From an uncultured Actinomycetota bacterium (GTDB taxonomy: Bacteria > Actinomycetota > Actinomycetes > JAFAQI01): a DNA stretch of 64,000 bases. Positions 1 to 64,000 of the stretch are shown here, piece after piece. The translations under genes were made by a program, and so were the position numbers. Every line of letters begins with the position of its first letter. Positions within the stretch are counted from its first letter, which is position 1. The notes beneath the pieces are model-generated. The model was not told where the DNA came from, made no database searches, and was given only the letters and a program-made list of their open reading frames with translations. Where the stretch lies: assembly GCA_963770565.1 (NCBI GenBank), contig CAVYQE010000011.1, forward strand, positions 448,001 through 512,000. The letters are read 5' to 3'.

Positions 1-85
1 GGGTGGCGGAAGTCGGGCCTGCCGTCAGCGCCACCATGGTGAAGCCGGCCGCCAGGACGCGGACGATTCGGGCCAGGCGGAGCAT
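1..85 (-). CDS. N-terminus of a putative secreted protein (runs off the window)
   Basis: ATG at 85 reads [28 protein letters not shown], which looks like a signal peptide; open to the window edge. Confidence 0.45.
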
Positions 86-181
86 CGGGTCTGGATGTCG
101 ACGGGCCACTGGCATTGGATTCACGCTACCCGTCGGCTGCGTCGGAGCTTCCAAGTCGGAGTCGGGGGAGAGAATGGGCGG

Positions 182-913
182 ATGCCGCTCTACCGCGACG
201 AAGCCGTCGTGCTTCGCACCCAGAAGCTGGGTGAGGCGGATCGGATCGTGACCCTGCTGACCCGCCAACACGGCCGGGTGCGGGCGGTGGCCAAGGGAGT
301 GCGGCGTACCGGGTCGCGGTTCGGCGCGCGGGTCGAGCCGTTCTCCCACGTCGACCTTCAGCTCTACGAGGGCCGCTCGCTCGACACCGTGACCCAGGCC
401 GAAACCCTCGAGCCGTACGGCGAGCGGATCGCCGCCGACTACGGCCGCTACACCGCCGGCACCGCGGTGCTCGAGACCGCCGAGCGGCTCAGTGCGGAGG
501 AGCGCGAGCCGTCGCTTCGGCTCTACCTGCTGGTGGTCGGGGCGTTGCGGGCGCTCGCCGAGTCGCAACATTCGCCGACCCTGGTGCTCGACGCCTTCAT
601 CCTGCGGGCGATGGCGATCGCCGGCTACGAGCCGGTGCTCGATGCCTGCGCGGTGTGCGGCGAGCCGGGCTTGCACCGCTACTTCGCGTCCGCGCTGGGT
701 GGTCTGGTCTGCCCCGACCATCGCCCGCCGGGCGCCGCGAACGTCGCGCCGGCGTCCCTCGAGCTGATGGTGGCGCTGCTCAACGGCGACTGGGCGGTTG
801 CCGACGCGGCCACCGACCGAGCCCAGCGCGAGACCAGCGGGCTGGTCGCGGCCTACCTGCAGTGGCACCTCGAGCGCGGGTTGCGCTCGCTGCGTCTCGT
901 CGAGCGCCCATGA
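182..913 (+). CDS. recO: DNA repair protein RecO
   Basis: [28 protein letters not shown]-terminus, CAVC...C zinc motif, LRSLRLVE C-terminus; upstream of uppS as is usual in actinobacteria. Confidence 0.95.
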
Positions 914-1713
914 GGTCTCGGGGCGCGGAGTCGGGTCGAGCCACGCCCGTGCGGCCGCCGACCCCGCACGCGTCGGGAGCACGCCCGCCCGACGTCCCGC
1001 CCGATCTGGTGCCCCGACATGTCGCGATCGTGATGGACGGCAACGGGCGGTGGGCCAAGCAGCGCGGCTTGCCCCGGACGGTCGGCCATGAGCAGGGCGA
1101 GAGCTCGCTGTTCGACGTCGTGGAGGGCGCCATCGAGATCGGCGTGAAGTGGTTGTCGGCGTACGCGTTCTCGACCGAGAACTGGAAGCGGTCGCCCGAC
1201 GAGGTGCGGTTCCTGATGGGGTTCAACCGCGATGTGATCCGGCGCCGGCGCGACGAGATGCACGCGATGGGCGTCCGGGTGCGGTGGGCCGGGCGCCGGC
1301 CGCGGCTATGGCGCTCGGTGATCCGGGAGCTCGAGATCGCCGAGGAGATGACCCGCCACAACCGGGTGCTGACCCTCACGATGTGCGTCAACTACGGCGG
1401 CCGCGCCGAGATCGCGGATGCCGCCGCGGCGTTGGCGCGCGATGTCGCCGCCGGGCGGCTCGACCCGGACAAGGTCACCGACCGGGTGTTCGCGCACTAT
1501 CTCGACGAGCCGGAGATGCCGGACGTCGACTTGTTCGTGCGCTCGTCGGGCGAGCAGCGGACGTCCAACTTCCTGCTCTGGCAGTCCGCCTACGCCGAAA
1601 TGGTCTTCCAGGACACCCTCTGGCCGGACTACGACCGGCTGACGCTGTGGTCGGCGATCGAGGAGTACGCCCGCCGGGACCGTCGCTACGGTGGTGCGCA
1701 GGAGGATCTGTGA
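910..1713 (+). CDS. uppS: Isoprenyl (cis-prenyl) transferase, undecaprenyl/decaprenyl diphosphate synthase
   Basis: [37 protein letters not shown] motifs; ATGA overlap with recO. Confidence 0.93.
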
Positions 1714-2078
1714 GGCTGCACCACGTCAACATCGTCGTACGACCCGGCGAGACCGATCGGCTGCTCGACTTCTATACCGAGGTGCTCGGGCTGGCGCAGG
1801 TCGAGAAACCGAGCGAGGGTACGACGCCCGGCGGCGCCTGGTTCGACATCGACGAGGCCCACCAATTGCACATCTCCGAGCGGGTCGATGCGGTCATGCA
1901 CGACGACATGCACTTCGGTCTGGTCGTCGACGACTTCGACGCTGTGCTGGCCCGGATTGCGGCCGCGGGTGCGCCATGGCGCCCGCAGGCGGATCTGTTC
2001 GGCGGGCGGCGCGGATCGACCCGCGATCCGCTCGGCAACCGGATCGAGCTGCTCGAGCCGGTCGGCCAACTCGGGTAG
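1710..2078 (+). CDS. VOC/glyoxalase family protein
   Basis: LHHVNI...FYTEVLGL...HFGLVVDD...[10 protein letters not shown]; GTGA overlap with uppS. Confidence 0.85.
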
Positions 2079-2088
2079 GCCGCCCGCG

Positions 2089-2319
2089 CTAGCCGCCGAA
2101 CCGCGCGGCTGCGACGACGGCGATCAAGACGATCACTGCGAGCCTCAGCACCCGGTCGCCGGTCCGCAGCACCGGCCAGGTCACCGTGGCGAGTCCGATC
2201 AGGACGAGGTCGGTTGCGGTCAGCAGTGCGCCGCTGAGGACGCCGTGGGTGAACAGGCCGGAGACGAAGAGTGCGCCCACACCGAGCGCGCCCAGCAGCA
2301 AGACCAACCGGCGAGGCAT
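2089..2319 (-). CDS. Small membrane protein (about 3 TM helices)
   Basis: Strongly hydrophobic 76-aa ORF MPRRLVLLLGALGVGALFVSG...; convergent with the VOC gene. Confidence 0.65.
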   Translation of the reverse strand: MPRRLVLLLGALGVGALFVSGLFTHGVLSGALLTATDLVLIGLATVTWPVLRTGDRVLRLAVIVLIAVVAAARFGG

Positions 2320-2338
2320 AGGTGACATCCTCACAGGC

Positions 2339-2620
2339 GTGCTCGTCGTCGCGCGGCTGCGCCCACCCGAAGACCTCGCGTCGTTCCGCGCCGGCGTCCA
2401 TGCCGCGCTGGATGCGCTCTCGGCGCGACCCGGCCACGTGCAGAGCCGGCTCGCCCAGGCGCTCGAGGACCCGGCGGTTTGGGTGCTCGTCAGCGAGTGG
2501 CTCGACGTCGGGTCGTACCGCCGAGCGTTGTCGTCGTACGACGTGCGGATGGCCAGCGCGGCTCTGATGGGTGCGGTCATTGACGAGCCGACCGCGTTCG
2601 AGGTCGTCGACCAGACCTAG
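2339..2620 (+). CDS. Antibiotic biosynthesis monooxygenase (ABM) family protein
   Basis: ALSARPG...[22 protein letters not shown]...DEPTAFE; ABM-type gene typically found upstream of glyQS in actinobacteria. Confidence 0.75.
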
Positions 2621-2696
2621 GGCGGCGGGTCGCCTGTGCGGATCGCGGCTAGGCTTGCGTCTTCCCGCCGACCGCCAGCCGGATGGAGCCCGCCGA

Positions 2697-4106
2697 ATGG
2701 CCAGCAACGCGCCCGCACGAGACGCCTCCCGGATCGAGGAGCTCGTCAGCCTCTGCAAGCGCCGGGGGATCGTCTTCCCCTCTTCCGAGATCTACGGCGG
2801 AAGCCGCTCGGCCTGGGACTACGGCCCGCTCGGCGTCGAGCTCAAGGAGAACATCCGCAAACAGTGGTGGCGGGCGATGGTCCAGACCCGCGACGACGTG
2901 GTCGGGCTCGACTCGGCGGTGATCCTCGCCCCTGAGGTGTGGAAGGCGTCTGGTCACCTCGACGCGTTCGTCGACCCGCTGGTCGAGTGCCAGTCGTGTC
3001 ACAAGCGCTTCCGAGAGGACCATCTGCGCGAGGAGTTCGCCGAGCGGAAGAAGATCGCCGACCCCGACAGCATCGCGATGTCGACCGTCGTCTGCCCGCA
3101 CTGCGGCACCCGTGGCGCGTGGACCGAGCCGCGGACCTTCAACGGGCTGATGACGACCTATCTCGGCGCGACCGAGGACGAAGGGTCTCTGCACTACCTC
3201 CGCCCGGAGACCGCGCAGGGCATCTTCATCAACTTCCTCAACGTGATGACTGCTTCCCGGCGGCGGCCGCCGTTCGGCATCGCTCAGGTCGGCAAGTCGT
3301 TCCGCAACGAGATCACCCCCGGCAACTTCATCTTCCGCACTCGCGAGTTCGAGCAGATGGAGATGGAGTTCTTCGTCGTACCGGGCACTGACGAGGAGTG
3401 GCACGAGACCTGGATCGAGAACCGCTGGAACTGGTACGTCGACCTCGGGTTGGCCGAGGACGACCTCCGCCGCTTCGAGCACCCGAAGGAGAAGCTGTCG
3501 CACTACTCGAAGCGGACCGTCGACATCGAGTACCGGTTCCGCTTCGGCGGCTCGGAGTGGGGCGAGCTCGAGGGGATCGCAAACCGGACCGACTTCGACC
3601 TGAAGACGCACGCCGAGCACTCCGGGGCGGACCTGACGTACTTCGACCAGGACAAGAGCGAGCGGTGGACGCCGTACGTCATCGAGCCGGCCGCCGGGCT
3701 GACCCGCTGCGTCCTGGCCTTCCTGCTCGGCGCGCTCTCGACCGACGAGGCGCCGAACGCGAAGGGCGTGCTGGAGAAGCGGACCGTGATGCGCCTCGAC
3801 CCGCGGCTGGCGCCGGTGAAGGTCGCGGTGCTCCCGCTGTCGCGCAACGCCGAGCTGTCGCCGAAGGCCAAGGCGCTCGCCGAGCAGCTTCGGCAGCGGT
3901 GGAACGTGGAGTTCGATGATGCCGGTGCGATCGGCCGCCGCTACCGCCGGCAGGACGAGATCGGTACGCCGTTCTGCATCACGATCGACTTCGAGACCCT
4001 CGACGACGACGCGGCGACCATCCGCTCGCGCGACACGATGAAGCAGGAGCGGATCCCCCTCGGAGGCGTCGAGCCCTACCTCCTCAACACCCTCCCCCCC
4101 TGCTAA
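2697..4106 (+). CDS. glyQS: Glycine--tRNA ligase (alpha2 type)
   Basis: [63 protein letters not shown]. Confidence 0.97.
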
Positions 4107-4135
4107 CCCCGCCAGCCGCTGCGGCGGCCACCTGA

Positions 4136-4168
4136 CTGCGCTAGAACGCACCGAAACGGCCGCCGCGG
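4136..4168. repeat. Left copy of a 33-bp imperfect repeat flanking the AbiEi/DUF559 gene
   Basis: CTGCGCTAGAACGCACCGAAACGGCCGCCGCGG matches 5197-5229 at 24/33 positions; TAGAACGCA (4142-4150) is also the reverse complement of TGCGTTCTA (5198-5206). Confidence 0.45.
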
Positions 4169-4230
4169 TGGCCATCCACAGATTCGGTTGCCACGGTCGA
4201 GATCTCCGCGGGCCACGACAGCCTGGCGGC

Positions 4231-5196
4231 ATGCCTCGCCTTTGCCCGGTCGATCCGTTGTTCGGCGCTGTTGTCGATGAGCAAGACGGTGTTGTCCATC
4301 GAGATCAGGCAATCCGCCACGGTCTGACGCGGACGGCTCTCACTTACCGCCTGAGGAGCCAGCGTTGGCAGGTACTGCTCCCCGATGTCTACCTCGCCCG
4401 GGCCGGCGAGCCCAGCCGCCGTCAGATGCTCATCGCTGCTGTTCTGTTTGCCGGCTCTGACGCAGCGGTCGATGACGCGAGCGCGTGCCGGTTCCACGGG
4501 ATCAGCTCGGTTCCGGACGAGGACGGGCAGGTGTACGTCGTTGTGCCGTGGGGTTCGGCGGCGCGAAGCCGCCGGTTCGTTACCGTCCGGCGGACGAACG
4601 CACCGATCCGTTACTTGTCGACCCGCGTCCTGCGATACGTGGATCCCGCGACCGCCGTCATTGCGGCGACTCGGCGGATGCGGAACGAGCGCGCGGTGCT
4701 CGCTGCTCTGAGTGACGTGCTTCAGCGGCGCCTCACGACGTACGACGACCTCGTCCGCGCGCATGTCGAGGGGCCACCTCGGAACTCGCGGCTGGCGGAC
4801 GACGCCTTGGAGCACCTCGGCGCCGGGACGAGATCTGCTCCTGAAGCCGACTTCCGGCGGCTCGTCGGCGCGAGCGCGCTGCTCCCGACGCCCGAGTTCA
4901 ATCTCTGGCTCCGCCTCTCGAGCGGGCGGGTGGTTTGCGTCGACGCGTTGTTCAGGTCGTCAGCGGTGGTGCACGAGACGAACGGGCGTGCCGTGCACGC
5001 TCGCGAGGACCGGTTCGAAGACATGCAAGAACGCCATGACGCGCTCACCGCGGAGGGGTTCACCGTGCTCCATAACTCGCCGCGACGGCTGGGTCTGCGA
5101 GGCCGCGAAGTGATCGCCGAGGTCGAGAGGTGCCACCTTCGCTTCAATGGCCGCGGTATGCCGTCGGGGGTGGTCGAGCTCACGATGGCCGGATAG
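4231..5196 (+). CDS. AbiEi-type antitoxin N-terminal domain fused to a DUF559/Vsr-like endonuclease domain
   Basis: EQDGVVHRDQA..GLT...RWQVLLPDVY N-terminus; RSAPEADFRRL..LPTPEFN...VDAL...VHETNG...QERHDALTAEGFTVL C-terminus. Confidence 0.75.
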   Translation: MPRLCPVDPLFGAVVDEQDGVVHRDQAIRHGLTRTALTYRLRSQRWQVLLPDVYLARAGEPSRRQMLIAAVLFAGSDAAVDDASACRFHGISSVPDEDGQVYVVVPWGSAARSRRFVTVRRTNAPIRYLSTRVLRYVDPATAVIAATRRMRNERAVLAALSDVLQRRLTTYDDLVRAHVEGPPRNSRLADDALEHLGAGTRSAPEADFRRLVGASALLPTPEFNLWLRLSSGRVVCVDALFRSSAVVHETNGRAVHAREDRFEDMQERHDALTAEGFTVLHNSPRRLGLRGREVIAEVERCHLRFNGRGMPSGVVELTMAG

Positions 5197-5229
5197 CTGC
5201 GTTCTATGGCAGCGAGACGGCCATCGCGG
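5197..5229. repeat. Right copy of the imperfect repeat flanking the AbiEi/DUF559 gene
   Basis: CTGCGTTCTATGGCAGCGAGACGGCCATCGCGG begins immediately after the stop codon; overlaps a GCTGC/GCAGC hairpin. Confidence 0.45.
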
Positions 5230-5339
5230 GGTCGGGGTGCGTGGCTGACCGGCGGACACGCGGATTCGTCCCGTCATCTGCGCTGGGTAGTGTCGTAGGG
5301 GGCCCGGATGGGTGGATTTTCGTGAGTCGAGGAGCAGGT

Positions 5340-8030
5340 GTGCCGAAGTACGTTTACGACTTCAGCGAGGGCAATCGCGACCTCAAGGACCTGCTCGGCG
5401 GTAAGGGCGCGAATCTCGCCGAGATGACCAACCTCGGCCTGCCGGTGCCGCCGGGCTTCACGATCACGACCGAGGCCTGCAACGTCTACCTCGAGACGGG
5501 GTCCGAGCCGGTCGAGCTCCAGCGCGAGGTCAGCGCGCACCTGGCCGCGCTCGAGCAGGCGATGGGCAAGTCGCTCGGCCAGGCCGACGACCCGCTGCTG
5601 GTGAGTGTGCGGTCGGGCGCGAAGTTCTCGATGCCCGGAATGATGGACACCGTCCTCAACATCGGCCTGAACGACGACTCGGTCGACGGCCTGGCCAAGC
5701 AGTCTGGCAACGAGCGATTCGCCTGGGACTCCTACCGCCGGCTGATCCAGATGTTCGGCAAGACCGTGCTCGGCGTCGACGGCGAGCACTTCGACGACGT
5801 CTTCGACGCCGCCAAGCACGCCAAGGGCGTTACCGACGACCTCGACCTCGACGAGTCCGACCTGCGCCAGATCGTCGCCCGCTACAAGACAGTCGTTGCC
5901 GAGCACGCCGGCCGCGAGTTTCCGAGCGAGCCGCGCGAGCAGCTCGACCTCGCCGTACGCGCGGTGTTTGAGTCCTGGAACGGCGACCGGGCCAAGCTCT
6001 ACCGTCGCCAGGAGCGGATCCCCGCCAACCTGGGTACGGCGGTCAACATCGTCGCGATGGTCTTCGGCAACATCGGGATGGACTCCGGCACCGGCGTCGC
6101 GTTCACTCGCGACCCGGGCACGGGTGACAAGGGTGTCTACGGCGACTATCTGCAGAACGCGCAGGGCGAGGACGTCGTCGCGGGTATTCGCAACACCGTC
6201 TCGCTCGCCGAGCTCGAGAACATCGACAAGCCGGCGTACGACGAACTGATGTCGATCATGGCGACGCTCGAGCACCACTATCGAGACTTGTGTGACATCG
6301 AGTTCACCGTCGAGCGCAACAAGCTCTGGATGCTGCAGACCCGGATCGGGAAGCGGACCGCGGGCGCCGCGTTCATCATCGCGATGCAGCTGGTCGACGA
6401 AGGCTTGATCGACATCGATGAGGCGCTGCAGCGGGTGACCGGAGCGCAGCTGGCGCAGCTGATGTTCCCGCGCTTCGACGACGACGTGGCCAAGAACCAG
6501 ATCGCAACCGGCGTAAGTGCATCGCCGGGCGCAGCGGTTGGCAAGGCGGTGTTCGACAGCGTGACCGCCGGTGAGTGGGCGGCGCGCGGGGAAGCCGTGA
6601 TCCTGGTCCGCCGCGAGACCAACCCCGACGACCTGCCGGGCATGATCGCGGCCGAAGGAATCCTCACCAGCCGGGGCGGCAAGACCAGCCACGCGGCGGT
6701 GGTCGCACGCGGCATGGGCAAGACCTGCGTGTCCGGTGCGGACGACCTCGAGGTCGACGTCAAGGCCAAGCTGGTCACGACCAAGAGCGGTACCAGCTTC
6801 GGCGAGGGCGACGTCATCTCGATCGACGGGACGGCCGGCCGGGTCTATCTCGGCGAGGTGCCGGTCGTGTCGAGCCCGGTCGTGCAGTACTTCGAGGGCA
6901 CGATCGACGGTACGGCGGACCCGCTGGTCACTGCGGTCGACCGGGTCATCACCCACGCCGACTCCAAGCGCCGGCTCGGCGTACGAGCCAATGCCGACAC
7001 CGAAGACGACGCAGCGCGGGCCCGCCGCTTCGGTGCGCGCGGCATCGGGCTTTGCCGGACCGAGCACATGTTCCTCGGCGAGCGGCGCAAGCACGTCGAG
7101 CGGCTGATCCTGGCCGAGGGCGCGGAGGAGCAGCACGCCGCGCTCGATGCGCTGCTGCCGCTGCAGCGCGAGGACTTCGTCGGGATCTTCACCGCGATGG
7201 ACGGTCTGCCGGTGACGGTCCGGCTGATCGACCCGCCATTGCACGAGTTCCTGCCTGATCTCACCGACCTCTCGGTCAAGATCGCCGTGCAGGAGGCGAA
7301 GGGCGAGCCGGTCGCCGACTCCGACCACCGACTGCTCGAAGCGGTCCGGCGGTTGCACGAACAGAACCCGATGCTGGGTCTGCGCGGCGTGCGGCTCGGT
7401 TTGGTAATCCCCGGCCTGTTCGCGCTGCAGGTCCGTGCGATCGCGGAGGCCGCGGCACAGGTCAAGAAGGCCGGGAAGGACCCGAAGCCGGAGATCATGG
7501 TGCCGCTCGTCGGTGCCGTGCAGGAGCTGGAGATCGTCCGCGAGGAGGCGGAGCGGATCCTCGCCACGGTCGCAAAGGAGAGCGGGGTCGAGGTCGACAC
7601 GCTGATCGGCACAATGATCGAGGTTCCGCGCGCGGCGCTGACCGCCGGGCAGATCGCCGAGGCCGCCGACTTCTTCTCCTTCGGCACCAACGACCTCACC
7701 CAGATGGGCTGGGCGTTCAGCCGGGACGACGTCGAGGGCGCGTTCTTCCCGCGATACATCGATCTCGGGATCTTCGGCGTCAGCCCGTTCGAGACGCTCG
7801 ACACCGAGGGCATCGGGCGGCTGGTCAAGATCGCTGTCGACGAGGGTCGCGCGGTCAAGCCGCACTTGCACGTTGGCGTGTGCGGCGAGCACGGCGGTGA
7901 TCCCGAGTCGGTGCACTTCTTCCACGCGGTCGGGCTCGACTACGTCTCATGCTCACCGTTCCGGGTGCCGGTCGCCCGGCTCGAGGCCGGTCGCGCCGCG
8001 CTCGACGCGCAGGGCAGCGACAGTCGCTGA
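5340..8030 (+). CDS. ppdK: Pyruvate, phosphate dikinase
   Basis: LLGGKGANLAEM, VSVRSGAKFSMPGMMDT, GGKTSHAAVVARGMG, GLCRTEHMF, FSFGTNDLTQ, GVCGEHGGDP. Confidence 0.97.
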   Translation: MPKYVYDFSEGNRDLKDLLGGKGANLAEMTNLGLPVPPGFTITTEACNVYLETGSEPVELQREVSAHLAALEQAMGKSLGQADDPLLVSVRSGAKFSMPGMMDTVLNIGLNDDSVDGLAKQSGNERFAWDSYRRLIQMFGKTVLGVDGEHFDDVFDAAKHAKGVTDDLDLDESDLRQIVARYKTVVAEHAGREFPSEPREQLDLAVRAVFESWNGDRAKLYRRQERIPANLGTAVNIVAMVFGNIGMDSGTGVAFTRDPGTGDKGVYGDYLQNAQGEDVVAGIRNTVSLAELENIDKPAYDELMSIMATLEHHYRDLCDIEFTVERNKLWMLQTRIGKRTAGAAFIIAMQLVDEGLIDIDEALQRVTGAQLAQLMFPRFDDDVAKNQIATGVSASPGAAVGKAVFDSVTAGEWAARGEAVILVRRETNPDDLPGMIAAEGILTSRGGKTSHAAVVARGMGKTCVSGADDLEVDVKAKLVTTKSGTSFGEGDVISIDGTAGRVYLGEVPVVSSPVVQYFEGTIDGTADPLVTAVDRVITHADSKRRLGVRANADTEDDAARARRFGARGIGLCRTEHMFLGERRKHVERLILAEGAEEQHAALDALLPLQREDFVGIFTAMDGLPVTVRLIDPPLHEFLPDLTDLSVKIAVQEAKGEPVADSDHRLLEAVRRLHEQNPMLGLRGVRLGLVIPGLFALQVRAIAEAAAQVKKAGKDPKPEIMVPLVGAVQELEIVREEAERILATVAKESGVEVDTLIGTMIEVPRAALTAGQIAEAADFFSFGTNDLTQMGWAFSRDDVEGAFFPRYIDLGIFGVSPFETLDTEGIGRLVKIAVDEGRAVKPHLHVGVCGEHGGDPESVHFFHAVGLDYVSCSPFRVPVARLEAGRAALDAQGSDSR

Positions 8031-8057
8031 GCCGCACGTTGTGATCCCGCTCGTACC

Positions 8058-8690
8058 GTGACCCCGTTTGCGTGGTTCCGCTGGGCGCGCCGCGTCGTCC
8101 TCGCGATCGTCGCGTTGGTCGTGGTCGCGGTCCTCTACGTCGCCGTACACATCTGGTGGGTGGCCCGCGAGGACCAACACCCGCGCTCGGACGCGATCGT
8201 CGTGCTCGGCGCCAGCCAATACAACGGTGTCCCCTCGCCGGTCTTCGCCGCCCGCCTTGCGCACGCCGTCACGTTGTACGACGAACACGTCGCCTCGCAC
8301 ATCGTCACGGTCGGCGGCAAGGAGCCCGGTGACGCCTACACCGAGGCCGAGGCCGGAAAGACCTTCCTCACCGCGCATGGCGTGCCGCCGACCGCGGTCG
8401 TTGCGTTGCAGACCGGCCGCGACACGTTGCGCAGCCTGCGCGCGGTCGATGCGGAGTTCAAGGCGAAGCGCTGGCACAGTGCCGTGCTGGTCACCGACCC
8501 GTGGAACTGCCTGCGCGCCCGGACGATGGCGCGTGACCTCGGCATCCGGGCGGACACCTCGCCGGAGCGCACCGGCCCTGCGGTCGCGAGCCGAAGCGTC
8601 GAGATCCACTACATCGCCCGGGAGACCGAGGCCTACATCTATTACAAGATCTTCCACAACGACAACGAGCACTCGGCGGGTGTGGTTTGA
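8058..8690 (+). CDS. YdcF/ElyC-like (DUF218) membrane-anchored protein
   Basis: N-terminal TM helix, DAIVVLGASQY, VTVGGK..GD..TEAEAG, LVTDPW. Confidence 0.85.
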   Translation: MTPFAWFRWARRVVLAIVALVVVAVLYVAVHIWWVAREDQHPRSDAIVVLGASQYNGVPSPVFAARLAHAVTLYDEHVASHIVTVGGKEPGDAYTEAEAGKTFLTAHGVPPTAVVALQTGRDTLRSLRAVDAEFKAKRWHSAVLVTDPWNCLRARTMARDLGIRADTSPERTGPAVASRSVEIHYIARETEAYIYYKIFHNDNEHSAGVV

Positions 8691-9940
8691 CCGGGTACGA
8701 CGCGGCCACCCGCGAACGCCGGGTGGCCGAGCCCGAGAAGCTCGCCAAGGGTGAGCGGGACGAGTTCGTTCGCGATCGCGCCCGGGTGCTGCATTCGGTC
8801 GCGTTGCGGCGGTTGGCGGCGCGGACCCAGGTGGTCGGGGTGGGGGAGAGCGACTTCCCGCGGACCCGGCTGACCCACTCGCTGGAGTGCGCCCAGATCG
8901 GCCGCGAGCTCGCGGTCGCGCTGGGCGCGGACGCAGACCTGGTGGACACCGCGTGCCTCGCGCACGACCTCGGCCATCCACCGTTCGGCCACAACGGCGA
9001 GACCGCGCTGGACGAGTTCGCCGAGTCGATCGGCGGGTTCGAAGGCAACGCGCAGAGCTTCCGGGTGTTGACCCGACTCGAAGCCAAGGTTCTCGACGCC
9101 GGCGGCGTCAGCGCCGGTCTCAACCTCACCCGCGCCACCCTCGACGCGGCGACGAAGTACCCCTGGCCCCGCCAGCCCGATTCGCCGAAGTTCGGCGTCT
9201 ACGCCGATGACCTGCCGAGCTTCCAGTGGATGCGCGGCGATGCGCCGGCCCAGGCCCGGTGCGTCGAGGCGCAGATCATGGACTGGGCCGACGACGTCGC
9301 CTACTCGGTCCACGACCTCGAGGACGGCGTACAGGCCGGACATGTCTCGCTGCGCCGGATCGACGACGCCGCCGACCGGACCGAGGTGATCGCGGTCGCC
9401 CGCGAGTCCTATCTCGACGTGCCGGCCGACGATCTCGATGACGCGCTCACCAGGCTTCGGTCGCAGGAGTTCTGGCTGCACGACTTCGACGGGTCGCTGC
9501 GCGCGATGGTCGCGCTGAAGCGCATGACCAGCGAGCTGATCGGTCGGCTGTGCAGTGCCGCGACGCAGGCCACCCGCGAGCGCGCCGACGGTCGCCCGCT
9601 TCGGCGGTACGACGGCGACGTCGTGGTTCCGGCGGCGACCCGGGCCGAGTGCGCGGTGCTCAAGGCGATCGCGGATCGCTACGTCATGCGCCGCGACAAG
9701 ACGGTCATCCTGCAGCGACGGCAGCGGGAGCAACTGACCGAGTTGCTCGCCGCGCTCGTCGACACCGCGCCGGGCTCGCTCGAGCCCTGGCTGCGAACGG
9801 CCTTCGACGCGGCGCCCGGCGATGCCGCCAAGCTCCGGGTGGTGGTCGACCAGGTGGCCTCGCTGACCGACCCGTCGGCGCTGGCCTGGCACGAGCGGTA
9901 CGTCGGGGAAGGCCGCGGACGCGAGGGCAGGCAGGTGTGA
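8687..9940 (+). CDS. dgt: Deoxyguanosinetriphosphate triphosphohydrolase (HD dNTPase)
   Basis: RTRLTHSLE, AHDLGHPPFGHNGE, FEGNAQ, EAQIMDWADDVAYSVHDLED, VDQVASLTD. Confidence 0.93.
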   Translation: MTGYDAATRERRVAEPEKLAKGERDEFVRDRARVLHSVALRRLAARTQVVGVGESDFPRTRLTHSLECAQIGRELAVALGADADLVDTACLAHDLGHPPFGHNGETALDEFAESIGGFEGNAQSFRVLTRLEAKVLDAGGVSAGLNLTRATLDAATKYPWPRQPDSPKFGVYADDLPSFQWMRGDAPAQARCVEAQIMDWADDVAYSVHDLEDGVQAGHVSLRRIDDAADRTEVIAVARESYLDVPADDLDDALTRLRSQEFWLHDFDGSLRAMVALKRMTSELIGRLCSAATQATRERADGRPLRRYDGDVVVPAATRAECAVLKAIADRYVMRRDKTVILQRRQREQLTELLAALVDTAPGSLEPWLRTAFDAAPGDAAKLRVVVDQVASLTDPSALAWHERYVGEGRGREGRQV

Positions 9941-10374
9941 CCGTCGTGGTTCGACCCGCGACGACCGCGGAGATCCTCGACCTGCGCCTGCGGGTGCTGC
10001 GCCCGACCGTGCCCCGCGTGCCGAATCCGCGCGATCTCGAGCCGACCACGATCCACATCGGTGCCTTCGACGGCGCCGACGCGATCGGCTGCGCCACGGT
10101 GCAGCCCGAGCCCTACGAGCACGACGTCGCGGCCTGGCGGATGCGCGGGATGGCGGTCGAGCCGGCGTACCAAGGTCGTGGGGTCGGCCGGCGGGTGCTC
10201 GAAGCCGCCACTGCCGCGGCCGAGCAGGGAGGCGCGGCGATGCTGTGGGCGAACGGGCGGGTGAGCGCGATGGAGTTCTATCTCGCGCTGGGCTGGGAGC
10301 CGGTCGGGCCGGTGTTCGATCATGGCCCCGACTCGCTCCCGCATCGGGTGATCCTGCGGCGCTCCGGCTCGTAG
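9937..10374 (+). CDS. GNAT family N-acetyltransferase
   Basis: WRMRGMAVEPAYQGRGVGRR, LWANGR..A..FY..LGW; GTGA overlap with dgt. Confidence 0.85.
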   Translation: MTVVVRPATTAEILDLRLRVLRPTVPRVPNPRDLEPTTIHIGAFDGADAIGCATVQPEPYEHDVAAWRMRGMAVEPAYQGRGVGRRVLEAATAAAEQGGAAMLWANGRVSAMEFYLALGWEPVGPVFDHGPDSLPHRVILRRSGS

Positions 10375-10472
10375 CCGGCGGGCCGGAACTCGTCGGCGGG
10401 TCACCGTAGAGTGTCGGAAGGCGACTTCCCCCGCTTGAAAGACGATCGAACCGAACCCGACGGGAGGCGGCC

Positions 10473-12353
10473 GTGCCCGGACGGATCCGCGACGAGGACA
10501 TTGCCGCGGTCCGCGAGCGGGTGCCGCTCGAGCAGGTGGTCGGCGACCATGTCGCGCTGCGAAGCGCTGGTGGCGGGCGGTTGAAGGGTCTCTGCCCGTT
10601 CCACGACGAGAAGACGCCGTCGTTCACGGTCAACCCGTCGCTCGGCTTCTACAAGTGCTTCGGCTGCGGCGCCTCGGGTGACGCGATCACGTTCGTCCGC
10701 GAGATCGAGCACCTCGACTTCTCCGACGCGATGGAGATGCTCGCCCGGCGGGCCGGCATCGAGCTGCGCCGCGAGGAGGGCGGGTCGGCACCCGGGCAGA
10801 ATGCCGGCCACCGACAGCGGCTGCTCGACGCCAACGCCGCCGCCGCCGCCTTCTTCGTCGAGCAGCTGCATCGCCCCGAGGCCGAGCTCGGCCGGCGCTT
10901 TCTCACCGAGCGCGGATTCGACGAGGCGGCCTGGGCGCACTTCGGCGTCGGCTACGCGCCGAACGGCTGGGACATCACCCTCAAAGGGCTGCGCGACAAG
11001 GGCTTCACCGACGCCGAGCTGGCGGCGGCCGGGCTGACCAGCCAGGGCCAGCGCGGTCCGATCGATCGCTTCCGCGGCCGGTTGGTCTGGCCGATCCGGG
11101 ACCGCAAGGGTGACGTCATCGGCTTCGGTGCCCGCCGGCTGCGCGACGACGACAACGGCCCGAAATACCTGAACACCCCGGAGACCGTGCTCTACAAGAA
11201 GAGCCAGGTGTTGTACGGCGTCGATCTCGCCAAGCACGACATCGCCAACAACCTCAAGGCGGTCGTCGTCGAGGGCTACACCGATGTCATGGCCTGTCAC
11301 CTGGCCGGGGAGCGGACCGCGGTCGCGACCTGCGGCACCGCCTTCGGTGAGGAGCATGTGCAGATCCTGCGCCGGATGCTGATGGACCAGGACGAGCTAC
11401 GCGGCCGGGTGATCTTCACCTTCGACGGCGACGAGGCCGGGCGCAACGCCGCGCTGAAGGCGTTCGCCGGTGAGCAGCGGTTCGTGACCCAGACCTTCGT
11501 CGCGGTCCAGCCGGACGGGCTCGACCCGTGCGAGCTGCGCCAGCAGCGCGGCGACCTGGCCGTTCGCGACCTGATCGCCAGCCACATCCCGCTCGCCGAG
11601 TTCGCGATCCGGGTCACCCTCGACCGGTTCGACCTGACCATCCCCGAGGGCCGGGTCGAAGCGCTGGCGGCGACCGCTCCGGTCGTCGCCCGACTGAAGG
11701 ACACCTCGCTTCGCGACGAGTACGCCCGGCGGCTGGCCGGCTGGCTGGGCATGGAGGTCGAGCCCGTGCTCGACCGGGTCCGGCACGGCTCCGGACGGGC
11801 GCCCGCGTCCCGCGACGACCGGCCCACCGGCCCGCGCGCCGGCAACCGGCCGAGTGGCGCCGAGCTGCGGCCGGATCCGCGCGACCCGCGCCTGGTGGTC
11901 GAGCGGGAGGTCGCGAAGCTGGTCGTTCAGCGGCCGGCGCTGGCCGGCCCGGCGTTCGATGCCCTTGGCGAGGAGTGCTTCACCTCGCCGGCGTACGCCG
12001 CGGTTCGCGCGGCGGTCGCCAAGGCGGGCGGAGCGGCCCGCGCGGTCGCCGGCAGCGACTGGGTCACGACCGTTCAGGAGTCGGCCGAGACCGACTCGGT
12101 CCGCGATCTCGTCACCGAGCTCGCGGTCGAGCCGATGCAGTCGGTCGAGGACGATGACCCGCGGTACGCCGAGGCGCTGTTGGTACGGCTCGAGGAGATG
12201 GCCCTGACCCGGCGGGTGCAGGAGCTCAAATCGCGCCTGCAGCGGCTCAACCCGGTCGAGCAGGCCGAGGACTACAACCGGATGTTCGGCGAGCTGATCG
12301 TGCTCGAACGGCAGAAGAAAGGCCTCCGCGACCGCGGCGCCGGCGAACTGTAG
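10473..12353 (+). CDS. dnaG: DNA primase
   Basis: CPFHDEKTPSF zinc finger, KYLNTPET, VVEGYTDV TOPRIM, FDGDEAG, DnaB-binding C-terminus. Confidence 0.97.
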   Translation: MPGRIRDEDIAAVRERVPLEQVVGDHVALRSAGGGRLKGLCPFHDEKTPSFTVNPSLGFYKCFGCGASGDAITFVREIEHLDFSDAMEMLARRAGIELRREEGGSAPGQNAGHRQRLLDANAAAAAFFVEQLHRPEAELGRRFLTERGFDEAAWAHFGVGYAPNGWDITLKGLRDKGFTDAELAAAGLTSQGQRGPIDRFRGRLVWPIRDRKGDVIGFGARRLRDDDNGPKYLNTPETVLYKKSQVLYGVDLAKHDIANNLKAVVVEGYTDVMACHLAGERTAVATCGTAFGEEHVQILRRMLMDQDELRGRVIFTFDGDEAGRNAALKAFAGEQRFVTQTFVAVQPDGLDPCELRQQRGDLAVRDLIASHIPLAEFAIRVTLDRFDLTIPEGRVEALAATAPVVARLKDTSLRDEYARRLAGWLGMEVEPVLDRVRHGSGRAPASRDDRPTGPRAGNRPSGAELRPDPRDPRLVVEREVAKLVVQRPALAGPAFDALGEECFTSPAYAAVRAAVAKAGGAARAVAGSDWVTTVQESAETDSVRDLVTELAVEPMQSVEDDDPRYAEALLVRLEEMALTRRVQELKSRLQRLNPVEQAEDYNRMFGELIVLERQKKGLRDRGAGEL

Positions 12354-12430
12354 AGGCAAGCGGTCAATTGGCGATTCGCCGAGGCTGAGCGAGACTGGCC
12401 GCGGGTCGTCACACTTTGGGGGCATTTCAG

Positions 12431-13897
12431 ATGATCAAGACCGGACTTCATCGCTCGATCGGCCTGGCGGCGGTCGGCGTCACGATCGCCGCGGGCGCAG
12501 CAGTCGGCTCGACCTCGGCGGCTGCCATGCCCGCGACCACGACGCAAGCTGCGCACCACGCGTCGGCCCGCGGCGACTTCGACGGCGATGGTAAGGCCGA
12601 CGTCGTCGCCGGTGCTCCGGGCGGCAATCGGGTCCGCGTCATCTACACCAGGGCCAAGACCGGCGGGACCCACTCGCACTTGCTCACCGAGCCGGGCGGC
12701 GCCAACGGTTCGTTCGGGTCCGCGCTCGCGGTCGGCGACTTCAACGGCGACGGCTTCGCCGACCTCGCGGTGGGTGCGCTCGGCTACACCAACAGCGACG
12801 GCGTCGAGCAAGGCGCGGTCTTCATCTTCACGGGGAGCAAGACCGGGCTGCACTACTCCGGGAAGCGCTTCCTCGGCCCGAACGACTTTGACAACGACAA
12901 CGAGCTCGGTGCTTCGCTCGCGACCGGCACGATCAACTCGGACCGGTTCGCCGACCTGGCAATCGGCAACCCGGGCCCAGCCGGCGGCGGCGACTCGGAG
13001 GGCTCGGTCCTGGTGTTGTTCGGCTCGTCCTCCGGGCTGTCCTTGTCCGGCTCGACCGATCTCACCTCCGACCAGCCGGTCGACGAGGGTGATTTCGGTA
13101 CGTCGGTCCTGCTCGTCGACGTCAACGGTGACGGGCACAAGGACCTCATCGTCGGTGAGCCGGGCGGTGGCCCGGCCGACCCGTCGCCCGGTGGCGACAT
13201 CCAGGTGTTCTACGCGACGGCGACCGGAATCGGCGCCAAGCACGCGACGATCGACGGCGCGACCGTGCATGCCGAAGGCGGTTTCGGCACGAACCTGACC
13301 GGCGGAGACATCAATGGCGACGGCTTCGCCGACGTGGTTGCCGGCGCGCCCTCGGCCATGGTCGACGGCAAAGCGATCGCGGGGAAGGTGGTGGTGCTGA
13401 CCGGAGCGAAACACGGGCTGGCCGCCACCCGGCGGCAGGTGTTCAGCGAGGCCTCACCCCACATTCCCGGCGCGCTCGTGTCGACCGACCGGTTCGGATT
13501 CTCGGTCGCGGTCGGCGATCTCACCGGTGACGGCAAGGCGGACGTCATCATTGGCGCGCCGGGCGCAGTCGCGGCCGGCGACCCGGCCGGTGGCGCGGTC
13601 TACCTGCTCCGCGGCGGCAAGTCCGGCGCGTTGGCGGTGGGCTCCCTGCGGATCACCCAGGCAATGACCGGCGTGCCCGGAGTACCGGTGTCTGGCGCGG
13701 AGTTCGGCACTGCGGTTGCGACCATCGGTACTGCCGCGGATGCCCATCGCAACCTGCTGGTCGGCGTTCCCGCGAAGCACAAAGGTGGCGAGCTGATCGA
13801 GCTCCGCGGCGGATCGGGTGGGGTCAGCGCTCGGCACGCCCGGCTGTTCGCCGACGCATCACCCGGTGACGGACTCGGCAGCGTGCTGGCGCTGTAG
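12431..13897 (+). CDS. Secreted FG-GAP (integrin-alpha-like beta-propeller) repeat protein
   Basis: Signal peptide, then repeated FG..(A/V)GD(F/I)NGDG.AD..VGAP units. Confidence 0.88.
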   Translation: MIKTGLHRSIGLAAVGVTIAAGAAVGSTSAAAMPATTTQAAHHASARGDFDGDGKADVVAGAPGGNRVRVIYTRAKTGGTHSHLLTEPGGANGSFGSALAVGDFNGDGFADLAVGALGYTNSDGVEQGAVFIFTGSKTGLHYSGKRFLGPNDFDNDNELGASLATGTINSDRFADLAIGNPGPAGGGDSEGSVLVLFGSSSGLSLSGSTDLTSDQPVDEGDFGTSVLLVDVNGDGHKDLIVGEPGGGPADPSPGGDIQVFYATATGIGAKHATIDGATVHAEGGFGTNLTGGDINGDGFADVVAGAPSAMVDGKAIAGKVVVLTGAKHGLAATRRQVFSEASPHIPGALVSTDRFGFSVAVGDLTGDGKADVIIGAPGAVAAGDPAGGAVYLLRGGKSGALAVGSLRITQAMTGVPGVPVSGAEFGTAVATIGTAADAHRNLLVGVPAKHKGGELIELRGGSGGVSARHARLFADASPGDGLGSVLAL

Positions 13898-13977
13898 TCG
13901 ACCGAGGCGGCAGACCCGATCGGGGGCTTTCGACCCTATGCGGTGGTTTTGAGACTGCCGATACCTCTACCGTGCCT

Positions 13978-16230
13978 ATGCGCTTCGCCATACCCGGAAA
14001 CGCCGACTCGTCGGCGTCGAAGGCACGGCTGAACACCGCGGCCGGCGTCGCGATCCTGCATGGCGATGCTCGTGAGCACTTTTGGCGGGTGTATCTGCGC
14101 GCCGGCCTCGGCCTGCTCGGTGCCGAGACGGTTGTCATCCTCGGCTACCTGCTCTCTACCCCGGACGGCACCCATCGGCAGGCGCTCCTGATCGTCACCG
14201 GCCTCATCCTGGCCGTCGTCACCTCGCTGATCCCGGTGGTGCCGCGAATCGCCGCCAAGAGGTGGCGGGTGCGATTCGGCCTGGCCATGACGCTGCTGGC
14301 CTGCCTCACGCTCACGCTGTGCTCGCTGTGGGACGGCGGGATCGACAGCCCTCTGCTCGACATGATCACGCTTCCGGTCATGTGGGCGGCCGTCGGCCTG
14401 ACCCCTCGCTCAGTCGCGGTCTGCAGCCTGGCCTCGCTCGCCGACATCGGCATCGTCGGGGCGAACGACTCAAGGGTCTCTGCGCCGGCTCAGCACGTGG
14501 GGATGTTGTTCGCGGTCGTGATCGGTGTGGGTGTCCTCGCCTATGTCACCTCGGTCAATCGAGCCAGGCTCGAGCGGAAGGAAGCGTCGCTCGCCGCTGA
14601 ACTAGCCTTGCTTGCCGATACCGACGGTCTGACCGGGTGCTTCAACCATCGGGTCTTCGAGCGCTCGCTTGCGGCCGAGATCGATCGAGCCCTTCGTCAT
14701 GGCACGCCGCTGAGCCTGCTGGTGGCGGATGTGGATCTGCTCAAATCGGTCAACGATTCCCGCGGCCACGCCGCTGGAGACCTCGCGTTGGCGACGATCG
14801 GCATGGTGCTGCGGGACAACACCCGCAGCTTCGACCAGGCGGCCCGGATCGGCGGCGATGAGTTCGCCGTAATTCTCCCCAACACCGAGTTGCTCGCGGC
14901 ATCGGTGATCGCCCAGCGGATCTCGGACGCGTTCGACGCGGCGACGGACGGTCAGGTGAGCTTGAGCATCGGCGTCGCGAGCCTTGACGTGATGGCACCG
15001 ACCGCGAAGCGACTTACCCGGGACGCGGACGTGGCGATGTACGCCGCGAAGGCGACCGGCCGGCACCACGTCGAGACGAGCAGTCACGTTCTTGGGGCCT
15101 ACAGCGATCGCGAGCAAGCCATGTTCGCCGAGCTCGCGGGGCCGGAGGATCGAGTTCGACTCGAGGAGCGGGTGCGTCGAGCGGACCAGGAGACCGCGCG
15201 GGCGACGACCCTACTCGACACGTTGTTGTCGTCGGCCCCGATCGGCCTCGGCTTCGTCGACCGCGACTGCCGGATCGTCCGCTTGAACGCAACGCTTGCC
15301 GCAATCAACGGATCGACGATCGAGGAGCAGATCGGCCGTTCGGTCGACGAAGTCATCCCGGAGATGTGGCCGAAGATCAAGGATGCATTCCGCCGGGTGC
15401 TCGACGACGGCGTCGAGCTGCTCAACATCGAGGTGGACGGCGAGAGCAGCGCTGATCCCAACAACGTGCAGCACTACTGGCTGGCCAGCTTTTACCCCGT
15501 GCGGCTCGGTACCGACATCATCGGTGTTGGAACCGTCGTCGTTGACATCACCGACCGCCGGCTCTGGGAGATCCGCCGCGCTGCGTTCACCCACAAGGCC
15601 GTCGCCGCGCTGGCGGCGACGATCGAAGCTCGTGACCCGTACACCGCCGGCCACCAGCGAGCAGTCGCCGATATCGCCGCGGCGATCGCGGCCGAGCTCG
15701 GGGTCGACGCCTTCGCGGTCGAGGGCATCCACCTGGCCGCCACCATTCACGACATCGGCAAGATCGCGATCCCGGCCGAGATCCTGAACCGGCCCGGCGA
15801 GCTCAGCAGGATCGAGATGGAGATGGTCCGGGCCCACTGCCAGATCGGTTTCGACATTCTCGCCGGCGTCGACTTCCCCTGGCCGGTACGCGAGATGGTC
15901 CTTCAGCATCACGAACGGCAAGACGGGTCGGGTTACCCCTTCGGCCTTCGCGGCGAACAGATCGAGCTCGGCGCGCGGATCATCGCGGTCGCTGACGTCG
16001 TCGACGCGATGTCCTCTCATCGCCCGTATCGAGCCGCGGTCGGTCTGTCTGCGGCGGTCGAGACCATCAAGGCGGGCCGCGGCACGTTGTTCGATCCGGA
16101 GGTCGTCGACGCCTGCGTGCGTTTGCTGCGCCGCAAGCCGGAGAGCCTGCGTTCGGTCTGGTCGGAGGGCGCAACCCTAGTAGCGCTGCCTCGGGACGGG
16201 CGCCGCGCCGGCACGGCTGTGTCGGGTTGA
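13978..16230 (+). CDS. Membrane-bound diguanylate cyclase/phosphodiesterase (TM-GGDEF-PAS-HD-GYP)
   Basis: About 6 TM helices, DGLTGCFN, RSFD I-site followed by IGGDEF, PAS region, HDIGK and HHERQDGSGYP. Confidence 0.9.
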   Translation: MRFAIPGNADSSASKARLNTAAGVAILHGDAREHFWRVYLRAGLGLLGAETVVILGYLLSTPDGTHRQALLIVTGLILAVVTSLIPVVPRIAAKRWRVRFGLAMTLLACLTLTLCSLWDGGIDSPLLDMITLPVMWAAVGLTPRSVAVCSLASLADIGIVGANDSRVSAPAQHVGMLFAVVIGVGVLAYVTSVNRARLERKEASLAAELALLADTDGLTGCFNHRVFERSLAAEIDRALRHGTPLSLLVADVDLLKSVNDSRGHAAGDLALATIGMVLRDNTRSFDQAARIGGDEFAVILPNTELLAASVIAQRISDAFDAATDGQVSLSIGVASLDVMAPTAKRLTRDADVAMYAAKATGRHHVETSSHVLGAYSDREQAMFAELAGPEDRVRLEERVRRADQETARATTLLDTLLSSAPIGLGFVDRDCRIVRLNATLAAINGSTIEEQIGRSVDEVIPEMWPKIKDAFRRVLDDGVELLNIEVDGESSADPNNVQHYWLASFYPVRLGTDIIGVGTVVVDITDRRLWEIRRAAFTHKAVAALAATIEARDPYTAGHQRAVADIAAAIAAELGVDAFAVEGIHLAATIHDIGKIAIPAEILNRPGELSRIEMEMVRAHCQIGFDILAGVDFPWPVREMVLQHHERQDGSGYPFGLRGEQIELGARIIAVADVVDAMSSHRPYRAAVGLSAAVETIKAGRGTLFDPEVVDACVRLLRRKPESLRSVWSEGATLVALPRDGRRAGTAVSG

Positions 16231-16307
16231 GCGTCCGGGTGCTTGTGTTTCCCCACCCTGAGCGTCAGGATGTCGCCGACACCTGACTCCTCTTGGGGGG
16301 AACCCGA

Positions 16308-16949
16308 ATGTCCCAGTCCAGCCCGATGCCTGACCTGAAGTCGCTGCCGCCGTTCGACCTTGCCGTCCTCGCGTCCGGGCTGCTGGCGTTCATCGTGTCA
16401 TTCTTCCCCTACTACGGCGTCTCGGTGTCGGGTGCGAATCTGCCCGGTGGCCTCAGCGTCGGCTCGTTCGGCGCGAGCAGCAGCGTGAGCGCGTGGCACA
16501 GCTACTCGACGCTGGCGCTCCTGCTGATCATTGCCGGCACAATCGTTGCGGCGGTGGCGATCTTTGCGCGGGGCTCGGCGCCCAGCCTTCCGATTGGCTT
16601 GAGATGGATCGCGGCCGGGCTGTGCTCACTGGGTGCGCTGCTCTACCTGATTCGGCTGTTCACCTTGCCGCATCACCACGTCCAGATCACCTCGTCGATC
16701 AGCGCGAGCGAGGGCGTGAAGTGGGGCGGCTACCTGCTGTTGATCATCGTGCTGGCCAACGCGGCGTCGGCGGTGATCAGCGCGCTGAGCAGCGACGAGG
16801 CGGTGCCGTGGCAGCAGATGGGGACCATGGGTGGCGGCGCGCCCGCAGCGCCCCCGATGGGCAGCCCGCCGCCGGCCGCACCCCCGATGCCCCCGCCGCC
16901 CCCGCCGGCCGAGCCCTCGCTCGGCGACGACCCGCTGGCCCCGGCCTGA
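16308..16949 (+). CDS. Hypothetical membrane protein with Pro-rich C-terminal tail
   Basis: 4 hydrophobic segments followed by a poly-Pro tail. Confidence 0.7.
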   Translation: MSQSSPMPDLKSLPPFDLAVLASGLLAFIVSFFPYYGVSVSGANLPGGLSVGSFGASSSVSAWHSYSTLALLLIIAGTIVAAVAIFARGSAPSLPIGLRWIAAGLCSLGALLYLIRLFTLPHHHVQITSSISASEGVKWGGYLLLIIVLANAASAVISALSSDEAVPWQQMGTMGGGAPAAPPMGSPPPAAPPMPPPPPPAEPSLGDDPLAPA

Positions 16950-16955
16950 GGTTGG

Positions 16956-17357
16956 TCAGGCCACGGACTCGCTAGGACCGGGCCCGGCCGGGTCGGGAGC
17001 TCCGCCGGCCGGACCGGCGGCGAGCGCCGCCATCCGTTCACGGACGTACTGCGTCGTACGCCGCTCCGCGTAGAACGAGACGAGCGGCACCGTGCCAACC
17101 ACAACGATCACCGCGAGCTGAACCGGATGCATCCGAACGCGACGCCCCAGGTCGAGCGTCAGCAGGATGTAGAGCGGATAGAAGATGACTCCGTGCGGGA
17201 AGCCGAGATACAGATCAACCTGGTTGTGCCCGGCGGCGCTTAGGGGGATCCCTACGCAGCACAGGATGAGGATCGACACCGCCACGACGATGGCAATGAT
17301 CCGGTAACGCAGAAGCGCGGACTCGACGCTCTTCACGTCGAGCAGTCGTGGTGCCAT
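16956..17357 (-). CDS. DUF3817 family membrane protein
   Basis: ALLRYRIIA...HG..Y..Y....DL...GTVPLVSFYAERR pattern. Confidence 0.7.
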   Translation of the reverse strand: MAPRLLDVKSVESALLRYRIIAIVVAVSILILCCVGIPLSAAGHNQVDLYLGFPHGVIFYPLYILLTLDLGRRVRMHPVQLAVIVVVGTVPLVSFYAERRTTQYVRERMAALAAGPAGGAPDPAGPGPSESVA

Positions 17358-17360
17358 CCG

Positions 17361-17807
17361 CTAGCCGCTCCGTCGTCGTCCGGTGGTCACGGTCGCTGCT
17401 CGCGCGTTGAGCTGCGCGAGGTAGGCGTTGTAGGTGTTGACCTCGTCGTCGTCCGCATCCACCACGATCGCCGGGGTGCTGATGCCGACCCGCACCCCGT
17501 CGCGATGCTCGATCGCGGGCTCGGGCAGCGCGGGAGCGGCGAAGCGGGACAGCGGCCGCGGGGCGGCGCCGGTGTCGTCAGCCTGGCCCTCGACCTCGAT
17601 CTTGAGCGTCTTCCACCACAGCACCAGGCCGAAGGCCGCGAACAGCGGCCACTGGAAGGCGTAGGCGTAGTTCTGGAGGCCACCGCTGGGGGACTGGGCG
17701 CGGTGCCACTGCCAGAGCCCGAGCCGCAGGAAGACGAGCACCAAGATCACGACGAACAGGTGCAGACCCCACCACTTGGGCGACAGCAGGATCTTGCGCA
17801 CGGCCAC
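17361..17807 (-). CDS. Conserved actinobacterial membrane protein (usually paired with DUF3817)
   Basis: LGLWQWHRA..GGLQNYAYAFQWPLFAAF and DDEV..YNAYLAQL motifs. Confidence 0.75.
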   Translation of the reverse strand: MAVRKILLSPKWWGLHLFVVILVLVFLRLGLWQWHRAQSPSGGLQNYAYAFQWPLFAAFGLVLWWKTLKIEVEGQADDTGAAPRPLSRFAAPALPEPAIEHRDGVRVGISTPAIVVDADDDEVNTYNAYLAQLNARAATVTTGRRRSG

Positions 17808-17908
17808 CAGCGTAACCAGCCTTGGATCGAGCTGACTGGCACTCCGGCCTGATGGCGCCTGCCTGCGGTAACCTGCACATCGTTGGAGCCGGTCAGATGC
17901 CCGACCAA

Positions 17909-17984
17909 TCCCGCATAGCTCAATTGGCAGAGCGTTCGGCTGTTAACCGATAGGTTCCTGGTTCGAGTCCAGGTGCGGGAGCCA
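17909..17984 (+). tRNA. tRNA-Asn (GTT)
   Basis: Cloverleaf TCCCGCA...TGCGGGA, anticodon loop CTGTTAA, GGTTCGAGTCC T-arm, encoded CCA. Confidence 0.96.
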
Positions 17985-18015
17985 AATCCGATCCGACCAA
18001 GTAGTTTCTGACCCT

Positions 18016-19212
18016 GTGTCAGATCCTGCCCGGCCGCTGCTCGACCTGCTCGATGGCGAGGCCTACGCCAGCGGCGCCTACGAGCGCTACGCGTGGTTCC
18101 GCGAGCATGAGCCGGTCGCGTGGGACGACGGCAACGAGCTGTGGGGCATCTTCCGGTACGCCGATGTCGCCGAGATCGAGACCCGCGACGACGTCTTCGT
18201 CAGCTCCGATCAGCACAAGGGCGGGTACCGGCCCAACATCCCGGCCGACCCCGCGATGATCGGTCTCGACAACCCGGCGCATGCCCGGCGACGCCGGCTG
18301 GTCAGCCGGCGGTTCACCCCCCGCGCGGTGGCGCAGCGCGAGTCGCAGGTCCGGGCGGTCGTGACCGAGCTGCTCGAAGCCGCGCTGGCCAAGGGTCGGG
18401 TCGAGATCGTCGGCGAGCTCGCCTCGGTCCTGCCGGCGCGGATGATCGGCTGGCTGCTCGGTTTCCCCGACGACGCCTGGCCGGCGCTGCGGGACTGGTC
18501 GGAGCGCACGATCGTGCTCGGTGGCGGCCCGCGGTACTTCAACGAGGACGGCTTCTCGGCGGCGACCGAGTTCGTCCAGGCGGCCCTGGCGTTGTACGCG
18601 GACAAGCAGGCCTGCCCGGCCGACGACGTGATGACGGTGTGGACGACTGCCGAGATCGAGGGCGCACCGTTGTCGCCGCGCGAGGTCGGCAGCGACTGCC
18701 TGTTGCTGCTCGACGGTGGCGCGGAGACGACCCGTACCGTGATCGCCCGCTCGATGCTCGCCCTGATCGAGCATCCCGAGCAGTGGGCGGCGCTCCGCGC
18801 CGGTGCCGACCTGGCGGTGGCGACCGAGGAGTTCATCCGCTACGTCTCGCCGCTGCACAACATGTGCCGCACCGCGGTCGCCGACTACCGGATCGGTGGC
18901 GTCACAATCCGGGCCGGCGAGCAGGTCGTGCTGCTGTACGGATCGGCCAATCGCGACCCGGCGCGGTTCGACGATCCGGAGCGCCTGGATGTCGGCCGGA
19001 CTCCGAATCCGCATCTGTCGTTCGGGCTCGGCACCCACTTCTGCCTCGGCGCCGGTCTGGCCCGGTTGGAGATTCGGGTGTTCTTCGAGGAGCTGCTCCG
19101 CCGGGTGCGCGAGATGCGGCTCGCACCCGGCCACGAGGTGGTCGAGGCGCCGAACGCGTTCGTCTACGGCCTGAAGTCCGCGACCGTCGACCTCATCGCC
19201 GACCCCTCGTGA
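18016..19212 (+). CDS. Cytochrome P450 (CYP142-like)
   Basis: GGAETTR I-helix, EEFIR ExxR motif, FGLGTHFCLGA heme motif. Confidence 0.92.
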   Translation: MSDPARPLLDLLDGEAYASGAYERYAWFREHEPVAWDDGNELWGIFRYADVAEIETRDDVFVSSDQHKGGYRPNIPADPAMIGLDNPAHARRRRLVSRRFTPRAVAQRESQVRAVVTELLEAALAKGRVEIVGELASVLPARMIGWLLGFPDDAWPALRDWSERTIVLGGGPRYFNEDGFSAATEFVQAALALYADKQACPADDVMTVWTTAEIEGAPLSPREVGSDCLLLLDGGAETTRTVIARSMLALIEHPEQWAALRAGADLAVATEEFIRYVSPLHNMCRTAVADYRIGGVTIRAGEQVVLLYGSANRDPARFDDPERLDVGRTPNPHLSFGLGTHFCLGAGLARLEIRVFFEELLRRVREMRLAPGHEVVEAPNAFVYGLKSATVDLIADPS

Positions 19213-19264
19213 TCCGTGCCGGACCGGTGTCGTTCGACGGCCATTCGGCCGGCCCGCGTGGAAC

Positions 19265-19744
19265 TCAGCGCTGGTCGAGGTGGATCAGCACATACGCGCC
19301 GTCGTACGTCCATTGTGACAAGGGCTTGCTCCGGTCGCGAGGGTGGGCAAACAGATCCGCGACGAGGCGGCTGCCGGCAACGGGAACGACGAGATGGCAG
19401 GAGGGCGGCGCGCCGGGCATCGGCACCGGAGTGCACGACGTTTGCACGGATCCGGTAGTGACGTTGGCGAGTGCCTCCTTCACTGTCGCGACCTGCGCCG
19501 TTGGATCGCCTGGACCGAGGAAGCATCGTTCCAGCGTGCCGTTGGAGCAGACCTTATTCCGGCCGTCGGAGGTGTTGGTCGAGTACGGGGACGGAAGCGC
19601 AACGTGCGCCAGCGCCCGTTCCCCGGCCGCGTTCCAGGCAGCGTCAAGTCGCTGATGCCGAGCAGGAAGCCAAAGCCCAAGGACGGCTGCGATCGCTGCG
19701 GCGACGATGCCGCCGACCGCGAGCAGGGCAAACGACTTGCGCAC
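19265..19744 (-). CDS. Hypothetical secreted or membrane-anchored protein (4 Cys)
   Basis: N-terminal hydrophobic segment; fills the gap between the P450 and the tRNA. Confidence 0.6.
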   Translation of the reverse strand: MRKSFALLAVGGIVAAAIAAVLGLWLPARHQRLDAAWNAAGERALAHVALPSPYSTNTSDGRNKVCSNGTLERCFLGPGDPTAQVATVKEALANVTTGSVQTSCTPVPMPGAPPSCHLVVPVAGSRLVADLFAHPRDRSKPLSQWTYDGAYVLIHLDQR

Positions 19745-19850
19745 GAAGTCCTGATCGGCACAGCGCGTCCGCCCCTATAGCGGCGGTCATCTTCGCCCTC
19801 GCCACCGCTTCTCGTTCAACCCGCCGTAGAACTGGTCGTGAGCGCGAAGA

Positions 19851-19878
19851 TTGAAGCGCGGACGGTGTCGCCTAGGCT
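19851..19878 (+). promoter_or_regulatory. Putative sigma70-type promoter of tRNA(CAT)
   Basis: TTGAAG-N16-TAGGCT ending 11 nt upstream of the tRNA. Confidence 0.45.
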
Positions 19879-19889
19879 CGGTCGGGTTC

Positions 19890-19963
19890 GGGGCGATAGC
19901 TCAGCTGGTTAGAGCAGGGGACTCATAATCCCTTGGCCGCAGGTTCGAGCCCTGCTCGCCCCA
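19890..19963 (+). tRNA. tRNA with CAT anticodon, most likely tRNA-Ile2 (lysidine); elongator Met not excluded
   Basis: GGGGCGA/TCGCCCC acceptor stem with G1-C72 paired (so not initiator), loop CTCATAA, GGTTCGAGCC; near tRNA-Asn downstream of dnaG. Confidence 0.9.
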
Positions 19964-19997
19964 CGCACAGCCCCACGCGCGGCGGTTGGCGAACCGG

Positions 19998-20504
19998 TCA
20001 TTTGTGGGTCATGTCCCAGAACATGTTGCACGAGGCGGTCGCGTATGGACCGAACTCGATGTGCGCCCGCTTCGGCGACCGGAAGTCGATTTCGAGACTG
20101 GTCTTGGTCGGCTGGGTCTTGGTCCCGATCTTGTACGACACGTTGACCTGGTAGACGCCGCCGACCTTGTGGCCGATGTGGTACTTCGTGCCCTTCAGCC
20201 CGCCGCGCCGGATCTTGAACGACCCGATGACCGTGTACTTGCCGGGCGTGCAGTAGAGGACGCCGTCGTTTGGTCGGAAGGTGACGTTGCTCACGCGCGT
20301 GCCGCCCTTCGACACGTGGAAGGTGCCGACCGCGTAGTACGTCGCGCAGTCCCCGCAGGTCCGCCAGGTGCCGGCGACTGGACGGTGATGGACTGCCTTC
20401 GTCGCCGGGTGAATCGCTGCGCTCGATACGGCGGGCGCCGCCATGGCCGCCGCGATCAGGCACGTCATGACAGCGACCAACCCACGAACCCCCCGGGATC
20501 TCAT
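19998..20504 (-). CDS. Hypothetical secreted basic protein
   Basis: Signal peptide, Lys/His-rich beta-type mature part with CxxC. Confidence 0.7.
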   Translation of the reverse strand: MRSRGVRGLVAVMTCLIAAAMAAPAVSSAAIHPATKAVHHRPVAGTWRTCGDCATYYAVGTFHVSKGGTRVSNVTFRPNDGVLYCTPGKYTVIGSFKIRRGGLKGTKYHIGHKVGGVYQVNVSYKIGTKTQPTKTSLEIDFRSPKRAHIEFGPYATASCNMFWDMTHK

Positions 20505-20590
20505 TGGGACAACCTAACCCGGCCGGTTCCACTGGCGCGACCGAATCGGGTAATCCCAGCGGCCCGCTCGGCCCGGCGCACGCGACGTGG

Positions 20591-21022
20591 TCAAGAGGGT
20601 GGGCGCCAACCCCTGGCGAGGGTTGTCTGGCCCACTTCGATGATGTAGCCGTCGGGATCGCGGATGTAGCAGCGGATCTCGGTCTCGTGCACCTTGGGCG
20701 GGGTGAGGAACTGCGCGCCCCGGGCGCTCCACTCCTCGTACACGGCGTGGATGTCCGCAACCCGGAGGTTGAGGAAGCTGCTCACGCGATCCGGGTCGGG
20801 GGGTGTCTCGAGCGTGACGGTCGGCTTGTCGTCGGTCGGACCACCGCCGACGTTGATGATGACCCAGCTGTTCGCGAGAGCGACGTACGTCACGTCATCC
20901 GCCGCCTCGCCCGAGATGACCGTCCGGCCGCCGAGTACGTCGGTGTAGAAGCGGCGAGAACGATCGACGTCGGCCGAGACGATGAAGTGGGCCACGACCA
21001 TCTGTTGCTCGATGCTGCTCAT
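20591..21022 (-). CDS. VOC/glyoxalase family protein
   Basis: VSADVDRSRRFYTDVLG, LNLRVADIHA, CYIRDPDGYIIEVGQ; GGAGG SD. Confidence 0.88.
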   Translation of the reverse strand: MSSIEQQMVVAHFIVSADVDRSRRFYTDVLGGRTVISGEAADDVTYVALANSWVIINVGGGPTDDKPTVTLETPPDPDRVSSFLNLRVADIHAVYEEWSARGAQFLTPPKVHETEIRCYIRDPDGYIIEVGQTTLARGWRPPS

Positions 21023-21085
21023 GCTGACCTCCGTTCGCGGAGAGTGACTCCACGGTGCCCCTCATACCGCACATCGTGCCTGCTC

Positions 21086-21642
21086 TCAGGTCCGAGCCAG
21101 CACCGGGAGTCGTTCCACCACGGCCGGTTGCGCCACTGCGGCGGGCGCCGCCGTTCGGCGAACGATCGGCCAGTACGCCGCCGCGAGCAGGACGAGCAGC
21201 GGGCCGGTGTTGGGGTCGGTGGCCGACCCGGTCGCGATCTCGCCGAAGTTCTGTCCCACCATCCAGATCGCCGCGGCCAGCACGATCGCGACCGTCAGGC
21301 GACCCGTCGTACCGCGGTGTTGCCGAGCACGGAGAGCGCGACGCCCCCGAAGGCGACTGCGAGCGCGATCGATGCCTCGGTGCCGTGGTGGGCAAGGGCG
21401 GCCGCGCTGCCTCGGTCGATCGTTTGCAGCCAGTGCGGCTCACCGGCGGCCATGCCTCCAATCGCGTCGTGCAGCGCCGAGGGCGCGCGGTTGGCGGCCT
21501 GCAGTGACTCGAGCGCGAAGCCGGCCCACAGTGCCAGCTACGCCGGGCGCGCGGCGACCCCGCGCCGGCGGCCCGCGGTGGCGACCGCGCCCACGATTCC
21601 CAAGCTGACCGCGCCGGCGGGCGCGACGCTTAGAGCCCTCAT
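21086..21642 (-). pseudogene. Degraded membrane-protein gene (in-frame TAG plus frameshift)
   Basis: ATG 21642, in-frame TAG 21538-21540; hydrophobic coding continues to TGA 21295-21297; a different frame carries WMVGQNFGEIATGSATDPNTGPLLVLLAAAYWP. Confidence 0.65.
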
Positions 21643-21754
21643 GTTGCCTCCCTGTGAAGCGACGGGCGACTTGCCCGGCTTCACGCAGGCTGTCGGGCGA
21701 ACGTCACACCAGCGTCAGAGGAATACCCGGACTGGCCGGGCCGGGATTTCGGGC

Positions 21755-21784
21755 TCACAGCCGACACACAGACGCCGGTCACAG
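21755..21784 (+). promoter_or_regulatory. Direct repeats resembling an OmpR/PhoP-family response regulator site
   Basis: TCACAG-N5-ACACAG-N7-TCACAG upstream of the ApbE operon. Confidence 0.35.
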
Positions 21785-21815
21785 TGCCTTCAGGCCGGGC
21801 TGGCACAAAGGTGAC

Positions 21816-22109
21816 ATGGCATCGAAACCTCGGCCGGGCAGCGTTCGGGCAATGGGTGCGCGCCGGCTCCAACGGGCCACCGTGGGAATGGTGGTGCTCG
21901 GAGTCGGTGGCGTCGCCGGGATCGCCGTCCACGACGCGCAACTCCACCAGGCGAGCTCGGGCTCGACCTCGGTGAGCCAGAGCTCCACGACCGAGAGTGC
22001 GGTCGACGGCACGAGTGGTGGCAGCACGAGCAACACGTCGAGCTCGGGCGGATCGTCGACCCTGCTTCCGACCCAGTCGGTGCCGCAGGCGACGTCAGGT
22101 GGGTCATGA
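21816..22109 (+). CDS. Small membrane-anchored Ser/Thr/Gly-rich protein ending ATSGGS (candidate flavinylation substrate)
   Basis: One TM helix, low-complexity S/T/G tail, ATGA overlap with apbE. Confidence 0.7.
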   Translation: MASKPRPGSVRAMGARRLQRATVGMVVLGVGGVAGIAVHDAQLHQASSGSTSVSQSSTTESAVDGTSGGSTSNTSSSGGSSTLLPTQSVPQATSGGS

Positions 22110-23077
22110 GCACGAACACGCTCACCGGGCCCGCACCGGAACTCGTCTCGGCCGACTGGACCGCGCTCGGCTGCTCGGTCCGGCTCGTGGTCAACGAGCC
22201 CGACGACCTTGCGGTCGCCCGCGCGATCCTCACCGACGAGCTCGCCGCGATCGACCGCGCGTGCAGCCGATTCAGAGCCGATTCAGAGCTGTCGGCGATC
22301 GTTGCTGGGCCGCATCGACCGACTCCAATCAGCCCGTTGCTGGCTGAGGCGATCGCCGTCGCGCTGGAGGCCGCGGAGGCCACCGATGGCGACGTCGACC
22401 CCACCGTCGGCGGGTCGATGGTCGCCGCGGGTTACGACCGAGACTTCGAGCTGATTGCCACCGATCCCGGACCGGTCACCGTGGTGCACCGGCCCGCGCC
22501 CGGTTGGCGGCGGGTGACCCTGGACCCAATCGCGCGCACGCTGAGCCTTCCGTTCGGGCTGCAGCTCGACCTCGGCGCGACCGCGAAGGCACTCACCGCC
22601 GACCGGGCGGCCTCCCGGATCAGTACGGCGATCGAGGGCCGCGGCGCGCTGATCGCCATCGGTGGTGACATCGCGGTCGCGGGGGAGTCACCGGCTGGTG
22701 GTTGGAGCATCCGGGTGCAGGACATCACCGGACCGGTCGAAGCGCCGGTGGCCGGGCCCACACAGGTCGTCGCCCTCACCGGTGGCGGGCTCGCCACCTC
22801 TAGCACGACCGCACGTCAGTGGGTGCGCGGCGGCCGGGTCATGCACCACATCCTCGATCCGCGAAGCGGTGTGCCGGTGGCCTCGCCGTGGCGCACGGTC
22901 ACGGTTGCCGCGCCCACCTGTGTGAGCGCGAACGTCGCGAGCACCGCCTCGGTGGTGCGCGGGATCGACGCGATCGACTGGTTGATCGGCCGGGGTCTTG
23001 CGGCTCGACTGGTGGATGTCGACGGTGTCGTCACGGTGCTCCCGGGCTGGCCGGAGCCGGTCGGTGCGCTCCGATGA
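22106..23077 (+). CDS. apbE: FAD:protein FMN transferase (ApbE family)
   Basis: CSRFRADSEL, TDGDVDPTVG, LDLGATAKA, GGDIAVAG, LATSS, HHILDPRSG. Confidence 0.92.
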   Translation: MSTNTLTGPAPELVSADWTALGCSVRLVVNEPDDLAVARAILTDELAAIDRACSRFRADSELSAIVAGPHRPTPISPLLAEAIAVALEAAEATDGDVDPTVGGSMVAAGYDRDFELIATDPGPVTVVHRPAPGWRRVTLDPIARTLSLPFGLQLDLGATAKALTADRAASRISTAIEGRGALIAIGGDIAVAGESPAGGWSIRVQDITGPVEAPVAGPTQVVALTGGGLATSSTTARQWVRGGRVMHHILDPRSGVPVASPWRTVTVAAPTCVSANVASTASVVRGIDAIDWLIGRGLAARLVDVDGVVTVLPGWPEPVGALR

Positions 23078-23637
23078 GCAGCGCCGCCCTGTGGTATCTC
23101 AGTCGCGCGACCGGGCTGGTGTCCTTCGTCGTCCTGTCGCTGGTGGTCGTGCTGGGCACCACCGTTGGCCGCAAGGGCAAGATCCCCGGCTTGCCGCGCT
23201 TCGCTGGAGTTGGGCTGCATCGCAACGCGGCGCTGTTTGCCGTCGTATTGCTGGTCATTCACATTGCCACCGCAGTGATGGACCCGTTCGTGGCGATCGG
23301 CCTGGTGTCGGCGATCGTGCCGTTCACCTCGGGGTACGAGCCGCTGTGGCTTGGGCTCGGTGCGCTGGCGATCGACCTGACCGCTGCCGTCGTGGTGACG
23401 AGCTTGCTGCGGTTCCGGATCGGCATCAAGGCGTGGCGGGCCGTGCATTGGCTGGCGTACGCGGTGTGGCCGCTGGCTGCGATTCACGGCATCGGTGCCG
23501 CCGCGGACCTGCGAAGCGGTCTGTTGCTGGACGTGGTGCTGGCGACGATCGCCGGCGTCCTTGTCGCGGTCGCGGTCCGCGTGATCGGCATGGTGTCGCC
23601 GAAGCCGCGACCGAGACCCGTCACCCAGGGTTCGTGA
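23074..23637 (+). CDS. Ferric reductase-like (MsrQ-like) transmembrane heme protein
   Basis: LWYLSRATG, LHRNAAL...HI, WRAVHWLAY..W..A.IHG heme-ligand His pattern. Confidence 0.85.
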   Translation: MSSAALWYLSRATGLVSFVVLSLVVVLGTTVGRKGKIPGLPRFAGVGLHRNAALFAVVLLVIHIATAVMDPFVAIGLVSAIVPFTSGYEPLWLGLGALAIDLTAAVVVTSLLRFRIGIKAWRAVHWLAYAVWPLAAIHGIGAAADLRSGLLLDVVLATIAGVLVAVAVRVIGMVSPKPRPRPVTQGS

Positions 23638-23646
23638 GCCGTTAGC

Positions 23647-23671
23647 GATGCCCCAGCATGGCTAGGGCATC
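23647..23671 (+). terminator. Hairpin downstream of the ApbE operon
   Basis: GATGCCCCAGC-ATG-GCTAGGGCATC inverted repeat about 10 nt after the stop. Confidence 0.45.
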
Positions 23672-23812
23672 TCAAACCGGTGGCGAGCCGGCTAGGTAAT
23701 CTCGAAGGCCTCACGCCGACCCGCAGAAGTCCGATCCGACTCACGGTGGCGACCGTACTGTGTGGTTCCGTCGCTCGCAGCGGTTTGTCCACCGACCCGA
23801 GAGTGCAACGGC

Positions 23813-23858
23813 GATCGGGCCACGCCGACGAGTGAATGCTCGGCGGCGCGGCCCGATC
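23813..23858 (-). terminator. Long hairpin downstream of padR
   Basis: GATCGGGCC-ACGCCG...CGGCG-CGGCCCGATC imperfect inverted repeat. Confidence 0.5.
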
Positions 23859-23875
23859 TCGGGGACTGGCTGTGC

Positions 23876-24529
23876 CTACGCGGTGGGATCCTCGTCGGCC
23901 GGCGTACCAGGGGTGGTCGTCGGTTCGACGTCGTCATCCTCGGCGAGGATGCGGTAGAGGTCGCGCCGGGTGGCGTTGAGCACGCTGATCGCCTTGGCGA
24001 CCTGGGCTTCGCTTCCCGCCATGCCGATCTGCCGCACGGCGGCGGCGACCTGCATCACGACGTCGCGCAGCTGGCTCGAGCCGCCGCGCTCGCCGCGGGA
24101 CGCTGCCTCCCAGGGCAGTGGGCCGTCCTTACGGGACTCGGCCTCGGTCCGCCCGGCGTCGGTTAGGGTGAATACCCGCTTGCCGTCGGACTCGGTGGCC
24201 GTCACCAGCCCTTCGTCCTGGAGCAGCTGCAGGGCCGGGTAGACCGAGCCGGGGCTCGGGGTCCACGCGCCGTTGCTGCGCTCGACGATCTCCTGGATGA
24301 CCTGGTAGCCGTGCATGGGCGATTCGCTCAGCAGGGCTAGTACGGCGGCGCGGACGTCGCCGCGGCCGGCTCGCCGGCCGGACTCGAAGGAGCCGCCGAG
24401 GCCGCGGCCACGTGGGCCGCCCCAGGCGCGGTCGAACCCGCGGCCGTGGCGGTGCCCATGGCGCTCGTCGCGTCCCCCGCGATCGTGGATCCGGCGATGG
24501 GCCGAATCTTCGGTGTGGTGCTGTTTCAT
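23876..24529 (-). CDS. PadR family transcriptional regulator with His/Gly-rich N-terminus
   Basis: RGDVRAAVLALL.E.PMHGYQVI..I.ERS.GAW.PSPGSVYPAL; AAGGAG SD. Confidence 0.92.
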   Translation of the reverse strand: MKQHHTEDSAHRRIHDRGGRDERHGHRHGRGFDRAWGGPRGRGLGGSFESGRRAGRGDVRAAVLALLSESPMHGYQVIQEIVERSNGAWTPSPGSVYPALQLLQDEGLVTATESDGKRVFTLTDAGRTEAESRKDGPLPWEAASRGERGGSSQLRDVVMQVAAAVRQIGMAGSEAQVAKAISVLNATRRDLYRILAEDDDVEPTTTPGTPADEDPTA

Positions 24530-24565
24530 GTCTTTCTCCTTGCTACCGAGCACTCGGATGTGCTC

Positions 24566-24577
24566 GCGATATATCGC
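24566..24577. promoter_or_regulatory. Palindromic operator, probably PadR autoregulation
   Basis: Perfect AT-rich palindrome GCGATATATCGC in the padR/GNAT divergent spacer. Confidence 0.5.
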
Positions 24578-24631
24578 TAACATATCACAACCCATCGACT
24601 ATTCCCACCTGGATCCGGCTTAGATGGACCG

Positions 24632-25105
24632 ATGATCGAGCTGCGGCTGGCGACCAGCGCCGATGTCGAGGCCTGCCTCGCGGTTCAGCGGCGCTCGGCG
24701 ATCACCGGCTACGCGCACATCTTTCCGCAGGAGCAGTACCCCTTCCCGGACGATGTCGTCCGGGCCGAGTGGGTCGAGCGGCTCGGCAGCGAGGCGACGG
24801 TCGTGCTGGCCGCCGAGGCGGGCCAGATCGTCGGCACGGTCAGTGCCCGCCCGCCGCGGCTCGAGGCGCTGTTCGTCGTACCGGAGTCCTGGGGTGCAGG
24901 CGTCGGCGACGTGCTGCACGCTCGCGCGCTCGAGCTGATCGCCCACGCCGGGTACGACGAGGCCGAGCTCGAGGTGATGGCCGACAACGCCCGGGCCCGC
25001 CGGTTCTACGAGCGGCACGGGTGGGCGCCGGACGGACGGCAGCTGCGCTCGCCGTTCCCGCCGTTTCCCGAGCTGGTCGGATACCGCCGCGCGCTCGACC
25101 GCTGA
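24632..25105 (+). CDS. GNAT family N-acetyltransferase
   Basis: LFVVPESWGAGVG, LEVMADNARARRFYERHGW. Confidence 0.87.
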   Translation: MIELRLATSADVEACLAVQRRSAITGYAHIFPQEQYPFPDDVVRAEWVERLGSEATVVLAAEAGQIVGTVSARPPRLEALFVVPESWGAGVGDVLHARALELIAHAGYDEAELEVMADNARARRFYERHGWAPDGRQLRSPFPPFPELVGYRRALDR

Positions 25106-25140
25106 CCGTCCGCGCGCCGCGGGCGTGTCAGTATCGACGC

Positions 25141-26022
25141 ATGAAGCGCGACGAGCGGTTGCTGCTCGCTGCGCTCAGTTTGCTGGCCGCCTTCCTCATC
25201 GGTGAGCTGGTCGCGGCGGTGCTCGCCCACTCGCTCGCGCTGCTGTCCGACGCCGGGCACATGGCCACCGACGTCATCGCACTCGCCGCGGCGGTCGTGG
25301 CGGCCCGGCTGGCGCGGCGACCGGCGGTCGGGCACTGGACCTTCGGACTGGCGCGGGCCGAGATCCTGTCGGCGGCCATCAACGGGATCACCCTGGTCGT
25401 AGTGGCCGCGATCGTGACGGTCGAGGCGATCCGGCGGTTGATCCACCCGGCAACGGTCGGCGGGACGACGGTGATCGTGGTCGCCTCGATCGGCCTGGCG
25501 GTCAACCTGGTCGTGGCGTCGGTGCTCGCCCGCGCTGAGCGCCGGTCGCTGAACGTCGCCGGAGCGATCGCCCACGTGATGACCGATGCCTATGCGTTTG
25601 CCGCGACGATCGTCGCCGGCGTCGTCATCGTGACGACGGGATGGCAGCGCGCCGACCCGATCGCGTCACTGGTGGTCGTCGTGCTGCTGCTCCACGCGGC
25701 CCGCGGCCTGATCGCCGCGTCCGGCCGGGTCCTGCTGGAGGCGGCGCCCACCGAGGTCGACCTCGCGCTGGTCCGCGAGCACCTGATGGAGTCGCCGTAC
25801 GTCGTCGACCTGCACGACCTGCACGTGTGGACGGTCACCTCAGGGCTGCCGGCGCTGTCGGTGCATGTGGTGATCGCCGAGGACTGCTTCTCGACCGGCC
25901 GGGCGCCGGTCCTGCTCGACGAGCTCCAGGCCTGCCTCGCCGGCCATTTCGACGTCGAGCACTCGACCTTCCAGCTCGAGCCGGCCGGCCATAGCGAGCA
26001 CGAGGCCGCGACCCACCACTAG
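25141..26022 (+). CDS. Cation diffusion facilitator (CzcD-like Zn/Co/Cd) transporter
   Basis: SLALLSDAGHMATD, HVMTD, DLHDLHVWT, FDVEHSTFQLE. Confidence 0.92.
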   Translation: MKRDERLLLAALSLLAAFLIGELVAAVLAHSLALLSDAGHMATDVIALAAAVVAARLARRPAVGHWTFGLARAEILSAAINGITLVVVAAIVTVEAIRRLIHPATVGGTTVIVVASIGLAVNLVVASVLARAERRSLNVAGAIAHVMTDAYAFAATIVAGVVIVTTGWQRADPIASLVVVVLLLHAARGLIAASGRVLLEAAPTEVDLALVREHLMESPYVVDLHDLHVWTVTSGLPALSVHVVIAEDCFSTGRAPVLLDELQACLAGHFDVEHSTFQLEPAGHSEHEAATHH

Positions 26023-26039
26023 GCGCCACCGGCAATCGG

Positions 26040-26405
26040 TCAGCTGGGTTGTTCCTTCGTCAGGTGAAGCAACCAGTCGCGGCCGGTGCGGATCAAGGCG
26101 TACCGGTGCGCGCCGGCCGAACCGTGCAGCGTGAAGACGATCCGGCGCTCGTCGCGGTCGTGCTCCTCCCACCAGCCGGTGTCCGCGATCGACTTCTCCT
26201 GGTCGGTGTAAGTGAGGTGCTCGAGCTCATGGTCCGGGACGGCGACGGCGAGGCGGTTTCCGGCTGGGCTGGTCGGCAGGCCACGCGGCAGCGCCCACGA
26301 ACGGAGGACGCCGTCCTCCTCGAGCCGAAGGTCGAAGTGCGGCCGCGGCTTGCGATGGTCATGCAGCACGAACGCGGGCCGCCCTACATCATCCTCGCCC
26401 TGCAC
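26040..26405 (-). CDS. Stand-alone LigD-type 3'-phosphoesterase domain protein
   Basis: FVLHDH...PHFDLRLEEDGVLRSWALPRG...RLAVAVPDH. Confidence 0.8.
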   Translation of the reverse strand: MQGEDDVGRPAFVLHDHRKPRPHFDLRLEEDGVLRSWALPRGLPTSPAGNRLAVAVPDHELEHLTYTDQEKSIADTGWWEEHDRDERRIVFTLHGSAGAHRYALIRTGRDWLLHLTKEQPS

Positions 26406-26422
26406 ACTCTGACCGTAGCGAT

Positions 26423-27448
26423 CTACTGCTCGGCGGGCGCATCAGTCACTTGGTAGCCGACCGGGAAGAGCCTGATCCCGAATCGCTCCGCGATACCCCA
26501 CAAGCCGCGCTGCACCCACACTGCCATCAAGACGGCGACGCTGCCGACGATGATCAGGTACCAACCACCGTGAGACGCGAGCGTCTGCTGCAAGGTGAAG
26601 AAAACGATCGTGCCGATGATCGGCCCTTCCAGAGTGCCGATCCCGCCGATCAGGACGACGAAGATCATGTACGCCGACCACTGCACGCCGTACACATTGT
26701 TCGGTTCGACATTGAGCTGGCTGATTGCGAGCAGGCCGCCGGCGCCACCGGCGCCGATCGCCGCGGCGAGGTAGACGATCCGCTTGGCAAGCGAGACATG
26801 GACGCCGACGCTGCGAGCCGCGGTTTCGTCGTCGCGTACTGCGGTCAGCGCCAGTCCGACCCGGCTGCGAAGGATCAGATAGCAGCCGACCAAAGTCAGC
26901 ACGACAACGGTGAGCGACGCCCAGTAGGTGTAGGCACCGAGCACGACCGGGTCGAAGCCGTCGAGGCCCGGGACGTTGGTGCCGCTACCGCCACCCAGCG
27001 ACGCGGACCTGATCGTCAGCAGCGCGAGGACTTCGGCCACCGCCCAGGTCCCGATCGCGAAGTAGCCACCACGCAGGCGGAAGACGAGCAAGGAGATCGG
27101 TGCCGCTGCGACCGCGCACAACAGTGCCGCAACCGGCAGCGCGAGAAAGGGTTCGATTCCATGCTGGGCCAGCCACAGCACGGAATACGCGCCGATTCCG
27201 ATGTAGGCCTGTTGTCCGACCGACACGAGACCCGCGTAGCCGGCAAGGAGGTTCCAGGTCACGCCGAGGGTCAGCAGGATGAAGAAGTTCACCAGCGTGC
27301 TGGTCGAGCCCTGGCCGAGGAGGAACGGCAGCAGGCCGAGCACGACCACGACGGCGAGTGCCGGCAGCACCGCCCAACGCGAAGTCCGGGTCGAGCGCCT
27401 GATCCGGGACCGCTGGCTGGTCCTGGTAGCAGCCGGCGCCTGAGTCAT
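26423..27448 (-). CDS. HAAT (LivM-like) ABC transporter permease
   Basis: WNLLAGYAGLVSVGQ, RLRGGYFAI, AVRDDETAARSVG, IGGIGTLEGPIIG. Confidence 0.9.
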   Translation of the reverse strand: MTQAPAATRTSQRSRIRRSTRTSRWAVLPALAVVVVLGLLPFLLGQGSTSTLVNFFILLTLGVTWNLLAGYAGLVSVGQQAYIGIGAYSVLWLAQHGIEPFLALPVAALLCAVAAAPISLLVFRLRGGYFAIGTWAVAEVLALLTIRSASLGGGSGTNVPGLDGFDPVVLGAYTYWASLTVVVLTLVGCYLILRSRVGLALTAVRDDETAARSVGVHVSLAKRIVYLAAAIGAGGAGGLLAISQLNVEPNNVYGVQWSAYMIFVVLIGGIGTLEGPIIGTIVFFTLQQTLASHGGWYLIIVGSVAVLMAVWVQRGLWGIAERFGIRLFPVGYQVTDAPAEQ

Positions 27449-28314
27449 GCGGCCGCCCGGGCCGGGAGCAAGCCACTCGGGCGCACAGCAAGCACGGCGA
27501 GGAAGACCACGTGCCCGGAGAGGACACCAAGGGTCGGGTCGATCTGGGCGCCGATCGTTTGCGCCAGCCCGAGGACGACGCCACCGGCGAGGGTGCCCCA
27601 CAGCGATCCGAGTCCGCCGATGATCACCGCCTCGAACGCGAACAGCAGCAGGTCCGTGCCGCTGGTCGGTGCGAACTGCGAGTACATGCCGAACGCCAAA
27701 CCGGCGAGCGCCACGGTGGCGAATGCGATCGCGGCCGCGATGCCGGTGATGTGTCTCGTGTTGACCCCGGAGATCGACGCGGCCTCTTTGTCGTCGGCGA
27801 CCGCACGGATCTGCCGGCCGGTCGACGTACGGCTCAGGAACAGCTGCACGATCACCAGGACCGCGACCGCAACGACCAGGATTCCGAGCCGCAGGTCACT
27901 GATCGAGATTGTCGTATTGAGGGTGATCGACCGGGTTGCGAGCGACCCGATGTTCAGCGAGTGGCTGTCCGCCGAGAACCCTTCGAGCAGCGCATTCTGC
28001 AGGACGACCGACAGGCCGAACGTCACCAGCAGCGTTGTGAGCGGGCCATTGTCAAGGCTTCGTTGCAACAAGGTGCGCTGTGCGAAGTAGCCAAACGCCG
28101 CGAACATCGGCGGAACGAACAGCAGCGCGTACAGGTCGTTCGTGTGGATCGATGGGAGCAGCGCAATCGCAACGTACGCGCCGAGCACCGCGAGGTCACC
28201 GTGCGCCAGGTTGATGACGCCGACCACGCCGAACAGCAGCGAAAGCCCGCACGCGAAGAGCGCGAACAAACCGCCGAGCAGGACGCCTTGCGCGATCGCG
28301 TTGAGCCAGATCAC
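27445..28314 (-). CDS. HAAT (LivH-like) ABC transporter permease
   Basis: GLSLLFGVVGVINLAHG, GRQIRAVADD, IIGGLGSLWG, RPSGL. Confidence 0.9.
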   Translation of the reverse strand: MIWLNAIAQGVLLGGLFALFACGLSLLFGVVGVINLAHGDLAVLGAYVAIALLPSIHTNDLYALLFVPPMFAAFGYFAQRTLLQRSLDNGPLTTLLVTFGLSVVLQNALLEGFSADSHSLNIGSLATRSITLNTTISISDLRLGILVVAVAVLVIVQLFLSRTSTGRQIRAVADDKEAASISGVNTRHITGIAAAIAFATVALAGLAFGMYSQFAPTSGTDLLLFAFEAVIIGGLGSLWGTLAGGVVLGLAQTIGAQIDPTLGVLSGHVVFLAVLAVRPSGLLPARAAA

Positions 28315-29030
28315 GACGCCACCTCGCCGAACCCGAAGTAAGCGGCTTCGACCTGCTCGGCGCTGTGGTCGCTCGGCCGGCCGGCCAGCGTCGCACGCCC
28401 CTCGAGCAGGCACTGGAACCGTGATGCCACCCGCAGTGCCTGAGCGACGTCCTGCTCGACGATCAGTACGGCCATCTCGTCATCGAGCAGCGCCGGGAGG
28501 GTCTGGTAGATCTGCTGCACGATGACCGGCGCGAGGCCGAGCGAGATCTCGTCCAGCAACAACACTCGAGGGTTGGCCACTAACGCACGGCCGATCGCTA
28601 CGACTTGCTGCTCGCCGCCCGATAGATGGTCCGTCCGCTCGCCCCGCCGGTCCGGCATCCAGGGGAAGAGGTCATAGACCCGGTCAATGGTCCAGCTGCC
28701 GGCGCGGCGGTTGGCGGCGCCCACCTGCAGGTTTTCCTCGACCGTCATCGAGCGGAACAGTCGCCGTCCCTCGGGCACCAGTGCGACGCCGCGTCGGACC
28801 CGCTTGTCGGTCGGCAAGTTCGTGATGTCCTCGCCGGCGAGAGTGATCGTGCCGTTGACCGGTCGATGCAATCCCGCCAGCGTGCGCAGCAGGGTCGACT
28901 TGCCGGCGCCGTTGGCACCGACGACGGCGAACAACTCACCCGGACGCACGTCGAGGCTCACTTCGTGCAGCGCAACCAGCTGGCCATGCCGAACGGTCAG
29001 CCCGTGCGCGACCAACAGCGACTCGGTCAC
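28311..29030 (-). CDS. HAAT (LivF-like) ABC ATP-binding protein
   Basis: [29 protein letters not shown]. Confidence 0.92.
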
Positions 29031-29842
29031 GGCGCATCCTTTGCTGGCTCGGCCGGACCCGGCAAAGGCGCAGCGGGAGGTGCGGGCCCGGCTGACGGAC
29101 TTACGTCGGCGACCGTCGAGTCCGTCCCGAGGAAGAGCTCTTTGACCCGCTGGCGCCCAAGGACCTCGCGTGGCTCGCCGTCTGCGATCAGCTGACCAAC
29201 GGCGAGGCAGATCAGCCGGTCGACGCTCGACAGCAGGGCACGGACCACGTGTTCGATCCAGACGACCGCGACCCCGGTGCTGTTGACCCCGCGGACGATC
29301 TCGACCAGCTCTGCGACCTCGGGGTCGGTCAGCCCGCCGGCAACCTCGTCCAGCAAGAGCAGGCGCGGGCCGGTGGCGAGCGCTCGGGCCATCTCCAGCC
29401 GCTTGCGGGAGAGCAGACCCAGACGCCCGGCCGCGGTGTTGGCGTGTGCGCTCAGCCCGACCTGGTCGATCACGTCGAGGGCGCGTTCGGTCGCGGCCGC
29501 CCGGCGCAGGCCAGCGCCCTGCTGGGCCGACACCAGGGTGTTTTCGAAGACGGTCATCCCGACGAACGGGTGCGGTACCTGGAAGGTGCGGCCGATGCCA
29601 AGCCGGCAGCGCCTCGCGGTGTCCATGCCGAGGATCGAACGCCCGTCGAACCTGATGTCGCCGGAGTCGACCGGGAGGTCGCCGGAGACCATCCCGAACA
29701 GGCTGGTCTTGCCGGCGCCGTTCGGCCCGACCACGCCGAGCGTCGCCCCGTCGGACACCTCGAACGACAGGCCGTCCGCGACCAGCACCTGACCGAACCG
29801 TTTGCTGACGGCGTCGAGCGTGAGCAGGGCAGGTGCACTCAT
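29027..29842 (-). CDS. HAAT (LivG-like) ABC ATP-binding protein
   Basis: [30 protein letters not shown]. Confidence 0.92.
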
Positions 29843-29858
29843 CAGGTCTTGTGTTGTA

Positions 29859-31230
29859 TCAGGCGTTGGTCGGCAGCAGTTCTCCGGTCAGCGGGACTGC
29901 GTTGTTGCCTGAGTTGTCGACGACCTGCATCTCGTACGGGAAGGCGCCGGTGCCCTTCTTCCACTGTGCGCCGACTGGGTGGAGGATCGCGACACCGGGA
30001 ACCGGTCCGGCCGCGAAGTTGAGCGGGCCGCACATTCCCGTGTAGTTCATCGAACGGAGCTTGGCCGCGACCTGGGTGACGTTGTGCGGGTCGCTGACCG
30101 ACGTGAACGCGTTGTACGCGACCTCGAACAGCGAGTACGTGCTGCCCAGGGCCTGGACCCATTGCTTGTTGTTCGCGCTGGTGAAGGCATCACCTAGTTC
30201 CTTCGAGGTCATCCCGTCGAGCGAGCTCTTGTACGGGTGATCCGGGGTCCACCAGGCGTCGGTTGCGACATTGATGACGAGGTCGCCGAGCGCCGTGCAG
30301 TCCGCAGGGAAGAGCAGCACCTTTGCGACCGTCGCCAGCTTCGGCTTGTAGCCCTGCTGCGCCGCTTGCTTCCAGAACACGTTGAAGTCCGGTGGAAGGG
30401 GAGCGTTGCTGTAGATGTCGCACTTCTTGCTCTTGAACTTGGCGATCATCGATGTGTAGTCGGTCTGCCCGTCGGTGTAGGCCCCGCCGTCAACGGTCTT
30501 GTAGTGCGCCTTGTGCATCAACGGCGGGAACCCGGATCGGAAGGCGTTGCCATCGGGGTCATTGGGATACATCAGCGCGACCGTCTTGTCGTTGCTGATC
30601 CGGTTCCACATCGGGATGAAAGTCGTCCCGAACTCCGGAATGCCGAAGAAGAACATCGTGGTGTAGGTGAACGTCGTACCGGGCTTGGCTCCACGGCCGA
30701 AGTACCACGACTCCCACGGCACGACCGTCGACACACAGGGCACGTGCTGTGCCTCGCAGACGGACGCCACCGGGTTGGTCACCTCGGGTGTCGACGTGAC
30801 CAGCACCATGTCCGCGTGGTTCTGGGTGATCAGCTGCCTGGCTACCTGCGACGCCCGGTTCGGGTCGGACTGGCTGTCCGCGACCACGATCTTGACCGGG
30901 TAGGTCGTGGAGCCGATCTTGAAGCCCTTTCGTGTACTGCGTGGTCTTGCGGATCGTGTCGACGACGAACTGGTCGCTGGTGGCAAAACCGGCGAGCGGG
31001 CCGGTCAGCGGGGTGACGAAACCGATCGTGATCGTCTTTCCGTTGGAGGACGAGGAGTTATTGCCTTTGAGGCTCGAGGAGCATGCGTCGAGGAAGGACC
31101 CACCGCCCAGGAGGGTCGCACCGGCACCGATACCGCGCAGCAAGGTACGGCGACTGAGCGGTGTGTTGAGTGGACCGTCGATCGGACTTGGAGTGCGCTC
31201 AGAGATGTCCTTGCTGCCGCCATCTGCCAT
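29859..31230 (-). pseudogene. ABC substrate-binding (lipo)protein split by a +1 frameshift (real or assembly error)
   Basis: Tat motif SRRTLL, lipobox LDAC and IGFVTPLTGPLAGF in one frame; body (DSQSDPNRA...) in another. Junction ACG-AAA-GGG-CTT vs ACG-AAG-GGC-TTC at 30925-30930; total length 1372 = 3n+1. Confidence 0.8.
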
Positions 31231-31291
31231 GGCTTGACTCCCATTCCCTGCCCGGCGCCCTCGGTGTTTTGGCCAACGGCCAAACGACCGA

Positions 31292-31306
31292 GTTCGCAAT
31301 GCGAAC
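31292..31306. promoter_or_regulatory. IclR/PcaR-type operator
   Basis: Perfect palindrome GTTCGCA-A-TGCGAAC upstream of the ABC operon; same GTTC-N7-GAAC form as boxes at 37816 and 37835. Confidence 0.65.
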
Positions 31307-31454
31307 GAGTGTCCGCGTGCTGGGTCACACTTTCGACGGTGCTGCGAGGCCTGTCAAGGATCGCGGGGTCACGAACGAATTTCGGTGTCACCGGGCCCGG
31401 TGCGCACAGTCCTTCCAGCCCGCGCCGGGCTGACTCCGCTCGCGTGCTCCTTGC

Positions 31455-31826
31455 TCAGTCCGCCAGCGCGCTCTGTGCGACGCGAAACGCGGTGTTCGCC
31501 GCAGGAACACCGGCGTAGACCGCGGTATGCAGCAAGACTTCCGTGATTTCTGCCGCGGTGACGCCAACCCGCAACGCGGCCTTGATGTGCAGCGCGAGCT
31601 CCTCCTGATGGCCAAGCGTCGCCAGCAGCGCGATGGTCAGACAGCTGCGGGTTCGCCGATCCAAACCCGGGCGCTGCCAGACGTCGCCCCACGCGATCCG
31701 GGTGATGAAGTCCTGGAAGTCCGCGGTGAGCTCAGTCGTTGCCGCGACGGCTCGGTCGACATGCTCGTCACCCAGCACCTCGCGCCGGGTCTGCAGACCG
31801 GATTGGCGCCGCTCGTCGTCGTCCAT
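31455..31826 (-). CDS. pcaC: 4-carboxymuconolactone decarboxylase
   Basis: RREVLGDEHVDRA, FQDFITRIAWGDVWQRPGLDRRTRS, HTAVYAGVPAANTAF. Confidence 0.93.
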   Translation of the reverse strand: MDDDERRQSGLQTRREVLGDEHVDRAVAATTELTADFQDFITRIAWGDVWQRPGLDRRTRSCLTIALLATLGHQEELALHIKAALRVGVTAAEITEVLLHTAVYAGVPAANTAFRVAQSALAD

Positions 31827-31828
31827 GG

Positions 31829-32596
31829 TCAGTCCCCTTCGAAGTGCTCGAGGAGCAAGGTGGTGATCCGCTCGGGTCGTTCGACGTTCGCCAGGTGGGC
31901 AGCCGGCTCGACGAGGCACAGTCGGGCGCCGGCGACCGAGGCGACAATCGACTCCAGGTGAGCAGGGGGGATGGCGGCGTCATCGGCCGCGGCGATCGCG
32001 AGGGTCGGGGCGGTGATGGCGGCCAGCCGGTCACGGAGGTCCATCACCGCGATCGCCTCGCAGCAGCCGGCGTACCCCTCGACCGGCGTCGCGCCGAGCA
32101 TCCTGCGGTAGGCCGTGACAACGTCCGGGCGCTCCACGGCGAACCCGGGGGTGAACCAGCGCCCCGTCACCAGGTCCGTGATCGCCGCAAGGCCGCCCGC
32201 CCGCACCGTGGCCGCACGTTCGTGCCAGGCATCGGGCGCCTCAAGTGCGGCCGAGGTGCACAGCAGGCACAGCTGCCGGACCCGGTCCGGCGCCTCGGAG
32301 CCGATCCACATCCCGACCATCCCACCGAGCGAGAGCCCGGCGTAGGCGAAGTGCTCGACACCTAGCGAATCGAGCAGGTCGAGCACGTCGCGCCCGAGCT
32401 CGCCGATCCGGTACGGCGCGGGTGTCAGCTCTGATTCACCGTGGCCGCGGTGGTCGAAGCGAATGACCCGGAACTGCTGAGCCAGCGCGGTCAGTTGCGG
32501 GTCCCACATGGCACGAGTGGTGCCGAGGGAGCTGCCGAGGACCACGACCGGCGCGTCGGGATCGCCGGTGACGTCGTACCCGAGTCGGGCGCTCAC
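31829..32596 (-). CDS. pcaD: 3-oxoadipate enol-lactonase
   Basis: SSLGTTRAMWDPQ, DHRGHG, GLSLGGMVG nucleophile elbow, AAHLANVERP. Confidence 0.92.
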   Translation of the reverse strand: MSARLGYDVTGDPDAPVVVLGSSLGTTRAMWDPQLTALAQQFRVIRFDHRGHGESELTPAPYRIGELGRDVLDLLDSLGVEHFAYAGLSLGGMVGMWIGSEAPDRVRQLCLLCTSAALEAPDAWHERAATVRAGGLAAITDLVTGRWFTPGFAVERPDVVTAYRRMLGATPVEGYAGCCEAIAVMDLRDRLAAITAPTLAIAAADDAAIPPAHLESIVASVAGARLCLVEPAAHLANVERPERITTLLLEHFEGD

Positions 32597-33960
32597 CCGG
32601 CCGGCGCCGACGGGTGCGCCTGGCGGTGCTCGGCGAGCGCGCGATCGACCATGGCGGAGGCGCTCCCGAGCCAGGCCGCGGGGTCGAGCGCAGCCCGGAC
32701 GGTGTCGCCGTCGAGGGCGGAGCCGACCGTGGCGTCGGCGAGCAGTACGTCGGCGAAGCCGCGGCCGCTTGCGACTGCCTCCTTGGCACAACGCGCCACG
32801 ACCCCATGCGCGGCGGCCCGGCCGATAGCGGGGCTCAACCGGCTGGCAATGCTCTCGGCCATCACGAGGCCGTTGGTCGCGTCCAGGTTCGCCCGCATCC
32901 GCGCCGGGTCGGGGCGCAACCCGTCGAGCATCTCCGAGGTGTGCGCGACGAGCCCGCCGACCACGCTGAGTAGCTCCCGCCATGGTTGCCACTCGCTGTG
33001 CCACGCTCCGGTCGCGCGCTCGTGCTCGGGCGCGGTGGCGAGGAGCGTTCCGACCAGCCCCGGCACTCGAGCGGCGCCGGCCATGACGAGTACCGCTTGG
33101 ACTGGGTTCTGCTTGTTCGGTAGCGACGACGAGCCGCCCGAGGTCGCGAGCGAAATCTCAGCAACCTCGCTCTGGGCCAGCAGCAGCACGTCGATGGCGA
33201 TCTTCGCGGCCGCCGATGCGACCCCGCCTAGCGCGCCGGCCAGCTCGACGACTCGTTGTCGGTCGGTGTGCCAGGGAAGCACGGGCGCGGCCAGGCCGAG
33301 CCGCTCGGCGTACGCCGCTACCACGGCATCGCCGTCGTCGCCGAAGGCGGCCAATGTGCCGACCGGGCCGCCGAGCTGGACAGCCAGCCGATCGCGGCAC
33401 ACTGTGTCCAGCCGAACCTGCGCGCTGGTCAGCCCGCTCAGCCAGCCCGCGCACTTGCGGCCGAAGGTCGTCGGCGCGGCGGCCTGGCCGAGTGTTCGGC
33501 CGACCATCAGCGTCTCGCGATAGCGCGAGCAAAGCTCAACGCAGGCGTCGCCCGCCAGGCCCATCAAGCCGAGGATTTCGGCGCCGGCCGAATGCGACAT
33601 CAGCATCAGCGCGGTGTCGACGATGTCCTGACTGGTTGCGCCGAGGTGCACCCATGGTTGCGCGTCCGCACTGACCGCATCGCTGATCAGGCCCACCAGG
33701 GGAATCGCCGGGTTGCCGCCGGTCAGGCTGGCCCGGCCGAGCGCGTCGATGTCCACCATCAGCCCGTCGCAGGTTGCGGCGATCTCCGCGGCTGCTTCCC
33801 GCGGCACGACTCCGACGTCGGCTCCGGCCAGGGCGAGCGCGCCTTCCGCCCGCAGCATCGACGAGACGAACGCCGCGTCGTCCAGCAGTGCGTCGACCGT
33901 GCCGGCGCCGAACAACGGTCCGGTCAGCCCGTGGCTAGAGGTCGAAGAAGACAGTTTCAT
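32593..33960 (-). CDS. pcaB: 3-carboxy-cis,cis-muconate cycloisomerase (start uncertain)
   Basis: VHLGATSQDIVDTA, QLGGPVGTLA, GGSSSLPNKQNPV, EHERATGAWHSEW. Confidence 0.92.
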   Translation of the reverse strand: MKLSSSTSSHGLTGPLFGAGTVDALLDDAAFVSSMLRAEGALALAGADVGVVPREAAAEIAATCDGLMVDIDALGRASLTGGNPAIPLVGLISDAVSADAQPWVHLGATSQDIVDTALMLMSHSAGAEILGLMGLAGDACVELCSRYRETLMVGRTLGQAAAPTTFGRKCAGWLSGLTSAQVRLDTVCRDRLAVQLGGPVGTLAAFGDDGDAVVAAYAERLGLAAPVLPWHTDRQRVVELAGALGGVASAAAKIAIDVLLLAQSEVAEISLATSGGSSSLPNKQNPVQAVLVMAGAARVPGLVGTLLATAPEHERATGAWHSEWQPWRELLSVVGGLVAHTSEMLDGLRPDPARMRANLDATNGLVMAESIASRLSPAIGRAAAHGVVARCAKEAVASGRGFADVLLADATVGSALDGDTVRAALDPAAWLGSASAMVDRALAEHRQAHPSAPAG

Positions 33961-34507
33961 CCCTTCCCTGAAGGTGGATGTCGAACTGCAGCATGTCACC
34001 AGCGGGCCGGGCGATCAGGGTGCCGCGTCGCGTGGGATCGACGCTCGACAGCACCGGATCCGCGCTGTTGGCGGCGGTCTCGTCGGGGAAGTAGATCCTG
34101 GTCACCACCCGGTCGAGCAGGCCTCGGCCGAACACGGATACATCCAGGTGAGGAGCCTGGGCCCGGCCATTGAGATCGGGCAGTGCGCCGGGCTTGATCG
34201 TGGTGACGTGCCAGCGTCCCTCGCGATCGGTCGCGCTGCGACCGAAGCCGCGAAAGCTGCTAGGTGTCGGCAGCATGCTGCCGCGCGGGTCGTCAGGGTG
34301 GCTAAAACGACCGTCCGCGTCCGCCTGCCAGGTCTCGATCAGACCGTCCGGTACTGGGACGCCCTCGCCGTCGTACAGGTGCCCGCCGATCTCGATCGCG
34401 CCCGGCGTGCCCGGCGGCACGACGTCCGAGCCGTCCGCCCAGCTCATCCCGATGGTCAGGAACGGGCCTACTGTCTGCGATGGCGTCAGGGGGAGGCGCT
34501 CAGTCAT
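33935..34507 (-). CDS. pcaG: Protocatechuate 3,4-dioxygenase alpha subunit
   Basis: TPSQTVGPF, IETWQADADG, TIKPG, QAPH, GLLDRVVTRIYF, LQGRDETVFFD. Confidence 0.95.
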   Translation of the reverse strand: MTERLPLTPSQTVGPFLTIGMSWADGSDVVPPGTPGAIEIGGHLYDGEGVPVPDGLIETWQADADGRFSHPDDPRGSMLPTPSSFRGFGRSATDREGRWHVTTIKPGALPDLNGRAQAPHLDVSVFGRGLLDRVVTRIYFPDETAANSADPVLSSVDPTRRGTLIARPAGDMLQFDIHLQGRDETVFFDL

Positions 34508-35219
34508 CTGATCCGCTCTCGAAGGGGGTCGCCTCGCGCCCGCGTAGCACGATGTCGAAGGCATAGCCGAGCGCCCACGACTCCACCGTGGCGGCATGGT
34601 CGTACGAAGAGATCAGCCGCAGGCGACCGGCCTTGTCCGGAATCGAGTTGATGATCGGGTCTCGGGCCAGCATCGGATCGTCGGGGAAGTACATCTGTGT
34701 CACGAGGCGTTGCGTGAAGGCACGTCCGAACAGGGAGAAGTGGATGTGTGCAGGGCGCCAGGCGTTCGGATGGTTTCCCCACGGATAGATCCCGGGCTTG
34801 ATCGTCGTAAAGCGGTAGCGGCCGTTCGCATCGGTTACGACCCGTCCGTGGCCCGTGAAGTTCGGGTCGAGCGGACTCGGCCAGTTGTCGACGGCATGGC
34901 GGTAGCGGCCGCCTGCGTTCGCCTGCCAGATCTCGACCAGCGTGTTCGGGACTGGCCGGCCGTCACCGTCGAGGACGCGGCCGTGCACGATGAGCCGTTG
35001 CCCGATCGGCTCCCCGGCATGCTGCCGGGTGAGGTCGTCGTCGTTCGGTTGCAGGCGCTCGCCGCCGAACATCGGGCCGGTGACCTCAGTCAAAGCCTGG
35101 GGAAGCATCACCAGCGGCAAGCTTGGAGCCCGCAACCTTGTCGATCGGTAGTCCGCGCTGGCAAGCGGTGGATGTACCTCGGGCTCCCTTCGGTATGACG
35201 GCAGGTGCAGCGCGGCCAT
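34500..35219 (-). CDS. pcaH: Protocatechuate 3,4-dioxygenase beta subunit
   Basis: EIWQANAGGRYRH, LDPNF, YPWGNHPNAWRPAHIHFS, QMYFPDDP (Fe ligands Y, Y, H, H). Confidence 0.96.
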   Translation of the reverse strand: MAALHLPSYRREPEVHPPLASADYRSTRLRAPSLPLVMLPQALTEVTGPMFGGERLQPNDDDLTRQHAGEPIGQRLIVHGRVLDGDGRPVPNTLVEIWQANAGGRYRHAVDNWPSPLDPNFTGHGRVVTDANGRYRFTTIKPGIYPWGNHPNAWRPAHIHFSLFGRAFTQRLVTQMYFPDDPMLARDPIINSIPDKAGRLRLISSYDHAATVESWALGYAFDIVLRGREATPFESGSDD

Positions 35220-35250
35220 GTCTCGGTCACCGGATCCTTCCGTTTGAACG

Positions 35251-36063
35251 CTAGGCGTGCTGGGTTCGGTTCGTCTTGCTTGACTGGCCGGCGGACAGGT
35301 CCGCTTCGATCGCGGCTGCGGTCTCGCGGAGGTGGGGGAGCAGCTCGCGACGGGCGGCGTCTGCGCTGCCTCGACCGACATGCATCGAGACGTTGAGAGC
35401 CGCCACCACCTTGCCGTCGACGTCGTGGACTGGAACCGCGATCGATCTCAACCCGACCTCCAGTTCCTGGTCGACCAGGGCGAAGCCGGCGCTGGCGACC
35501 CGCTGCACTGCGGCGCGGAGCTCGGCGGGTTCGCTGATCGTCTTCGGGGTGATCTGACGCAGTTCGGTGCCGGCCAGGTAATCGTCCAGCTCGGCCGGAC
35601 TAAGCCCGGCGAGAAGGACCCGTCCCATCGAAGTGGCGTAGGCGGGGAAACGGGTCCCCACATTGATTGCGACCGTCATGATGCGTCGAGTCGGGACCCT
35701 GGCGACGTAGGTGATGTCGCCGCCGTCGAGCACGGAAAGCGAGCAGGACTCGTGCACTGTCGCGGCGAGGGACTCCATGTGAGGCTGGGCGACGTCGGGC
35801 AGCGCGATGGCGGACAGGTAGGCGTAACCCAACTCGAGGATCCGTGGACGTAGAGAAAACAGCTTTCCGTTGGTGCGGACGTATCCAAGGTCGACCAGGG
35901 TCAGCAGGAACCGGCGGGCAGCCGCTCGCGGCAGCCCGGTCGCGCGAGCTACGTCGCTCAGGCTGAGGTCAGGATGCTCTGCGTCGAAGGCTCGGATTAC
36001 TGCAAGGCCACGTTCGAGTGACTGCACGAAATCCGTGCTTCGGGCCCTGCCGGCGTCACCCAT
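35251..36063 (-). CDS. pcaR: IclR family regulator PcaR
   Basis: FVQSLERGLAVIRAF, ARRFLLTLVDLGYV, GTRFPAYATSMGRVLLA, DQELEVGLRSIAVP. Confidence 0.92.
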   Translation of the reverse strand: MGDAGRARSTDFVQSLERGLAVIRAFDAEHPDLSLSDVARATGLPRAAARRFLLTLVDLGYVRTNGKLFSLRPRILELGYAYLSAIALPDVAQPHMESLAATVHESCSLSVLDGGDITYVARVPTRRIMTVAINVGTRFPAYATSMGRVLLAGLSPAELDDYLAGTELRQITPKTISEPAELRAAVQRVASAGFALVDQELEVGLRSIAVPVHDVDGKVVAALNVSMHVGRGSADAARRELLPHLRETAAAIEADLSAGQSSKTNRTQHA

Positions 36064-36826
36064 CGCCGCCTCGCTGACGGTTGGTGAGGTCGCGCAGCAC
36101 GCGGAGCTCCTCGCTGCCGGGAGGGTCGGTGGTGTGGAGATTGGGGGCGATCAAGAGGTTCCAGCCGGTGTTCTCGCGGGCCTGGGCGACCGTAGCGCCG
36201 GGGTGCAACGCGGTAAGCGTGAGCTGGCTTGTGGCGGGGTCTGGTTGGAGGATGCCGATGTCAGTGATCACGGTCTGCGGTCCGCGGCCGTGTAGGCCAA
36301 GGGCCTCTCGGTCGCCTGGACCCGAACCAAAACCGACCGAGGTGATGAAGTCGACGTGTTCGACGAAGGTGCGACGGTTCTGGCGGACGACGATCACTCC
36401 TTCCTGACAGGAGGCGGCGATCTCGGGCGCTCCGCCCGCGCCGGGGAGCCGGACCGTGGGCGCCGCGTAGTCGCCGATGACTGTCGTGTTGATGTTGGCA
36501 TAGCGATCGAGCTGCGCTGCGGCGAGGAACCCGATGTCGATCCGGCCCGGTTGCAGCCAGTAGTTGAACACCTCCGGAACGGTGATCACTGCAGTCGCGG
36601 TGTCGGCGAGAATGCCGTCGCCGATGGACAGGGGTAGCCGGCTCGGCTGGGCACCTAGACAGCCGGATTCATAGATCAGCACGAGGTCAGGAGCATGGGT
36701 CGCCCGCGCAAGGTTGGCCGCAGTGGACGGCAGCCCGATCCCGACGAAGCACGACGTACCTGGATGAAGTTGGCGGGCGGCGGCGATGGCCATCATCTCG
36801 TCGGCGGACCACCCCAGGCTTGTCAC
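36056..36826 (-). CDS. pcaJ: 3-oxoadipate CoA-transferase subunit B (CatJ/PcaJ-type)
   Basis: FVGIGLPS, LIYESG, RLPGAGGAPEIA, VDFITSVG. Confidence 0.85.
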   Translation of the reverse strand: MTSLGWSADEMMAIAAARQLHPGTSCFVGIGLPSTAANLARATHAPDLVLIYESGCLGAQPSRLPLSIGDGILADTATAVITVPEVFNYWLQPGRIDIGFLAAAQLDRYANINTTVIGDYAAPTVRLPGAGGAPEIAASCQEGVIVVRQNRRTFVEHVDFITSVGFGSGPGDREALGLHGRGPQTVITDIGILQPDPATSQLTLTALHPGATVAQARENTGWNLLIAPNLHTTDPPGSEELRVLRDLTNRQRGGDG

Positions 36827-37662
36827 GACGCGACCGTCCCGGAGGCGGTGCCCGGATCCGTGTCGATGATGTGACGGGTCACCCACTCGGTGAAGGTGTC
36901 GCGGTCCCGGCTGATCGCGTCCCACCGGACGTAGAAGTCGTTGTCCCGGTCGTAGTAGCCGTGCGCGTAGGAGGGGTGGGCGCCGTTCGGGGCAACGGCC
37001 ACACAAGTGATCGCCCAGCCCGGGATGATCACCTGGCCCGGCATCGGCTCCAGTTCCTCCACGATCTCCTCGACCGTGACCAACGAGGTCTTCGCGGCGA
37101 GCAGCGCTTCTTTCTGCACTCCGGTGATTCCCCACATCTGCACGTTGCCGGAGCGATCGGCACGTTGGGCGTGAATCACGGTCACGTCCGGGTTGAGTGC
37201 GGGCACTGCGGTCAAGACCTCACCGGTGAACGGGCAGGTGATCAGTGCGATGTTCTCGGTCTGGTTCATGAGGTCGGTGCCGCGATACCCGCGGAGTACC
37301 GCGAAGGGCAACCCTGATGCGCCCGCGACGTATCGGTTGGCCATCCCGGCGTGGGAGTGCTCCTCGACCTCTAGCGGGACGGGCCAGCCAGAGGTCACGG
37401 CATCGCGGAAGCGGTGCAAAGACCCCACACCCGGGTTGCCGCCCCAGGAGAAGATGACCTTGCGAGCGCACCCCATCCCGATGATCTGGTCATAGATCAC
37501 GTCGGGCGTCATCCGCACGAGCACCAGGTCTCGGCGACCCTGCCGGATCAACTCGTGGCCGGCCGCGAAAGGGATCAGATGGGTGAACCCTTCCATTGCT
37601 ACCGTCGCACCATCGTGGACCAACTCCGCTATTGCGGCCCGAAGGGACACCAGCCGAGCCAT
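36823..37662 (-). CDS. pcaI: 3-oxoadipate CoA-transferase subunit A (CatI/PcaI-type)
   Basis: EGFTHLIPFAAGHE, RMTPD, FSWGGNPGVGSLHR, EEHSHAGM, GAHPSYAHGYYDRD. Confidence 0.85.
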   Translation of the reverse strand: MARLVSLRAAIAELVHDGATVAMEGFTHLIPFAAGHELIRQGRRDLVLVRMTPDVIYDQIIGMGCARKVIFSWGGNPGVGSLHRFRDAVTSGWPVPLEVEEHSHAGMANRYVAGASGLPFAVLRGYRGTDLMNQTENIALITCPFTGEVLTAVPALNPDVTVIHAQRADRSGNVQMWGITGVQKEALLAAKTSLVTVEEIVEELEPMPGQVIIPGWAITCVAVAPNGAHPSYAHGYYDRDNDFYVRWDAISRDRDTFTEWVTRHIIDTDPGTASGTVAS

Positions 37663-37711
37663 CCACCTCTCCCGTCCGACCTCAGGATCGAATCCGTGCC
37701 ATGTCGGCAAT

Positions 37712-37726
37712 GTTCGGCTACCGCAC
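37712..37726. promoter_or_regulatory. IclR/PcaR-type operator upstream of pcaI
   Basis: GTTCGGCTACCGCAC, degenerate GTTCG-N5-CG(A/C)AC box. Confidence 0.5.
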
Positions 37727-37789
37727 TTGCGTACCTATCGTGAACCTACTCGCCGCGTCAATCTCAGGCCACGATCGCAGATCCATCCG

Positions 37790-37849
37790 TTGACGCGGTC
37801 GGGCACCGCGGTTAGGTTCAGGAATAGAACACTAGTTCGCCCAGCGAAC
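37790..37849 (+). promoter_or_regulatory. Promoter plus tandem IclR boxes of the aldehyde dehydrogenase-pobA operon
   Basis: TTGACG-N17-TAGGTT overlapped by GTTCAGGAATAGAAC (37816-37830), followed by GTTCGCCCAGCGAAC (37835-37849). Confidence 0.65.
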
Positions 37850-37880
37850 GCCTGGAGTCTACCCATCGTTGGAGGGCGTC

Positions 37881-39341
37881 ATGACGCTGCTGGACTCGGC
37901 CACCTGGACGGGGCAGGTCTTCTCAGGTGGCTGGCGTGAATCGCTCGGTGGCGCCCGTTCGGTGATTGAGCCGGCGACCGGCGAGTCGCTCGGCAGCATC
38001 GGCGTGGCTGGCGCTGCGGACATCGAGCAGGCTGCTGCGCTTGCGGCCAAGGCAGCTCCGGAGTGGGCCGCGACGCCGTTCCAGGAGCGGGCTGCGATCC
38101 TCCGGCGGGCCGGCGAACTGATCGAGCGCAACCGGGACGAGATCCACTGGTGGATCATCCGAGAGGCGGGTTCGATCCCGCCCAAGGCCGAGCTCGAGAC
38201 CCACGTCGCGGCCCAGGAGTGTTTCGAAGCGTCCGCCCTTCCCTCGCACCCGTTGGGCAAGATCCTGCCGAGCGAGCAGCCGCGGCTGAGCGTGGCCCGG
38301 CGGGTACCGGCCGGTGTGGTCGGCGTGATTGCGCCGTTCAATGTGCCGTTGATTCTTGGCATCCGCTCGGTTGCTCCCGCGCTTGCACTCGGCAACGCGG
38401 TCGTCTTCAAACCGGACCCACGGACGGCGGTGTGCGGTGGCGTCGTCATCGCGCGGATCTTCGAGGAAGCCGGCTTGCCAGCTGGTGTCCTGCACATGGT
38501 GCCGGGCGGTGCGGACGCGGGCGAGGCGATCGTGGCCGACCCGAGGATCCCGGTCATCTCATTCACCGGGTCGACCGCCGCCGGCCGCAAGGTCGGCGAG
38601 CTGGCCGGCCGCCACCTCAAGCGCGCGCACCTGGAACTCGGGGGCAACTCTGCCTTGATCATCCTCGACGATGCGGACGTCGCGCTCGCAGCGTCGGCCG
38701 GGGCGTTCGGCTCGTTCCTGCACCAGGGCCAGATCTGCATGACGACGGGCCGGCACCTCGTCCACGACAAGGTCGCCGATGCTTACATCGAGGCGATGTC
38801 CGAGAAGGCCGGCCACCTCCCGGTCGGCGACCCAGCCCGCGACCAGGTGGCGCTCGGCCCGGTCATCGACGCGGCACAGCGCGACAAGATCCACGGATTG
38901 GTCACGGCCAGTGTCGAGTCCGGCGCGCGGCTCGTGGCCGGTGGCACGTACGAGGACCTGTTCTACCGGCCGACCGTCCTGGTCGATGTCGAGCCGAACA
39001 CGCCGGCGTACGCACAGGAGGTCTTCGGGCCGGTCGCGCCGATCATCCGGTTCGCTTCGCTTGAAGAGGCGGCGCAGCTCGCAGCGGCGACCGACTACGG
39101 ACTGTCACTCGGGATCATTACCCGCGACCCGTTCAAAGCCCTCGAGCTGGCCGCTCGGATCCCGAGCGGGATCGTTCACATCAACGACCAGACCGTCAGC
39201 GATGAGGCGCAGATCCCGTTCGGCGGAGTTGGGGCGTCCGGGACCGGGTCGCGATTCGGTGGGGCGGAGGCGAACATCGACGCCTTCACCGAATCTCAGT
39301 GGGTCACGATGCGGAGCGAGGTTCCGCCGTATCCGTTCTAG
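37881..39341 (+). CDS. (4-hydroxy)benzaldehyde/vanillin-type aldehyde dehydrogenase
   Basis: IAPFNVPLIL, KPDPRT, FTGST, LELGGN, HQGQICM, EVFGP, C-terminal YPF; GGAGG SD. Confidence 0.88.
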   Translation: MTLLDSATWTGQVFSGGWRESLGGARSVIEPATGESLGSIGVAGAADIEQAAALAAKAAPEWAATPFQERAAILRRAGELIERNRDEIHWWIIREAGSIPPKAELETHVAAQECFEASALPSHPLGKILPSEQPRLSVARRVPAGVVGVIAPFNVPLILGIRSVAPALALGNAVVFKPDPRTAVCGGVVIARIFEEAGLPAGVLHMVPGGADAGEAIVADPRIPVISFTGSTAAGRKVGELAGRHLKRAHLELGGNSALIILDDADVALAASAGAFGSFLHQGQICMTTGRHLVHDKVADAYIEAMSEKAGHLPVGDPARDQVALGPVIDAAQRDKIHGLVTASVESGARLVAGGTYEDLFYRPTVLVDVEPNTPAYAQEVFGPVAPIIRFASLEEAAQLAAATDYGLSLGIITRDPFKALELAARIPSGIVHINDQTVSDEAQIPFGGVGASGTGSRFGGAEANIDAFTESQWVTMRSEVPPYPF

Positions 39342-39373
39342 CCGGGCTCTAGTGCTCCGTCTAGGTTCGTCGT

Positions 39374-40537
39374 ATGCGCACACAGGTCGGCATCATCGGT
39401 GCCGGTCCGGCGGGCCTGACTCTCGCTCGGCTGCTAGAGCGCGAAGGTATCGACACCGTCGTGCTCGAGTCGCGGAGCCGGGCATACGTCGAGCAGCGAG
39501 TGCGGGCCGGGGTTCTGGAACAGGCCACGGTTGACCTGCTGGATGATGCCGGCGTTGGCGACCGGATTCGAAGCGAGGGCCTTGTGCACGAGGGGGTGGT
39601 GTTCCAGGTCGACGGCGAGCGGCATCGGATCGCGCTGTCGGACCTGACCGGTCGCACCATCGTCATCTACGGCCAGCAGGAGGTCGTCAAGGACCTCGTT
39701 GGCGCGCGGGTCGCGTCCGGGCTGCCGCTGTTGTTCGAGTCCGAGTGCATTGACATCGCAGACAGCGATCTCGACCGACCGTACTGCCGCTTTCGGTGCG
39801 CGGACGGCACACTCGAAGAGCTCGAATGCGACCTGTTGGTCGGGGCCGACGGGTTCCATGGGGTGTCGCGGCCGTTCGTCGCGGCTGAGTCGACGGTCTA
39901 CGAACGCGACTATCCGTTTGCCTGGTTGGGCATCCTTGCCGAGGTCGCGCCGTCGTGCGTCGAGCTGATCTACTCGCGGCACGAACGTGGGTTCGCCTTG
40001 CACAGCTTGCGCTCGCCGAGCATCAGCCGGCTCTACCTCCAGTGCTCACCCGAGGAGAACGTCGACGACTGGTCCGACGCGCAGATCTGGGATGAGCTCC
40101 AGACTCGCTTTGCGGTCGACGGGTGGACGTTGCACGAGGGCCCGATCATCGAGAAGTCCGTCACGCCGATGCGAAGCGTGGTCGCCGAGCCGATGCGGCA
40201 CGGCCGGCTGCTGCTTGCCGGTGACGCCGGACACATCGTGCCGGCGACCGGTGCCAAGGGCCTTAACCTCGCGATCGCCGATGTGGCCGTTCTCGCCCCG
40301 CGGATCGTCGACCTGCTGCGTCACGGTACGACCTCTGGCATCGACGACTACTCCACCGTCGCGCTGCGCCGGGTCTGGCGCGCGCAGGACTTCTCGAACG
40401 AGATGACCTCGATGATGCACGCCAACCCGGATCCGTTCGAGGACCGGCGGCAGCTTGCCCGGCTGCGGTACGTCGTGTCCTCTGAAGCTGCGCAACGCAG
40501 CATCGCGGAAAACTATGTCGGCCTCCCGTTTTGGTGA
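39374..40537 (+). CDS. pobA: 4-hydroxybenzoate 3-monooxygenase
   Basis: RTQVGIIGAGPAGL, RVRAGVLEQ, YGQQEVVKDL, YPFAWLGIL, LAGDAGHIVPATGAKGLNLA, IAENYVGLP. Confidence 0.96.
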   Translation: MRTQVGIIGAGPAGLTLARLLEREGIDTVVLESRSRAYVEQRVRAGVLEQATVDLLDDAGVGDRIRSEGLVHEGVVFQVDGERHRIALSDLTGRTIVIYGQQEVVKDLVGARVASGLPLLFESECIDIADSDLDRPYCRFRCADGTLEELECDLLVGADGFHGVSRPFVAAESTVYERDYPFAWLGILAEVAPSCVELIYSRHERGFALHSLRSPSISRLYLQCSPEENVDDWSDAQIWDELQTRFAVDGWTLHEGPIIEKSVTPMRSVVAEPMRHGRLLLAGDAGHIVPATGAKGLNLAIADVAVLAPRIVDLLRHGTTSGIDDYSTVALRRVWRAQDFSNEMTSMMHANPDPFEDRRQLARLRYVVSSEAAQRSIAENYVGLPFW

Positions 40538-41811
40538 TCGGCCGGCCTGGTGCCGCCGCGCCGCGAGGGTCGACGGCCGCCGTGACGTCGCCCTCGGTGG
40601 GCCTTGCGGTCGCCGTGCTGGTCGTCGCGTTGAACCTCCGATTCGCCGTGGCGAGCGTCGGGCCGGTGCTGAACGAGGTCAAGGCCGGCCTCGGCCTGTC
40701 CTCGACCGGCGCATCGGTGCTGACCTCGGCACCGGTCTTCCTGTTCGGGCTGCTGGCCGCGGTCGCACCGAGGCTGGCCAGGCGATTCGGCCTGCACCGG
40801 GCCATCCTCGTGCTGGTCGGGGTCCTGCTCGCCGGCCTGGTGCTGCGGATCGGTCCCGACACCGCGACGCTGTTCGTCGGCACGGCCCTCGCAGCCGGCG
40901 GGATCGCGGCATGCAACGTCTTGATCCCGGTGATCATCAAGCGGGACTTCCCGGCCGCGACCGGACTGATGATGGGCCTCTACACGACCGCGGTGGTCGG
41001 CTCGGCGGCGATCGCGGCCGGACTCACGGTGCCGATCGGCGATGCCATCGGCCACGACTGGCGAGGTGGCCTGGGGATCTGGGCGATAGCCGCCGCGATC
41101 GCGTTGCTGCTGTGGCTGCCGTACGGGCGCCGCCCCGACCGGACCGACGCGGTCATCGACGTGGACGACGTACCGGTGCGGCTGTACCGCGACCGGTTGG
41201 CCTGGACGGTCACCGCCTTCTTCGGCCTCCAGTCGCTGGGCTTCTACGCCGTACTCAGCTGGCTGCCGTCGTTCTACCAGGACCACGGCTACTCCGCCGC
41301 GTCCGCGGGCGGTTTGCTGTCGTTGAGCTCCGCACTCCAGATCCCGGTCGCGCTGTTCCTGCCTTCGGTGGCGTCGCGGATGCGCAGCCAGGTCAGCCTG
41401 GCCTGCATCGCCACCGCCTTCACCGCGAGCGGGTTCGCCGGCCTGCTCCTCGCTCCGACGCCGGCCGCGGTCCTGTGGGTGGTGCTGCTCGGTATCGGCC
41501 AGGGGTCGACGTTCGCCCTCGCGCTCATCCTGCTCGTGCTTCGAACTCGCGGGCATGGGTCGACCGCACAACTGTCGGCGATGGCGCAGTCGGTTGGCTA
41601 CGTGATCGCCGGGATCGGGCCGCTCGTCGTCGGCGCGCTGCACTCGGCGACCGACAGTTGGAAGCCGCCGTTGATCGTGCTGCTGGTGCTCCTCGTGCCG
41701 CAGATCCTGACCGGTATCGCGGCTGGCGCACCTGGTTTAGTCGCAAGTGCGACCGGTCCACCGCTACCAACCACCGATGTCGCGGCGCCGCTTCGCGATG
41801 TCCCGCAATGA
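40534..41811 (+). CDS. MFS transporter (CynX-like)
   Basis: ALNLR, NVLIPVIIKRDFP, FFGLQS, WLP, LSAMAQSVGY; GTGA overlap with pobA. Confidence 0.87.
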   Translation: MIGRPGAAAPRGSTAAVTSPSVGLAVAVLVVALNLRFAVASVGPVLNEVKAGLGLSSTGASVLTSAPVFLFGLLAAVAPRLARRFGLHRAILVLVGVLLAGLVLRIGPDTATLFVGTALAAGGIAACNVLIPVIIKRDFPAATGLMMGLYTTAVVGSAAIAAGLTVPIGDAIGHDWRGGLGIWAIAAAIALLLWLPYGRRPDRTDAVIDVDDVPVRLYRDRLAWTVTAFFGLQSLGFYAVLSWLPSFYQDHGYSAASAGGLLSLSSALQIPVALFLPSVASRMRSQVSLACIATAFTASGFAGLLLAPTPAAVLWVVLLGIGQGSTFALALILLVLRTRGHGSTAQLSAMAQSVGYVIAGIGPLVVGALHSATDSWKPPLIVLLVLLVPQILTGIAAGAPGLVASATGPPLPTTDVAAPLRDVPQ

Positions 41812-41824
41812 ATGGACGTTCCTG

Positions 41825-42946
41825 ATGACCCGACGGACTGAGCCACCGTTCCGCGCCGACCACGTCGGTAGCCTGCTCCGACCTCAGCGGTTGATGCAGG
41901 CCAGAGCCCAGCGGGCCGACGGCACGATCTCCGGTGACGAGTTGCGTGCGGCCGAGGACAGCGCGATCCGCGATGTCGTGGCGATGCAGCGCGACGTCGG
42001 TCTTCAGTCCGCGACGGATGGTGAGTTCCGTCGTACTGCATGGCATATGGACTTCATCTATGCGCTCGACGGGGTGACGCAAGCCGACGAGAAGCTTCAC
42101 GTGCAGTTCTTCAACGAAGGCGGCACGATCGACTTCGCACCCGCCGCGCTGCGGATCGCCGACCGGATCCGGCTCGGGGAGACGATCTTTGCCGACCATT
42201 TCGTCTTCCTGAAGGAACAGGTCGGCCCCGGAGTGACGCCGAAGCTGACGATCCCGTCGCCGAGCATGGTGCACTATCGAGGCGGTCGGGCCGCGATCGA
42301 TGAGACCGTCTATCCCGACCTCGAGGAGTTCTGGGACGATCTCACCGCGGCGTACGCCGATGAGGTCCGCCGACTGGGCGAGCTCGGTTGTACCTACCTG
42401 CAGCTCGACGACACCAGCCTGGCCTATCTCAACGACCCGCGACAGCGAGAGCTGATCGCCTCGCTCGGCGGCGACCGCGAGCATCAGCACGAGCTGTACA
42501 TCCGCAACCTGAATCGGGTGATCGCGGCCCGGCCGCCGGGGATGCGGATCACTACCCACATGTGTCGCGGCAACTTCCAGTCGTCGTGGGCGGCCGAGGG
42601 GAGCTACGACTTCGTCGCCGAGGCGCTGTTCGGCCAACTCGACGTCGATGGCTTCTTCCTCGAGTACGACGATGCTCGCTCAGGCGGGTTCGAGCCGTTG
42701 CGGTACGTCCCCTCGGGAAAGTACGTAGTCCTCGGCCTGGTCACCACAAAGCGCGGCGTCCTGGAGCACAAGGACGACCTGAAGCGACGAATCGACGAAG
42801 CCGCCAAGGTCGTACCGCTTGAGCAGCTGTGCTTGTCGCCGCAGTGCGGGTTCTCCTCGACAGTCGAGGGCAACACGCTTAGCTACGACGAGGAGGTAGC
42901 CAAGCTCAGCCTGATCGTCGAAACCGCCGCTGAAGTCTGGTCCTAG
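41825..42946 (+). CDS. Cobalamin-independent methionine synthase-like protein (C-terminal domain only, YxjG/H-like)
   Basis: RADHVGSLLRP, TDGEFRR, THMCRGN, FLEYD, LSPQCGFSST Zn ligands. Confidence 0.88.
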   Translation: MTRRTEPPFRADHVGSLLRPQRLMQARAQRADGTISGDELRAAEDSAIRDVVAMQRDVGLQSATDGEFRRTAWHMDFIYALDGVTQADEKLHVQFFNEGGTIDFAPAALRIADRIRLGETIFADHFVFLKEQVGPGVTPKLTIPSPSMVHYRGGRAAIDETVYPDLEEFWDDLTAAYADEVRRLGELGCTYLQLDDTSLAYLNDPRQRELIASLGGDREHQHELYIRNLNRVIAARPPGMRITTHMCRGNFQSSWAAEGSYDFVAEALFGQLDVDGFFLEYDDARSGGFEPLRYVPSGKYVVLGLVTTKRGVLEHKDDLKRRIDEAAKVVPLEQLCLSPQCGFSSTVEGNTLSYDEEVAKLSLIVETAAEVWS

Positions 42947-42987
42947 CGGGGTCGTGATTCGACCGCCAGCTCGCAGCACTTCAGGAC

Positions 42988-43557
42988 TCAGTTGGAGGGG
43001 GTGGTGCGGTGGATGTTGGTGCAGGGGACGGTCGGGTTGCAGCTGACCGAGTCGACGCCGTTGATGTTGACCAGCCGCTGCACCAGGTCGTTGCGCTCGA
43101 TCAACGTCGCGGTTCCGACCAGCACCATGCGGTACGACGCCGGAGTCTGGGACCTCGAGACCGAGGTCCAGCAGGTGTAGAGGCGCTGGAACTCCTGGTA
43201 TGCCTCGTCCTGCGACTCGTAGTAGACCTTGTGCACCAGCGGGTCGGAGTGCAGGGTCGCGGCGAGCTGCGCGACCTGCGCCTTGCTGGCCGAGGTCGAG
43301 ATGAAGACCGAGACGTCGACGTGGCCGACCCACGGCGAGGCCCGGCCGACGGTCGAGCCGCTCACGGTGCTCGGGCAGGCGCTCGGCGTCGCGACCGGCA
43401 GCTGCAGGAACTTCGCGAGGTCGGGCGGGGACTCGCCGCTCGGCGAGGACAGTGCCGATGGGCTGGAGCCGGACCCGCCGCACCCGGCCGTGACGGCCAG
43501 GACTGCGATGAGCACGAAAATGGCGCGGCGCAAACGGACCAGGGTGGAGCCGGTCAC
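42988..43557 (-). CDS. Lipoprotein with a stand-alone FtsX extracellular-like domain
   Basis: Lipobox VTAGC; VSVFI...DPLVHKVYYESQDEAYQEF...TPASYRMVL...GVDSV resembles the FtsX ECD. Confidence 0.65.
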   Translation of the reverse strand: MTGSTLVRLRRAIFVLIAVLAVTAGCGGSGSSPSALSSPSGESPPDLAKFLQLPVATPSACPSTVSGSTVGRASPWVGHVDVSVFISTSASKAQVAQLAATLHSDPLVHKVYYESQDEAYQEFQRLYTCWTSVSRSQTPASYRMVLVGTATLIERNDLVQRLVNINGVDSVSCNPTVPCTNIHRTTPSN

Positions 43558-43661
43558 CGGCGCCGGATCAGGCGGAGCGCTGCGTTGCCGAGGAACACTA
43601 CCCACCACACGAGTCCGGTCAGGAAGACGACCGCAAGGACGAGCAAGGCGATGTAGCGCAC
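43554..43661 (-). CDS. Small single-TM protein (35 aa)
   Basis: MRYIALLVLAVVFLTGLVWWVVFLGNAALRLIRRR; GTGA-coupled to the lipoprotein gene. Confidence 0.45.
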   Translation of the reverse strand: MRYIALLVLAVVFLTGLVWWVVFLGNAALRLIRRR

Positions 43662-43828
43662 GTCCAAGAACCTATCCGGGCGCTTCTGAAACGCGCATGA
43701 GACGCCGGGAAACCTGGCCCCGGTGCTGGTACTCGTGTGACAGATGGGGCACACTGGGGGGCGCACACGCTCGTCCTGTCGAGTCGGGGCCGCTGGGGAA
43801 GGCGATTCACGACACGACGGAGGTCACG

Positions 43829-44320
43829 GTGAGCGCTCGAGGTGTGCTGTTCGTGCATTCCTGCCCGCCTGCGGTGCGCCCGCACGTCGAATGGGCGATC
43901 GCGGGTGTCCTCGGCGTACCCGTGCGCCTGGACTGGCTCGATCAGCCGATCCAGCCGGGCTGCCTTCGGGCCCAGTCGGGTTGGCGCGGTCCCAGCGGTA
44001 CGGCGGGGCGGATCGCCGCGTCGTTGCGGGGCTGGCCGTTGATCCGGGCCGAGGTCACCGAGGAGCCCAGCGACGGGTGCGACGGCGAGCGGTACGCGAT
44101 GACCCCCGACCTCGGCGTGTTCCGGTCGGCGATGAGCGCGAACGGCGACGTGCTGGTCCAGGAGGACCGGCTCCGCTCGGTCCTGGCCGAGGCGGGCGAC
44201 TCGCCATCCCTTCAGCACGGCTTGCAGCGGCTGCTCGGGGCGCCGTGGGACGAGGAGCTCGAACCGTATCGCTGCGCCGGCGACGGCACCCCGGTCCGCT
44301 GGCTGAGCGCGGCGGTCTGA
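43829..44320 (+). CDS. DUF3145 family protein
   Basis: RGVLFVHSCPPAVRPHVEWA, EVTEEPS.GCDGERY..TPDLG, LGAPWDEELEPYR.AGDG.PVRWL; GGAGG SD. Confidence 0.9.
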   Translation: MSARGVLFVHSCPPAVRPHVEWAIAGVLGVPVRLDWLDQPIQPGCLRAQSGWRGPSGTAGRIAASLRGWPLIRAEVTEEPSDGCDGERYAMTPDLGVFRSAMSANGDVLVQEDRLRSVLAEAGDSPSLQHGLQRLLGAPWDEELEPYRCAGDGTPVRWLSAAV

Positions 44321-44338
44321 GCCGGCGACGCGGTCCGC

Positions 44339-44344
44339 TACAGT
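44339..44344 (+). promoter_or_regulatory. Putative -10 element for the retron transcript
   Basis: TACAGT (TANNNT) 8 nt upstream of the 5' inverted-repeat arm at 44353. Confidence 0.4.
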
Positions 44345-44352
44345 CCGCGCGT

Positions 44353-44510
44353 GCGGCGGCGCGCGACTGAGCACGTCGAGGGGATCCTCGACCGCTCCGG
44401 GGCAACCCCGGGGCAGACCAATCGCGTCACGCAGGGCATCGCACGTGTCGGTTTGCGCTCCACGCAACTGCGCACGCGCACAGCGGGGCTGGTCAGCCGC
44501 GTGCCGCCGC
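44353..44510 (+). ncRNA. Putative retron msr-msd non-coding RNA
   Basis: 18-nt terminal inverted repeats 44353-44370/44493-44510 (16 WC pairs, 1 GU, 1 mismatch); G44371 in AGC context; hairpins 44375-44392 and 44394-44414; longer imperfect hairpin ~44441-44479; directly upstream of a retron-type RT. Confidence 0.72.
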
Positions 44511-44517
44511 CCGACCG

Positions 44518-45849
44518 GTGACCAGGCCGAGGACCGCAGCGGCCGTCGCCGTCAGCGCCGCGTTTCTTGACGGACCCTGGACGACGGCCGCGGAGCTCGC
44601 CCGCCGTGGCGCGGAGGCGATCGACGTCTCTCCGCGCCGGCTCGGGCCGACCGCCCGTGCGGTCCTCCGGGCCTACCAGGCTCCGCCGCGGGACCGGCCG
44701 CGCGAGCTCGCCTCCTTCGTCCTGACCCTGCCGTCGTACGAACGGCTGTGGCGACGAGGTCGACGGCCACAGGTCCGGCGCTACGCAATGCCCACTGTGG
44801 CGATGGCGCCGATGCGTTGGCACGTCCCGCCGATCGACTCGATGGCGGACCTCGCGACCTGGGCGGACCTCAGCGCCGCGCACCTCGACTGGTACGCCGA
44901 TGTGCGGTCGCTGGAGCGCGGCGCGCCGGCGGCGATGCGGCACTACGACCGCACCTGGAGCTACAACCGGCGCGGGCGAGTGCGGTTGTTGGAGCAACCC
45001 CGCCCGCGGCTGAAGGCGCTGCAGCGCCGGTTGCTGCACGAGATTCTGGACCAGGTGCCGGCCCACGATGCCGCACACGGGTTCGTGACCGGCCGGTCGG
45101 TCCGTTCCTTCGCGGCGCCGCACGGCGGTCGCGACGTCGTCATCCGCCTGGACCTGACCGCGTTCTTCGCGACCATCTCGGCCGGCCGGGTCTTCGGCGT
45201 GTTCCGCTCGATCGGCTACGCCGAGCCGGTCGCGCATTGCCTGACGGGGATCACGACCACGGTGCTGCCGCTGGCTGATCGCCGGCTGGTCCCGCCGGCG
45301 TTGCGGGACGACGACCTGGACGCGCGACGCCGGCTGCTCGAGCACCTCGCCCGTCCGCACCTGCCGCAGGGCTCGCCCACCTCGCCAACCCTCGCCAACC
45401 TGGTGGCTTACCGCTTGGACACCCGGCTGGCTGGTCTCGCCCGCGCGGCCGACGCGACCTACACCCGGTACGCCGACGACCTCGCGCTCTCGCTGCACGG
45501 CCTGGACGCCGCCCGGCGGGCCCGGCGGCTGGTCGACACCGTCCGTGCCGTCGTCCGCGAAGAGGGCTTCCGGGTCAACGATGCCAAGACCCGGATCGCC
45601 ACCCGCGGCCAGCGCCAGCTGCTCTGCGGGATCGTGGTGAACGACCGGCCCGGCGTGCTGAGACCGGAGCGCGACGAGCTGCGGGCGCTTCTCCACAACT
45701 GTCAGCAGCACGGACCCCCGTCGCAGAACCGCAACGGGCACAACGACTTTCGCGCACACCTGCTCGGCCGGATCGCGTGGATGTCATCGGTGAATCCGGT
45801 TCAGGGCGCCCGGCTGCGGCTGCAGTTCGACCAGATCACCGGCTGGTGA
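44518..45849 (+). CDS. Retron-type reverse transcriptase (start uncertain)
   Basis: LKALQRRLL, AAHGF, region-X-like FAAPH, DLTAFF, LPQGSPTSPTLANL, YTRYADDLALS, GFRVNDAKT, LCGIVVN, retron-like C-terminus; no maturase/endonuclease or Cas1 domain seen. Confidence 0.88.
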   Translation: MTRPRTAAAVAVSAAFLDGPWTTAAELARRGAEAIDVSPRRLGPTARAVLRAYQAPPRDRPRELASFVLTLPSYERLWRRGRRPQVRRYAMPTVAMAPMRWHVPPIDSMADLATWADLSAAHLDWYADVRSLERGAPAAMRHYDRTWSYNRRGRVRLLEQPRPRLKALQRRLLHEILDQVPAHDAAHGFVTGRSVRSFAAPHGGRDVVIRLDLTAFFATISAGRVFGVFRSIGYAEPVAHCLTGITTTVLPLADRRLVPPALRDDDLDARRRLLEHLARPHLPQGSPTSPTLANLVAYRLDTRLAGLARAADATYTRYADDLALSLHGLDAARRARRLVDTVRAVVREEGFRVNDAKTRIATRGQRQLLCGIVVNDRPGVLRPERDELRALLHNCQQHGPPSQNRNGHNDFRAHLLGRIAWMSSVNPVQGARLRLQFDQITGW

Positions 45850-45856
45850 ACGCGCG

Positions 45857-47119
45857 CTACGGATCGAGCCGCACCCGGACGTCGCCCTCGTCGGGTCGGA
45901 CCAACGCTGCCCAGCCGAGCGGGACGCGCAACGAGCGGTTCGGGATTGCTGCCCGCACGGTGAACCGCGCGAGCCGCCGCCGACCTTGTTCGATCACCAC
46001 CGCGGGCCGTCGCCGGAACTCCGCGGTGCGCAGGATCAGCCCGCCCGGCAGGTCGGCTGCCAACGGCGAGTCGATCGGACCGACCCGGCCCGGCGAGGCC
46101 CACCGCAGCGGCGACTCGACCACGATCGCGACCCCGCTCGGCTCGAGCGCACCGGACGCAGCGAGAAGGCGGCGGGCCAGGCCGGCGCCGACGGCCGCTC
46201 CGCGCATTGCCGCGACGTCCGCGGTCTCGGCCGGGTGCACCAGGTTGCCGGCCGCATACAACGCCTCGACACTGCACCGACCGGCAAGGTCGACGACCGG
46301 GCCGCGCGACGCGACGTCGACGGCGGCGCCGGCCGATCGGGCCAGCTCGTGGTCGGGGATCCAGTCGCCGGTGAAGACGACGGTGTCGACGCCGAGCGTC
46401 GAGGTCCGGCCGTCGGCGTGATTCACGAGGTCGACCGCGTGTACGCGTCCGTGGCCACGGATCGCAGCGACATCGGTGTCCGTCAACAGCGGGACCCGCA
46501 GGCCGCGCCGGGTCACCGCGGCGAAACCGGCGCACGACTGGTGGCGGGGCAGGTCGGTCACCATGGCGACGGTGCGGACGCCCGCTTCGCGCAACGTCAG
46601 GACGGCCGAGTACGACACGTGCTCAGCCCCGACCACGACGGCCCGCTCGCCGACCGGCAACCCGTGGAGATGCGACCACTGCTGCAGCTGGCCGGTCGTG
46701 AAGACGCCGTCGCCGCGGTCGCCGGGCACCAATCGGGCGCCGCGTGGCCGCTCGCGCGCCCCGGTCGCGAGGACGATCGCGTCGGCCGCCACTGTGCGCA
46801 CCCCGCTGGGCGAGGTGAGCGTCAGCGCGCCGGCGGAGGCCCAGCCGGTCGCCATCGTCTCGGTCTCGATCCGTACGCCGGCGTCCTCCGCCATCCGCAC
46901 CAGCCGGTCGGCGTACCGGGGTCCGCGAAGCGATCGGTGCAGGTCACGCAGGCCGAAGCCGGTGTGGTCGCAGTGCCGGGGAACTCCGCCGGCCGCCTGC
47001 TCGCGCTCGACCACGAGTACGTCGCGCACGCCCCCGACCGCTAGCGCTCGCGCCGCCGCCAGCCCGGCCGGGCCGCCGCCGACGACCACGACCTGGTGTC
47101 GGCATCCGGTCGCGCTCAC
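45857..47119 (-). CDS. NAD(P)/FAD-dependent pyridine nucleotide-disulfide oxidoreductase
   Basis: VVGGGPAGLAAA, GGVPRHCDHTGFG, LATGARER, FTGDWIPDHEL, AAGNLVHPAETAD. Confidence 0.85.
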   Translation of the reverse strand: MSATGCRHQVVVVGGGPAGLAAARALAVGGVRDVLVVEREQAAGGVPRHCDHTGFGLRDLHRSLRGPRYADRLVRMAEDAGVRIETETMATGWASAGALTLTSPSGVRTVAADAIVLATGARERPRGARLVPGDRGDGVFTTGQLQQWSHLHGLPVGERAVVVGAEHVSYSAVLTLREAGVRTVAMVTDLPRHQSCAGFAAVTRRGLRVPLLTDTDVAAIRGHGRVHAVDLVNHADGRTSTLGVDTVVFTGDWIPDHELARSAGAAVDVASRGPVVDLAGRCSVEALYAAGNLVHPAETADVAAMRGAAVGAGLARRLLAASGALEPSGVAIVVESPLRWASPGRVGPIDSPLAADLPGGLILRTAEFRRRPAVVIEQGRRRLARFTVRAAIPNRSLRVPLGWAALVRPDEGDVRVRLDP

Positions 47120-48531
47120 GACAAGCCCCGCCACGTCGATCGCGCGGCCGCGAGTGCCGCGGCCACCTCCGCACCGCAGTAGAAGCCCTGGCAGCGGCCG
47201 TTCGAGGCCCGGGTCCGGCGGGCCAGACCGGCCCGGTCGACCGGCGGGAGCGGGGAGGCGAGGGCATCGCGCAGCTCGCCGCGGCTGACCCGTTCGCAGA
47301 AGCAGACGATCCGGCCGTACTCCGGATCTGCGGCGACGGTCTCGGCCGTCGTGGCCGGTCGCGGGAAGGCTTCGCCGAGGTTCGGCAGGCGCGGCGGTGC
47401 GGGCAGGTCGGCGCGCTCGGCCACGGGCAGCCCGGCGGCGCCGAGCAACCCGGCGACGTGCTCGGCGATGGCCATCGATGCGCTGAGGCCGGTCGAGCGG
47501 ATCCCGCCGACGCAGACGTAGCGGAGGGCGGCGTCGCAGCGGATCTGGTAGTCCCGGTGCTCGGTCGCCGCCCGCAGTCCGGAGTAGGTGCTGGTGACCT
47601 CCTCGGCGGCCAACGCCGGCACGATCGCGGCGCCCGCTGCCACCAGCGAGCGGAGCCCTTCGGCCGTGGTCGCGGTGTCGGTCTTGTCGGCAAGGTCCTC
47701 GGCGGTCGGTCCGACCAGCACGTTGCCGTAGACGGTCGGGCTGATCAGCACGCCCTTCGTCGTCCCGGTCGGGATCGGCAGGATGATCGACGACACCAGC
47801 CGGCGCGCCTGCTTGTCCATGACGACGAGCTGGCCGCGGCGGGGCGTGACGGTGAAGCTCGTCCCGCCGAACATCCGGTCGATCTCGTCGCTGCGCAGGC
47901 CGGCCGCGTTGATCAGCCAGCCGGCGTGAACCGGTCCGGCCGACGTCGAGATCAAGTGCCCGCCGGCCGGGTCCGCTTCGACCCCGGTGACGGTCGTGGA
48001 GAGCCGCAACCGGACGCCGGCCGCCACCGCCTCGGTCGCGTAGGCGAGCGTCGTGCTCCACGGGCAGATAATCGACTCGTCGGGCACTCGCAGCGCACCG
48101 AGCGCTCCGGGCGCAAGGTGCGGCTCCCTGCGGTAGAGCTCGTCCGCGTCGATCAGTTCGGCGGCCGGGTAGTCGTTGGCCCGGGCCTTGTCGAGCAGAC
48201 CGGGAAGCGCTGCCTGCTGCTCCGGAGTCCAGGCCACGACGACGGCGCCGGTGCGCTCGACGGCGATGCCGGTCGCTTCGGCGTACCCGCCGAGCAGGTG
48301 GTGCCCGGTGCGGACCAGTTGCGCCTCGAGGCTGCCGACCGGGGCGTCGAACCCGGTGTGCAGGATCGCGGTGTTGGCCTTGCTGGTGCCGTCGCCGACG
48401 TCGTTGCGGGCATCGATCACGACGGCGGTCAGGTCGCTTCGGCCGATCCGCCTGGCGATTGCGGCGCCGACCACCCCGGCCCCGATGATCGCGATGTCGA
48501 AGCGGTCGGCCGGCCCGGATCCGGCGCTCAC
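47116..48531 (-). CDS. Glycerol-3-phosphate dehydrogenase-like FAD oxidoreductase with C-terminal BFD-like [2Fe-2S] domain
   Basis: IIGAGVVG, GTSKANTAILHTGFDA, GPTAED, GIRSTGLSAS, CFCERVS...GRCQGFYC. Confidence 0.85.
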   Translation of the reverse strand: MSAGSGPADRFDIAIIGAGVVGAAIARRIGRSDLTAVVIDARNDVGDGTSKANTAILHTGFDAPVGSLEAQLVRTGHHLLGGYAEATGIAVERTGAVVVAWTPEQQAALPGLLDKARANDYPAAELIDADELYRREPHLAPGALGALRVPDESIICPWSTTLAYATEAVAAGVRLRLSTTVTGVEADPAGGHLISTSAGPVHAGWLINAAGLRSDEIDRMFGGTSFTVTPRRGQLVVMDKQARRLVSSIILPIPTGTTKGVLISPTVYGNVLVGPTAEDLADKTDTATTAEGLRSLVAAGAAIVPALAAEEVTSTYSGLRAATEHRDYQIRCDAALRYVCVGGIRSTGLSASMAIAEHVAGLLGAAGLPVAERADLPAPPRLPNLGEAFPRPATTAETVAADPEYGRIVCFCERVSRGELRDALASPLPPVDRAGLARRTRASNGRCQGFYCGAEVAAALAAARSTWRGLS

Positions 48532-49985
48532 GTCGACGCGGCGCCCGCGCCCGCGGCCGCGATGACCCGGGCGATCGCGGCCTCCATGCCGGCGAGTCTG
48601 GCCTGCGCCTCGTCCGCGCTGATCATCGGCTCGTAGCGTTCGCCGCCGGTGACCGCCGCCGCCCGGCCCGGCGCGAGCCCGTTGCGGGCCAGCTGGGCGA
48701 CGCCGAGGGCGGTCGCATGCGGCGAGGTGAAGACCTCGACCGGAGCCTGCAGCAGGTCGGCCTGGGTCTGCATCAGCAGTCGCGACCGGGTGAGTCCGCC
48801 GTCGACCCGCAACGTCCCGATCGATCCGCCCAGGTCGGCGGCTGCGGCGTGCGCCAACAGGGCGACCTGGCCGGCAATCCCGTCGACCGCCGCGCGCACC
48901 ACATGAGCGCTGGTCGTGCCGAGCGTCAGGCCCTCCAACGACGCGCGGGCATCGGGCGCCCAGTACGGCGCACCGAGGCCGGCCAGCGCCGGGACGCACA
49001 CCACGCCGCCGGCATCGGGAACGCTCGCGCCGATCCGGTCGACATCGGCCGGCGCCGCGATCAGGCCGAGCCGGATCAGCCAGTCCACGATCGATCCGAC
49101 GGTGTAGAGCTGGCCATCGAGGCAGTAGGCGACCGACCCGCCGTCGACCCAGCCGACCGATGCCGACAGGCCGTGGGTCGAGCGCTTCGCCGTCGGCCCG
49201 GCGTTCGCGAGCAGGAACGCACCGGTGCCGTAGGTGCACTTGGAGTCGCCGGTCTGCAGGCAGCCCTCGCCGTACAACGCGGCCTGCTGGTCGACCGCCA
49301 GGCCGGTCACCGGCAGCGTCGGACCGAAGGCGTCCGTCGTCCCGACCGTGGTCGTGCAGGCGACGATCTCTGGAAGCTCAGCCGGGTCGACCCCGAAGAG
49401 CCCGCACGCCTCGGGCGACCACTGCCGCCGGTCGAGATCCATCAGCGCACTGCGCGACGCCGTGCTCACGTCGGTCACGAACGCCCCGGTCAGTCGGTGC
49501 AACAGCCACGAGTCGGTGGTCGTCACCACGCCCTCGCGGGTCACGTGCTCGCGCAGCCAGACCACCTTCGGTCCGACGAAGTACGGGTCGAGCGGAAGCC
49601 CGGTCAGCTCGGCCAGCCGGTCGGCGGCGGGGGCAAGGGCGGTGCAGACACCCGCTGACCGGCGGTCCTGCCACGACAGCGCGGGCGCCAGCGGCGCGCC
49701 GGACCCGCGATCCCACGCCATGACCGTCTCGCCCTGGTTGGCGAACCCGATCGCCACCACCTCGCCGCCGGCCTGGGCGAGCGCCGCCCGCCCGGCGGTC
49801 ACGATCGAGTCGAAGAGCTCGGCCGGATCCTGCTCGACGCCGCCCTCACCCACCGAGACCGGCTGCACCGGCGCCTGCGCGGTCGCCAGCACCGACCCGT
49901 CCGGGCCGACCATCAGCGCCTTCGTCGACGACGTGCCCTGGTCGATCGCGAGGATGTTGCCGTCGCGCATCGACGCGTCGGTCAT
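48528..49985 (-). CDS. FGGY family carbohydrate kinase (glycerol kinase-like)
   Basis: AIDQGTSSTK, ANQGET, WQDRRS, DQQAALYG, KCTYGTGAF, LRVDGG. Confidence 0.9.
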   Translation of the reverse strand: MTDASMRDGNILAIDQGTSSTKALMVGPDGSVLATAQAPVQPVSVGEGGVEQDPAELFDSIVTAGRAALAQAGGEVVAIGFANQGETVMAWDRGSGAPLAPALSWQDRRSAGVCTALAPAADRLAELTGLPLDPYFVGPKVVWLREHVTREGVVTTTDSWLLHRLTGAFVTDVSTASRSALMDLDRRQWSPEACGLFGVDPAELPEIVACTTTVGTTDAFGPTLPVTGLAVDQQAALYGEGCLQTGDSKCTYGTGAFLLANAGPTAKRSTHGLSASVGWVDGGSVAYCLDGQLYTVGSIVDWLIRLGLIAAPADVDRIGASVPDAGGVVCVPALAGLGAPYWAPDARASLEGLTLGTTSAHVVRAAVDGIAGQVALLAHAAAADLGGSIGTLRVDGGLTRSRLLMQTQADLLQAPVEVFTSPHATALGVAQLARNGLAPGRAAAVTGGERYEPMISADEAQARLAGMEAAIARVIAAAGAGAAST

Positions 49986-50818
49986 GCTCCGCCGGTCGCT
50001 GTCTCGTGGCCCGCCGCCGGGTGCAGTCGCTCCTTGAAGAAGGCGAGCACCTGGTCGAGGGCGGCGCGGGTCGGCGTACCTTCCCGGTCGTCGAGATGCT
50101 CGGTCAGCACCGAGTGCGCGGTCCTCGGGTGGCCGTAGGGATTGCCGGCCGAGGAGTCGAGCTCGACCCCGATGAACCCGTCGCCGAACTCGCGCCGCAA
50201 CGTGGCGAACCGGTCGGGCGGGCTGGACGCGTCATTGCTGAAGCGAAAACCGAGCAGGCAGATGCCGGCCGCAACCCGGGACTTGACGGTTGCCAGGTCG
50301 GCATCGGAGATCCCGAGGTCGGCTTTGCGAGCCTTGCCGATCGGGAACGGCAACGAGGGCTGGCTCAGCACCGGCGCGACCACTGTGTCGTCGACCAACA
50401 TGGCGAGGGCAAATCCGCCGGTGAGGCACATGCCGACCGCACCCACGCCCGGCCCCCCGCACCGCGCGTGCTCGGCGGCCGCGAGTGCGCGCAGCCAGAC
50501 CGTCACCGGGCTGGCCTGCTTGCGTGCCAGCATCGTGAAGTCGCGCGAGATGCACGTGCCGGCGAGCACCTTCATCGAGTACGCCACCGTCGGTGGCGCG
50601 CCGGGTGTCCCGAACAGGTGCGGCAGGACGGCAGTGCAATCCTGCGCGGCGACCTTGCGGGCGAAGTCGGCCACCAGCGGCGTGATGCCGGGGATCTCCG
50701 ATACGACGATGACCGCCGGCCCCGCACCGAGCCGGTAGATGTCACGGGTCTTGCCCTCGGCGGTGAACGGCTCGCGGGCAAAGTCCCGCAGCGGGTCGGG
50801 CGCTGGTGCACCGCTCAT
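49982..50818 (-). CDS. Dienelactone hydrolase family protein
   Basis: EIPGITP, GMCLTGGFAL nucleophile, AHSVLT. Confidence 0.85.
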   Translation of the reverse strand: MSGAPAPDPLRDFAREPFTAEGKTRDIYRLGAGPAVIVVSEIPGITPLVADFARKVAAQDCTAVLPHLFGTPGAPPTVAYSMKVLAGTCISRDFTMLARKQASPVTVWLRALAAAEHARCGGPGVGAVGMCLTGGFALAMLVDDTVVAPVLSQPSLPFPIGKARKADLGISDADLATVKSRVAAGICLLGFRFSNDASSPPDRFATLRREFGDGFIGVELDSSAGNPYGHPRTAHSVLTEHLDDREGTPTRAALDQVLAFFKERLHPAAGHETATGGA

Positions 50819-50855
50819 CGACGAATCGTCCCCTACCGACCCGCGATGGTGCGCC

Positions 50856-51698
50856 TCAGCCGCCCGATGCAGGTCGGTGGGCCGGGAGCAGGCAGCTCAC
50901 CGGTGTGACCAGGACCTCGACGATGTCCTCGTCGAGCGTCCCGGCGACGAGCAGCCCACACGCGGCGTCGACGCAGAGCGTCAGCACCCGGGTGGTGTCG
51001 GGGTCGCGGCGGCGTTGCCGGCAGGTCGTGCAGTAGCCGTTGATGCTGTCGGCGCCGGTGCTGCACAGCAACTGCCACACCCGGCGTCGTGAGGTCAGCA
51101 CGGCGGCGTGCCAGGCCTCGTCCTGGGCCGCGCTCCGCACCTCCTCGTCGATGTTCGCGCCGGCGAGCAGGATCGATGCGTACTCACCGGCTGCACTCGC
51201 GTCGTGGCAGCGGGCCGCGAGCCGCGGCATCGCGGCCAGCAGTGCCATCACGTCGTCGGCGCGGCTGCCGAGGTCGGGGTCGGCGACCTTGTCGGTCGGG
51301 AAGACGGTCCGCCACGCCTGCATCAACGCGTCGTGCTCGATCCCGGTGAGGATCGGGCGCGCATAGGCGGCCGCGATCGCGTCCCGGATCGCCTTCAGCG
51401 CGGTCGAGGTGACCTCGGGGTCGACGGTGAGGTAGTCCGCGCCGCCGCGGATCTCCTCGGCGTACAGCGACTGGACGGTTTCGAAGCAGGCCAGCACCTC
51501 GACGACGAGCGGGGAGTCGGGCTCGAGCGCGCGCCGACGCGCCTCGGCGAGCAACGTGGTGTTGTGCCAGGCGCCCGCGAGCAGCGGAAGGGCGCTGTCG
51601 GGCAGGCACGGCAGTCGGGACAGGACCGCGCGGATCTCGGTGAGGTTCGGGTGCGCGTCGAGCGACCCGATCGGCGTGATCGTACGGCGATGACTCAC
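50856..51698 (-). CDS. Hypothetical helical protein
   Basis: GAGGAG SD, coding-like codon pattern, CxxC near the C-terminus. Confidence 0.7.
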   Translation of the reverse strand: MSHRRTITPIGSLDAHPNLTEIRAVLSRLPCLPDSALPLLAGAWHNTTLLAEARRRALEPDSPLVVEVLACFETVQSLYAEEIRGGADYLTVDPEVTSTALKAIRDAIAAAYARPILTGIEHDALMQAWRTVFPTDKVADPDLGSRADDVMALLAAMPRLAARCHDASAAGEYASILLAGANIDEEVRSAAQDEAWHAAVLTSRRRVWQLLCSTGADSINGYCTTCRQRRRDPDTTRVLTLCVDAACGLLVAGTLDEDIVEVLVTPVSCLLPAHRPASGG

Positions 51699-51790
51699 GA
51701 CATCTCCTCGTCTCGAGGAGAATCCTCCGACGCGGATGCGCTCGATCCGTGCAGAACACGCCGGGGAGCGACCGGCCGAAATCGGGCGGT

Positions 51791-54523
51791 TTATGCCTGG
51801 TTGAGCCCGTATTTCTCGATGGCCTGCCCGGGTGCCTCGGCTTTGACCTCGCCGCGGCGGGCCAGCTCGGTCAGTGTGGCGAGCACCACCGACTCGGCGT
51901 CGACGGCGAAGAACCGGCGCAGCGCCTCGCGGGTGTCGGAGCGGCCGTAGCCGTCGGTGCCGAGCGACGACCAGTCGCCGGGCACCCATTGGGCGACCTG
52001 GTCCGGCACCGCACGCATCCAGTCACTGACCGCGATCACCGGCCCGGGTGCGCCCTCGAGCTGGTGGGTGATCCACGGTGTGCGGTGGTCGTCGCCGGTG
52101 CCGGTCGCGGCGGCGAGCCGGTTCTGCTTGTCGCACTCGAGTGCCTCACGGCGCAGCTCGGTCCACGAGGTCGCGCTCCAGACGTCGGCTGCAACGCCCC
52201 AGTCGGCGGCGAGCATCGCCTGGGCGTCGAGGGCCCAGTGGATCGCGGTGCCGCTCGCCATCAGCTGCGCGCGCGGCGCGTCGCCGTTGCCCTTGACCTC
52301 CGGAGCGTTCGCGAACCGGTAGAGCCCGCGCAGCACCGCGGCGTCGAGGCCCTCGATGTCCGGTGCGGGCGGCTGCACCCTCGGCTCGTTGTAGACGGTG
52401 AGGTAGTAGAAGACGTGCCTGGCGTCCTCGCCGCCGCTGCGCTCGCCGTACATCCGTTCCAGCGCGGCCTTCATGATGATCGCGATCTCGAAGGCGAACG
52501 CCGGGTCGTAGGAGATGCAGGCCGGGTTGGTCGCCGCGAGCAGTAGCGAGTGGCCGTCCTCGTGCTGCAGGCCCTCGCCGTTCAGCGTCGTGCGGCCGGC
52601 GGTCGCACCGAGCAGGAAACCGTTGGCGAGCTGGTCGCCCATCGCCCACATCAGGTCGCCGGTGCGCTGGAAGCCGAACATCGAGTAGAAGACGTAGACC
52701 GGGATCATCGGCTCGGAGTGGGTTGAGTACGCCGTGCCGGCCGCGATCACACTGGCCATCGAACCGGCCTCGCTGATGCCCTCGTGCAGGATCTGACCCT
52801 GGGTGTCCTCGCGGTAGGACAGCAGCAGGTCGGCGTCGACCGGGTCGTAGCGCTGGCCGTGTGCGGAGTAGATCTTCGCGGTCGGGAACATCGCGTCGAT
52901 GCCGAAGGTCCGCGCCTCGTCCGGGATGACCGGCACGAATCGCTTGCCGATCTCCTTGTCCTTCATCAGGTCTTTGAGCAGCCGGACGAAGGCCATCGTG
53001 GTCGCGACTGCTTGCTTGCCGGATCCCTGGCGGAAGACGTCGTACACCTTGTCGCCGGGCAGGACCAGCGGCTTGGAGCGGTCGAGTCGCTGCGGCAGGA
53101 AGCCGCCGAGCGCGCGCCGGCGCTCGAGCATGTAAGAGATCTCGTCGCTGTCCTTGCCGGGGTGGAAGTACGGCGGCAGGTCCGCGTCCAGCGCGGAGTC
53201 GGGGATCTCGAGGTAGAGCCGGTCGCGGAACTCCTTGAGCTCCGGCTTGGTGAGCTTCTTCATCTGATGCGTGGCGTTGCGCGCCTCGAAGTCTTTGCCG
53301 AGCGTCCAGCCCTTGATCGTGTGCGCCAGGATCACGGTCGGCTGGCCGACGTGGTCGCGGGCAGCCTTGAACGCGGCATAGACCTTGCGGTAGTCGTGGC
53401 CGCCGCGCGGCAACCGCGTGATATCCCCGTCCGAGAGGTGCTCGACCATCTTGCGCAGCCGCGGGTCGCGGCCGAAGAAGTCGTCGCGGATGAACGCGCC
53501 GTCACTGACCGAGTACTTCTGGAACTGCCCGTCCGGCGTGGTGTTCATCGCGTTGACGAGTACGCCGTCGACGTCGCGGGCGAGCAGCTCGTCCCACTCG
53601 CGGCCCCAGACCACCTTGATCACGTGCCAGCCGGCGCCGCGGTAGTAGGACTCGAGCTCCTGGATGATCTTGCCGTTGCCGCGCACGGGTCCGTCGAGCC
53701 GCTGCAGGTTGCAGTTGACGACGAAGGTCAGGTTGTCGAGCTCCTCGCGGGCGGCGACGCCGAGTGCACCGAGGGACTCGACCTCGTCCATCTCGCCGTC
53801 GCCGAAGAAACCCCACACGTGCGAGCGCGAGGTGTCCTTGATCTGGCGGTCGTGGAGGTAGCGGTTGAACCGCGCCTGGTAGATCGCCTCGATCGGCGAG
53901 AGCCCCATCGACACGGTCGGGAACTCCCAGAAGTCCGGCATGAGCCGGGGGTGCGGGTACGACGGCAACCCGTGGCGGCTGATCTCCTGCCGGAAACCGT
54001 CGAGCTGCCCGGTCGAGAGCCGGCCTTCCAGGAAGGCCCGGGCGTAGATGCCGGGAGCGGCGTGGCCCTGGAAGTAGACCTGGTCGCCGGACTCGCCGCC
54101 CTCTTTGCCGCGGAAGAAGTGGTTGTAGCCGACTTCGTAGAGGCTGGCCGCGGAGGCGTAGGTGGCGATGTGGCCGCCGACGTTGGTCAGCGTGTTGGCG
54201 CGGCTGACCATGATCGCGGCGTTCCAGCGGATGTACGCGCGGATCCGGCGCTCGACGAACTCGTCCCCGGGGAACCACGGCTCGGCCTCGGCCGGGATGG
54301 TGTTGACGTAGTCGGTGGAGCGAAGGGCGGGGACGCCGACCTGCTTCTCGCGGGCTCGTTCGAGCAGCTTCAGCATCAAGAAGCGGGCCCGGCGTGGGCC
54401 GGCGGTGTCGATGACGCCGTCGAGCGAGTCGAGCCATTCCTGGGTTTCCGCTGGGTCGACATCGGGGATCTGACTCGGCAGCCCGTCGCTGATCACCGAG
54501 TAGCGGTTTCGTCCTGAAGCCAT
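51791..54523 (-). CDS. aceE: Pyruvate dehydrogenase E1 component (homodimeric)
   Basis: [35 protein letters not shown]...[35 protein letters not shown]. Confidence 0.97.
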
Positions 54524-54708
54524 GATGTGACGGTACGCCGGAGCGGGCATGAGATGTCGGGTCGCCGCGGCGAGCGTGTCGGCCGGGCGCCCGGTGGGGC
54601 CTCCGGGCAGGCGGGTAACTTGCGTTTGGCGCGTTCAACGGGTGGACTGTGCCCCATCGACCGAATCGCGGTCGGTCCCGGAAGAGCGAACGAGGAGGGC
54701 CACAGCAC

Positions 54709-55149
54709 GTGAGCGCCACCGCAGGCGGTGCGGCGGGTCCGCGGAGCGTCGCGGAGAAGTTGGGCATTGCGGCCGGCGCGGTCGTCCAGGAGCTCGGCTG
54801 GGACGACGACTGCGACGAAGACTTCCGCCAGACGATTGCCGCTTGTGCGCAGTCCGAGCTGGTGGACGAGGACTATGACGACGTCGTCGACGTGGTCGTG
54901 CTCTGGTGGCGCGAAGGTGACGGGGACCTGGTCGATGCCCTGGTCGACGCGCTCACTCCGCTGACCGACAATGGCGTGATCTGGCTGCTGACCCCCAAGG
55001 CCGGCCGGGACGGCCACGTCGAGCCGAGCGATGTCAGTGAAGCCGCACCGACGGCCGGGTTGCAGCAGACCTCGAGCATTTCCGCGGGCGGCGACTGGAA
55101 CGGCGCCCGACTCGTCTCGCCGAAGGCAGCCAGGGGCAAGGGCCGCTGA
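54709..55149 (+). CDS. DUF3052 family protein
   Basis: VVQELGWDDDCD, DVVVLWWREGDGDLVDAL, WLLTPKAGRDGHV; divergent from aceE as is usual. Confidence 0.9.
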   Translation: MSATAGGAAGPRSVAEKLGIAAGAVVQELGWDDDCDEDFRQTIAACAQSELVDEDYDDVVDVVVLWWREGDGDLVDALVDALTPLTDNGVIWLLTPKAGRDGHVEPSDVSEAAPTAGLQQTSSISAGGDWNGARLVSPKAARGKGR

Positions 55150-55151
55150 GC

Positions 55152-55607
55152 ATGCCGCAGGTCGGCGACGATGCTCCCGAGTTCGCGATCCAGGACCAGC
55201 ACGGCCGGGAGCAGTCCTTGGCGAAGCGGCGCGGCGATCGAAACCTGCTCCTCGTCTTCTTCCCGTTCGCTTTCACCGGCGTGTGCACCGGTGAGGTCCA
55301 CGCGCTGGCGGACAACGCCGGCACCTGGGAGTCGTTCGGGACCGATGTGATTGCCGTCTCGTGCGACAGCGTGCCCGCGCTGCGGGCCTTCGCCGATCAG
55401 GAGAAGGTGGACCTCCCGCTGGCCTCGGACTTCTGGCCGCACGGCGAAGTGGCCCGGGCGTACGGCGCATTCGACCCCTTCCTCGGCTGTGCGACCCGCG
55501 CGACGTACCTCATCGATCGGCGCGGGGTCATCCGCTGGACGGTCCGCACCGCGATCGCCGACCCGCGCGACGTCGACGCCTACGTCAAAGCACTGGCCGA
55601 GCTGTAA
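55152..55607 (+). CDS. Peroxiredoxin (AhpE-like)
   Basis: VFFPFAFTGVCTGE, SDFWPHGEVARAYG, RATYLID. Confidence 0.9.
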   Translation: MPQVGDDAPEFAIQDQHGREQSLAKRRGDRNLLLVFFPFAFTGVCTGEVHALADNAGTWESFGTDVIAVSCDSVPALRAFADQEKVDLPLASDFWPHGEVARAYGAFDPFLGCATRATYLIDRRGVIRWTVRTAIADPRDVDAYVKALAEL

Positions 55608-55610
55608 CGC

Positions 55611-55922
55611 ATGCCCTGCTACCGGTGCGCCTCGCGCCAGACCGATCCGGGGAAGGGCCCGAGCGACTGGAGGCGCGGAGTCGTCGACGGCGTACAGGTC
55701 CTGATCTGCCCGAGCTGCCAGCGCGCCCACGACTGGCACGCCGATCTCGACCATTGTCCGGGGTGCGGGTCGACGATGCTGGTGCGAGCGCTCGGCGACA
55801 CCCGGTGCCGCGCGTGCGGCTTGGTGTCGACCGGTGGTGGGGGACAGCCGCCGACCGACGTGACGTTGGCGGCCGACGTCGCGGAGGCGCTCGAGCGGCA
55901 GTTCAGGTCGTCCGCGCCGTGA
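55611..55922 (+). CDS. Double zinc-ribbon protein
   Basis: Four CxxC pairs (CYRC, CPSC, CPGC, CRAC). Confidence 0.75.
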   Translation: MPCYRCASRQTDPGKGPSDWRRGVVDGVQVLICPSCQRAHDWHADLDHCPGCGSTMLVRALGDTRCRACGLVSTGGGGQPPTDVTLAADVAEALERQFRSSAP

Positions 55923-56016
55923 CGACGCGGCGCGAAAAATCTTTGCCCGGTCCTGTCCACCCCGGTGGGCCCTCGGGCGTTGGACGGGTGTCCGTCGTCG
56001 ACGAAGGGTGACTCAG

Positions 56017-58746
56017 ATGTCCGCACGCGCTCGTCGGCCGCTGGCCGGCCGGATCGTTCGCACCTGGCTCGGCATGACTGCACTGGTCATGTTCGGAGTC
56101 GCGCCACAGCTCGCGGCCATGGCGAGCGCTTCGCCGGTGGCCGCCGCGGCGTCGGCCGGCGTACCGCTGTGCTTCGGGCACAAGGCGACGATCGTCGGTA
56201 CGTCGAAGGACGACGACATCATCGGAACGCCCGGCAACGACGTGATCGTGGCGCTGGGCAGTGCGGACAGCGTGTTCGGCGGGGACGGCAACGACCTGAT
56301 CTGTGGTGGTAACGGTGACGACACGATCCATGGTGGCAACGGCAACGACAAGATCGACGGTGGCGCAGGCGACGACCAGATCTTCGGCGACGACGGGGCG
56401 GACCTGATCCTCGGCGGGGACGGCCAGGACTTCCTCGACGGCGGCGTGGGCAACGACCGGATCCGCGGCGGGGCCGGCGACGACAATATCCAAGGCGACA
56501 GCGGCAACGACCGCATCACCGGTGGAGACGGCAACGACAACATCGACGGCGGTCTTGGCAACGACGTACTAACCGGCGGCAACGGCCGGGACGAGCTCGG
56601 TGGAAGTCACGGCAACGACGTCATCAACGGCGGTGCGGGCGACGACGACATCAATGGCGACAACGGCACCGACACCATCAACGGTGGCGACGGCGACGAC
56701 TTCGTGTCCGGCGGCAACGGCCGGGACACCATCAACGGTGACGCAGGCAACGATGACCTGAGTGGCGACATCGGCCAGGACGTCATCAACGGCGGTGCGG
56801 GTAACGACTCGATCGACGGCGGTGACGGAGTCGACCAGCTCTCCGGCGGACCTGGCGACGACACCATCCAGGGCAATGACACCTGTGAGTTCTGCCGGCT
56901 CGCGGACGTGCCGACACCGTCGAACAACACGATCGATGGCGGCCCGGGGTCCGACACGGTGGTCCTCATCCGCAACATCAACGAACCGACCGGGCTCAAC
57001 GTCAATCTCGGCACCGGTACGGCGACGGGTGACGGCACGGACAGCCTCGTCGGCATCGAGAACATCGACGCGGACAGCAACGTCAGCAACACACTGATCG
57101 GCGATGCCGGTGACAACACCTTCCATTCCGGCGACGGCGACGATGTCGAGCAGGGGCTCGGCGGGGACGACGTGTTCGTCGCCTCGCCCGGCAACGACAC
57201 GATCGACGGCGGGGACGGCTCGGACACGATCTCCTATGCGGACCAGTTCGTGTCGGGTGGCGCCTTCGTCAACCTGGCGGTCGGGATCTCGCGAGGCGTC
57301 TTCGACCAGGCGACGAGCACCGACACCTTGACGTCGATCGAGAACGCGACCGGATCCAACCAGTCCGACACGTTGATCGGAGACGACGGCCCCAACACGA
57401 TCAGCGGCGGCGAGGGCAACGACGTCATCCGTGGCGAGGGCGGCGACGACGTCTTGCGGGGTGACGAGGGCATCGACCACATCGACGGCGGCGACGGAGA
57501 CGACCTCATCGACGGCGCCGACCCGTTCGAGCGGGCCCACAACACCGCCACAGCGGGCGACGTCGCGGTCTTCACCTCGGCCACGTCGGGCGTGGATGTC
57601 AACCTGACCACCGGGACCGCCACCGGCCAGGGCAACGACACCCTGGTCAGCATCCAGGACGTGGTCGGCTCGGTGTTCGACGACACGTTGATCGGTGACG
57701 ACAACGCCAACCGGCTCAGCGGTCAACCGGGCAACGACATCATCGACGGGATGGGCGGGAACGACGTCCTGGTCGGCGGCGACGGCGACGACGCGTTTGA
57801 CGGCGGTGACGGCACCGACCTGATCACGTTCAACGGGTCGCCCAACCCGGTGGACGTGGACCTCGGGGCCGGCACCATCACCGGCGACGGCAACGACACG
57901 GTGACCAATGTCGAGGACATTCGCGGATCGATCTTCGATGACACCATCGTGGGCGACGACCTGCCCAACGTCCTGATCGGCGGGGCCGGCAACGACACCC
58001 TCGACGGTGCGGGTGGCGACGACGTCCTCGAGGGGAAGACCGGGAACGACACCTTCGACGGTGGCGATGGCGACGACAAGATCTATCCGTCCACCGGCAA
58101 CGACACCGTCGATGGCGGGCTGGGCAATGACCTGTTCGCGGCGTCTCCGGGCAACGACTCGTTCACCGGGGGAGGCGGGGAGGACACCCTCGACGAGACC
58201 AAGGCGCCGGCCGCGATCAATGCAGATCTCCCGGACGGCGTGGTCACCGGTGCAGACACCGACACGGTCTCGAGCGTCTCGGACATCATCGGTACCCGCT
58301 TCGACGACGTACTGATCGGGGACGATACCGACAACGTCCTCACCGGCGGGCCGGGCTCGGACGAGCTGGAAGGAAACGGTGGTGACGACACCCTGATCGG
58401 TGACGCCGGCGCCGACTTCCTCGACGGTGGCGACGGGACCGACACGGTCAGCTTCGTCGACGCACCGAACGGCGTCTCGGTCGACCTGAGTACTGGCGCA
58501 GCCGCGCACGACGGCGGCGACACGTTGGTCGAGGACGAGAACATCATCGGGTCGAACTTCAGCGACCAGCTGCGCGGCGACGACAACCCCAACGTCATCG
58601 AGGGTGGTTTGGGCGATGACACGCTTCAGGGGCTCGGCGGCGACGACACGCTCGACGGCGGTCCGGGCGACGACATCGTCGACGGCGGCGACGGCAACGA
58701 CACCTGCACCGGCGAGCACCTGTTCAACTGCGAGGTCACGACCTGA
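56017..58746 (+). CDS. Secreted RTX/hemolysin-type calcium-binding repeat protein
   Basis: Signal peptide, CFGHKATIVGT module, dozens of GGxGxD nonapeptides, repeated V.V(D/N)L..G...G.G.DT..IE modules. Confidence 0.9.
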   Translation: MSARARRPLAGRIVRTWLGMTALVMFGVAPQLAAMASASPVAAAASAGVPLCFGHKATIVGTSKDDDIIGTPGNDVIVALGSADSVFGGDGNDLICGGNGDDTIHGGNGNDKIDGGAGDDQIFGDDGADLILGGDGQDFLDGGVGNDRIRGGAGDDNIQGDSGNDRITGGDGNDNIDGGLGNDVLTGGNGRDELGGSHGNDVINGGAGDDDINGDNGTDTINGGDGDDFVSGGNGRDTINGDAGNDDLSGDIGQDVINGGAGNDSIDGGDGVDQLSGGPGDDTIQGNDTCEFCRLADVPTPSNNTIDGGPGSDTVVLIRNINEPTGLNVNLGTGTATGDGTDSLVGIENIDADSNVSNTLIGDAGDNTFHSGDGDDVEQGLGGDDVFVASPGNDTIDGGDGSDTISYADQFVSGGAFVNLAVGISRGVFDQATSTDTLTSIENATGSNQSDTLIGDDGPNTISGGEGNDVIRGEGGDDVLRGDEGIDHIDGGDGDDLIDGADPFERAHNTATAGDVAVFTSATSGVDVNLTTGTATGQGNDTLVSIQDVVGSVFDDTLIGDDNANRLSGQPGNDIIDGMGGNDVLVGGDGDDAFDGGDGTDLITFNGSPNPVDVDLGAGTITGDGNDTVTNVEDIRGSIFDDTIVGDDLPNVLIGGAGNDTLDGAGGDDVLEGKTGNDTFDGGDGDDKIYPSTGNDTVDGGLGNDLFAASPGNDSFTGGGGEDTLDETKAPAAINADLPDGVVTGADTDTVSSVSDIIGTRFDDVLIGDDTDNVLTGGPGSDELEGNGGDDTLIGDAGADFLDGGDGTDTVSFVDAPNGVSVDLSTGAAAHDGGDTLVEDENIIGSNFSDQLRGDDNPNVIEGGLGDDTLQGLGGDDTLDGGPGDDIVDGGDGNDTCTGEHLFNCEVTT

Positions 58747-58782
58747 GACCGGCGGGTCGGTTCGCTCGTATCCTGGCCCGAC

Positions 58783-58856
58783 GGTCCCATAGCTCAGTTG
58801 GCTAGAGCGCCTCGCTTACAACGAGGAGGTCGCAGGTTCGAGCCCTGCTGGGACCA
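58783..58856 (+). tRNA. tRNA-Val (TAC)
   Basis: GGTCCCA/TGGGACC acceptor, CCTCG-CTTACAA-CGAGG anticodon arm, GGTTCGAGCC. Confidence 0.94.
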
Positions 58857-59171
58857 CGGGCCAGATCGAGTATTCCCAGCGCACCGAGGAGCACCACCTG
58901 CGCGCGAACACGAGCGTCATACGGAGGAACTGAAGGCGTGGCCCAGATGCCACTCTGCGTCCCCCGCGTGCGGGATCGCCGCAGCGCTGGCCTGATCATC
59001 GATACGACGGGGCACCTCACTGTCGTCCTCGATCGCATCCTCGCCGCCGAGCCCAGCGGCCTCGACCCGCGATAGAGCCGCCCAAGGCTGGTTCACGCAG
59101 CCGTCGAGGCGGCCACAACGGCGGTGGCCATTACCGCGCGCAAGTGCCTCCCGTTTTTGTATTCTTCGGCC

Positions 59172-59975
59172 ATGCGCGGATGGTTGCGACTGCTCGGCGG
59201 CCTCACAAGCGTGGTCGTTGTGCTGGCGACCCTGGTCGCGGCGGTGGGTATTGCCTCGGCGGCTTCGCCGCTGAAAGGCAGGGCTTACAAGGGCGCCGTG
59301 GGAGCGGTCGTGAAGGCGGGCAGGGGCTCGGATTCCGGCTGGACCGGGGCCGCGATCGAGTTCTCCGTCTCCGCCAAAGGCAAGGACGTGCTCCACTTCT
59401 CGATCGCGCACTCGCAGCTACCGTGCAGCCAGGCCGCCTCATACTCCCCTGCCGACGCGGCCAAGGCCCCGATCAAGCACGGGACATTCCGGATCGACAC
59501 GGTCACGAGCAACCACTACGGAGCCGTGATCACCGGCAGGTTTGCCGCTCATGGCAAGGTGTCGGGGACGTTGACGGTCGAGGGCCACAGTCCGTTTCCC
59601 GGCAGCACGATCTGCACATGGAAGTACAAGTGGTCGGCGACCGCCGAGCATAAGGGGGTGTCGTTCTGCCCCGATCTCGGAATCGCACAGAGTGGACCGT
59701 ACGAGACCAACATTGTCGCGACCACGGTGAGCTGCAAGAACGTGGACAAGGCGCTGCGCGCCGGAACCTACAAGCAGACGACCTCCGGCGCGCTGCCGTT
59801 CACCACGAAGGGATGGACCTGCAAGCAGGCCGCCGCCAGCGTGGACACGCAGCCGCAGTACACCTGCTCGCGAAAGCATCCGAAGGCTCACTTCACCTTT
59901 ACCCAGGCGGGTAGCCCCTGCCCGGGCAAGCAGTGCAAGGCACCGCAGGCCGCCGAAGCACGTCGAGCGGCGTAA
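59172..59975 (+). CDS. Hypothetical secreted Lys-rich protein with multiple Cys
   Basis: Signal peptide ending ASA, basic beta-rich mature region with 8 Cys. Confidence 0.7.
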   Translation: MRGWLRLLGGLTSVVVVLATLVAAVGIASAASPLKGRAYKGAVGAVVKAGRGSDSGWTGAAIEFSVSAKGKDVLHFSIAHSQLPCSQAASYSPADAAKAPIKHGTFRIDTVTSNHYGAVITGRFAAHGKVSGTLTVEGHSPFPGSTICTWKYKWSATAEHKGVSFCPDLGIAQSGPYETNIVATTVSCKNVDKALRAGTYKQTTSGALPFTTKGWTCKQAAASVDTQPQYTCSRKHPKAHFTFTQAGSPCPGKQCKAPQAAEARRAA

Positions 59976-60033
59976 CACCTGCGAGGTCCGTGGTCGGCAC
60001 CGCCGAGGGAAGGATCCGGCCGCTCATCGCCAG

Positions 60034-60075
60034 CGGGCGCTACGCCTTGATCGACGGGCGCTACGCCTTGATCGA
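60034..60075. repeat. Perfect 21-bp tandem duplication
   Basis: CGGGCGCTACGCCTTGATCGA twice (60034-60054, 60055-60075), spanning the stop codon of the minus-strand gene. Confidence 0.85.
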
Positions 60076-61407
60076 ATAGTGCACCGTCTTCTTGGTCGTG
60101 CTGCCGTCGGTGTCGACAGCGGTCACGCTGAAGTGGTGCTTGCCGACCTTTGCGGACGAGATCTTGGCGTGGTCGGCCACTGGTCCCTTGCACGACCTCA
60201 GCTTCTGCCCCGGCGCTGCCTTGCACTGGTAGGATGCCTTGATCGTCGAGCCTTTGAGGTAGCTGTGGCCGTCCTTGGGTCCGGTGATCGTTATCGTCGG
60301 CCCCGAGTGCACGCGCTCGGCCTCGTAGTAGAACTCACCGGCTTTCGTGTTGGCGACCCCGAAGATGTCGCCGGCTCCGTCGACGGCCACCGCGGTCGTC
60401 AGGAAGATGCCGGGAGCCGTCGACAACGACTGCAGCGTGCGCAGGCCCGACGCCGGTGTCCAGATCTCTGCGACGCCACCCGATCCCTGATACCCGACGA
60501 CGACGTTGCGACCCACTGCCTGGGCCGTAAAGGTGCTGCTCGCGGGCGCGACATCTGCGACGTGCCCACCGGCGATGTACTCGATCCCGCCCTTGTTGTC
60601 GCCGCGGAATCCGAGAAAATCACCAGCTGAGTCCCAGTACCGGCCGGTCGTTGACGCCTCGAGGTTGGGGCGGTTGTACAACGTGGTGAGCGCCACCGGT
60701 GGGTTCGTCGCCTGCCACTCGACCACCCCAGCCTCGGCCGAGCCCACGTAGATCCCGCCGTCGGTGACGTAGAACGCCTGGGTCGGGTCGGTAGTGGTGC
60801 CGCCGTTCTGACCGATCGTGTGGAGCTTGTCCTTGGGGCCGGTCCCGTCACCCACCGCGACCTGGTACGGCGTTCCGTTGCAGCTCCATCCTTCGTAGCC
60901 CACGATGCGTGCGGCAGGGGAGATCCAGTTGAAGCCGGTCGTCTCGTTAGACGGCCCGCCGCACTTCGCGATCGAGCCGACCGGGTTGACAAACCTCAGG
61001 TGGCCGCTGTGCCAGATGTAGGCGGTGTCACGGCCTAGCGGCGTCAGTTTCGTCCCGTCACTGAGTGCGGTGCCCACCACCTGCCCGTAGTTGTCGATCG
61101 CCTCCGATGGTGCGGCGATCTTGCCGACCCGCTTGCCGGTCCGGGTGTTGTAGACGATGGTGTTGGTGTAGTTGTTCGCGAAGAACGTCCCGTTGCCGCT
61201 CACGATCCCGTACGTCGACGACAGGTCCTTGTCGGGCGCAAAGGTGTGGACCTTGTAGTGCGGAAGCGGCGCCTTCGACCCGGCGAGGGGCGCATGCTGC
61301 GAGGGCGAACCTGCGTCGTAGGTCTCCGACACACCATTCGCCGTCGCGCCGGCGCCGAGGACAACCAGCGCTGTCACCACCGACCCTGCGAGCAGCAGAG
61401 CGCGCAT
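60061..61407 (-). CDS. Hypothetical secreted protein (HAF-like beta repeats plus C-terminal Ig-like module)
   Basis: Signal peptide, AIDNYGQVVG..TAYIW repeat-like segments, C-terminal PTITITGP...Y..G....ASYQC...C...F.VTAVD module. Confidence 0.7.
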   Translation of the reverse strand: MRALLLAGSVVTALVVLGAGATANGVSETYDAGSPSQHAPLAGSKAPLPHYKVHTFAPDKDLSSTYGIVSGNGTFFANNYTNTIVYNTRTGKRVGKIAAPSEAIDNYGQVVGTALSDGTKLTPLGRDTAYIWHSGHLRFVNPVGSIAKCGGPSNETTGFNWISPAARIVGYEGWSCNGTPYQVAVGDGTGPKDKLHTIGQNGGTTTDPTQAFYVTDGGIYVGSAEAGVVEWQATNPPVALTTLYNRPNLEASTTGRYWDSAGDFLGFRGDNKGGIEYIAGGHVADVAPASSTFTAQAVGRNVVVGYQGSGGVAEIWTPASGLRTLQSLSTAPGIFLTTAVAVDGAGDIFGVANTKAGEFYYEAERVHSGPTITITGPKDGHSYLKGSTIKASYQCKAAPGQKLRSCKGPVADHAKISSAKVGKHHFSVTAVDTDGSTTKKTVHYSIKA

Positions 61408-61556
61408 CCCAACCCCCACATCCCGCCGCGCACGGCGTGATCGATCCAGTTGAGGCCCACCTTGTCAGGTCTGCGAGCAGCACGCATCTCAACGTGGACA
61501 AATCACCTGACGATCGAGGACCAAGGCAGTGCTGTGGACGGATTTGGCCCGCGCAC

Positions 61557-62201
61557 TCAGGGGCGGGTGGCCTCGCAGACGAACCAGTCGTGCTCGATCG
61601 GGGTCACGGTCGCCCGCCAGCCCAGCTCCTCCAGCTGCCCGATCAACCGGTCCGGCTCGTAGAAGATCTTGACCAGCTGGTGCTGCGAGCCATCGGCGAG
61701 CGTGCGGGTCGCGACCGTGCCTTCGAGTCTGGTCTCGTGGATCGCGCGGAGCGGTAGCTCGTCGAGGACCAGCACCCGGCCGCCGGGCTTGACCGCCCGC
61801 GCGACGAGGGCCCAGAACTCCGCGAACAGCTCCGGCGGCACGTGCGAGAGCCAGGCGGCGAAGAAGACGACGTCGTACGTCGCCGTCGGCGACCACTCGA
61901 AGATGTCGGAGCACACGAACTCGACGCTCGACCTGGCCAGGCGCTGCTTGGCCAGCGCGAGCATCTCGGGTGCACCGTCGACGGCGGTGAGGGTCTTCGC
62001 GTGCCGTACGAGCTCGACGGTCCAGAGTCCGGTCCCACACGCCAGCTCGAGGACGTCGCCGGTCGCCGCGAGGCGGTCGACGATCTGGGGGACCGAGTCA
62101 CGCTCGCGGGTCAGGACGCCGTAGCTGGTTTCGTCGTACTCGGCGGCCCGGGCCCGGTAGTAACGAAGCTGCCGGTCCATGCGGTCGTCGGTCGGTGGCA
62201 T
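61557..62201 (-). CDS. Class I SAM-dependent methyltransferase
   Basis: YYRARAAEYD, VLELACGTGLWT, VDGAPEML, WLSHVP, VKPGGRV. Confidence 0.9.
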   Translation of the reverse strand: MPPTDDRMDRQLRYYRARAAEYDETSYGVLTRERDSVPQIVDRLAATGDVLELACGTGLWTVELVRHAKTLTAVDGAPEMLALAKQRLARSSVEFVCSDIFEWSPTATYDVVFFAAWLSHVPPELFAEFWALVARAVKPGGRVLVLDELPLRAIHETRLEGTVATRTLADGSQHQLVKIFYEPDRLIGQLEELGWRATVTPIEHDWFVCEATRP

Positions 62202-62212
62202 GGTCGGCCGGC

Positions 62213-63244
62213 TCAGAGCTCCGCCCGCAGGATCGCGGCCGCGCCGGACATCGCGCGCATCTTGCCGGCGGCCGAGTCCCGGGGCAGGTACTTCATCCCG
62301 CAGTCGGTTGCGATCACGATCTGCTCCGGCGGCAGGTAGTCGAAAGCGCGCCGGGTGCGTTCGGCGACCAGCTCCGCGCTCTCCACCTCGGGCGTCGAAA
62401 GGTCGATCACGCCGAGCACGATCGTCTTCTCCGACAGGTCGGCGAGCACGCCGAGGTCCAGACCAGACTGCGCGGTCTCGATCGAGATCTGGTCGGTCGA
62501 GCAGCCAGCCAGCTCGGGCAGGAACGAGTAGCCCTCGGGACGTTCGTGGATGATCGCGGCGTAGCCGAAGCACAGGTGTACGACGGTTGTGCCGGTCACG
62601 CCGTCCAGGGCAGCATTGAGGGCGGCGAGACCGTAGGCGCGCGCGGCGTCCGGACGGGCCTGCAGGTACGGCTCGTCGATCTGTACGATGTCCGCGCCCG
62701 CGGCGAACAGGTCACGGACCTCGGCGTTGACCGCGGCGGCGTACGCCATGGCCGCGGCCTCCGGGTCGGCGTAGTGCTCGATCTGTGCCTGCTGAGACAT
62801 CGTGAACGGCCCGGGCACGGTCATCTTGATCGTGCGGTCTGTGTTGGCCCGCAGGAAGCGGATGTCGTCGACCTCGACCGGATGCGGCCGGTGAATCGGA
62901 CCGACCACGCGAGGGACCGGGTTGGGATGGCCGCTGCGGTCCAGCGCCGTACCCGGGTTGTCGATGTCGACCCCGTCGAGCGCAGTCGCGAAGTGGTTGG
63001 AGTAGCTCTCGCGGCGCATCTCGCCGTCGGTGATGATGTCGAGCCCGGCCTGCTCCTGGGCGCGGATCGCGAGCAGGGTCGCGTCGTCCTGAGCCTGCGC
63101 GAGGTATTCCGGCTCGACCCGCCAGAGCTCCTTGGCCCGCACCCGGGGCGGGAACCGGCCGGCCAGCTTGGCTCGGTCGATCAGCCACTCGGGCTGGGCG
63201 TAGCTGCCGACGAGCGACGTCGGCAGGATGGGGAGCTCAGGCAC
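62213..63244 (-). CDS. Cobalamin-independent methionine synthase-like protein (core/C-terminal MetE fold)
   Basis: LPTSLVGSYAQPEWL, ITDGEMRRESY, QIDEP, VHLCFGY, SIET, ATDCGMKY. Confidence 0.88.
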   Translation of the reverse strand: MPELPILPTSLVGSYAQPEWLIDRAKLAGRFPPRVRAKELWRVEPEYLAQAQDDATLLAIRAQEQAGLDIITDGEMRRESYSNHFATALDGVDIDNPGTALDRSGHPNPVPRVVGPIHRPHPVEVDDIRFLRANTDRTIKMTVPGPFTMSQQAQIEHYADPEAAAMAYAAAVNAEVRDLFAAGADIVQIDEPYLQARPDAARAYGLAALNAALDGVTGTTVVHLCFGYAAIIHERPEGYSFLPELAGCSTDQISIETAQSGLDLGVLADLSEKTIVLGVIDLSTPEVESAELVAERTRRAFDYLPPEQIVIATDCGMKYLPRDSAAGKMRAMSGAAAILRAEL

Positions 63245-63309
63245 GGCGGCCTCCGGTTTGTCCGGGAATCGGTTTGCGGGCCATCATTGCAGGCCTCTGA
63301 CGCGGCGGC

Positions 63310-64000
63310 TCAGGCCGCGGCCAGCTCAGCCGGAAGCGGCTCGCTGTGCACCACGTCCAGCGACGAGACGGCCCGGGTCAGCGCGACGTACAGCCAGTGC
63401 AGGCCGCGGTCATGCGCGCGCACGACCGCCGCCGGTTCGACCACGATCACATGGTCGAACTCCAAGCCCTTGCACAACGTGATCGGGACCAGCTCGACCC
63501 GGGCGTCCATCCCGTCCTCGACCCGCGCGGTCTCGACGCCGGCCCGGGCGAGCGCCCGGCTGGCCTCGGCCAGGTCGCCGGCCGCGGCGATGACTCCGAT
63601 CGAGCCCTCCTGCGCGAGCCGGTCGGTCACCGCCTCGACGACGGTGGCGGGCAGGGATGTCGACGACCGCACGCGCAGTGACGCTGCGGCGTGCCGGATC
63701 GAGATGGCTGGCTCGACGTCGACCGCGAGCGCCGGCAGCAACCGGTTGGCCAGGTCGAGCACCTCCTGCGGCACTCGGTAGCCGCGGGTGAGGGCGACCA
63801 GCGACGCGGCCGGCTTGCCCAGGTGGCGCAGGGTCTCGGGCCAGTTCGCGAGGGCATCGGGCGCGGTCGCCTGCGCGATGTCGCCGAGCACGGTCGCCGA
63901 GCCGGTGTCGCAGCGCCGGCCGAGCGCGCGGCACTGCATCGCGGAGAGGTCCTGTGCCTCGTCGACAACGACATGGCCGTACGACGTGGGTCGCGAGACG
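63310..64000 (-). CDS. HelD/UvrD-like SF1 helicase, C-terminal part
   Basis: YGHVVVDEAQDLS at the window edge, LGDIAQAT, LTRGYRVP, KGLEFDHV, LYVALTRA. Confidence 0.88.
   Translation of the reverse strand, partial: VSRPTSYGHVVVDEAQDLSAMQCRALGRRCDTGSATVLGDIAQATAPDALANWPETLRHLGKPAASLVALTRGYRVPQEVLDLANRLLPALAVDVEPAISIRHAAASLRVRSSTSLPATVVEAVTDRLAQEGSIGVIAAAGDLAEASRALARAGVETARVEDGMDARVELVPITLCKGLEFDHVIVVEPAAVVRAHDRGLHWLYVALTRAVSSLDVVHSEPLPAELAAA

Follow-up and report, generated by a model that had tools for sequence, protein, structure and literature searches.

The reverse transcriptase (RT) gene in the window, the 64,000-nt stretch of DNA analyzed here, is best explained as part of a retron that is self-contained, has two parts and belongs to the clade 11 or "outgroup" group, a reading given a probability of roughly 0.6. 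A -10-like box, a 168-nt msr-msd RNA and an abutting RT of 443 amino acids make up the cassette, and this layout recurs across the family. The retron region viewed covers positions 43829-47119 (all coordinates are window positions) and contains the following features.

43829..44320, + strand: DUF3145 gene (163 aa; Pfam PF11343, E 6e-66), a core gene forming the upstream flank, outside the retron
44340..44345, + strand: -10-like hexamer TACAGT, likely promoter of the ncRNA-RT transcript (family offset conservation)
44345..44370, + strand: a1 arm, from terminal inverted repeat I1 (29 nt at 79% complementarity, 116 nt between the arms)
44348..44515, + strand: retron ncRNA, msr-msd (168 nt; covariance model R1, 101.6 bits, E 2.4e-15)
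44371, + strand: candidate branching (priming) G, right after a1 (matches the G conserved in family motif CCAAG/CCGAG)
44375..44392, + strand: msr hairpin 1, GUCGAGG-GGAU-CCUCGAC (minimum free energy fold)
44396..44413, + strand: msr hairpin 2, UCCGGGG-CAA-CCCCGgGG, the family signature hairpin (alignment and R1)
44444..44476, + strand: msd hairpin, presumed msDNA template (mapped onto the window by R1)
44492..44518, + strand: opposing G at 44492 and a2 arm at 44493-44518 (sequence, inverted repeat and R1)
44518..45849, + strand: retron RT, 443 aa (GTG is the first start codon after the upstream stop)
44518..44757, + strand: five-helix N-terminal domain, RT residues 1-80, specific to the RT clade (predicted model)
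44758..44973, + strand: linker, residues 81-108, and RT0-like region, residues 109-152, the latter common to other retron RTs (pLDDT and profile alignments)
45469..45480, + strand: catalytic YADD, residues 318-321 (invariant in 29 sequences; aligned with the Ec86 YADD)
45857..47119, - strand: FAD/NAD(P) oxidoreductase (420 aa; Pfam Pyr_redox_2), the convergent downstream flank, outside the retron

The cassette is tightly bounded and extends over about 1.5 kb (window ~44321-45856). Only 7 bp (45850-45856) separate the RT stop from the end of the oxidoreductase ORF, stop codon included, and the 197 bp 5' of the RT are occupied by the promoter-like box and the ncRNA; an effector gene therefore has no room. 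DUF3145 is present in 25 of 25 related genomes (24 of 24 without the unpublished G032, which gives weak partial matches only). In two genomes of the same genus, G001 and G004, a gap of ~30-80 bp without an RT separates the end of the oxidoreductase gene from the DUF3145 stop. These empty sites identify the 1.5-kb cassette as a clean presence/absence unit, present or absent at one chromosomal site within the genus. Pfam searches of 19 further ORFs within ~15 kb revealed no defence families or mobility genes, and the ORFs are metabolic, transport, other non-defence or unmatched. When four window proteins were searched with PADLOC, the RT alone matched a defence model, besides one match at E 0.0078 to the Rossmann motif of the oxidoreductase. 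The first-pass annotation had described the core-gene neighbor, the convergent oxidoreductase 7 bp away, the lack of space for an effector and the absence of a defence island, and all four observations hold; the promoter-like box and ncRNA 5' of the RT are additions to it.

The RT itself is clearly of the retron type. Pfam RVT_1 spans residues 153-362 (E 8.8e-21), and the best PADLOC profiles, RT_other (539.8 bits, E 1.9e-162, residues 5-441) and RT_outgroup (512.4 bits, E 2.5e-154, residues 8-441 on profile positions 5-406 of 407), cover nearly the whole protein. The next-best profile, RT_XIII, scores 304 bits, more than 200 bits lower, and among the 25 PADLOC models listed of the 67 matched, all are retron RTs. 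NCBIfam retron_St85_RT also matches (E 2.6e-48); its score falls under the curated cut-off, since the model represents a narrower family. The predicted structure has a mean pLDDT of 90. Its closest solved structure is Ec86 RT (sequence E 9e-34, Foldseek E 1.6e-20), and retron RTs make up all of the top PDB matches. The motifs NAxxH of region X and VTG of region Y, as defined in the quotation given in PMC13712802, read FAAPH and LCG here. In the former, H202 is invariant and A199 nearly so across the family; in the latter G371 alone is invariant, with VTG retained by some members. The RT core has a dN/dS of 0.16 relative to the G003 copy. The sole hint of expression comes from a soil metatranscriptome, a type of library that can also contain DNA, in which one 160-nt contig is identical to positions 45009-45168.

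Covariance analysis supports the presence of a structured RNA directly upstream of the RT. The R1 model has a single strong match in the 64-kb window, at 44348-44515, and the predicted fold reaches -101.2 kcal/mol (z -3.0). Among related sources R1 matches 89 of 96, every time on the same strand and immediately 5' of the RT, as one coherent RNA family; of the seven misses, six are on contigs that break off less than 160 nt upstream, and at the seventh an IS lies upstream. Base pairing is retained in 95.8% of alignment cells, compared to 75.4% when shuffled and 38-52% when partners are slid. Compensatory two-sided changes occur in 27 of 31 base pairs of the covariance model alignment, and RNAalifold, which also gives 31 pairs, finds compensatory change in 24. 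A search of Rfam left the ncRNA unmatched.

The individual elements correspond to those expected of retron ncRNAs in general, with a1/a2 repeats, msr hairpins, an msd hairpin, G44371 and the opposing G44492. In helix 1, formed by a1 and a2, all 12 of 12 pairs covary. The inverted-repeat arms lie at the same location with differing sequence in related loci, and 46 of 64 lie above the 95th percentile of shuffled controls. The a2 arm overlaps the RT start codon by its last base. msr hairpin 1 falls in a region of variable length that is gap-rich in the family alignment. For msr hairpin 2, an alignment of 44 sequences shows no variation in the GGGG and CCCC columns, and helix 3 is 99.7% paired (86 distinct sequences). 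Both sides have changed in 9 of 10 pairs of msd helices 4-6.

A generic sigma-70 scan of the window found no promoter. Across the family, 61 of 83 distinct related loci have a TANNNT hexamer ending 2-5 nt 5' of the start of the ncRNA model. The consensus for the family, cTGcTAtcaT, is that of an extended -10, and no -35 element is conserved. The box in the window is without the TG of this consensus.

A partner gene was sought among the neighbors of 96 related loci by clustering their ORFs and profiling the flanks by domain family. No partner cluster recurs across these loci. The largest cluster occurs at 8 of 96 loci, in varying positions, and the single member that was scanned carries an ABC-transporter ATPase domain. 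The next, from 6 loci, consists of short opposite-strand ORFs over the ncRNA and RT start, and clusters of 5 loci mostly represent synteny inside Kineococcus or Rhodococcus. The nearest flanking ORFs (n = 129) belong mostly to mixed housekeeping families, and none of 37 unannotated or suspicious neighbors matched a PADLOC model. Fused RT forms are likewise missing from the close family, whose members have RVT_1 as their sole Pfam domain. The adjacent or fused effector that defines tripartite anti-phage retrons (types I-XIII) is thus not found. These results agree with the initial suggestion of a two-part retron with no effector in cis and show that an effector was not merely lost at this locus.

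The most distinctive part of the RT is its N-terminus. Helices are predicted at residues 4-17, 24-35, 39-52, 60-69 and 72-79 with pLDDT ~90, and confidence falls to ~55 in linker residues 91-100. PADLOC alignments begin at residue 101 for RT_XIII and at residue 81 for RT_III-A. Residue 59 of Ec86 RT aligns with residue 152 and residue 14 of Ec83 RT with residue 127, and these offsets place the truly extra part at ~95-113 aa. The first-pass annotation had ~140 aa before the RT core if the GTG at 44518 is used; the extension is real and conserved, but its length is shorter and its folded part is limited to residues 1-80. Structure prediction, which had been suggested for this region, gave a confident five-helix bundle followed by a low-confidence linker. 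The domain evolves as coding sequence, with a dN/dS of 0.20 relative to the G003 copy compared to 0.16 for the core, which indicates purifying selection and speaks against an untranslated extension. It matches 342 cluster representatives at E<=1e-3.

Across 47 diverse relatives the N-terminal domain has no invariant column and a mean identity of 34%. It is strongly basic, with a median pI of 11.5 (above 9 in 43 of 47), a median net charge of +7 in 85 residues and a GRAVY of -0.33; the RT core is likewise basic (median pI 11.2). A fold search against PDB and BFVD returned no significant match. Small bundles of saposin-like or membrane-active type were among the top non-significant neighbors (Z 3.4-4.7), and 4.7 lies below the noise level that the tool states for helical bundles. 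The strong basicity, the absent fold match and the modest conservation in the wider family together favor a nucleic-acid-binding module over a toxin. Based on its charge and absence of enzyme-like features, the chances are about even that the domain binds nucleic acid and holds the ncRNA or msDNA.

By analogy with established retron biology, the transcript would fold so that a1 pairs with a2, and the RT would bind the msr hairpins, among them the invariant CCGGGG/CCCCGG one. Synthesis would be primed from the 2'-OH of G44371, a role assigned to this residue by inference, and the RT would copy the msd hairpin leftwards from ~44491 to yield an msDNA of ~60-75 nt. More speculatively, the basic N-terminal domain may be an added module that grips the ncRNA or msDNA, and the system may act with no dedicated cis toxin gene, through the RT-msDNA particle itself or a host factor. 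In its strongest form, the cassette would be complete in two parts, with the RT (through its N-terminal domain) and msDNA serving as both sensor and output and a toxin protein being unneeded. This is conceivable but doubtful; such a system might sequester or decoy a phage or host nucleic-acid-binding protein, or switch on DNA synthesis during infection.

The distribution of the cassette bears on its role. Of 401 genomes in the class, 21 carry the RT at E<=1e-50, always as a single copy, and they represent 11 of 163 genera. Within the order 3 of 16 genomes have it, and presence varies inside the window's own genus at one site. The existence of related cassettes in genomes of Planctomycetota and Myxococcota implies that they have spread horizontally. 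The locus is syntenic within Kineococcus (5 loci) and within Rhodococcus (5 loci). This genus-level synteny and the housekeeping neighbors are as compatible with domestication as with defence. The patchy, accessory distribution fits a conflict (anti-phage) role over a housekeeping one, and a conflict role is tentatively put at slightly less than an even chance.

Several other explanations for the missing effector were considered. A dedicated distant gene or a conserved host protein could supply a third component, as the cassette carries none itself and characterized retrons require an effector according to published abstracts. The retron effectors described in Table 1 of Mestre 2020, however, adjoin or are fused to the RT, and the cassette, which has a likely promoter of its own, turns up as an isolated unit in a wide range of unrelated contexts and phyla. 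Transfers of this kind would make it difficult to retain a dedicated partner gene located elsewhere, an argument that leaves a conserved host factor unaffected, and a partner elsewhere is considered rather unlikely overall. The N-terminal bundle could instead be the effector, for example a membrane-active or protein-binding toxin inhibited by msDNA and released or activated on infection. It is confined to this RT clade, always N-terminal of the RT, conserved under purifying selection and present where the neighbors of 96 loci offer no other effector; its structural neighbors, at non-significant Z scores, include saposin-like and membrane-active bundles, and RT-fused effectors are listed for types I-C, VII-A1, XI and XII (Mestre 2020, Table 1). 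The fused effectors in that table are C-terminal enzymes, whereas this domain has merely ~80 folded residues, is hydrophilic and very basic, lacks invariant columns at 34% mean identity and gives no significant fold match. A fused effector is accordingly judged improbable.

A third reading is that the retron has been domesticated, with its msDNA or RT serving regulation, stress response or DNA metabolism. Such a non-defence role, speculated for clade 11 in Mestre 2020, is consistent with the housekeeping neighbors here and in most relatives, the syntenic positions in Kineococcus and Rhodococcus, the single copy per genome and the purifying selection. Such a role is harder to reconcile with the low frequency of the cassette (21 of 401 genomes in the class, 3 of 16 in the order), its variable presence at one site within the genus and the related cassettes in Planctomycetota and Myxococcota, and domestication is regarded as unlikely. 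Decay to a remnant that has lost its effector and is disappearing would account for the absent effector and for the lack of the cassette in most relatives. This explanation is strongly disfavored by the intact ORF with dN/dS of 0.16-0.20, the invariant YADD, an ncRNA that retains all helices and a two-part layout common to the whole family. The self-contained two-part retron remains the preferred reading.

To our knowledge, every mechanistically understood retron uses a toxin partner. The clade 11 and Ec107-like groups are exceptions to this rule, catalogued yet unexplained. The locus offers a well-bounded 1.5-kb test article with promoter, ncRNA, RT and a natural empty site in sister genomes, accompanied by a defined model of the ncRNA, a candidate G for priming and an N-terminal domain that can be separated, so the role of an effector-less retron becomes directly testable. 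A compact two-part retron working in high-GC actinobacteria could also aid retron-based editing there.

Among known systems, clade 11 is the closest, and it is highly probable, with PADLOC profiles as a proxy for clade membership, that the anatomy and the family assignment are jointly correct. Mestre 2020 describes clade 11 as stand-alone msr-msd-RT cassettes. The mSystems 2026 SPIRE survey (PMC13712802), in its account of clade11-A and clade11-B, reports no recurrent accessory domain and ties the "outgroup" label to clade 11. The window retron shares the near-full-length profile matches, N-terminal extension included, and the msr-msd RNA directly 5'; the lack of a recurrent accessory gene and an Actinobacteria-centered range with some other phyla also agree with what these sources describe, and nothing defining differs. 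The system is consequently not undescribed, as first thought, but a further representative of a catalogued, uncharacterized group. A literature search found no experimental study of this group. Relative to the published descriptions as far as they were available, the basic five-helix domain, the fixed extended -10 box and the empty-site comparison are additions.

Retron-Eco1 (Ec86, type II-A3) resembles the window retron in RT fold and sequence, and its ncRNA likewise has a1/a2 arms, msr hairpins, an msd hairpin and a pair of opposing G residues. A nucleoside deoxyribosyltransferase-like effector accompanies Ec86 (Mestre 2020, Table 1), whereas none is present here. The Ec86 RT, at 320 aa, is without the first ~95 residues of the window RT, which also has a ~35-residue insert between residues 245 and 281 and keeps NAxxH and VTG in part. 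Type XIII (Mx162, Mx65 and Ne144; clade 10) is the second-best PADLOC family, at 304 bits from residue 101, and myxobacterial retron RTs of this type also have long N-termini. Signs of vertical inheritance are noted in Mestre 2020 for type XIII too. Residues 1-100 of the window RT are unaligned to the RT_XIII profile, however, and the SWIM/winged-helix and HEAT/ARM-repeat proteins linked to type XIII in Mestre 2020 are absent here. The Ec107-like retrons of clade 2 are the other group described with stand-alone cassettes or no recurrent accessory module; they form a separate RT clade, found mostly in Bacillota and Gammaproteobacteria and host-associated (Mestre 2020; PMC13712802), and the RT_Ec107-like profile scores just 181 bits.

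DRT9 and DRT2, of the UG/Abi class, are described as an RT with an ncRNA, no separate toxin gene and a DNA product as output. Membership in DRT2/DRT9 was rejected, as NCBIfam Drt2 matches at E 9e-9, far under its cut-off, and the corresponding folds rank well below retron RTs. These systems are protein-primed or make concatemers, whereas retrons produce branched msDNA. If the toxin-free two-part reading were true, the clade 11 cassette would be the retron counterpart of such DNA-synthesis-based DRT systems.

The reverse transcriptase (RT) gene is present in one copy in the window's genome, in actinobacterial, high-GC DNA. The closest relative of this DNA in public data, a metagenome-assembled genome, carries the label uncultured Frankiaceae. 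RVT_1 was assigned by Pfam to residues 153-362. Among the PADLOC retron RT models, RT_other matched at E 1.9e-162 (residues 5-441) and RT_outgroup at E 2.5e-154 (residues 8-441 on profile positions 5-406 of 407), with the next type, RT_XIII, more than 200 bits below both. Retron RTs are the nearest relatives of known structure, whether judged by sequence or by predicted fold, and Ec86 (Retron-Eco1) ranks first among them. The features of the RT and of the non-coding RNA (ncRNA) found 5' of it are listed here by window position, or by RT residue where stated.

Features of the retron cassette
44340-44345, + strand: -10-like hexamer TACAGT
44348-44515, + strand: ncRNA as matched by the covariance model
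44345-44370, + strand: a1 arm of the terminal inverted repeat
44371, + strand: conserved G
44375-44392, + strand: variable hairpin
44396-44413, + strand: hairpin with invariant GGGG and CCCC
44444-44476, + strand: msd hairpin
44492, + strand: opposing G
44493-44518, + strand: a2 arm, its last base being the initial G of the RT's GTG start codon
44518..45849, + strand: RT open reading frame, 443 aa counted from GTG, the first possible start codon
RT residues 318-321: YADD, invariant across the family

The ncRNA was recognized from a 29-nt inverted repeat (44345-44373 with 44490-44518) inside the 197 bp separating the RT from the upstream DUF3145 gene. Related loci carry an inverted repeat at the equivalent place with different arm sequences, and it scored above the 95th percentile of shuffled controls in 46 of the 64 loci with enough upstream DNA. 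A consensus fold derived from 44 aligned upstream regions contains 31 pairs; compensatory changes occur in 24. For 89 of 96 sources, the covariance model built from this alignment gave a single match, which shares the strand of the RT and lies directly 5' of it. Across 86 distinct sequences, 95.8% of cells were paired, as compared to 75.4% in shuffles and 38-52% when partners were slid, and both-sided changes were seen in 27 of the 31 pairs. Six of the seven sources lacking a match are contigs that break off less than 160 nt 5' of the RT. The seventh, the related RT locus L090 (2863-5841), has ample upstream DNA and no ncRNA match; it carries a DDE transposase 5' of an RT match that starts at residue 51, and a PIN-like gene 3' of that match. 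This locus is probably a retron copy disrupted by an insertion sequence. Rfam gave no match in 42500-48500 at E<=1 and holds no model for this ncRNA.

A family-anchored search for -10 elements was performed on 83 distinct loci, and in 61 of these a TANNNT hexamer ends 2-5 nt 5' of the start of the ncRNA model. The family consensus, cTGcTAtcaT, is that of an extended -10, and no -35 is conserved across the 83 loci. A generic scan of 43600-46100 found neither a sigma-70 promoter nor an intrinsic terminator. The presence of the ncRNA 5' of the RT, together with a -10-like box at a fixed offset, suggests a cassette made up of its own putative promoter, the ncRNA and the RT. The a2 arm of most related loci reaches the RT start codon or stops within about 36 nt of it, and a Shine-Dalgarno sequence is not evident at the RT start (window 44493-44520 and most related loci). 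The a1/a2 stem may be coupled to translation of the RT, or may gate it.

ORF and Pfam analysis agreed with the flanks described in the first-pass annotation, a core DUF3145 gene upstream and a convergent oxidoreductase (Pyr_redox_2) downstream, with 7 bp from stop to stop between the latter and the RT. DUF3145 was found in 25 of 25 related genomes, one of which (G032) has only weak partial matches; without that genome the count is 24 of 24. Nineteen more ORFs over about 15 kb around the cassette either have no Pfam match or belong to families of metabolism, transport or other functions outside defence. The stretch at 45857-49985 holds the oxidoreductase, then a DAO-family FAD oxidoreductase that has a BFD-like [2Fe-2S] domain, and an FGGY carbohydrate kinase; together they resemble a cluster for the utilisation of glycerol or a sugar alcohol. 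Divergent from DUF3145 is a 206-aa protein (42988-43608, - strand) with an FtsX extracellular domain and no permease part, which tblastn placed at the same position in some relatives. Further away, 56008-58746 encodes a 912-aa protein consisting mostly of RTX calcium-binding nonapeptide repeats (HemolysinCabind, E 1e-100, 12 stretches).

Comparison with related genomes showed that the cassette is present or absent as a whole. Two genomes of the same genus, G001 and G004, have an empty site in which about 30-80 bp and nothing else separate the stops of DUF3145 and the oxidoreductase, and in G003 the site is filled by an RT 88% identical to that of the window. Neither a target-site duplication nor att-like repeats were seen at the borders of the cassette when filled and empty sites were aligned. 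G006, which belongs to another genus, again has the RT downstream of DUF3145, about 970 bp off and with a different right flank, and in G012 the RT lies elsewhere. The G006 locus (L004, G006:C2:12474-16796) could reflect ancestral residence followed by rearrangement, or repeated insertion near DUF3145. It also contains a 182-aa ORF on the opposite strand between DUF3145 and the retron, without a Pfam or PADLOC match, and a D-Ala-D-Ala carboxypeptidase gene on the right flank. At E<=1e-50 the RT was found in 3 of 16 genomes of the order; in the class it was found in 21 of 401 genomes, representing 11 of 163 genera. Each of these genomes has a single copy of it. Relatives also occur in one Planctomycetota and one Myxococcota genome.

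The first-pass annotation had proposed an effector-less, two-part retron and a survey of its neighbourhoods for a conserved partner. The survey covered 96 related loci (13 loci in species genomes, 80 in metagenomes and 3 in relatives); among 93 loci, at least 1.5 kb of flank was available upstream in 62, downstream in 60 and on both sides in 48. All-against-all clustering of neighbouring ORFs at the 96 loci produced no recurrent partner gene. The largest cluster reached 8 of 96 loci, with varying position and strand, and its single scanned member has an ABC-transporter ATPase domain. The next largest (6 loci) consists of short ORFs on the opposite strand over the ncRNA and RT start and is probably spurious, and the 5-locus clusters mainly reflect synteny internal to Kineococcus or Rhodococcus. 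Pfam was run on 129 flanking ORFs: the 136 nearest, minus 11 belonging to near-duplicate loci of Rhodococcus and Kineococcus (125), plus 4 from the related loci L003 and L004. These were largely housekeeping genes, such as those for DnaJ, UvrC, NadA, ketol-acid reductoisomerase, ribosomal protein L1, a class I tRNA synthetase for Glu/Gln (tRNA-synt_1c), kinases and transporters. A mobile or defence-related look was limited to two PIN-type genes, one Uma2, one integrase and one transposase, and 28 of the 129 had no Pfam family. PADLOC matched none of 37 suspicious or unannotated neighbours. The two-part description has support at the level of the family.

An effector could also be fused to the RT. 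Among the best 120 homologues listed, lengths range from 353 to 505 aa and RVT_1 is the sole Pfam domain, and forms of 475-627 aa, also with RVT_1 only, are probably over-called starts. Longer forms are rare, with five proteins of 777-2215 aa at E<=1e-20. The one close form among them, of 830 aa, shows 62% identity across 39% of the query and has no additional Pfam domain; the remaining four are at 33-37% identity, and three of these carry a second Pfam family, PF12799 or PF22561. Within the close family, no longer form has gained a domain.

The N-terminal extension, which had been put forward as perhaps the missing function, proved to be both conserved and coding. Homologues at 49-87% identity span 88-100% of the RT query, conserved residues start at L17 and W21, and dN/dS against the G003 copy is 0.20 for residues 2-90 as compared to 0.16 for the RT core. 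Residues 1-150 alone retrieved 342 proteins at E<=1e-3 from 1.84 billion cluster representatives; full-length matches are RTs of about 440-460 aa in which the match is N-terminal. In the protein collection the sole entry for the window's RT is P0002, a public 353-aa gene call that covers 80% of the query and lacks the conserved N-terminal 90 residues (window 44518-44787). AlphaFold2 yielded a confident model (mean pLDDT 90) with five helices within residues 4-79, a linker in which pLDDT falls to about 55 at residues 91-100, and the region common to other retron RTs from about residue 109.

The domain belongs to no Pfam or NCBIfam family, and its best ESM Atlas score, 0.79, is at chance level. 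Fold searches found no convincing neighbour in the PDB (Foldseek, best E 3.7), among 48,161 chains (VIA-align, best Z 4.7, none at Z>=5) or in BFVD (best E 1.0). The top neighbours of model residues 1-86, all below noise level, were small helical bundles of saposin-like or membrane-active type, namely the 'BabyBass soluble domain' (Z 4.7), NK-lysin, a circular bacteriocin and a saposin-like protein; this saposin-like or 'BabyBass' resemblance was taken as noise and not as evidence. The domain is hydrophilic and, in 43 of 47 relatives, strongly basic (median pI 11.5, median net charge +7 per 85 residues), with no invariant columns across diverse relatives. We infer that it is an added nucleic-acid-binding module, neither an enzyme nor a pore-former.

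A hint of RT expression, the only one, came from a soil metatranscriptome (X16), the single RNA run among four runs; the best DNA holders belong to that study too. One 160-nt contig is identical to 45009-45168, inside the RT gene. The ncRNA was not covered by any X16 contig, and at contig depths of 2-5 this indicates neither expression nor silence.

Overall, the analysis bears out and strengthens the core observation of the first-pass annotation. That the system is undescribed is not supported, since two papers already catalogue the group. Mestre et al. 2020 (PMC7736814) defined 11 RT clades, of which clade 11 is essentially confined to Actinobacteria. Stand-alone msr-msd-RT cassettes, which may be domesticated according to a suggestion in that paper, are placed there in a clade 2 branch and in clade 11, the latter having two or three consensus ncRNA structures. 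The mSystems 2026 SPIRE survey (PMC13712802), in the passages considered, lists 71 clade11-A, 39 clade11-B (enriched in Mycobacteriales) and 9 residual members, uses covariance models OutgroupA and OutgroupB, and reports no recurrent accessory domain and low novelty for clade 11. The main text of the Khan et al. retron census preprint contains none of 'clade 11', 'outgroup' or 'Actinobacteria', and the literature searched contained no experimental work on clade-11 or actinobacterial retrons. The ncRNA structure derived here, and close relatives, may already be in the Mestre 2020 supplement. The word 'extension' is absent from the main text of PMC7736814 and 'N-terminal extension' from the text of PMC13712802. 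Compared to the passages considered, three elements appear to be new: the N-terminal domain, the promoter box at its fixed offset and the comparison with empty sites.

Follow-up and report, generated by a model that had tools for sequence, protein, structure and literature searches.

An open reading frame for a retron-type reverse transcriptase (RT) lies in a 64,000-nucleotide stretch of DNA from an uncultured Actinomycetota bacterium (the window), and the unannotated gap upstream of it raises the question of whether the two together form a retron and, if so, of what kind. Retron noncoding RNAs (ncRNAs) carry a1/a2 inverted repeats, a branching G, one to three msr stem-loops and an msd hairpin 5′ of the RT. 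A DUF3145 gene ends at 44320 and the RT frame starts at 44518, leaving a gap of 197 bp that the original prediction had singled out and that can be read directly from the sequence (all coordinates are positions in the 64-kb window, and every part of the cassette lies on the + strand).

Within this gap, an a1 arm (GCGGCGGCGCGCGACTGA, 44353–44370) and an a2 arm (TCAGCCGCGTGCCGCCGC, 44493–44510) face each other as a terminal inverted repeat, forming 16 Watson-Crick pairs, one G-U pair and one A-C mismatch over 18 positions. The candidate branching (priming) G, G44371, sits directly 3′ of a1 in the context GA-G-CA, and is opposed by a second G, G44492, directly 5′ of a2. Enclosed by the arms are two compact msr hairpins (GTCGAGG/GGAT/CCTCGAC at 44375–44392, and GCTCCGGGG/CAA/CCCCGGGGC at 44394–44414) and a longer, imperfect msd hairpin, the predicted template stem-loop (44441–44479), which contains TTGCG/CTCCA/CGCAA at 44453–44467. 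Direct reading shows that the original prediction had placed the arms, G44371, both msr hairpins and the msd hairpin correctly to the base, and single-sequence folding, which it had proposed as a check, gives a minimum free energy of −97.5 kcal/mol (z −2.53). With 2 of 200 shuffled sequences folding equally well, the fold alone improves only modestly on chance in DNA so rich in G+C; a search of 43000–47000 against Rfam 15, at E up to 10, gave no match.

What lifts the ncRNA above chance is that its structure is conserved and covaries across relatives, and that the covariance model built from those relatives is specific. An unguided MAFFT alignment of 42 RT-upstream regions served as the seed for this model (R1); its consensus holds 33 pairs, 23 of them with compensatory changes. 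In the window, R1 returns a single match (44354–44509, 99.4 bits, E 5.5e-17). All 95 sources gave exactly one match apiece, 53 of these sources lying outside the seed, and every match is directly upstream of an RT, on the RT's strand. Across 41 related whole genomes, R1 yields five matches, four of them in RT-bearing genomes and one a remnant at the same site, and the one model captures loci from Micrococcales, Bryobacterales, Mycobacteriales and Planctomycetota. In the R1-fitted alignment of the 95 loci (A3), 95.4% of cells are paired, as against 73.0% after shuffling and 39–50% after sliding, and 29 of the 33 pairs show two-sided changes, figures that are inflated to an unquantified extent since R1 itself shaped the alignment and the loci are related to one another. 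The covariance analysis that the original prediction had called for thus finds, upstream of homologous RTs, an a1/a2-msr-msd structure with strong covariation.

Each element of this structure can be followed across the family. All 12 modelled a1/a2 pairs carry two-sided changes, with 92–98% of cells paired in the 95 loci, and between phyla the arms differ wholly in sequence while keeping their complementarity. Arms were compared across loci by an ungapped stem search; RNAduplex proved too greedy in G+C-rich DNA, producing meaningless long duplexes. In 91 of 95 loci a G directly follows a1, and in all 95 a G directly precedes a2, in the opposing column. Msr hairpin 1 differs among loci in both sequence and length, and an equivalent of at least 6 pairs is present in 84 of 95 loci, with z below −2 in 74 of 95. 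Msr hairpin 2 is the best conserved element (CUCCGGGG-loop-CCCCGGGG): a motif search recovers it from the RT-upstream region of 88 of 97 loci, its helix is 99.5% paired, and C-G and U-A pairs exchange at 4 of its 8 pairs. In the msd hairpin, two-sided changes occur at all 13 modelled pairs, again with 92–98% of cells paired. Over a shorter distance, the ncRNA matches that of relative L007 at 157 of 162 positions, and the RT genes of the two differ with a dS of 0.36.

The DNA just upstream of a1 carries a -10-like promoter hexamer, TACAGT (44339–44344), 32 nt upstream of G44371. Of 92 loci, 71 have a TANNNT hexamer starting −33 to −28 relative to the branching-G column; every other offset from −80 to −9 accounts for at most 3 loci. 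We infer that transcription starts near 44351–44353. The RT reading frame is open through the ncRNA from 44371 onward, and the -10-type promoter would give rise to one transcript, the first ~160 nt of which would be the retron ncRNA and the remainder the RT coding sequence. The sole RNA-library signal, one 160-nt contig (45009–45168) inside the RT gene, does not demonstrate transcription; the expression data come from low-coverage soil runs, with the 20 listed runs containing no more than 39% of the words sampled, and the four soil runs compared with the locus gave fragmentary contigs only, such that their uncovered parts carry no meaning.

The protein encoded downstream is a retron-type RT of 443 amino acids with a GTG start (44518–45849). 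Its catalytic YADD (residues 318–321, 45469–45480) is invariant at Y318, A319, D320 and D321 in all 27 sequences compared. Region X reads FAAPH (45109–45123), the counterpart of the retron NAXXH motif, and aligns to NATPH of Ec86; among the 27 sequences, H202 is invariant and A199 at least 90% conserved, and the N of NAXXH occurs in few members. The retron region Y motif is VTG. Here the counterpart is LCG (45622–45630), which aligns to VTG of Ec86; G371 is invariant and relatives have VTG, VCG or LCG. The gene is under purifying selection, with a dN/dS of 0.18 relative to the 87%-identical L007. Far from falling outside the retron clades, the RT finds its best matches among retron RTs in both sequence and structure. 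The top PADLOC models are RT_other (1.9e-162, 540 bits), RT_outgroup (labelled retron; 2.5e-154) and RT_XIII (3.9e-91), and in the PDB the top 14 matches by sequence are all retron RTs (Ec86 at 1.7e-49). An AlphaFold2 model (pLDDT 91) recovers retron RTs at Foldseek ranks 1–17 among the matches listed, with Ec86 at E 1.5e-21, and in VIA-align the closest solved structure is the Eco1 (Ec86) RT, matched over residues 91–443 with a Z score of 30.6. The retron models of NCBIfam match at 150–165 bits, under their family cut-offs (St85, 164.8 against 235), and judged by these scores the RT is not a member of the matched families. By its sequence and modelled fold, the RT is of the retron lineage. 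Covariation, the near-invariant G after a1 and these RT matches all support the original prediction's reading of the locus as a retron.

Two other accounts of an RT beside a structured RNA were weighed against this one. The upstream structure could be a cis-regulatory or RT-binding leader, serving autoregulation or stability without being reverse-transcribed, with the RT using some other template. That ncRNA and RT would share one transcript and one promoter, and that the RT frame is open through the ncRNA from 44371, would both suit a leader. This account is nonetheless very improbable: it leaves unexplained a terminal duplex with opposing G's (91/95 and 95/95), which is the priming geometry of retrons, and in its modelled structure the RT is a complete retron RT. 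Furthermore, a preprint (PMC10849725) states, in the text available, that retrons "from each RT clade" gave RT-DNA except those of clades 3 and 4, although that text does not name clade 11, the clade to which we tentatively assign this locus below. It is more improbable still, to the point of being scarcely credible, that the RT is of a non-retron class (DRT/UG/Abi, group II intron or diversity-generating retroelement) and merely lies near a structured RNA. Models for Drt2, Drt3a and the group II maturase do match weakly, which might suggest this, but at 23–43 bits, against 150–165 for retron models and 540 for PADLOC RT_other; in the Foldseek ranking, the first group II RT stands at position 19 (E 2.3e-09, where Ec86 has 1.5e-21). 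Two specific elements were also looked for and not found. Speaking against a group II intron are the lack of any Rfam intron RNA at E up to 10 and a maturase score of 43 bits, for which the cut-off is 300, and against a diversity-generating retroelement the lack of a TR/VR pair in 42500–47500, where only 25–30-nt repeats of 71–88% identity occur.

The limits of the retron are set by comparison with its congeners. In G004 and G001, from which the retron is absent, the DUF3145 stop lies ~58 and ~122 bp, respectively, from the stop of a convergent oxidoreductase gene; in the window the same two stops are ~1.5 kb apart. This empty site defines the unit as a 1.5-kb promoter-ncRNA-RT cassette (44321–45856), which fills the space separating two convergent resident genes at their stop codons, with 7 nt separating the RT stop from that of the next gene. 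DUF3145 itself is ruled out as a retron component, both because the cassette is missing from the same intergenic site in the two congeners and because no neighbour gene is conserved across 94 loci; it is a bystander, a neighbour only. Clustering of the ORFs around these 94 loci revealed no shared neighbour, the largest cluster being confined to a single genus and to 6 of the 94 loci. PADLOC found no match among the immediate neighbours, and 16 further neighbour proteins compared with defence models yielded nothing beyond weak ATPase-type hits of a single ABC-transporter protein; metabolic genes surround the locus. No effector gene is shared by the 94 loci, no fused effector domain was recognised, and the cassette in the window comprises ncRNA and RT only. 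Four longer RT homologues exist: two of them carry an additional Pfam family but share just 33–36% identity, and the nearest, P0121 (62% identity over 39% of the query), matches RVT_1 only and is probably an over-called ORF. These longer forms give weak evidence that the RT stands alone.

Taken together, we consider it very likely that the locus is a complete, compact, effector-less retron (promoter, ncRNA and 443-aa RT) of the stand-alone kind found in RT clade 11. Stand-alone (msr-msd)-RT cassettes of this clade, with a bias towards Actinobacteria and two to three ncRNA consensus structures, are described in the available text of Mestre et al. 2020 (PMC7736814), and the accessible portion of PMC13712802 describes clade11-A/B, detected with covariance models named 'OutgroupA/B', as having no accessory gene, and clade11-B as enriched in Mycobacteriales. 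The present cassette matches these retrons: its best RT models are RT_other and RT_outgroup, its ncRNA lies directly upstream with a1/a2, msr hairpins and an msd stem, and it has no associated gene. Its hosts also agree, being mostly Actinomycetota (56 of 92 rows with a phylum label) together with Acidobacteriota (Bryobacterales), Planctomycetota and Myxococcota, in line with the phyla and orders listed in those portions of PMC7736814 and PMC13712802. Carriers in culture include strains of Kineococcus, Curtobacterium, Arthrobacter and Rhodococcus. Membership in clade 11 is assigned here provisionally, through HMM names and a naming link in PMC13712802, the name 'Outgroup' being tied to the clade solely through the covariance-model names in the part of that paper at hand. 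Our literature search found no experiments on, or function for, clade 11 retrons; among the matches listed from 2021 on, none concerned native actinobacterial retrons, and the available text of the PADLOC paper and of a FEMS review holds nothing on the RT_other and RT_outgroup HMMs or on clade 11.

Comparison with better-known retrons shows what is shared and what is particular to the cassette. Like Retron-Eco1 (Ec86; type II-A, with solved RT-msDNA-effector complexes 7v9x and 8qbk), with which 302 of 309 residues align at the Z score of 30.6, it has YADD, the region X histidine, the region Y glycine and the layout of a1/a2 and branching G. Unlike Ec86, it has no effector gene, and its RT bears ~90 extra N-terminal residues and a ~35-aa insertion (residues 247–281) between two Ec86-aligned stretches. 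Ec107-like retrons (RT clade 2) are likewise two-part systems with no recurrent accessory gene, as far as the available text of PMC7736814 and PMC13712802 describes them; however, the RT_Ec107-like model reaches 181 bits against 540 for RT_other, and the hosts given in the latter source are mainly Bacillota and host-associated. This 307-position profile covers two stretches of the RT, the better at 275–429, and leaves the N-terminal domain uncovered. RT_XIII is the third-best PADLOC model, which likens the RT to type XIII (e.g. the myxobacterial Mx162/Mx65 group), yet type XIII has accessory genes, SWIM being recurrent in the portion of the mSystems table available, and the loci studied here have none.

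By analogy with solved retrons, the RT would bind the msr hairpins and prime from the 2′-OH of G44371, and copying of the msd leftward from G44492 would produce a short branched msDNA. Synthesis, priming site, template limits and product are all drawn from this analogy; as a guess, the msDNA may measure ~50–75 nt, a length not predictable from sequence, and would hold the 44441–44479 hairpin in DNA form.

One further feature of the RT is its family-specific N-terminal domain of five predicted helices (approximately residues 1–90, 44518–44787), which is absent from Ec86-type RTs; the Ec86 RT aligns to model residues 91–443 only, leaving this domain out. Predicted alone, the domain reaches a pLDDT of 89.9. 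It belongs to no family in Pfam or NCBIfam and has no match in the PDB by Foldseek (E of at least 5); a wide VIA-align search gave a best Z of 4.3 and Foldseek against BFVD an E of at least 3, values that do not imply newness of fold, and ESM Atlas returned only unnamed clusters with scores of at most 0.83. No recognisable enzyme fold emerged from these structure searches. Clade 11 retrons might be self-sufficient two-part systems in which the N-terminal domain replaces an effector or partner interface, and the RT-msDNA particle acts directly, as a sensor or a decoy for instance. On this account, which we regard as unlikely, the targets would be phage or host nucleic-acid enzymes and no toxin would be held in check. 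If true, retrons would here act in a way that departs from the toxin-antitoxin-like logic common to every type characterised.

As to the biological role, it is plausible, without being probable, that the retron is an accessory conflict module against phage or mobile elements, with RT-msDNA acting as a sensor or decoy alongside an unlinked host partner or through its own extra N-terminal domain. The surroundings of the locus, which are metabolic and have no defence neighbours, lend a conflict role no support. A somewhat unlikely alternative, suggested for clade 11 in the available discussion of Mestre et al. (PMC7736814), is that the retron is domesticated, passed on vertically and engaged in a cellular, non-defence function. 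It draws on several of our observations: the RT tree follows the taxonomy of the hosts (10 label changes, as against 34.4 for shuffled labels; families come out monophyletic), the gene is under the purifying selection noted above (dN/dS 0.18), and the context is one of housekeeping genes, with no defence genes. The RT is, however, rare and patchy. Of 400 other genomes drawn from across the phylum, 2 carry it (E up to 1e-60), as do 4 of 25 from the family, the window's own included, and two of five from the genus, where two others have an empty site and one an RT-less copy beside an IS element; moreover, the genomic position of the cassette differs between genera. Such patchy presence makes a core cellular function unlikely, since one would not be so readily lost. 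That the retron at present has no role beyond persistence is, in our estimate, distinctly unlikely.

The locus adds little as a discovery, since clade 11, its stand-alone layout and the models of its ncRNA have been in print since 2020 and were surveyed again in 2026. What it offers is a cleanly bounded, 1.5-kb effector-less retron whose promoter, priming G and hairpins are mapped and for which congeners supply empty-site controls. Its short, G+C-rich msd might serve as a compact DNA-writing part in actinobacteria, and experiments with so minimal a cassette could reveal what retrons do without a toxin.

Direct reading of the sequence recovered every element that the original prediction had placed between the DUF3145 gene (annotated end, 44320) and the reverse transcriptase (RT) gene (44518–45849; 443 aa, GTG start): the arms a1 (44353–44370) and a2 (44493–44510), a candidate branching G directly 3′ of a1 (G44371), two msr hairpins (44375–44392 and 44394–44414), and a longer imperfect msd hairpin (44441–44479) whose tip reads TTGCG/CTCCA/CGCAA, all on the forward strand. 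The 18 positions of the a1/a2 duplex comprise 16 Watson-Crick pairs, one G-U pair and one A-C mismatch. The single-sequence fold scores z −2.53 against shuffles (2/200 equally stable), which alone is weak evidence in the G+C-rich DNA of the window, and Rfam 15 gives no match in the retron region at E up to 10. The RT frame stays open over 492 codons, back through the ncRNA to G44371 (44371–45849), with no ATG, GTG or TTG upstream of 44518; the GTG start has no clear Shine-Dalgarno sequence before it, and a2 ends 7 nt upstream.

RT loci were gathered from related and public genomes; a relative is encoded at no fewer than 595 loci, of which the top 80 were retained. Inspection by eye revealed one common upstream layout in Frankiaceae-like MAGs, the genera Kineococcus and Rhodococcus, a Bythopirellula of low G+C content and a Polyangiaceae MAG, in which arm sequences are unrelated and complementarity is kept. 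An RNAalifold consensus on a MAFFT alignment of 42 upstream regions contains 33 pairs, of which 23 show compensatory changes. A covariance model built from regions upstream of related RTs found exactly one match per source in 95/95 sources, searched on both strands (627 kb) and including 53 outside the seed, always directly upstream of the RT; the window match spans 44354–44509 (99.4 bits, E 5.5e-17). On the resulting alignment, 95.4% of cells pair, as against 73.0% when shuffled (0/500 as high) and 39–50% with slid partners, figures that lean toward structure because the model itself guided the alignment and the loci are kin; the unguided MAFFT alignment points the same way. The covarying structure that the original prediction had expected upstream of homologous RTs is thus present, with both sides changed in 29 of 33 pairs across the 95 sources, and the ncRNA is conserved and covarying.

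A G follows a1 in 91/95 loci and precedes a2 in all 95, the same two-opposing-G geometry that a figure legend in PMC7736814 gives for retrons. The variable first msr hairpin retains at least 6 pairs in 84/95 loci. The window ncRNA matches that of its closest relative at 157/162 positions, and the RT genes of this pair show a dS of 0.36 and a dN/dS of 0.18. Across 41 related genomes, the model matches only in the four RT-holding genomes and at one remnant. In 71/92 loci a TANNNT hexamer precedes the branching G by 28–33 nt (any other offset, at most 3 loci), indicating that the ncRNA has its own promoter; judging by sequence, the transcript is expected to begin at or near the first base of a1.

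Examination of the RT placed RVT_1 (Pfam) at residues 153–362. The top PADLOC model was RT_other (1.9e-162, 540 bits, residues 5–441), followed by RT_outgroup, labelled ‘retron’ (2.5e-154), RT_XIII (3.9e-91) and then other retron types. When a profile built on 27 family members was searched against the PDB, the 14 top-ranking sequences were retron RTs, Ec86 matching at 1.7e-49 in two stretches (150–246 and 282–396) that leave the N-terminus and residues 247–281 unmatched. An AlphaFold2 model (mean pLDDT 91) returned retron RTs at Foldseek ranks 1–17 as listed (Ec86, E 1.5e-21), with the first group II intron RT at rank 19; VIA-align superposed 302 of the 309 residues of the Eco1 RT on modelled residues 91–443 (Z 30.6). 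Across the 27 sequences YADD (318–321) is invariant, as are H202 in region X (here FAAPH) and G371 in the counterpart of region Y (here LCG). The best sequence and structure matches (PADLOC, PDB, Foldseek, VIA-align) are retron RTs, in keeping with the original prediction of a retron. Between the Ec86-aligned stretches lies an insertion of about 35 aa (aa 247–281, 45258–45362), predicted to be helical, in which P251, P259, L273 and L277 are conserved. In three of 94 related loci (L044, L057, L086) the RT region aligned by tblastn is interrupted by a stop codon; these may be pseudogenes or sequencing errors. One 160-nt contig from run X16, a soil metatranscriptome library, matches the RT gene without a difference at 45009–45168, and DNA-run contigs bridge DUF3145–ncRNA (44223–44416) and ncRNA–RT (44411–44570); these runs may derive from the very sample that yielded the window.

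Residues 1 to about 90 are modelled as five helices (4–17, 24–35, 39–52, 61–69, 72–79), joined by a low-confidence linker to a canonical retron RT body. Predicted alone with 47 sequences, this domain folded confidently (pLDDT 89.9). Searches of the PDB (Foldseek E ≥ 5; best VIA Z 4.3) and BFVD gave no significant match, neither Pfam nor NCBIfam has a family for it, and the Atlas offered no lead. The domain is family-wide yet divergent (mean column identity 33%), with a recognisable version in Rhodococcus; our impression is that the predicted small helical bundle resembles a binding module more than an enzyme.

In congeners G004 and G001, about 58 and 122 bp, respectively, separate the stop of DUF3145 from that of the convergent oxidoreductase gene; in the window the distance is about 1.5 kb. 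These empty sites define the unit as 44321–45856, comprising only promoter, ncRNA and RT; the RT stop lies 7 nt from that of the next gene, and no target-site duplication was seen at the cassette. When flanking ORFs of at least 80 aa from 94 loci were clustered, no cluster exceeded 6 loci, those being single-genus sets, and no conserved neighbour or effector gene was found there. DUF3145 was considered as a retron component and rejected as a bystander, since congener sites hold it without the retron and no neighbour is conserved in the 94 loci. The surrounding genes are metabolic or housekeeping, and defence models matched none of 16 neighbours save for weak ATPase-type matches of one ABC-transporter protein; no DGR-type repeats were found near the RT. 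A 960-aa protein 10 kb downstream (55864–58746) is unrelated to the retron; most of it is RTX calcium-binding nonapeptide repeats (12 HemolysinCabind stretches, E 4.6e-100).

The RT occurs in 4/25 genomes of the family, including the window's own, in 2/400 others sampled across the phylum (E up to 1e-60), and in Acidobacteriota, Planctomycetota, Myxococcota and a few Pseudomonadota. A FastTree phylogeny of 95 RTs groups strongly by host taxon (10 label changes versus 34.4 shuffled). One Rhodococcus locus (L016), labelled Cyanobacteriota by the tree tool, groups with other Rhodococcus RTs, the label presumably stemming from a genus-name clash in the taxonomy look-up. Within the genus, two genomes hold the RT, two have empty sites, and one (G002) has the ncRNA without a found RT. 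This pattern fits an accessory element long kept within lineages and often lost. In G002 (contig C63), the ncRNA persists at the same site after DUF3145 (about 2208–2362, 89.8 bits), followed by an IS630-like element (about 2428–3575; DDE_3 and HTH transposase, 13-nt terminal inverted repeats); no RT was found downstream, where the contig ends about 220 bp past the element. Two readings of this locus are a retron remnant disrupted by the IS and a contig broken there in assembly. A near-perfect inverted repeat of about 26 nt per arm, absent from the window, lies there between the DUF3145 stop and the ncRNA (about 2130–2200).

Mestre et al. 2020 (PMC7736814) define 11 RT clades, report msr-msd consensus structures for 8 of these, clade 11 having two or three, assign stand-alone (msr-msd)-RT cassettes to a branch of clade 2 and to clade 11, and describe clade 11 as essentially confined to Actinobacteria, raising domestication as a possibility. 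A 2026 survey (PMC13712802) split clade 11 into A and B by the covariance models ‘OutgroupA’ and ‘OutgroupB’ of Mestre et al., reporting no recurrent accessory gene in either, rating both as low novelty, and finding clade11-B enriched in Mycobacteriales (18/39) and clade11-A in Micrococcales and Bryobacterales. The window locus agrees with clade 11 in hosts, architecture and its ‘RT_outgroup’ match, and we infer, with good support, that its retron belongs there. A census preprint testing retrons of each RT clade obtained RT-DNA from every clade except 3 and 4, in text that does not name clade 11 (PMC10849725); a literature search turned up nothing on what clade 11 retrons do.

Arms, covariation, opposing Gs and RT kinship together uphold the retron reading: the locus is a real, complete, effector-less retron. 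The original prediction overstated its novelty, as the lineage is already described. The interest, for the whole lineage, lies in what such a retron does without a toxin and in the purpose of its N-terminal domain.
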